Assembly: GCA_044892505.1 (NCBI GenBank)
Contig: CM097883.1
Location: 278,194,001 to 278,258,000 of the forward strand
Length of the DNA stretch: 64,000 nucleotides
Source: Schmidtea nova
Lineage: Eukaryota
Reading direction: 5' to 3'
The notes under the pieces are model-generated. The model saw only the letters and a list, made by a program, of their open reading frames with translations, was not told the DNA's origin and did no database searches. Every line of letters begins with the position of its first letter. Positions within the stretch are counted from its first letter, which is position 1. Position numbers and translations under genes: made by a program. Shown here one piece after another: positions 1-64,000 of this stretch.

Positions 1-39199: not shown

Positions 39200-41034
39200 T
39201 TCTAAAATACCCCCCACTCCCCCGATATCACGAAATAATTATAGTTGCAAATCAATACATTCATATCTTTCATTAACACCATCAATATCTAATACCGTAC
39301 AAAAATTTATTCATACACCAATACACACATACAACATCGTTTCACTCATTAACATCCATCAGCATCACACATCCAGATAATCTCCACCTCCATTATTAAA
39401 TTGCCTATTGTATCAAATCCCATCTCTTACATACAATCACCACAATGAAAAATTCATAATTAATTTATAAAAGTGTTTACACACATCAACTTGCAATCAC
39501 TGCACCAACTCATAGCAAAGCACAACATCCTTTGATACAAACCCCTTGCATCTCACAACCTTGCCACCATAAATTCATCAAATCAACTTAGCCAGCAATC
39601 TACATCCACATCCATTGCACTACACATGAGAATTAAATCCTCCACACATCCATACAAATTAGTTCACCTCGTTCGTCAAAAATACCCATAACAATGAATT
39701 ACATCTAGATTAGATTATCAACCTCATACACTCAATTCACTTACCAATGTAATGCCCTAACTTCCTAGCTGCCTATTTAGAAAACCAAATTTTTGTATCA
39801 ACGAATTGATTACATTTCGAATTATTCCCACGACTCATATTAAAATTGTTATCAAGCTGTTTATGTGAAGAATGAAGAAGTAGCTCGAAGTCAAGCTCGG
39901 TATCGGACACTCCTGGCTTAATCGAATTGCAAAGCTACTCTAAACCACCTATTTCCACTACGTCAAGATTCTTGTACTGCCACTTAATAATATATTTTGG
40001 ACTTTGAGCACTAATTCACCAAGCTCCAAATCCTAAGAAACATCACTCCCCATTTGTATTATTATTAATTAAATGCCCAGATGAAAATATTAAAGAAAAA
40101 TAATTTATCATAAACATTATTGACTTAGGAAAAATCCAACTAAAAGTAGCAAAGATTTTATTTACCAAAATAAAACATTTCAACATCTACTTACAAAAGT
40201 TTTGACAAAAATCTGACTCGAAAAGTACCACGTCATAAATAAGATAAATTCCATAAGTAAATTGATGGGTGAAAATATAGCTTCAACAGAAGCTGTCATC
40301 TAATAACTTAACGAATTGAATTGCTCCAACGCCATTGAATGGAAGCTGTAAGGAAAATGTGAATAAGATAATATAATAGTAAACCTACCATCATCAAATT
40401 ATCCAGGAAGAGCGATGAATCCTCGAAGTTTGAGTCAAACCGATTGGCAGTTGGCTGCAGTTTGCAACGACTTTAAAACCTAGAAAATTTACACATATAC
40501 TGCATTTGCTATTAACAAGAAAATTACCCATTTTACAGCAGATTAGAAATCAGATCTTCGTTTCATCAGATCCACTCGTTGTTCTTATTGGGGGAATTTG
40601 AATTTGAAATCTTCGACTAAAATCATTAAATGTAGAGTATTAACATAAAATTAATTTACTTAGAAACATCCAGTGGAAAGGGAAAATACCAAAAATCTAA
40701 AAATAAATTCGAAATCAATAATCTGTTATAACAAAATAGATTTTAATAATAAATATAACTTACCCAATAGAACTTATTTAATTTTAAGTTGCATGTATAT
40801 AGTTTATTTCAGAATTGAAATTGGCCGTTTCAAAGGGTAAGGGAACGGGTTAAAACCTAATTTTGTGTAGTAAAAATAATTAACAAATTTTGGAATATTT
40901 ATTATATAACATCAACTGCTTCTAAAACTTTAAACTCAATTTCAAATACAATCAATATTAAAACAACTGAAATTAAATTAAACAATAATTAAATATAATA
41001 ATTAAATGAAGCACATCTCCCCGTGATGTCGTCA

Positions 41035-44000
41035 TCAATATCGCGTCAGTTCATAGTCATCCAAGTAACGTGGCGGATTTCGTACTCTTATACTTCTACG
41101 CACTGAATCGTCAACTTCTAACTCTGCTACCTCGGTAGTGTCTTGCATTTGTAATTCGTCCTCTGTGGAATTCTCTTTTTTTCTTATGTCGGAAACATGA
41201 CGAGGCATACCGTCAATTTCAAAATTTGTAGATGAATTTACTTTTGTCACTATTCCTTCATTCCACCGAGAAGTACATCTTGCATCAGGAGGTTTTACAA
41301 AAACCGCCTCTCCCACAGTAAACCCGCCTTCTGGATCTGTCAAGACATCTTCCACTTCATCTGGGTGTCTCCATACGTAATTGAACGTTAGGTCGGAAGG
41401 AGACAAGTCCTCATCAACATCGTCTCTTAACGGCAAATTGTACCAATAAACCATATCCAATGGTTCTTCACCAGGCCGTGCTGCGATACGCTTAATCGTT
41501 CTATGGTTCCGCTCGATTATCCCATTTCCAGCAGGTCGATATGCACATCTGAACATGCGCCTAACCTCCCACTTCTTGCACAGCGAATCCATCGCTCCAG
41601 ATCTAAAGGATGTAGTGTTATCTACGAGTATTTCTACTGGTGAACCTCTTTCCCTAAATATCTGCTCTAAATTTCGAATTATGACTCCAACTTCCTCGCT
41701 AGCTATCTCCCTCCAAATTGCAAACCGACTCGGTCCACAATCGATAAATGTTAAATACAGTGCCGTACTATCGCAAGTGCAACAAGTGCAATGACACTGG
41801 GCCCCCTATTTTTGAGGGGCCCCAAATATTAAATACATTGGAAAAACTTCTCCATTAGAAACAATATATTTTAGAAGATAATTATACTATTATGGAGAAT
41901 TTGGAATACATTTTAGAAAGAAGTTTGGAAGAATTAAATCCAAATGTATGTATCATATATCGAAAAATTTTAACAGTACCCATTTTTCCTTTGTGAACGA
42001 TCATTGTGAACAATCGTTTTCAAAACTAAAATTAATTGAAAATTATCTACGGTCTACAATGTCACAGGAAAGACTTCCTGGATTGGCAATACTGCCGATT
42101 GGAAATGCAACAGCCAGAGCAATTGATTACAATGATATAAATAATGAATTTGCCAGCAAAAAAGCTAAAAAAAATTTACTTTATAATTGGTTTGTATTAT
42201 TTTTTTAAATAAAATCAATAAAAAATTAATTCAAATTAAAAAAAATTTTTTTTAGTTTCTGCACAGGGCCCCCAAAGGTTACAGCACGGCGCTGGTTAAT
42301 TACCTTTTATCCTTATAGTGAGTCACGTCGACCGCGATCCTCTTCCAATTTACCTCGACATCAAGCTTCCCGTGCTTCCATGTAACCGGTGCTGGATCAA
42401 TAGATCTGCATTCAACACATTTGCTAATGACATCTTGCACGTCTTTCTTAGTAATATTTGGGAATTTTCTCTTAGCAAGATGCAACGTTCTTTCAACGCC
42501 TAAATAATGAGCATTGTGAGACTTTACTAAGTCATCCATTCTTGTAATTACTACAGATGTTACATCCTTTACCCAGTAAAACCACGTCTTAGGTACTCTC
42601 GTTAGTATATCCGCTTTGTTCCTCTCTGTAGATACTAACTCTATCGAAAGAGCTAAATTGAAACTTTCTTGCAACTCCTTGATTATCTGTAATCTCCGCT
42701 GAATTAACATCTCTGATATTCCGTGTGTACGTACTCTTTCTTGATTGGACAATATAGAGGTAACCCAACATTTCACAGTGGCTGAATCTGTTTTTATTAA
42801 GATTTCTTTCAGGCCCCAAGCTAGACTTACATTTATGCCTTTAATAACGGCATCTAGCTCGGCTACATTAATATGACATACATCAATCTTCTTCCTCAAC
42901 CAGGACGCATCTTCAACTACATGACCTCCAATTTCCAAACAAACACCCAAGGCCAAACTACTTGCTCACACCATACTACACCGTTAAGTTGTTCTGACAC
43001 ATGCCATTCGCCACGCACCGGGTCATCTTTGGAAACACGAGCAATAGTGTCAGTTAACATCTTTTGCGCAATATGCCCAATTTTATCATCCCATTTTTCT
43101 TCACTACTGTGACGTTTTATGAAACCGCACGCAACTCGCAACCAATTTGCTACTGATTAGTGACCGAGCAATTGACCACAAATTGAAAATAATTGACGTC
43201 TCGACACTTCCTGCCCACTCTTCAAGACAGGAAGCTCATTACCTCTTGTCCAAATCCGATCCATGTTACGCATTGTTATTTGCAATCCTAAAACTCTTGC
43301 ATCATCGAATTTCTCTGGATTTTTCACTTCTAACCCATATTTCTGCAAATGATTTATAACATCCAAGACGCAAACTAATGACTGGTCTACTATTATGTCG
43401 TCTATATAACTATCTGTCGCTTCAGCAATGTCACTTCGCAGACTCAACACCTTTTCAAAACACTAGACATAATCTTTGGGGCTACATTCAACCCGAATCC
43501 CAGTCTAGTCAAATAGTAAAACTTATCGTCATAGCATACATTTTGATACTTCCAACATTCTTCATCGACATGCAACTGTAAATAAGCATTCTTTAAGTAG
43601 AGCATAATAACATCTCTACCCATCTTTCGCCATTGTCTCAATGACTCTCCACACACGTCACTTTGCCCAGTGTGACTCTTGACGAACTTATTCAATTCTC
43701 GGAAATCCATAACAGGTCGAACTTTATTCTTGTTCGTCTGATCCACTGCCATTAATGGAATCGTACCACAGGCGCTTGATTCGGACGGTACAAGCCATCC
43801 TTCCTCTATCCAACGCCTCATCTCTGCATCAAACGGTGCTTGAATATCGTTTGTCATCTTATAACAAGCAATCTTGTTCCACAATATCGCTGGTCCAGAC
43901 TTCCATTTCCATTTGACGACCCATTTCTTGTCGAATCTAGCTTCGAAATCTTCGTCTATAATATTGATGACGTTCGGAGAAGAACTTGCCCCAGTGACAC

Positions 44001-44352
44001 ACTTATCACTCAGCGCACATACCTTCTCTTTCGAAAAAACGACTCCATCTCTACTAATCAGGACACCCCCTAATCTTCCAATAATATCCATGCCCAGGAT
44101 CATTTCAATATCGTAGGGTAATTCTTCGAGAGCCAGACAATTTACTCGTAAATCTATACCTCTAATCACCAAGTTTACTAATATATCACAATAACACGAC
44201 ACTGAGGTTCCATTTGCTATCATTACCTCGTCCTTTCTTCTCAACTGTTTGCTTACCAACGAAGACAAAACAACAGATATTGAGCATCCGGAATCAATCA
44301 AAGCATTTGCCTCTCTCCCATCCACGTTAATTGTGATTATTTGCAACGCCAT
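41035..44352 (-). pseudogene. pol: Gypsy pol (protease, RT, RNase H, integrase)
   Basis: LIDSG, RPVMDFRELN, YIDD, TDS/NKAD, H..H..C..C, VDVTH, NGIIER; frameshifts and a hAT insertion. Confidence 0.93.
41758..42294 (+). mobile_element. Non-autonomous hAT inserted in the Gypsy integrase
   Basis: TIRs CAGTGCCGTACT / AGCACGGCGCTG; TSD GTTAAATA / GTTAATTA; relic CEQSFSKLKLIENYLRSTMSQERL. Confidence 0.9.
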
Positions 44353-45041
44353 TACTGGTTCAATGGAGTAGACACCGGCGTTAGTGTTACCCCGTTGTCG
44401 TTTTTTGAATTCTTATTCGGACATACTCTAGATATGTGATCGGTGCCATTACAAGACCAACACTTTGTACCAAACTTCTTAAAACAACGTTCAGCTACGT
44501 GGCCAATCTTATCGCAATGAGTACAACGTTTTACTTTGTTATATACAACGTTGACACATTCAATGTCTTGAACTCTCGTATTCATCATTGCCCGTGTTAT
44601 CTGAACAATATCCTCCATTGGCATAGTATCAATCTATGGAGTAGCCTGCAACAATCTCGACACGTCTTTAGGGAGTCCTACGACAAAAGCGTTCCTAACG
44701 GAGTTCTCATTCACTCTTGCAAGTTTTGCATGAAATCTTAGATCGGCCAAAAATACATCCACTGATCCTCCAGTCCATCTACAATTTCTCATTTTTTCAT
44801 ATGATAAAAACATACTTGGAGAAAAAGCTTTTTCCAATGCATCCTCGATTGCTTCAAAACTAGCCTTGTCCCTTTCTGATAAATGTTCGTAGACGGCATA
44901 TGCATCACCTTTCAAAAGAATAGGCATAAGAACGTCTATAGTTTCTATCTTCAACATCTTTACAATTGATTTGAGTTGAGCAAACCAGCTTGCAACATTG
45001 CCGGTTCCATCGAATTTTTCCAGATATTTGAAAACTTCCAT
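44352..45041 (-). pseudogene. gag: Gypsy gag with two CCHC knuckles; in-frame TAG at ~44634
   Basis: CTHCDKIGHVAERC, CWSCNGTDHISRVC. Confidence 0.9.
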
Positions 45042-46233
45042 CGATGGCCGCGATAGCTTGTAGTAAAGATAATTAACAAATTTTGGAATATTTATTATAT
45101 AACATCAACTGCCTCTAAAACTTTAAACTCAATTTCAAATACAATCAACATTAAAACAACTGAAATTAAATTAAACAATAATTAAATATAATAACTAAAT
45201 TAAGCACATTTTGTAATATAAAATTAAAAGTACTATCTCTTCGCATTTATATATATATATATATCCTAATGCCTATCAACCCAGGTTTTCCTTTTGATAT
45301 TAACTCTAACTGTTCCCATTGCCAAGGCCTCTATAAAAGTTTCAAATTTAAAAACATTAAAGTTCCACCAAAAAATTAAAAATGATTTAAAGGACAAGAT
45401 AGACACTACGTAGGTTTAAGAGATAATTAAATTTTAGTTAAGTTTTCTATCATAAAAAATACGGAAATTGGAAAAAATCTCTAAAACAATAATCTTTTAG
45501 TCAAAATCAGCAGCGATCGAATACCCTTGAATATATGCATTCTTGAAGGAATATTCGGTCCCTGAATCGAGTAGCGATCATATTCTACATGAGAACGATG
45601 TTGTATGAGTAAGTACATAAAAAACCTTTGCATTTCTGAGATCAATAACTTTTACTTGCTTGAAATAAATGTTTTTATAACTACAAATAAAGTAAAATTC
45701 GTTGTAGACATCACAAAATCGATCGATTTAATACCAGATTTGACGGAAGTGCTCGTAAAATAAAACCAAGGACAAAATATTTGCACGAACCGAATATTTT
45801 GATACTGTGATGATATGATTTTTATAATTTTGCTGTGTTTATTGATTTGCTATGTGTATCTTAAATATATCCTTACTTAAATTGGTTAGTGTTTTGATGA
45901 TTGGAATGATTTCTTTTAATACAATAATAAATTTATTTTGAAGTAGATTATTTATTTTGAATTTTCCGATTAAAATCTTGTCGAATGCTTGTAGATAAAC
46001 CGTTAAATGGGCATTAAACCTTCTATCGGTAGCCCTTGGACCCAGGAGATATTCGGTCAATCATAGTTTCGAAGTTTTCGACGCTCACTGATTGCGAATA
46101 CCCACCCATTTGTTACCAACTTTACCAACTTTACATTGTGACGGGCAACAAGATGGTTAATTCAATGTTTTATGTGTTGAGTTGTTGATGTGAGCCATAA
46201 CAATGTCAAGGTCATATTGACGGTCAACAACCC

Positions 46234-46303
<70 letters not shown>

Positions 46304-46691
46304 ACAGAGTAGGATTTACTCTTGAGGTGGCCCAAAGCTAAAAACTTATGGGTTTCTTTTATAATTTTTTTAAACCAAATGGTTAATTTGTTTCCTGTTG
46401 TTAATAACTTTTATTAAATGTTATTTCGTCTGACTTTAAAAGCACAATTAGAAACATGAAGCAATGATTTGATTTTAATGTTTTGTTTGTAAACGGCTGA
46501 AGAAAATCAAAGCCAACATTGTTTATTTTTAATAAAATTTTGAAAAAGATATTGTGCTTTCGTGAAAGTTTTACTTTAGAAATGTATTACATTAAATATA
46601 ATATGTAATATAATTAAATACTCATTTACTTATATTCCATAAATATAATTAAAAGCTGTAATAAGTTTTTATAATAATAATAAATATATAA

Positions 46692-46724
<33 letters not shown>

Positions 46725-47320
46725 CTGGAGAATTACTAAAAATCATTATTTATCTACATTTCCTCTATTTACTATAATCACTAAAATATAAGACAAAGTC
46801 TTTGTTACCACAAAAATTTATTAAAAAATTGTCTTCTAATTGGACTCTTAATTTTAAATAGATTATATAACTGAAGATTAAGCTCCAGATTATCCAATTT
46901 GTCTGTACATATTCTGTATAACTTTCAATAAAAATTGGAGACCGTCTTATATTAGGTAAATACGGTATTTAGCAGCAAAATTTTTAAATTTCTTTATTTA
47001 TTATGATTTGCGTAACAATATTTTGCTTATTTTCAAAATAATATTAACAATCAAATTTAGTAGGCTTTCGTCCCATCTATTTATACGGCCAGAAAGGGTC
47101 CCATTAAAAACTGACTAATTGAGATCCTGGATGATTTAAAAATATATCATTTTGTAACTTAGATTCAATAAGAACCTTATAAATTTGTAAATATTATTCT
47201 GAATAATCAAAATGTAATTAAAAGAAAAAAAGTAATTTATTGTGTGAATTATGGCATGACAGGAAAAGTGATTAAGTTGAACTCATCAAACTGAAATATA
47301 TGAAAGTTTGAAATAGAAAT

Positions 47321-49453
47321 TTATTGCTTCAGAACACTTTTCAATCCAAACAATTGAACTCTTTTGCGACAATGCCTCATGCAATCTTTTCGTCTTAATG
47401 ATCTTTTAGATTTTATTCTTTTCATTTTAGCTCTTTTGCAATGTCTTTTGCAGCCACATTTGATGCTTAATCGTCGTCTTTGACCTACAATATAAATATA
47501 TTGAATTAATATTTAGACCACCTAAAATCAAATAAAATATTATTAAGATACCCTAAAGCAGTGGTTGTCAACTAATTTAAAAGCGCGGAACACCATTCAC
47601 ATGATTTTTTTACGCGGAACACTGACAAAAAATACATAAAAACATTCACAAACGAACATATTATTTCATTTTTGAATAATGAAACGACTTTTGAACCTTC
47701 TTCTATTAATAAATGGTCTTGAAGATATTAAATATAAACGCACATTACCAAAAAACAAATTTATTCAACAAAGAAATACTTACACGAAAAAAATTAAACA
47801 TTCACAGTGCAAATTACACGCAAACATATATACAACAAAAATAAAACAGTAAAAAAACAAATACTATATTATAGTAGAAAAACAAGTGTATTAATTTATT
47901 GATAATCACATTTATTCACTGCCGATCTTTTAAAAATGTACATCTCGAAACTTGGATAACGAATGTTTCATATTTAATTTTACTCTATAATTGGGAAAAT
48001 CTCATGGTGGAGCCACAATGAGTGACCAATCACAAATTACTATAACCCTATCGTAAACGTAAACAATGCCTTCTTAGAAGCAATGAAAATGCCACGAGCA
48101 ACAATAACAAGCAATAAAAATTGGATAATCCTGGCTCAAAATTTGAGCCTATCTGTGTGCGGCGTTGTGTTGATGTGCGCACTCTTATGTGTTTTTCTTG
48201 CTCGCGCCAGTGTGCGCATGATTATAATTTTATTTTATTTTGTCTCGCGTCCGTGTGCGCATAGATCTATCACGTCTGTGTGCGCATTTTTGGTGTAGAA
48301 TTGATTAATCTTTTAGAATTAAAGTCTGGTTTTATTATTTGATAATTTGGTTGTTTTACTGCTTCTTTTTGGGGATTTTTCGAAATGGATTATTTTGTTA
48401 TTGATAATTTTGCTGAACAATTGGAATTTAATTGGAATGAGTTTTTTGATTCAAATTTTGCTGAACAATTGGAATTTAATTGGAATTTGGTAGTTTATTA
48501 AAAATGGATTTAAAAATAAAAAAGTTATTGGCCATATGGATTAATTCTGTTGACAATGAAGGCGAATTGCAATACAAATCTGAAAGCTCCGTCGTGCAAA
48601 TTCTTGACAAAGTCAATTGCCAAATCATTTCAAAAATGTCCCATGATCATGTGGATTCTTATGTGTTGAGGGAAAGCAGTTTGTTCGTATCGCAAAGGAG
48701 AATAATCCCAGAAACTTGTGGCACAACATTTCTATTAAATGCTTCGAAATCGATATTGGAATTTGGCAAATGTTTAGCGTTTCATGAATACCAGATATTT
48801 CATTCGCGTCGACGATTTGAATATCCTGCTTGTCAAATATTGGTTGCTCAAGACTTTTTTGATGAAATTGATCATTTCGATACTCTTGCTAATGTCAAAG
48901 GAAATGCCTACTCATTTGGTCGATCCAATGCTTCTTTAGACGTTTTCCAATTTATCTATGAAACTTGCGACATTGTGATGGCCAAATTGTTTGATGGAAA
49001 TAGAAGTACTTATGTAATCGTCTTGGCTCAATTAAAACAAAAATACTTTTATCTTTGTATGTTTATATATCTGTGTAACGGGTTTCTTATTGAATCATTT
49101 TATAAAAAAATTAATTGAGATTTTTGATGATATTTATCTTAAATGCAAATTTAAAGATAAAATGTAGATTTTTCACGGAACACTGAAAGCGGATTCGCGG
49201 AACACGGGTTGAGAACCACTGCTCTAATGGATAAAATTTAAAACATTTTTATTAATATACATAATGTTATTCAACATTCAATTAATAAAAATGAAAGAAA
49301 AATGAAATTTTACTATAACTATTATTTTTAATCGACCACAGGACATTTTTACTTCAGTGTTTTTTGAAAACAAACTTTTCTCTATCGAATAATGCATAAT
49401 TTATTAATTATTTTTACATGTAATATTTTACTCTTTTTTATACATTTGTTTAA

Positions 49454-49522
<69 letters not shown>

Positions 49523-52500
49523 TCGCATTTGTGCATTTTTCTAGTGTGGGGGTTTGAAAATTAGTGGAGGAATTTTGTTTGGACGGTTTTTTAAGTTTGG
49601 GTTTGGAGGGGATGATTTGAGTGTGATTGGAGTTTGAGATTTGGAAAGTTTTAAAAAGTTATTTTGGTTTAGATTTGATTTTTATTATATTTCTATTATG
49701 TAATAACTGAATAAATCAATAAATGGTATAATGTAATAATTGTTGAATCAATATATGATCTTGCATAATAAAATTCAATATTATTTCATAAATATATAAA
49801 ACTTTAAATATTTTACTTAATTTTTGTATTTTTATTTATAAATTACTCAATAAAAATGGATAATTATGCTAATAAAATGGGTAATTATTTCTTCTACTAT
49901 GATAGTAGAGGAATACTAACTATATAGATCATGCCAGATGTCTAAGAACTGCTCCTCCAAATTTTTAAGATACCCCACATTTTTTTAAATAACGTAATTC
50001 CAACATAATAACTACGTTATTTTATTAAAAAACAAATTAAATAATTATCCTTTTTTATTGAGTAATTTTCACATAAAAATAACAAAAATACATGATTTAT
50101 GATATATATGACTTAATATTGAAAGAACTTTATTATATAAAATTGTATATTAGTCCATTTAGTTATTACACAATAACATATATTGGGTAATGTAATTATT
50201 ACATAGTATTACTTATTGATTCACGCAATACTATATTGTATATAATACTTTATTTTTATATACAATACTGTATATTGATTCATATAATTATTACGTATTA
50301 AATTTATAAAAATAAAGAAAATTTAATTAAAGAAAAAAAGAAAATAATAAATAAAATAATAAATAAATATTTATTGCTTAAAAAAATTTTTTATTTAAAT
50401 TTAATTTTTTTCTACAAATTTTACTTGGCAAATACTTGTCAGAAATTACTAAACATTTAAATAAAATTCAATATACTGAAACCGTTTTTGTTTTGACATT
50501 ATATACCAATTGTCTATATATAAAATGCCAATGCTTTTCAATCCATTTGTCCGTCTTTCACGGCCCATATTTAATTTTAAATAAATTTTTAAAAATCTAT
50601 GCGCATATGATGGGCTTTTTAGCTAGTTTATTATATAATATTTTTAAAACATTGTAAAATTTACTTTTGGTTTTTGATTTTATTAAAATGTGTTTAAATG
50701 TTTAATAAATTTTACCATTTAACTAAAGATAAGCATTACTTGTTGTCAGACATTGCTTATAAAATGTAAGCGTAAACGCCTTGACCGGAGTGAATCTATC
50801 TTTTGGAGAACTGAATGAAAAGCTTAATTCAACTTTGACCTTTCCCGAAACCTTTCCAGAACAAGGAAGAGTCAGTTTTATACCTAAATAAAAAAAATTA
50901 TTGGTTTATTTCGCTGGACAGAAATTCTTTGAAAAATTCTATTTTAGTTTATTTTACCTAATTTATTAGTAGTTTCAGAAAATAATAAAACATTCAGATA
51001 GTAATTGACTTGTTCAGATCATTTTGGCATTGAATCAAGGATAATTTTTATTTAATATTTTGATATTCACTTGGCATTTGTAGTAAAACCGAAAATTATT
51101 AATGCATTATTGCATCCTATAATATTATTATTACCCAATTCTTTTAAAAACAATTCTTAATGAATGAAATTTATGAGTACCCGTGAATTTTTAACTTTCA
51201 TCAGTGGCGGACTGACCCGGGTTGCCGGGTTGCCGGGTTGCGTTAGCAACCCNNNNNNNNNNNNNNNNNNNNNNNNNNNNNNNNNNNNNNNNNNNNNNNN
51301 NNNNNNNNNNNNNNNNNNNNNNNNNNNNNNNNNNNNNNNNNNNNNNNNNNNNNNNNNNNNNNNNNNNNNNNNNNNNNNNNNGTCAGAACTGTCTTGTATG
51401 TGCTTTCAAAGCTCTCCATTTCCATAATTTATTTGTTTCCTACACAAATTTGTACATTGTGTATAAGATGGTCATGACACTCAACTGTACACAGGTCAGT
51501 TGTGAACGCTCATTTAGCAAATTGAAAATGATAAAAAGTCGATTGCGCTCAACGATTGGAAAACCACACCTAGAAGCACTAATGTTGATTGCTTTAGAAG
51601 AGAAGAATTTCCCCATAGATCATGATGTCATCATAGACCACCTTGCAAAAAGTTCTAACGAATTAAAACGTGCTTTACTGTACTAACATTTTCTCCTGTT
51701 TATTTCTGCCTGTTACTTGCTCCACATACTGTACGTGTTGTTTTCTGGTGCTAAATGAGCTGTAATATTTAATAAGTAGCCTATCTAATCATTTTCTTTT
51801 TAATGGGTAATCAAATGATATTACAATGTTGGTGTGTAACTACCATAGTGTGCACAAAAGTCATTTTTCACGTAAATTTAACATAGAGGTAAAATTTGTT
51901 TAGAAAGAATTCGTGACCCTGCATGCAATTACGGGCCCCTGAGGTACATCAGCAACCCTGAGAATAAGTAGCCAGTCCGCCACTGACTTTCATTGCCAAT
52001 TAAATATTTTTTATAACTGTAACAATTAGTATAAGTAAAGCTAATTTATATAATTAATGTGTTCTAACAATTATTTTCAATATTACTTACCTTACTATCT
52101 TATGTAAACCATTTCTATATTCAATCTACTATACGAAGAGAATGTTTTGGTCATTCAATATGACTCATACTCACTTGACTTTTGTGTGTAAGCTGGATAA
52201 TTTTAAATACATCCGGTTGTATAGATTCGTATCCGTCTATCTAGTTGTCCAGTACGTATGACTGCTTGTCACAAAAGTATATATGAATACTTTGAATGGT
52301 CGACACATTTCGCTGCTTATAGCAGATTCAAATTGGAAATAGTGTGCTTATCATAATAAAAAATTTTGTATCATGCCATGTGTTAAATAACGTTTGTTTA
52401 GTCATAGTGGTTTGGTGGATTAATTGAAATGCGTTGTGATTGAAGTTTGTTTAAATCAGCAAAAATAGTTGAATTTTAAGGACCATTTGTAGTCCTTGAT

Positions 52501-54238
52501 TTGGTTTAAAATAATTGAAAATTTGACTATTTTTTAAATACCACAAATATTTTTTGCTCAAATATGAAATCTAAAAAAATAAGGGAAAATACTACCTAAA
52601 GATGTAAACAACTGCAGAATTTTGTAAAATATAATTTTACTTAGTTTCATAATGTTTGTATAAAAAATTATAAAAGCTTCAAAAACTAATTTGATAATTT
52701 TTAAAACATTATATAAATGAGATAAAACTCATTTTAATAGTATTTTATAAATCAATAATTTGAAATATTTAAAAATGTTTTTATTGGTTAGATTTCCAAT
52801 ATAATTTTATCATTACATTAGTTGGTTTATTAACTTGCATTGGTAGGATTTAACATTACTCTGACTCCTCGTGTTCTTTTAACCGAAAATTCACAACCTA
52901 GCAAATAGGAGCTCTTATTCTTTTATAACAAAATCACACAACAAATAAATAACGAAATGTTCAAGATTGTAAATAAATTTACGGAAGGCAAACTTTTCGA
53001 TTAACATTGGAAACAGTTGATGCCTAGGGAAAATGACAGCAATTTTCTTCAATTTATTTCAACTTGAATCATTTTTTTCAACTTTGACTGTGTTTTAATA
53101 AGATTTCTTGTTCCTCTATAATCGTTGAGTCCGTATTTTACTGGTCGGTATAAAATCCAACGAGTGATTAAATCCAAACAAATTGATGCAATTTACAAAA
53201 TAATCGGATTAGATAGATGCTTTTGCCAGATGATAATGCCAGGCATTATTATTCATTTGTAAATCTAAATTTGACAATACCCTTTCTCAAAAGTGGTTTC
53301 TAAGCACTTCAAGCTGTTAAGAAAATTTAATTTTCATTATCCATCCATACTGAGCCATAATTTGACAAGCCGGTAGTGATCCTGCCAAATTGAGTGATTT
53401 TGTTTTCCAACAAATTTTAAATTTAATTAACTTATTAATTTTAATTATTTTAGTTCCGTTACCTAGAGTTTTCTAACAATTTAAATTTTTTATTATTTTC
53501 GTCTTTAACTACCCGCTCATACTTTCCCCCCGTAAAATTAATGGTAAATCTGAGAATCTTTAGGTCTGTGTTTAAAAAATGAAAAATTAAATTCAACATA
53601 ATTAATGGATTTCATGATTGGAATTGTACAATTTGTTTCGGTTGAAATTCGAGAGAAATTGGCTAGTTTTGTAATCAAATATTTTTGTTATCTATAAAAT
53701 GCAAATCAGATTTTATAGAACAATTTGTCGCAGTATCTCTTTTAAATATTTCGCATTTTTTTGTTTGAATTCTATATGCAAATAAATTCTAAATTTTTCT
53801 GAAAAGATTAATTCAAATTATTTTAACATAAATTATACTACTGAACCTATTGTACTGGAGTGGATGTTATTATGTGCACTGTGCTCATCTAAGGGGTTAT
53901 ATGGACAAAGCTAATTAGGATAATGGCAATCTTAAAATTTCCTTTTCCTTCATTTTTTTCAGACTATTGATCCAAATCAGTAAGATCTTTAATCTTTTTT
54001 ATCATTGATCTTTTTTCATTTTCAATATTTTATGTATTTATTTTTTACAGGTTAATATTTTAGATTTACATTTATTGTGACTGAACGATAAATAACCACA
54101 AAATTTTATTACATATAAAATAGATTAGTGGTGGGTGTTGCATTTTATTATCTTGTTTGTACTCAATCTTCTCTTGAATTTTTCTTTAATATTCAAACAA
54201 CTGTCTTTTATTTAAATTATAATTTTTTATATATAGTG

Positions 54239-54295
<57 letters not shown>

Positions 54296-57200
54296 GTATA
54301 TACAGTATATTATAAATATGCACAAAGCAGAGGCACTACAACATTCTATTCGTATTCCGACAATCCGCCAACACGACAATCCAGCAAGTACGACAATTCA
54401 CCAAACGACAATCCGCCAAATGACAATCCGCCAACAGACAATCTGCCAACATGACAATCCGCCAACGCTGACATTTATAAAAAAAAATATTTGTAGTACC
54501 GTAAGATTTGAAAACAGTTAACTACGCTAGAAAACTCAAGGGTTAGGGTTAGGGGTTAGGGGGGTTGCAATTAAATTGAAAATTAATATTTACCTCTCAG
54601 CCAGTTAAATTGTTTAAATATTTAATTAAAATTTTATATTAAAGAATTACTAGTTGATTCTTATCTTTCAGCGGAGAATTTATTATTAAAATTCTAAAAA
54701 TATAATAAATTTAAAATGTATGTATGTTAAAACAAAAATTTATCGACTTTTTGGCAGATTGTCGCTTTGTACTATTTGGCGGATTGTCATTTGGCGAATT
54801 GTCGTTTGGCGGATTGTCGCCAGCCTATTAATGATTTGGCGGATTGTCGTTTGGCGGATTATCGTACAACCCATTCTATTAGATGTTGTTAAAACATCTT
54901 CATTTAATTCATAATCAAAATCATATCCAAAATATTATTTTAATTCAAGATTGCTTTTGCCTTTGAGGATATTTAATCAAACAAAAAACGAGCATTTTTA
55001 TTTAAAATACTTTATTTTAAATTTATTTTAAAAAAATTATTTTAATGAAATATATTTATATAACATTTTAATTTAATTTTTTATTTTCAAAATAAAACTT
55101 TTGAAAATAATAAAACTAAATTTAACTATTTTAATGTAAAAATACTTTTATAAAACTTACTTTAAAATTATTGTTAGAAAATCTATTTGTATAAAGATTT
55201 TAATCCTATTATTATTTTATAATAAAACATTCAAAAATTAATTTAACACTCTTAAAATACTTATTTAAAATACGTAATTAAAAATATTATTTTAATATCT
55301 ATAAAATCTTTTACTCTAATTTGATTATTTAATTTTAATGTTCGTTAACAATCGTGTCAAAATTTTCTCACACATTCAACACAAAGTTTTATCAACGAAC
55401 ACCATCTTTGGTATCATGAGCTTTTACAATGATTAAAAATTGTTACTAGTGACTATATTACATTTTGCTTCGGTTACTTTAAAAACCTTTGATTTCCGAC
55501 GCTATAAGGATTCGCATTATGAGTCTTGCAACGCGCGCCTTCAATATTATTTTAAAGAAACTTTGAAATTTTTATTATCCATCAACGTAAATCTTTGAAG
55601 GTTCAATTTTCATCGTTTATACTCAAATGTGGGGTTCTTAATTGGTATTTTCAAACTCGGTTAATGTTGAAATGCCTAACAAAATGATGAATGATTTACA
55701 ATTAAATGTTGATATTCTGAATTACCCAGACAGCATTATGTCCGTTGCAAATCAGAGACATATTTCTTTCCTGGAATAATATATCTTTCAATAATTGGCA
55801 GCATGGTTTTTTTGCCTCTTTTCTTAAAGAGAATTTTGAAACTTTCTTTAGTGGGTTAGACTTTATCAAAAACCCCTTTTCTTCTTCTCCAACTTCCAAC
55901 ATTTTACTCTTACAAAAGAAGTTACATCAATATGTACCAGTCTGTCAACACTTCCAAAGAACTTTGTTGGAAATTGTTTTTAAGGAGAAAGTGTGTCTTA
56001 AATAAATTTTCCAATTAGTAATGACCTCACTCCAACTTTTCATCTCCTATTTGTTTCTAATGGAACATTTTAAGTAAGCCCGATAATAAAGGAATTTGAA
56101 AATGATTTTCAAGACCGATATTTTTAAAAAAGGTTTCATGTCGTATCACAATTTATTTAGACAACGAAGTTTACAATGAAATCAAACGCCATCAGAATTT
56201 TTTTAATACTTTAATAAATTTATTAGATCACGGAAAATGGGATAAATCTTGTCAGGCCGGAAAAATTATATTTCGTCCAAGAAGACAATTGTTTTTTAAA
56301 ATTTTCTATATATATAGGTTCAACTTCAATATCCTCGCAATTCTTTTTTATTGCGGGCAGAAACAAGTTTTAAACCAGTCCATAAATAAATTTTGTGCCA
56401 CCCAAGCCTTACGGTTACATCGTCAAAAAAGTGGTAAATTACTTTTAGAGTTATCTGTAAGGGCTAGAGGAATATTTGATTGGTATATCAACAAAGGTTT
56501 CAATTTTAATTTTCCGGATGCATTTCTACCTAGAAGAATAGTTAGACGGTCCTTGGATACTTTAAAACCAGAAGCGGTCTTTACCTCAATGGAAATAAAT
56601 CATTTTTAATAAAGTTCAGTCTCATCCACATTAAAATTTATATTTGGTGGATAATTTCCCTTTTCTACAATTTCACTGAACTCCATCGGATATTTTTCTG
56701 CTGATTCTAACTCTGCAATAGCCGAATCACCGACCATTTTAAGGTTATGCAAATTTGATCGTTTTCTAAACTAATCAAACTAACCTTTGCTTGCTTTAAA
56801 TACTTCTTCTCCACCATGTTGAGATTTTAAATGATCCCAAAGACTAAGTAATTTATTCATTATGATTTGAGTACTAATAGGCATGTGGTTTTCATTCAGA
56901 TCCTCTATCCATTTTCTTAATAAATTCTCCCTTTCCATAATCAAAACACTTCTAGTTCGTGAAACCTTTGTCGCTGTAATTGGAGTAACACTCTCATCAG
57001 CCTTTTTAATTTTTATCTTTTTGATCGCACTGTACACTCAGCCAATTTCAAATCACTTCCTACAGCTATAAATCTAATTACTAAAAATATGTAATCAATA
57101 ATGAAAAATTCTCAAAATAACATTGTTTAAATATATGGTTTCTCATTTGATAATATGACCTTTGCATTAGATAGTTTTAATCTTTTATTTATTAGTGTTT

Positions 57201-60200
57201 CTTTGTAATTGTGATAATTTATTTACAATTAATCTTTAAATGAATTTTAATAAAAACATTTACTTTATTTTTTGCTGTTAGATCGCTTATATTTTTATTT
57301 TGTATCAATATTTATCTAAAGATTAATTATTATTATCAATAATTCTCATAATGACTATAGATCAAATTTTTTTTTATAAACAATAACACAATATTTCGGC
57401 ACAGCCTTTATCAAGTGTGTATCTTGTGTACACTTGATAAAGGCTGTGCCGAAATATTGTGTTATTGTTTATAAAAAAAAATTTGATCTATAGTCATTAT
57501 GAGAATTATTGATAATAATAATAAAAAAAGATCAAAGGTGAAAAAAAGATAATTATGATAAAGATTAATTATAAATAAATTATCGCAATTACCAAAATCC
57601 ACTAATAAATGAAAAATTAACACAACTTAATGAAATATTAATATTATTTAATGCAAAAGTCATATAAATTAAATGAGAAACCCTATATCATCATATGGGC
57701 AGATTTTGAGATTACAAAGATCGATAATTAAATAAAAATTTAATCAACATGTAATTTTTCCAATCAGGATTTTTGATTTTATAATTAATTTTTAAACTCA
57801 CTTGAAGATTTTGGCGGAACAAAACCAAATGGTGAAATATTTAGAAGTGGTTGGTACATAATAGCTTGATTGTCACTTTCAGATTTGACATAATAAAACA
57901 CCTATAATATTAAATTGAGAAATTAATAATTCTGATAAATTCACCCCTTGAGATCCAGCTTTCCATTGCGCGTTGATAACATCAAGTTGACTCGGAATAG
58001 GATAGAAATTACTTAGCCCAGCTTTAGCAATAGATGTTGTATCAATTTTACCTTTGTGAATCACATATGTTTCTTTTGAAACTAAAAACCACTTATTCAT
58101 TAACTTATTTATATATTTCCATTTTCTACAGATAATAGATCTATTTTTTATTTATAGTTCAAAAATGAATTTGAAAAATTAAAAATGGAGATGATATAAA
58201 TTTTAGTGAAAATTATTTATGTTTAACTACTAACATTTGCAATGGATCACATACAAGCACATTTATAATAAAGTATTATATATGACATATATGATATAGT
58301 TATATATATATATATATATCTGTGTGTTACAGTTAATGCATAAATTGCAGTGAGTGTATACACTAACTAGTTGATGTATGATTTCACTTGTTGTTTTAGT
58401 AAAAGTATACATTATTTCAAATGATACATACTATATCTAGTCAATGCATTCATTAACTAATAAGTGTATACACCCACTGATTCGCATTAGTGATAGTATT
58501 AGTTGAATGATTCTAACCTCAAAATTATAAAGACTTGTGCTAGTTTTGTCTACTGCAAATAGAAATCGTGCGAAATTTACGAAAAAGATGAAAAAACACT
58601 AATTTATTAATGATAATTTATCTAATTTATCTCGGATAAAAATATCACGAAAATCGTTTTTTACGAAAATCAAATATTATTTTAGAAAACTATGAAACAA
58701 CTTGGCTATAACCCGGTATTTTCGTTTAAATTAAAATAAAAACAAATTTCAACAAATTAATTTTTATTGCACATTGAATATTTATTTGGTTTTACAAATT
58801 TAAAATACTTTAACTAATCTTCAGTAGAAGGTATATACACTAACAAGTGGAAGTATTCATAAATTTATTTGTGTATACTTTCTCTGATTAGTTTAGTTTA
58901 AGTATACTTAAGCTAGTGGGCGTATACATTTACTAAGTTGATGCTTTAACTGTAACACACACACACACATATAATTATTTCCTGGTAGCAGCATTAATTA
59001 AATATGCTGAATTTTAAATTAATTTAGTGTCATAAATACAAAAGTTTGACTTGTGTGTTCTTTAAATAAAAGATGTTACACTTAAAAATTAAATAATTTA
59101 TTAGTCAAATATCACAAATATCCAATAACGTAACTAGTTTTGAAAACCAAGTAAATATTTTATTATTTCATAAATTCTCGTTAAAATCTCTGTCAAATCC
59201 TTCAAAAGGCGATTTCTACGTTTGAATATAAACCTTCGAGTCAATCGTTGTTTTGATCTTTTCATTTTAGGTCTCTGTCAGGAAAACGTTAGATCTCAAG
59301 CTTTATTTCCACCTAGGTCATTTAAAATCATATAACTTTAAAATCAATATTTTGTTTTACTCTTTCACGATTATTGATGGATTAATATAAATTTAATTAA
59401 TTAATTAGTCTGCTCTTTTACATCTATACTTCCTAGAGTCCCCCTTTTAGATTTATTAATATTTTATAAGTATTTATATTTTTGTTTTTAGTTTTCCGCC
59501 TAATGCATGTTGATTTCCAGGCCTCTAACTCAATTAATTAATTTTTGATAAATTACTGACACCGTTTATGTTATCCTTTAATTTCTGATCACTTTACATT
59601 GTTTTATTTGGCCCAATATTTTAAGCAGTCTCAACAAATATAATATATTTAATAAAAATTGTTATTATCATATCTGAATTTTATATGATTATTATTATAT
59701 TTAATACGAATTTACAGCGAATTTACGTAGAAATAATTCAGGACAAAATTTATTAGAAAGATTTGTTCAGACTAAATGTCTCGATGAAAATACTCATTTT
59801 TATGAATGGAAATATTAAAACATCTTCCAAAGATTGTTTTATTTTCATTTTTTTACAAAGACTAGACCAATATGTATTTTTAAAGCTATTTTGAAAAACA
59901 ATATATTGACCTAGTCTATAAAAAAATGAAAATTTCTAAATAGAAACGAAAAGATCAATGGTAAAAATATGAGATGTTATGATATTTGTCTTATTGTTAC
60001 ATAGTAAGAATTAGATGTAATTACCGTAGCAGTCAACAGTGCCCTTTGACGTTCATTTTTATAAAATGGATCATCTAAATTACTATTTATTACGTCAAGA
60101 AAATCAAGAAAAATTTCTTAAAAATTATCATTGTTTATTGAATTATTTATTCATAATATAAGTGAAGATCTTTGTAAAAATAATAAGAACCTGTATTTTG

Positions 60201-61553
60201 GTTTCATTAACTTTACTAATCTACACCGGAAAATAAGAAAAAAATTATAAATGGATAATATAAATATTAAATAATATAAAGATAAATTATATTACTTATA
60301 GTAAATTGTATTAAATGTGTAAATAAATGAATTTTAAAAAAAAAATATGAAATTTTAAATTTTAAATATATATTAAAAATAATTTTTACTAATTTTATAT
60401 AAATAATAATAATTTTTATATTTTGAAAAAAATTTCCAATTACCAAATTGAAAGGTTTTGTATTGAATTTGATTGAATTAATATTACAAATTTATAATTT
60501 ATAATTTTGATAAAATCGAAGAAAATAATTACTTTCTAGAAATATATTAATTGAATTTGTAATGAAATTTAGAAAATTAATTTCTTTATTAATTATATTA
60601 TTAATTTGATCAAATTATTGAAATTTTTTTGATAAAATTAAGAAGGCAAAATTTTAAATTTTAACAGCTTCCGCTATGCCTCGGTGGGTTCTATATAAAT
60701 TATGAGAAATGAATAAATATATTTTATCAAAAAAGTGAATAAAAATGCTCCAAATAAAGAAATTTAAATTATTCGCTGGGAGTACTATAACGTTTGGTAA
60801 GTGAGAATAGTGTGATTGTGCGAAACCTAACATTAGCAAATCAAAAGCGTACCAGAAAGGGCAATCTACCCTTGGTAGAGCTACCCCTACCGCTGGAATA
60901 AAGACTAATGCTGAGTGTTTTGAATAAATTAGAAATTGTATTGAATTATCGTTAACCCTAACCGATATGGCGGGGCTATCAATTATTAGCGTTTATGGAA
61001 TTTTTCTATATTTTAGTATTGCAAGTGTTTTGTTAGTAGTGTAAAATCAACATTTATCATAAATTTAATCCGTAAATTAAAATTAAATTAACTGCTCAAC
61101 ATGTTATTGTGATTTTTCAATTTCTTTCTCCTTAGCCCAACTACCTATTGTCACTTTACCAGATAGGAAGCAACCTTTATTAAAGTCTTGTAGACATTCA
61201 TTAGACAGTCAAGAAACGGAATAAAAAGAAATCTACACCAAAATTAGTGAAAATAAAAACGGCAGTTGTCACTGAAAACGATAAATACAACTAGATTCAA
61301 TAATTGACAAAATATTTATAAACTGAATTTAAAAAGATTAAAACTTACTATCTTTTTCAGCTTCCTTCTTATTTTGTGGACATCGTTTAGGATTATAAGT
61401 TTGGTTCACCTTAGGAATCGCAATCATATTAATTATTTCAATAATCTGTTGTCGTTCAATCCACATGTTGAGATCATTGAACTGATCCTCGTCCAACGAA
61501 ATGGCGCTGACTGCCATCAAAATCACCAGACAACTTTTATCAAAGAACGCCAT
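47321..61553 (-). CDS. WIF1/Shifted-like secreted WIF-domain protein, ~249 aa; exons 61553-61349, 58081-57945, 57901-57802, 50883-50740, 47484-47321
   Basis: Signal peptide, LNMWIERQQ, ETYVIHKG..PIPSQLDVINAQWKAG, VFYY..IMYQPLLNISPFGFVP, LTLPCSGKVSG..FYKQC are collinear with the WIF domain; all four introns GT-AG with matching phases (750 nt). Confidence 0.8.
47559..49221. mobile_element. Charlie-type non-autonomous hAT carrying a captured gene fragment
   Basis: TIRs CAGTGGTTGTCAAC / GTTGAGAACCACTG; CGGAACAC subterminal repeats at both ends; degenerate TSD CCCTAAAG / CTCTAATG. Confidence 0.8.
48480..49118 (+). pseudogene. S-adenosylmethionine decarboxylase N-terminal half, intronless and truncated
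   Basis: KLLAIW, C.IIS, SYVLRESSLFVS (YVLSESS processing site), TCGTT, SRR.F.YP..Q, GNAY.FG. Confidence 0.88.
50513..50626 (+). mobile_element. Short Helitron-like non-autonomous relic
   Basis: TCTATATATAAAA 5' end; ..GGGCTTTTTAGCTAG|T 3' end. Confidence 0.4.
51202..51985 (+). mobile_element. Non-autonomous hAT (Tip100-like)
   Basis: TIR CAGTGGCGGACTG / CAGTCCGCCACTG; perfect TSD ACTTTCAT; relic TQVSCERSFSKLKMIKSRLRS. Confidence 0.92.
54351..54871. mobile_element. Mutator/Foldback-like MITE with repeat-built TIRs
   Basis: Inverted arrays of GACAATCCGCCAA; 9-bp TSD CATTCTATT; internal TTAGGG-like patch. Confidence 0.75.
55600..55950 (-). pseudogene. Merlin (IS1595/ISXO2-like) transposase relic
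   Basis: KRGKKTMLPIIERYIIPGKKYVSDLQRT*CCL...YQHLIVNHS. Confidence 0.65.
56590..57040 (-). pseudogene. pogo/Tigger transposase relic
   Basis: CENP-B-type HTH E.LL.KWIED..P, FKASKG*F, MVGDSA, FNVDETEL. Confidence 0.85.
57327..57525. repeat. Near-perfect ~95-bp-arm palindrome of the Penelope pLTR-like unit
   Basis: Arms match those at 33215-33430; centre GTGTGTATCTTGTGTACAC. Confidence 0.9.
58330..58952. mobile_element. Tc1/mariner-type MITE
   Basis: Imperfect TIRs CAGTTAATGCAT..GTATACAC / GTATACA..ATGCTTTAACTG, TA flanks. Confidence 0.65.
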
Positions 61554-62959
61554 TGAAATCATATATCTATAATTTTTGATCTAGACAATTTCTCAAAGAT
61601 AAATATTGTAAAAAAAAATATTTTTAAAAAATCTTCTTTTCTCTAAGCATTTTCAGTTCCTTTGGCGATTTGATATTAACCCAGACAAATCTGATGTGAT
61701 TATAAGTGGAATTTGAGACAGAAAATTTTTCCAATTCCGACGCAATCACAGTTAGAATATTAACTAACAATTATGCGAAGTATATTTTTTTTTATAAATG
61801 CTTAATTTTCGATTCAGTTCGTTACTTTCCTAATTTATTTTCTCCTGCTGTAATAGTAATTTACTATTATTAAATTATTTTTTCCCCGACTAGTTTTTTT
61901 GTTATATCTCTTCAATTAATTATTTTGCAAGAATTATTTTCATTCGTTCGATTTAATTTTGGATTTAGATTTCGTAAATTTTGCACAGAAATTTTTCGTT
62001 TTCTGGCTTTTTAAATGCTGTTATCGAGACANNNNNNNNNNNNNNNNNNNNNNNNNNNNNNNNNNNNNNNNNNNNNNNNNNNNNNNNNNNNNNNNNNNNN
62101 NNNNNNNNNNNNNNNNNNNNNNNNNNNNNNNNNNNNNNNNNNNNNNNNNNNNNNNNNNNNNNNNNNNNNNNNNNNNNNNNNNNNNNNNNNNNNNNNNNNN
62201 NNNNNNNNNNNNNNNNNNNNNNNNNNNNNNNNNNNNTAAAATAATAAAATATTGAATAATATCAAAAACTAACATTAAATAATTGAATATAATGAAATTA
62301 ATTAATTTGTGTAGATTTACTAATTAAAATTTGGGATTAAATAACAAATTGTTTGGAGGAAAAAATAGATACCTGAAATAATAATAAAATTGAATTTTAA
62401 AATTTTTTTAAATCCATTTGTAACGTTGTTGGAGTCACTAAACATTGAAATAATTAATATGTAATAAAATGAAAAAAGCGAAAATAGAATTTGGAAAGGT
62501 AATTAAAAATGGAAAAAAATTTAAGATTAAACAGAACTCAAATCGACATGTAAAAATCGTATAGAATGAAATGAAAAATATAAAAATGTTCAAAATTATA
62601 AAATTACAAATTAATTAATTAAAATAAAAATAGACTTTTAGTTAGTTACTCTAACCTAGGGGTCGGCAACCTTTTAGCTGTGGTGTGCCAAGCCACTTTG
62701 GCAATTAATTCAGGGTGCCACCTTATTTCTTTTTACAAACAGATTCAAGCGTAAACCATTCCCGCTATTCTTACTTGTGACAAAGTACATCCGAAAGTTA
62801 CAGGGATATATTTACCACTCGTTGAAAGCCCCACAGCAACACATTAATGATCTACAGTTTTTAATGCCACGTGTCAATACAAAAGATGCTTGTGATATTA
62901 TTTGACGTTGTTTGAAAGATTGATGTTTAATAAAGCAAAAGAATATGGTAGAATGAATA

Positions 62960-63000
62960 GCACCTGATGTTGAGAATGAAGTACTCGAAATATATTGTGC
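62960..63000 (+). ncRNA. Mutated hammerhead ribozyme (same family as 9706-9746)
   Basis: GCAC-CTGATGT-TGAGAATGAAGTACTC-GAAA-TATA-TT-GTGC; ~110 bp of flank shared with the 9650-9765 reverse complement. Confidence 0.65.
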
Positions 63001-63369
63001 AGAATATATATTTGGATTGGCGTTTGTTTTTAATTATTTTAGTACCATGTTNNNNNNNNNNNNNNNNNNNNNNNNNNNNNNNNNNNNNNNNNNNNNNNNN
63101 NNNNNNNNNNNNNNNNNNNNNNNNNNNNNNNNNNNNNNNNNNNNNNNNNNNNNNNNNNNNNNNNNNNNNNNNNNNNNNNNNNNNNNNNNNNNNNNNNNNN
63201 NNNNNNNNNNNNNNNNNNNNNNNNNNNNNNNNNNNNNNNNNNNNNNNNNNNNNNNNNNNNNNNNNNNNNNNNNNNNNNNNNNNNNNNNNNNNNNNNNNNN
63301 NNNNNNNNNNNNNNNNNNNNNNNNNNNNNNNNNNNNNNNNNNNNNNNNNNNNNNAATAATAATTATAAT

Positions 63370-63914
63370 AATTTCTAACATCTCCAAACATAAATGTCTT
63401 TGCCGTTCCACAACCCGATGCTTTTGCTTTTCCAAAAATATAGTATATAAACTTTCTTGTCAAAAATGTGACGCTACTTACATAGGAGAAACACATAGAA
63501 CTTTTCACACCCGACTTAATGAACACACTAAAAACCAAACCAGTAATTATTACGAACACTGGAAAAAAGTACACAAAACAACTCCATCTATAAAAGAAAC
63601 AAAATGCCAGATTCTACAAGAGGGATTCAAAATTTCATTACAATGATTAGCTTCCGAGACTTTTTCATTAAAAAATACAAACCGTCCATCAACATTAAAT
63701 TCGCACAAAAAAAATAATGTTTAAAAAAAATTAAAATAAATTTATTTTCATCCAATAAAATCATTATAAATTATAAAATAAATAATTAAGGTTAGTATTT
63801 ATGACTAAGTTAATATGGCGATTGTAATACACACTTGAAAAGGCTGTGCCGAAATATTGTGTACTTATTTAAAGAAATTTTGATCTATAGCCTTACCATT
63901 ATGGGAATTATTAT

Positions 63915-63920
<6 letters not shown>
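63370..63920 (+). mobile_element. Penelope-like element 3' end: GIY-YIG endonuclease relic plus pLTR with hammerhead
   Basis: NIVYKLSCQKCDATYIGETHRTFHTRLNEH..E.FFIKKYKPSIN; ACAC-TTGAAAA-GGC(TGT)GCC-GAAATATT-GTGT at 63831-63862; runs into (AAT)n. Confidence 0.88.

Positions 63921-64000
<80 letters not shown>

Follow-up and report, generated by a model that had tools for sequence, protein, structure and literature searches.

In the 64,000-nucleotide stretch of the Schmidtea nova genome analyzed here (the window), LTR comparison and ORF inspection revealed a 4343-bp LTR element on the minus strand at 40866-45208 (Table 1). Direct LTRs with TG..CA ends, a target site duplication (TSD), a polypurine tract (PPT), gag and pol are all present, which identifies it as an LTR retrotransposon. 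A clear 5-bp TSD was found for the window copy and for 8 of the 14 fetched copies having both LTRs. In Pfam, its gag gave a weak match to PF03732 and a match to PF00098, and the gag profile of the clade recognized it with an E-value of 1.6e-66. The primer-binding site (PBS), AGCTATCGCGGC, abuts the terminal CA of the 5′ LTR, and the gag ATG lies 5 nt past it. Loose ends of DNA contigs at 45058/45059 coincide with the border of the 5′ LTR and the PBS.

Table 1. Features of the two LTR elements in the window
Feature	Position	Strand	Remarks
5′ LTR	45059-45208	-	150 bp, TG..CA; 96.7% identity to 3′ LTR
PBS	45047-45058	-	AGCTATCGCGGC; exact complement of nt 1-12 of host tRNA-Phe(GAA)
gag	44370-45041	-	Capsid-like domain and zinc knuckles; disrupted by an in-frame stop
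pol	41047-44349	-	PR-RT-RNase H-IN; interrupted by stops, frameshifts and an insertion
Foreign insertion, ~540 bp	41757-42294	.	In integrase region; inverted-repeat-like ends; gap in alignment to sister copy L221
Hairpin, 5 bp (TGATG/CATCA)	41024-41037	-	Ends exactly 8 nt before 3′ LTR
PPT, 8 nt, G-rich	41016-41023	-	
3′ LTR, 150 bp	40866-41015	-	
TSD CAAAA, 5 bp	40861-40865	-	Second copy at 45209-45213
Second element, decayed 5′ LTR	16014-16142	-	Left edge approximate
Second element, PBS	16002-16013	-	AGCTATCCGGGC; exact complement of nt 1-12 of host tRNA-Lys(UUU)
Second element, truncated gag	15594-16001	-	Clade gag profile E 9e-14

The initial annotation had noticed a second, diverged remnant with a PBS at the same junction, and such a remnant indeed exists. 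Its PBS follows CA, and the gag ATG comes at 0 nt from the PBS. Only the 5′ part of this element remains, and it belongs to a different family, with 82% identity to L226 over 15581-16142 (blastn). The annotated spacing of 0-5 nt between PBS and gag ATG thus holds for both window elements but not clade-wide, where the distance ranges from 0 to ~250 nt. Elsewhere in the window, exons of a TATA-binding-protein-like gene and of S-adenosylmethionine decarboxylase lie at 19970-20404 and 48480-49115, respectively. Weak matches to endonuclease VII and a protein-primed-type DNA polymerase B at 29212-30611 perhaps represent a decayed Polinton/Maverick. A Tc1/mariner-like transposase remnant was recognized by eye at 12700-13700, and near-perfect palindromic MITE-like repeats occupy 32806-33433 and 57323-57537.

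Do host tRNAs really start with the complements of these sites? The Phe 12-mer has 3292 exact matches in the host genome (1.25 Gb) versus 6 for the reversed control, and the Lys 12-mer has 1127 versus 1 for its control. Thus, the matches are not due to chance. Among the Phe matches, 2511 run on with CAG as tRNA genes; the first 100 of these listed form a 240-bp tandem array, in which ARAGORN detected a tRNA-Phe(GAA) starting with the 12-mer. Likewise, 682 of the Lys matches run on with CAG (tRNA-like 15-mers), and the sampled array consists of tRNA-Lys(UUU). Host tRNAs starting with both 12-mers therefore exist. The early assignment to tRNA-Lys(UUU) stands, for the second element; the site that had been called Phe/Thr-like fits tRNA-Phe(GAA) and not tRNA-Thr, according to ARAGORN. 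The tandem arrays of the host are very large, with ~2500 tRNA-Phe, 680 tRNA-Lys(UUU), and up to ~180 tRNA-Lys(CUU) matches and unit lengths of 240, 419, and 739-1924 bp, respectively. Host tRNA arrays were located at C1:566.9 Mb, C3:72.8 Mb, and C2:333.4 Mb (L031, L150, and L405). The first 28 nt of tRNA-Lys(UUU) occur on their own at L149:1501-1528, with unrelated sequence downstream, and may derive from reverse transcription of a 5′ fragment or from the head of a SINE.

Outside the tRNA genes, the host genome has ~780 Phe-type and 445 Lys-type sites. In the first 30 of each, CA precedes 28 Phe-type and all 30 Lys-type sites; an ATG follows 26 of the Phe-type sites at a distance of up to 11 nt and 29 of the Lys-type sites at up to 3 nt. 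Clustering of the sampled scattered copies at 80% DNA identity gave 10 Phe and 3 Lys groups. When 30 host copies were picked by gag similarity alone, the PBS was exact in 23, had one mismatch in 6, and two mismatches in 1. The PBS had no listed variant in four DNA runs of one study, while neighbouring bases do vary. No joints were seen in the contigs of these four runs, and no LTR-LTR junctions able to reveal cDNA ends were found for one young family. Another 12-mer, AGCTATGACGGC, was considered as a third host PBS and rejected; no tRNA starts so, and neither gag nor pol lies downstream. Four PBS variants known from foreign elements have 172 matches together in the host genome versus 147 for the control. 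None of six sampled host matches of the foreign Phe variant GCCGAAATAGCT lies at a junction, and three of four sampled matches of GCCGAGATAGCT lie in element copies whose PBS departs from the host Phe site by a single change. Judging from these counts, the host does not use the foreign Phe variants as PBSs.

Is the site common in related elements? I scanned metagenome contigs with conserved pol peptides and obtained 77 loci, 61 of which have a gag match; leaving out 3 loci lacking a gag start gave 58 informative loci, some of which are near-duplicates. AGCTA plus 7 nt was found directly after the LTR end in 57 of the 58 (53 loci, L097, L098, and L101 with the site further upstream, and L130), while the remaining locus, L124, starts inside the site. 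This agrees with the initial annotation, which had described a spacer-free PBS other than the usual TGG type. Since the site search was keyed on AGCT, raw upstream sequences of the pol-selected loci were inspected as well, and no TGG-type site after CA was seen in them. Four of the 57 sites have a 1-nt indel or a mismatch at the end facing tRNA nt 1-3. In four metagenome loci with both LTRs, unrelated DNA follows the 3′ LTR, so the site is flush with the LTR there too. Three more members were found on small contigs in bacterial bins: one with a further Phe-like variant, one with a site for Lys(UUU), and one matching Lys(CUU) over 10 nt; the PBS of L393 matches 10 nt only. The contigs concerned (L390-L394, from three bacterial MAGs) are probably eukaryotic contamination of the bins. 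Viral contigs yielded no lineage member, only one weak integrase match, and none of 120 pattern matches in them had gag or pol.

The variation of the site follows the tRNA. Among 54 distinct junctions, gathered using a list of 12-mers already seen, PBS nt 1-5 (tRNA U12-U8) are invariant in all 54, nt 6-9 vary, and nt 10-12 are kept in 51-53. In the same junctions, column information drops from 1.64 to 0.32 bits directly past PBS nt 12. Relatives selected by pol or by gag thus keep the site rather than showing arbitrary or TGG-type PBSs, and they vary mainly at acceptor-stem positions, as tRNA 5′ ends themselves do. The commonest foreign variant, AGCTATTTCGGC, sits within a Drosophila tRNA-Phe 5′ probe in the available part of PMC7038984, and another, GCCTAGATAGCT, begins a tRNA-Phe(GAA) gene in L269. 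PBS variants switch between sister elements with SH-aLRT values of 91-99 in a quick RT tree of 56 rows. The Schmidtea nova genome is the one in which the PBS was matched to the tRNA of the element's own host.

From these sequences, the sites probably bind the 5′ tip of host tRNA-Phe(GAA) or tRNA-Lys, which would be cut at or near U12 and prime the minus strand. The initial annotation had proposed priming by a ~12-nt 5′ tRNA fragment cut in the D-stem; the pairing supports this proposal, and from it I infer the priming and the cut after U12. A 12-nt 5′ tRNA fragment would, however, be shorter than the tRFs commonly described. A primer ending at tRNA nt 10 seems improbable. The first PBS bases, AG, would then be a dinucleotide removed by integrase, and the match at nt 11-12 would be incidental. 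Since AG is invariant, there is no covariation at nt 11-12 that could speak against this, and many Gypsy-type elements have 2 nt between the LTR and the PBS (DGLT-A, in the accessible text of PMC5006619). However, C11-U12 of the tRNA predicts exactly AG, and the pairing stops at the CA of the LTR. Moreover, no matching symmetry is seen at the other end, where the dinucleotide preceding the 3′ LTR is free to vary (GA, AA, AG, GG, and CG).

Can the primer come from the element itself or from the other end of the tRNA? The flush position and the length of 11-12 nt resemble those of Tf1, whose own transcript 5′ end serves as a primer, and a displaced tRNA strand might allow classical priming by its 3′-CCA end. 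Both ideas are largely refuted already and deserve very little credence. In all 15 copies compared (four of them with LTRs only partly bounded), the longest stretch of primer sequence in the LTR measures 0-5 nt, which speaks against the pairing with the element's own transcript that had been named as an objection to the tRNA reading. The upstream 1500 nt of 60 loci contain no match with fewer than 2 mismatches, and comparison of 12 elements gave no conserved stretch complementary to the tRNA 3′ end. A bipartite PBS like that of Ty3 was also considered and rejected; only scattered 9-11-nt matches occur at varying places. No conserved match to other parts of tRNA-Phe or tRNA-Lys, the two tRNAs compared, was found, including the anticodon stem-loop.

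It is also conceivable that the 12-mer binds tRNAs or 5′ tRFs for packaging, for translation control of the gag ATG, or for host silencing, with priming achieved otherwise. The gag ATG usually lies within a few nt of the PBS, and tRFs target PBSs in mammals, as stated in the available part of PMC7472051. Nevertheless, this is a distant prospect: no alternative PBS was found (no TGG after CA, no self-priming partner, and no conserved second tRNA-complementary site), and the site is fixed to the LTR end even though the distance to the ATG varies as widely as described above.

A footprint of tRNA use may be seen in the Lys-type elements. Host tRNA-Lys(CUU) and tRNA-Lys(UUU) differ at nt 7 of the first 12, which faces PBS nt 6. 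Genome-wide, 11 Lys-type junctions have a residue other than T at PBS nt 6, namely 7 G, 2 A, and 2 C; all the G and both A sites belong to elements, while both C sites do not. The T>G change makes the PBS of the 7 copies an exact complement of host tRNA-Lys(CUU). These copies belong to two Lys(UUU) families with at least 2 LTR subtypes; in one copy, PBS nt 6 is the sole departure from the family majority over ~785 nt. As controls, the same position of the Phe PBS has 3 A, 2 C, and 0 G (not filtered for element status), Lys PBS nt 4 has 6 A, 0 C, and 0 G (4 of the A being independent element copies), and Lys PBS nt 5 has 2 variants. Against a background in which T>G makes up 23% of the changes at T columns, the excess gave a binomial p of 0.005 and a Fisher p of 0.0009 (copy numbers) or 0.03 (variant types), where the excess is 7 copies and the mutual independence of all 7 is assumed. 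Few as they are, and with an unrelated T>A change at nt 4 reaching 4 independent copies, these variants are only suggestive of real use of the tRNA tip. Either the primer is copied into the progeny, as in retroviruses (according to the available part of PMC7472051), or a variant that happens to match a tRNA stays mobile; the tip would be used by either route.

How might the tip be made into a primer? A whole tRNA, or a longer 5′ fragment of it, would be packaged, and the 12-bp duplex with the PBS would open the acceptor and D stems. The predicted PBS/tRNA duplexes have energies of -22.7 and -23.5 kcal/mol, versus 12.7-18.9 kcal/mol for opening the tRNA, and opening the PBS costs 1-9 kcal/mol, all calculated for unmodified RNA. 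Since the duplex energy exceeds the opening cost but the PBS must also be opened, binding of an intact tRNA is plausible and not strongly favoured. No conserved fold was found around the PBS in 13 sequences. The overhang from C13 would then be removed, and the simplest agent may be the RNase H of the element, with a cut made where an RNA:RNA duplex ends, as in Tf1. The D/E/D/D catalytic residues of RNase H are invariant in 50 of 50 sequences. I regard this choice of enzyme as an even call. The cut at or near U12 would leave a 3′-OH from which minus-strand DNA is primed. Plus-strand synthesis would copy the primer, by which the tip of a mis-primed tRNA-Lys(CUU) may be written into the PBS.

Alternatively, the same tip may reach the element as a ready-made host fragment or be trimmed by a nuclease of the host (an RNase P-like enzyme or a 3′ exonuclease). 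Sequence cannot name the cutting enzyme, and the half-tRNA primers of the copia type show that cut tRNAs are usable (PMC6317226 and PMC10886601, in the text available). This origin seems the less likely of the two. The same 12-nt end point is found across many hosts and three tRNA species. Because this end point recurs, a duplex-guided cut by a conserved enzyme of the element is the simpler explanation.

The plus-strand end has a trait of its own. With the PPT chosen blind to structure and six loci without a G-rich tract left out, a perfect stem of 4-7 bp ends 8 nt before the 3′ LTR in 49 of 56 distinct sites, compared with 0-4 sites at offsets 12-40. Four of the misses look like mis-called PPTs. 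The stems covary (TGATC, TGAAC, TGATG, AGTTC, AGATT, TGGCG, and others, each with its complement). The 8-nt G tract is the likely plus-strand primer, and the hairpin before it probably sets the 5′ boundary of this very short primer.

The elements are small. Complete host copies are 3.56-3.8 kb long with LTRs of 91-250 bp, and several are recent since their two LTRs are identical; four metagenome copies are 4.0-4.3 kb long. Internal deletions in L028 and L063 fuse gag in frame to RT, without a protease. The initial label 'Gypsy' fits loosely: the domain order agrees, but by profile score the RT lies no nearer to canonical Gypsy than to retroviruses. The clade profile gave 20-27 bits with canonical Gypsy RTs of the host and 26-49 bits with HIV, MLV, and foamy virus RTs, and only 4.8e-10 with Ty3 Gag-Pol, best in the integrase. 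In 50 of 50 pol sequences DUF7047 was detected, and PF17917 and PF17919 in none of the 50. The nearest Atlas clusters are Gypsy polyproteins. A structure model (pLDDT 85.9) bears a loose resemblance to foamy-virus and HIV RTs, without giving the clade a place. The great distance of the RT from canonical Gypsy could reflect a deep branch or fast evolution. At 50% identity, 1571 clusters match the clade profile at E up to 1e-30. The named relatives, known here from their proteins, come from the nematode Trichuris suis, the insect Macrosteles quadrilineatus, and the sponge Sycon ciliatum. A sister group (P0327, P0337, P0339, and P0346, from Sycon ciliatum and others) has the same DUF7047 RT-RH with a longer, more canonical integrase.

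Putting the parts together, I tentatively propose an old, minimal, unnamed lineage with a DUF7047-type RT, ranging from sponge to insect, that would use a fourth priming mode. Its own RNase H would cut the tRNA after U12, the 12-nt tip would prime and be copied back so that the PBS tracks the host tRNA, and the plus strand would start from the hairpin-delimited 8-nt tract. As a whole, this scheme falls slightly short of an even chance.

Has this PBS been noticed before? No published report of a PBS matching tRNA nt 1-12 was found in a literature search, whose reach did not extend to subscription journals, Repbase Reports, and GyDB; the 12-mers themselves appeared only within unrelated primer or tRNA papers. 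There is a modest chance that it has been noticed somewhere. The available parts of PMC10886601, PMC13524379, PMC5006619, PMC4558846, and PMC7472051 mention only 3′-end, anticodon-loop, unknown, or polypyrimidine sites, those of PMC6238403 and PMC8556966 name clades without PBS data, and PMC2774666 gave no text match on the subject. PBS searches using tRNA 3′ ends only, as in the methods portions seen of PMC13524379 and PMC4558846, cannot detect sites of this kind and would record the lineage as PBS-less. If the tip is used, 5′ tRNA fragments become candidates for cofactors or inhibitors of transposition, a field that has so far concentrated on 3′ fragments, and biochemistry gains a compact RT-RNase H that handles primers unusually at either end of the element.

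How does the lineage compare with known elements? Cigr-1 is a 4.2-kb element with one ORF of ~1200 amino acids, like members of the present lineage, and Gypsy-Cigr or a MolGy/MolAn clade may be among its closest known counterparts. The canonical Ty3/Gypsy elements (Metaviridae) have TG..CA LTRs, a 5-bp TSD, a zinc-knuckle gag, and the order PR-RT-RH-IN, as do the elements described here. In contrast to them, the present elements have no TGG PBS, an RT-RH with DUF7047 and without PF17917/PF17919, an 8-nt PPT behind a hairpin, and a total length of only 3.6-4.3 kb. Canonical Gypsy elements of the host (L231-L250 and other PF17917 matches) have open frames of up to ~5000 amino acids, the opposite extreme to the 3.6-kb elements. 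Troyka/Kuafuorterviruses form a deep-branching animal LTR lineage once classed as Gypsy (PMC12440569 and PMC11673190, in part); the words 'PBS', 'tRNA', and 'primer' do not occur in the main text of these two papers. Identity with Troyka was rejected, since Troyka has CG..CG ends and a 3-bp TSD in the accessible text of PMC12440569, unlike the TG..CA ends and 5-bp TSD found here.

As to priming, three primer types are distinguished in plant LTR retrotransposons in the available part of PMC6317226: the 3′ end of a whole tRNA, an anticodon-cut half tRNA, and a self-primer. The half-tRNA elements of the Ty1/copia group (copia, Ty5, Osser, Bryco, Bianca, and fungal Helenus) likewise use a 5′ tRNA piece made by an internal cut and have a PBS without TGG (PMC6317226 and PMC10886601, as far as their text was available). 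Their tRNA is cut in the anticodon stem and their PBS is complementary to the anticodon region; the plant survey, in the part available, assigns this mode to copia lineages only. In the elements described here, by contrast, nt 1-12 are the part of the tRNA paired with the PBS, the D stem would be the place of the cut, and the domain order is PR-RT-RH-IN. In Tf1, RNase H releases a primer of 11 nt. In Tf1 and sushi elements, too, the PBS is short and lies where the LTR ends, and cleavage releases the primer from an RNA 5′ end (PMC6317226, in part), whereas the present elements would take it in trans from a host tRNA instead of their own transcript, and their LTRs have no complement to the PBS. 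Judged by sequence, 5′-tip priming would be a new form of priming by cut tRNAs. It may even amount to a fourth mode, in a deep lineage that has no name so far. If true, the 12-nt tip bridges half-tRNA priming and the self-priming of Tf1.

Follow-up and report, generated by a model that had tools for sequence, protein, structure and literature searches.

Near the end of a 64,000-nucleotide stretch of AT-rich, gapped eukaryotic DNA (the window) lies a short sequence that resembles a hammerhead ribozyme with U and A in place of the core pair C3-G8. Is it a hammerhead, what carries it, and could it cut RNA? An earlier note on this DNA, made from the letters, took it for a U3-A8 variant of the hammerheads of Penelope-like elements (PLEs). 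Our own reading, to which we give a probability of about 0.85, is that the motif is a minimal hammerhead (min-HHR) in the pseudo-LTR (pLTR) of a high-copy PLE with a C-terminal endonuclease. That it is a PLE min-HHR we regard as very likely. Its parts are as follows:

63831–63862, plus strand: minimal type I hammerhead motif with a U3-A8 core, a 3-bp stem II and a 4-nt palindromic helix III
63831–63834 with 63859–63862, plus strand: stem I, 4 bp
63835–63841, plus strand: core strand
63842–63850, plus strand: stem II, 3 bp (G-C, G-C, C-G), with a 3-nt loop
63851–63854, plus strand: GAAA, with the predicted cut at 63858/63859

Direct reading of the plus strand bears out the letters that the earlier note claimed, and the sequence is a real minimal type I hammerhead motif. 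Stem I of 4 bp, stem II of 3 bp opening with G10.1-C11.1 and the 3-nt loop all fall inside the published limits for min-HHRs. The core strand, 7–8 nt long, reads UUGAUAA plus a further A in six intact copies and UUGAAAA in the copy at 63831. On the helix III side the sequence is GAAA-UA-U-U, palindromic from 15.2 to 16.2, with A-U in relatives. The pattern of the earlier note finds seven exact matches in the window and none in 100 shuffles. A structure descriptor independent of that note, in which the 3-8 pair may be any Watson-Crick pair, finds 12; the mean over 30 local dinucleotide shuffles is 0.3. Seven of the 12 belong to the U3-A8 family, two to a sister family with C3-G8 and one is a canonical type I hammerhead; two look like chance matches. 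The family had been expected to escape searches for CUGANGA, and it does escape such descriptors. The Rfam covariance models likewise give zero hammerhead matches to its copies at E≤10, the one at 63831 included.

The sister family occupies two places in the window:

9706–9746, minus strand: sister min-hammerhead with a canonical C3-G8 core, a 6-bp stem II and a 6-nt palindromic helix III
62960–63000, plus strand: second copy of this C3-G8 sister, damaged (A9 changed), shortly upstream of the gap in front of the GIY-YIG relic

At both it adjoins the U3-A8 family, among the tails of the latter at 9.3–9.9 kb and upstream of the gap before the relic, as if one element targets the other. The canonical type I hammerhead (38759–38800, minus strand) has a 6-bp stem I, a 4-bp stem II and an ACUAGU palindrome. 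It matches Rfam HH9 weakly (E 0.35), its flank recurs at 4729–4881 without a ribozyme, and it is possibly a solo unit of a non-LTR retrozyme.

What carries the motif at 63831? The sequence on either side of it offers three features:

63371–63717, plus strand: broken ORF of Penelope-like type, 3' end, with a Cys-rich linker and a GIY-YIG endonuclease
63742–63759, plus strand: 18-nt block common to the pLTR region of two metagenomic relatives (L020 and L028), with the words CCAAT and AATAAA
63863–63918, plus strand: remainder of the pLTR to its short 3' end; an (AAT)n run fills the window from there on

The earlier note placed a GIY-YIG relic about 130 bp upstream. In agreement with this, the frame at 63356–63646 matches the Pfam family GIY-YIG (PF01541) with an E-value of 1.1e-5, above the curated cut-off and over about 63437–63580, and the ORF ends at 63717, 113 nt before the motif. 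The relic lies on the same strand as the motif. It carries a premature stop at 63644–63646, and the frame shifts before the final piece (to 63717). Its 5' part falls in the gap at 63052–63354, and the reverse transcriptase part is therefore present in homologues only. A HMMER search of 1.84 billion representatives returned 1003 relatives of the window endonuclease at E≤0.001. RVT_1 is matched at E<1e-5 in 8 of the 13 homologues scanned, and in the long ones reverse transcriptase is followed by a C-terminal endonuclease, the layout of a PLE. The earlier proposal of a Penelope pLTR bearing a minimal type I hammerhead with a covariant U3-A8 core is right. The 18-nt block, conserved in two distant families some 90–97 nt before the hammerhead, is a candidate promoter or polyadenylation signal. 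In the closest protein of all (P0001, 67% identity), part of a PLE endonuclease is fused to part of a Rap-GAP (PF02145); the fusion probably stems from a chimeric gene call or from exonisation of an insertion.

To which clade does the element belong? Its motifs mark it as a linker-bearing PLE with a C-terminal endonuclease. The sequence CLCRSTTRC before the GIY-YIG domain is a CxCx5C linker. Three relatives (P0023, P0035 and P0068) have DKT and a fourth (P0020) DKS; these are at most 43–46% identical to the window protein and are relatives, not the window element itself. Published accounts of Hydra-clade PLEs describe a CxCx5C linker, DKT in place of DKG and an endonuclease without CCHH (Craig et al. 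2021, PMC8557442). The window element shares the linker, and DKT in its relatives, but its endonuclease family has kept CCHH: C30, C33 and H63 are invariant among 17 aligned endonuclease sequences and H68 is nearly so, the assignment of CCHH to these four being our own reading of the residues. Because CCHH is kept, we do not file the element under Hydra. The lineage, with two or three pairs in stem II, U3-A8, and the linker together with CCHH, may be an unnamed PLE branch; the four relatives and the window lineage (63371–63580) may form a branch between Nematis and Hydra.

How much of this is new? In anatomy, nothing: each feature of the motif is already published for PLEs. In the parts of the literature compared here, a U3-A8 core is reported from Cercyon elements, and a dedicated descriptor has about 1,300 matches in S. 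mansoni, including UUGAUAAA (Cervera & De la Pena 2014, PMC4209133). The general min-HHR descriptor of that paper allows 3–7 bp in stem I, 3–7 bp in stem II and loops of 3–10 nt. It ends in gaaannuh, that is, GAAA-NN-UH with palindromic A15.1-N-N-U16.1, so AUAU is a standard helix III. The same paper also contains the extra base after position 9, G10.1-C11.1, pairs of motifs on opposite strands, and weak cleavage as a dimer. An earlier account reports natural U3-A8, cites activity in vitro and notes that a two-pair stem II is common (Perreault 2011); a review attributes dimer cleavage to Lunse et al. (PMC6765202). To call the ribozyme extremely reduced was therefore an overstatement, since a 3-bp stem II and AUAU lie within the published descriptor and C. 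briggsae has the same GGC/GCC stem (PMC4209133).

The nearest published counterparts are Sm3 and Sm4 of S. mansoni (PMC4209133). Sm3 has the same UUGAUAAA core strand as the window family, and Sm4 has UUGAAAAA. Both are type I and U3-A8, with an extra base between 9 and 10.1 and GAAA-NN-UH palindromic from 15.2 to 16.2; they too sit in a pLTR 3' of the endonuclease, mostly as solo copies, with pairs on opposite strands. Two differences stand out in the portions of that work considered here. Stem II in the window has 3 bp and a 3-nt loop, the lower limit of the descriptor, whereas the two listed U3-A8 schistosome examples have 4–6 bp; and opposite-strand motifs lie 11–29 nt apart in the window but about 100–700 bp apart in S. 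mansoni. The PLE min-HHR of C. briggsae (PMC4209133 Fig. S3) shares the 3-bp GGC/GCC stem II, the 4-bp stem I and a four-base helix III, but has a C3-G8 core and a 5-nt loop II. U3-A8 combined with a 3-bp stem II and a 3-nt loop is absent from the 56 min-HHR examples listed in PMC4209133, a search too small to call the combination unpublished.

The earlier note's figure of about eight more copies holds: six others are intact and two are decayed (at 7.85 kb, with stem II broken, and at 9.53 kb, with both core and stem II broken). That note did not list two further partial arms, at 7.8 and 9.5 kb on the minus strand. Copies come as inverted pairs, and the ten other arms therefore amount to five insertions:

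57331–57558: head-to-head solo-pLTR insertion with intact motifs at 57418–57386 (minus strand) and 57430–57462 (plus strand)
32806–33009: head-to-head palindrome with intact motifs at 32913–32881 (minus strand) and 32943–32975 (plus strand); both ends reach gaps
33206–33433: head-to-head palindrome with intact motifs at 33313–33281 (minus strand) and 33339–33371 (plus strand); tail on the left arm only
7754–7896: decayed palindrome; stem II of the right arm is broken and the left arm is without the core
9430–9600: old decayed palindrome of the same U3-A8 family

Six of the seven intact motifs are thus arms of three head-to-head palindromes, their starts 11–29 nt apart. The one at 57.4 kb is complete and measures 228 nt. 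A 41-nt tail (57518–57558; 36–41 nt, given shared letters) is found on its right arm only, and a 14-nt target-site duplication (57317–57330 and 57559–57572) lies exactly at the ends of the palindrome; duplications of this length were reached by 15 of 1500 AT-rich control pairs. The start of an ORF in the tail was not established, an ATG at about 57498 meeting a stop after 17 codons (read by eye). At the centre of the 33.3-kb palindrome the start of the motif is repeated. Isolated tail fragments of the family occur at 39100–39122, followed by (TA)n, and at 9308–9358 (minus strand) and 9854–9878 (plus strand).

Such structures have precedents in the published descriptions seen. PLE insertions may carry inverted pLTRs, an optional tail of 30–40 nt at one end and a target duplication (Arkhipova et al. 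2013, PMC3846280; Craig et al. 2021, PMC8557442), and the tail has been equated with the distance between two start sites of reverse transcription (Frangieh et al. 2024, PMC11167929). The window copies agree with these accounts in their head-to-head form, one-end tail, target duplication and AT-rich or microsatellite targets. They differ in that the inserts are reduced to arms of about 90–130 nt beginning at or just before the hammerhead, and in that the duplication is 14 nt long, against 8–10 in the rotifer examples seen. Non-LTR retrozymes, as far as described in bioRxiv 10.64898/2026.07.22.740005, are likewise non-coding and PLE-derived, with a type I hammerhead, but are head-to-tail tandems; the window copies are head-to-head pairs and so fall outside the definition of a retrozyme.

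Could the palindromes be fold-back artefacts of assembly or amplification, made from one repeat, instead of insertions? Three of the five touch gaps, those at 32.9 and 33.3 kb are neighbours across a single gap of 196 N, and the two arms of a palindrome have private changes in common. Yet the palindrome at 57.4 kb lies in unbroken sequence with its 14-nt duplication and one-sided tail, the centres differ in all five, and the arms at 9.5 kb are decayed. One locus of a related metagenomic family (L016) is also a head-to-head pair, and the form had been published already (PMC4209133, PMC3846280, in the parts compared). We consider an artefact highly improbable, and the motif at 63831 is in any case independent of the question. 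For insertions, the private changes common to both arms fit fold-back copying of one template, as Arkhipova proposed. Alternatively, one donor could have yielded two cDNAs, each primed on a different nicked strand, as we infer from published two-strand activity.

A second alternative is that the hammerhead is a chance resemblance and that the repeats are either microRNA hairpins or the MITE-like terminal inverted repeats of a DNA transposon. The hairpins are indeed perfect: RNA read through a palindrome folds into a single one (-72.3 kcal/mol for 101 nt, z -18.5), and Rfam microRNA models match the palindromes. These matches stay below the gathering scores, as expected of any long hairpin, and we rejected a microRNA identity on that ground. 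The arm ends are uneven and without a terminal motif, a single arm stands 3' of a GIY-YIG frame, and in relatives compensatory changes keep the hammerhead pairs. This alternative, largely refuted by the ORF-linked relatives, has next to no chance of being right.

Those relatives bring us to the question of whether the fold has been under selection. Within the window the core is conserved over its flanks: the copies at 63.8 and 57.4 kb agree at 32 of 33 positions in the motif and at 44 of 60 in the 3' flank. A soil-metagenome run (X5) contains one contig that extends from the endonuclease into the motif (63370–63853). Of its 26 substitution places, 11 fall in the 53 nt before the motif; none of the 25 listed, and hence at most one, falls in the motif. 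The repeat is very abundant in another run (X1), with 11,452 contigs on a 560-nt stretch, but this run possibly lies near the window's own source, and we do not treat it as independent. Its summed depth rises from about 1.2 M over the ORF to 3.5–4.0 M just 3' of the core. The rise fits an excess of solo pLTR ends, although summed depth is no copy number and an indel at 63838 breaks alignments, and we leave it out of the evidence for ends at the cut site. The run search listed no RNA run with this sequence. In the one run guessed to be RNA (X20), seven contigs cover the endonuclease part but not the motif, which has no bearing on expression. All four runs consist of contigs, in which RNA ends are not visible.

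A search of metagenome contigs with a pattern that has the geometry of the motif but lets five pairs vary freely gave 38 loci. In three a PLE protein match lies within the 1200 nt fetched, always on the same strand and ending 24–190 nt before the motif. No such match was present within the fetched 1200 nt of the other 35, many of which are chance matches. Two of the three (L020 and L028) encode endonucleases with 46–50% identity to that of the window and are U3-A8; the third (L036) has 35% identity and is C3-G8. Across the window, L020 with L028, and L036, in that order, the outer pair of stem I is A-U, U-A and G-C, the 3-8 pair U-A, U-A and C-G, the second pair of stem II G-C, A-U and C-G, and helix III U-A, A-U and A-U. 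Behind the same endonuclease, compensatory changes keep the fold in relatives whether the core is U3-A8 or C3-G8, which is new support for the hammerhead.

The scan as a whole points the same way. The loci, chance matches included, fall into 20 groups with 100 free pairs between them. Of these pairs 61 are formed, where shuffles give 44.9 and 5 of 20,000 shuffles reach the observed value; in 4 groups all five pairs form (2 of 20,000). For the largest family these permutation figures use L020, with four of five pairs, a weaker choice than L026 with five of five; L002, L006, L009 and L024 were merged into that family by eye. Well-paired groups without a shown link to an element are L005/L014, L007/L012, L029 and L032. 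The relaxed pattern found no loci in viral contigs, and blastn matched none of the 38 metagenome loci as a close DNA relative of the window family.

The family of L020 is related to that of the window and is also U3-A8. Its stem II often has two pairs (the third is U-U in 7 of 9 loci), which is under the minimum of the published descriptor. Its loci are L001, L002, L006, L009, L016, L017, L020, L023, L024, L026, L028, L031 and L034. The 40 nt 3' of its motif are 96% conserved, equal to the motif itself, and conservation within that family therefore does not single out the core on this side.

Would the RNA cut? The copy at 63831 is an outlier here. It is one base short of the family's 8-nt core strand, lacking the unpaired base between 9 and 10.1 that is found in the other six of seven intact window copies; the longer form accounts for 185,652 of 259,247 depth units in X1. 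ViennaRNA prefers for its stem I a register slipped by two bases, in which U17 is paired; the cleavable register occupies about 1% of the ensemble here and 44% in the family form. The 63831 copy is thus predicted to misfold. Nearest-neighbour energies favour the double hammerhead over two monomers in neither form (-13.0 against -18.4 kcal/mol for the family form, -8.0 against -17.8 for the 63831 copy), and the z-scores for monomer folding are unremarkable (-0.45 to -1.85). Energy models leave out tertiary contacts, magnesium and protein, and the values therefore point to weak or assisted activity, in line with published reports, and not against the fold. We think it unlikely that the 63831 copy itself is active; the family form would on balance be expected to cleave detectably, as a dimer or with protein.

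How might such a ribozyme work in the element? Following the literature, a single motif alone would be unable to form helix III. On a tandem transcript, the same-sense motifs of a 5' and a 3' pLTR would base-pair through their AUAU palindromes and exchange strands of stem I, giving a double hammerhead in which U3-A8 would replace C3-G8 as the tertiary Watson-Crick pair. Cleavage after AUU would be slow, would probably depend on help from the element's own protein and would trim multimeric RNA. No tandem same-sense pair with an ORF between was seen in the window, and the paired motifs there lie on opposite strands and so form no double hammerhead in cis. The scattered copies would be ORF-less insertion products, two pLTR ends placed head to head during target-primed insertion into AT-rich DNA, with a target duplication and a tail on one arm. 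In read-through RNA the long hairpin buries the ribozyme, which makes these copies passengers.

In the one PLE for which in vitro tests exist, insertion was unimpaired by ribozyme mutations, and RNA-seq showed no reads ending at the cut site (PMC11167929). Might the motif be a non-catalytic signal derived from a hammerhead, its fold kept as a site for protein binding or positioning and its cleavage in cells negligible? The 3-8 pair, which has a role in the catalytic fold, is Watson-Crick in all three PLE-linked families (U-A, U-A and C-G) and in the sister family of the window, and helix III stays palindromic through its changes. U3-A8 cores are active in vitro according to literature cited by Perreault 2011, and the motif of an Anolis PLE cleaves with protein and is rescued by a swap of 3 and 8, as reported in PMC11167929. 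A purely non-catalytic signal is on these grounds very unlikely.

The rest of the window is rich in other mobile sequence. A decayed Polinton/Maverick-like element at about 19100–31900 contains a weak rve_3 integrase-like match and an adenovirus-type protease (PF00770, E 9e-7); by eye it also has frames like a packaging ATPase, a capsid and a protein-primed polymerase, none of the three with a Pfam match. Broken frames of a Gypsy-like LTR retrotransposon, with aspartyl protease and integrase matches, lie at 41035–45104 (minus strand). Short tandem arrays occur at 3184–3439 (43-nt units), 7186–7551 (about 205 nt) and 33639–33860 (15 nt).

Could the head-to-head insertions themselves record what happened to the RNA? 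The start of most arms lies a few bases upstream of stem I. At 7.8 kb, by contrast, the left arm starts immediately after the predicted cut or at most 4 nt ahead of it. Centres of such insertions could be a DNA record of the 5' ends of RNA templates, with this arm a copy of cleaved RNA. The four letters shared at its joint (AATA/TATT) are also the usual start of a right arm. With a single such arm among ten, and microhomology perhaps sufficient by itself to put the joint there, we think a cleaved template quite unlikely.

As a class, the motif is a small addition: its kind is known by the thousand in each genome, and U3-A8 has been published already. An abundant family with one of the smallest forms of stem II, a C3-G8 sister and matched relatives does make a natural series for asking how small a PLE hammerhead can be. 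If arm starts were to pile up at AUU/GUGU across the genome, they would be the fossil traces of in vivo cleavage by the hammerhead, and cleaved RNA would serve as a template for insertion, a point left open in the parts of the PLE papers compared. Short palindromic insertions let template ends be mapped from DNA alone, and this bears on cleavage by PLE hammerheads in the cell.
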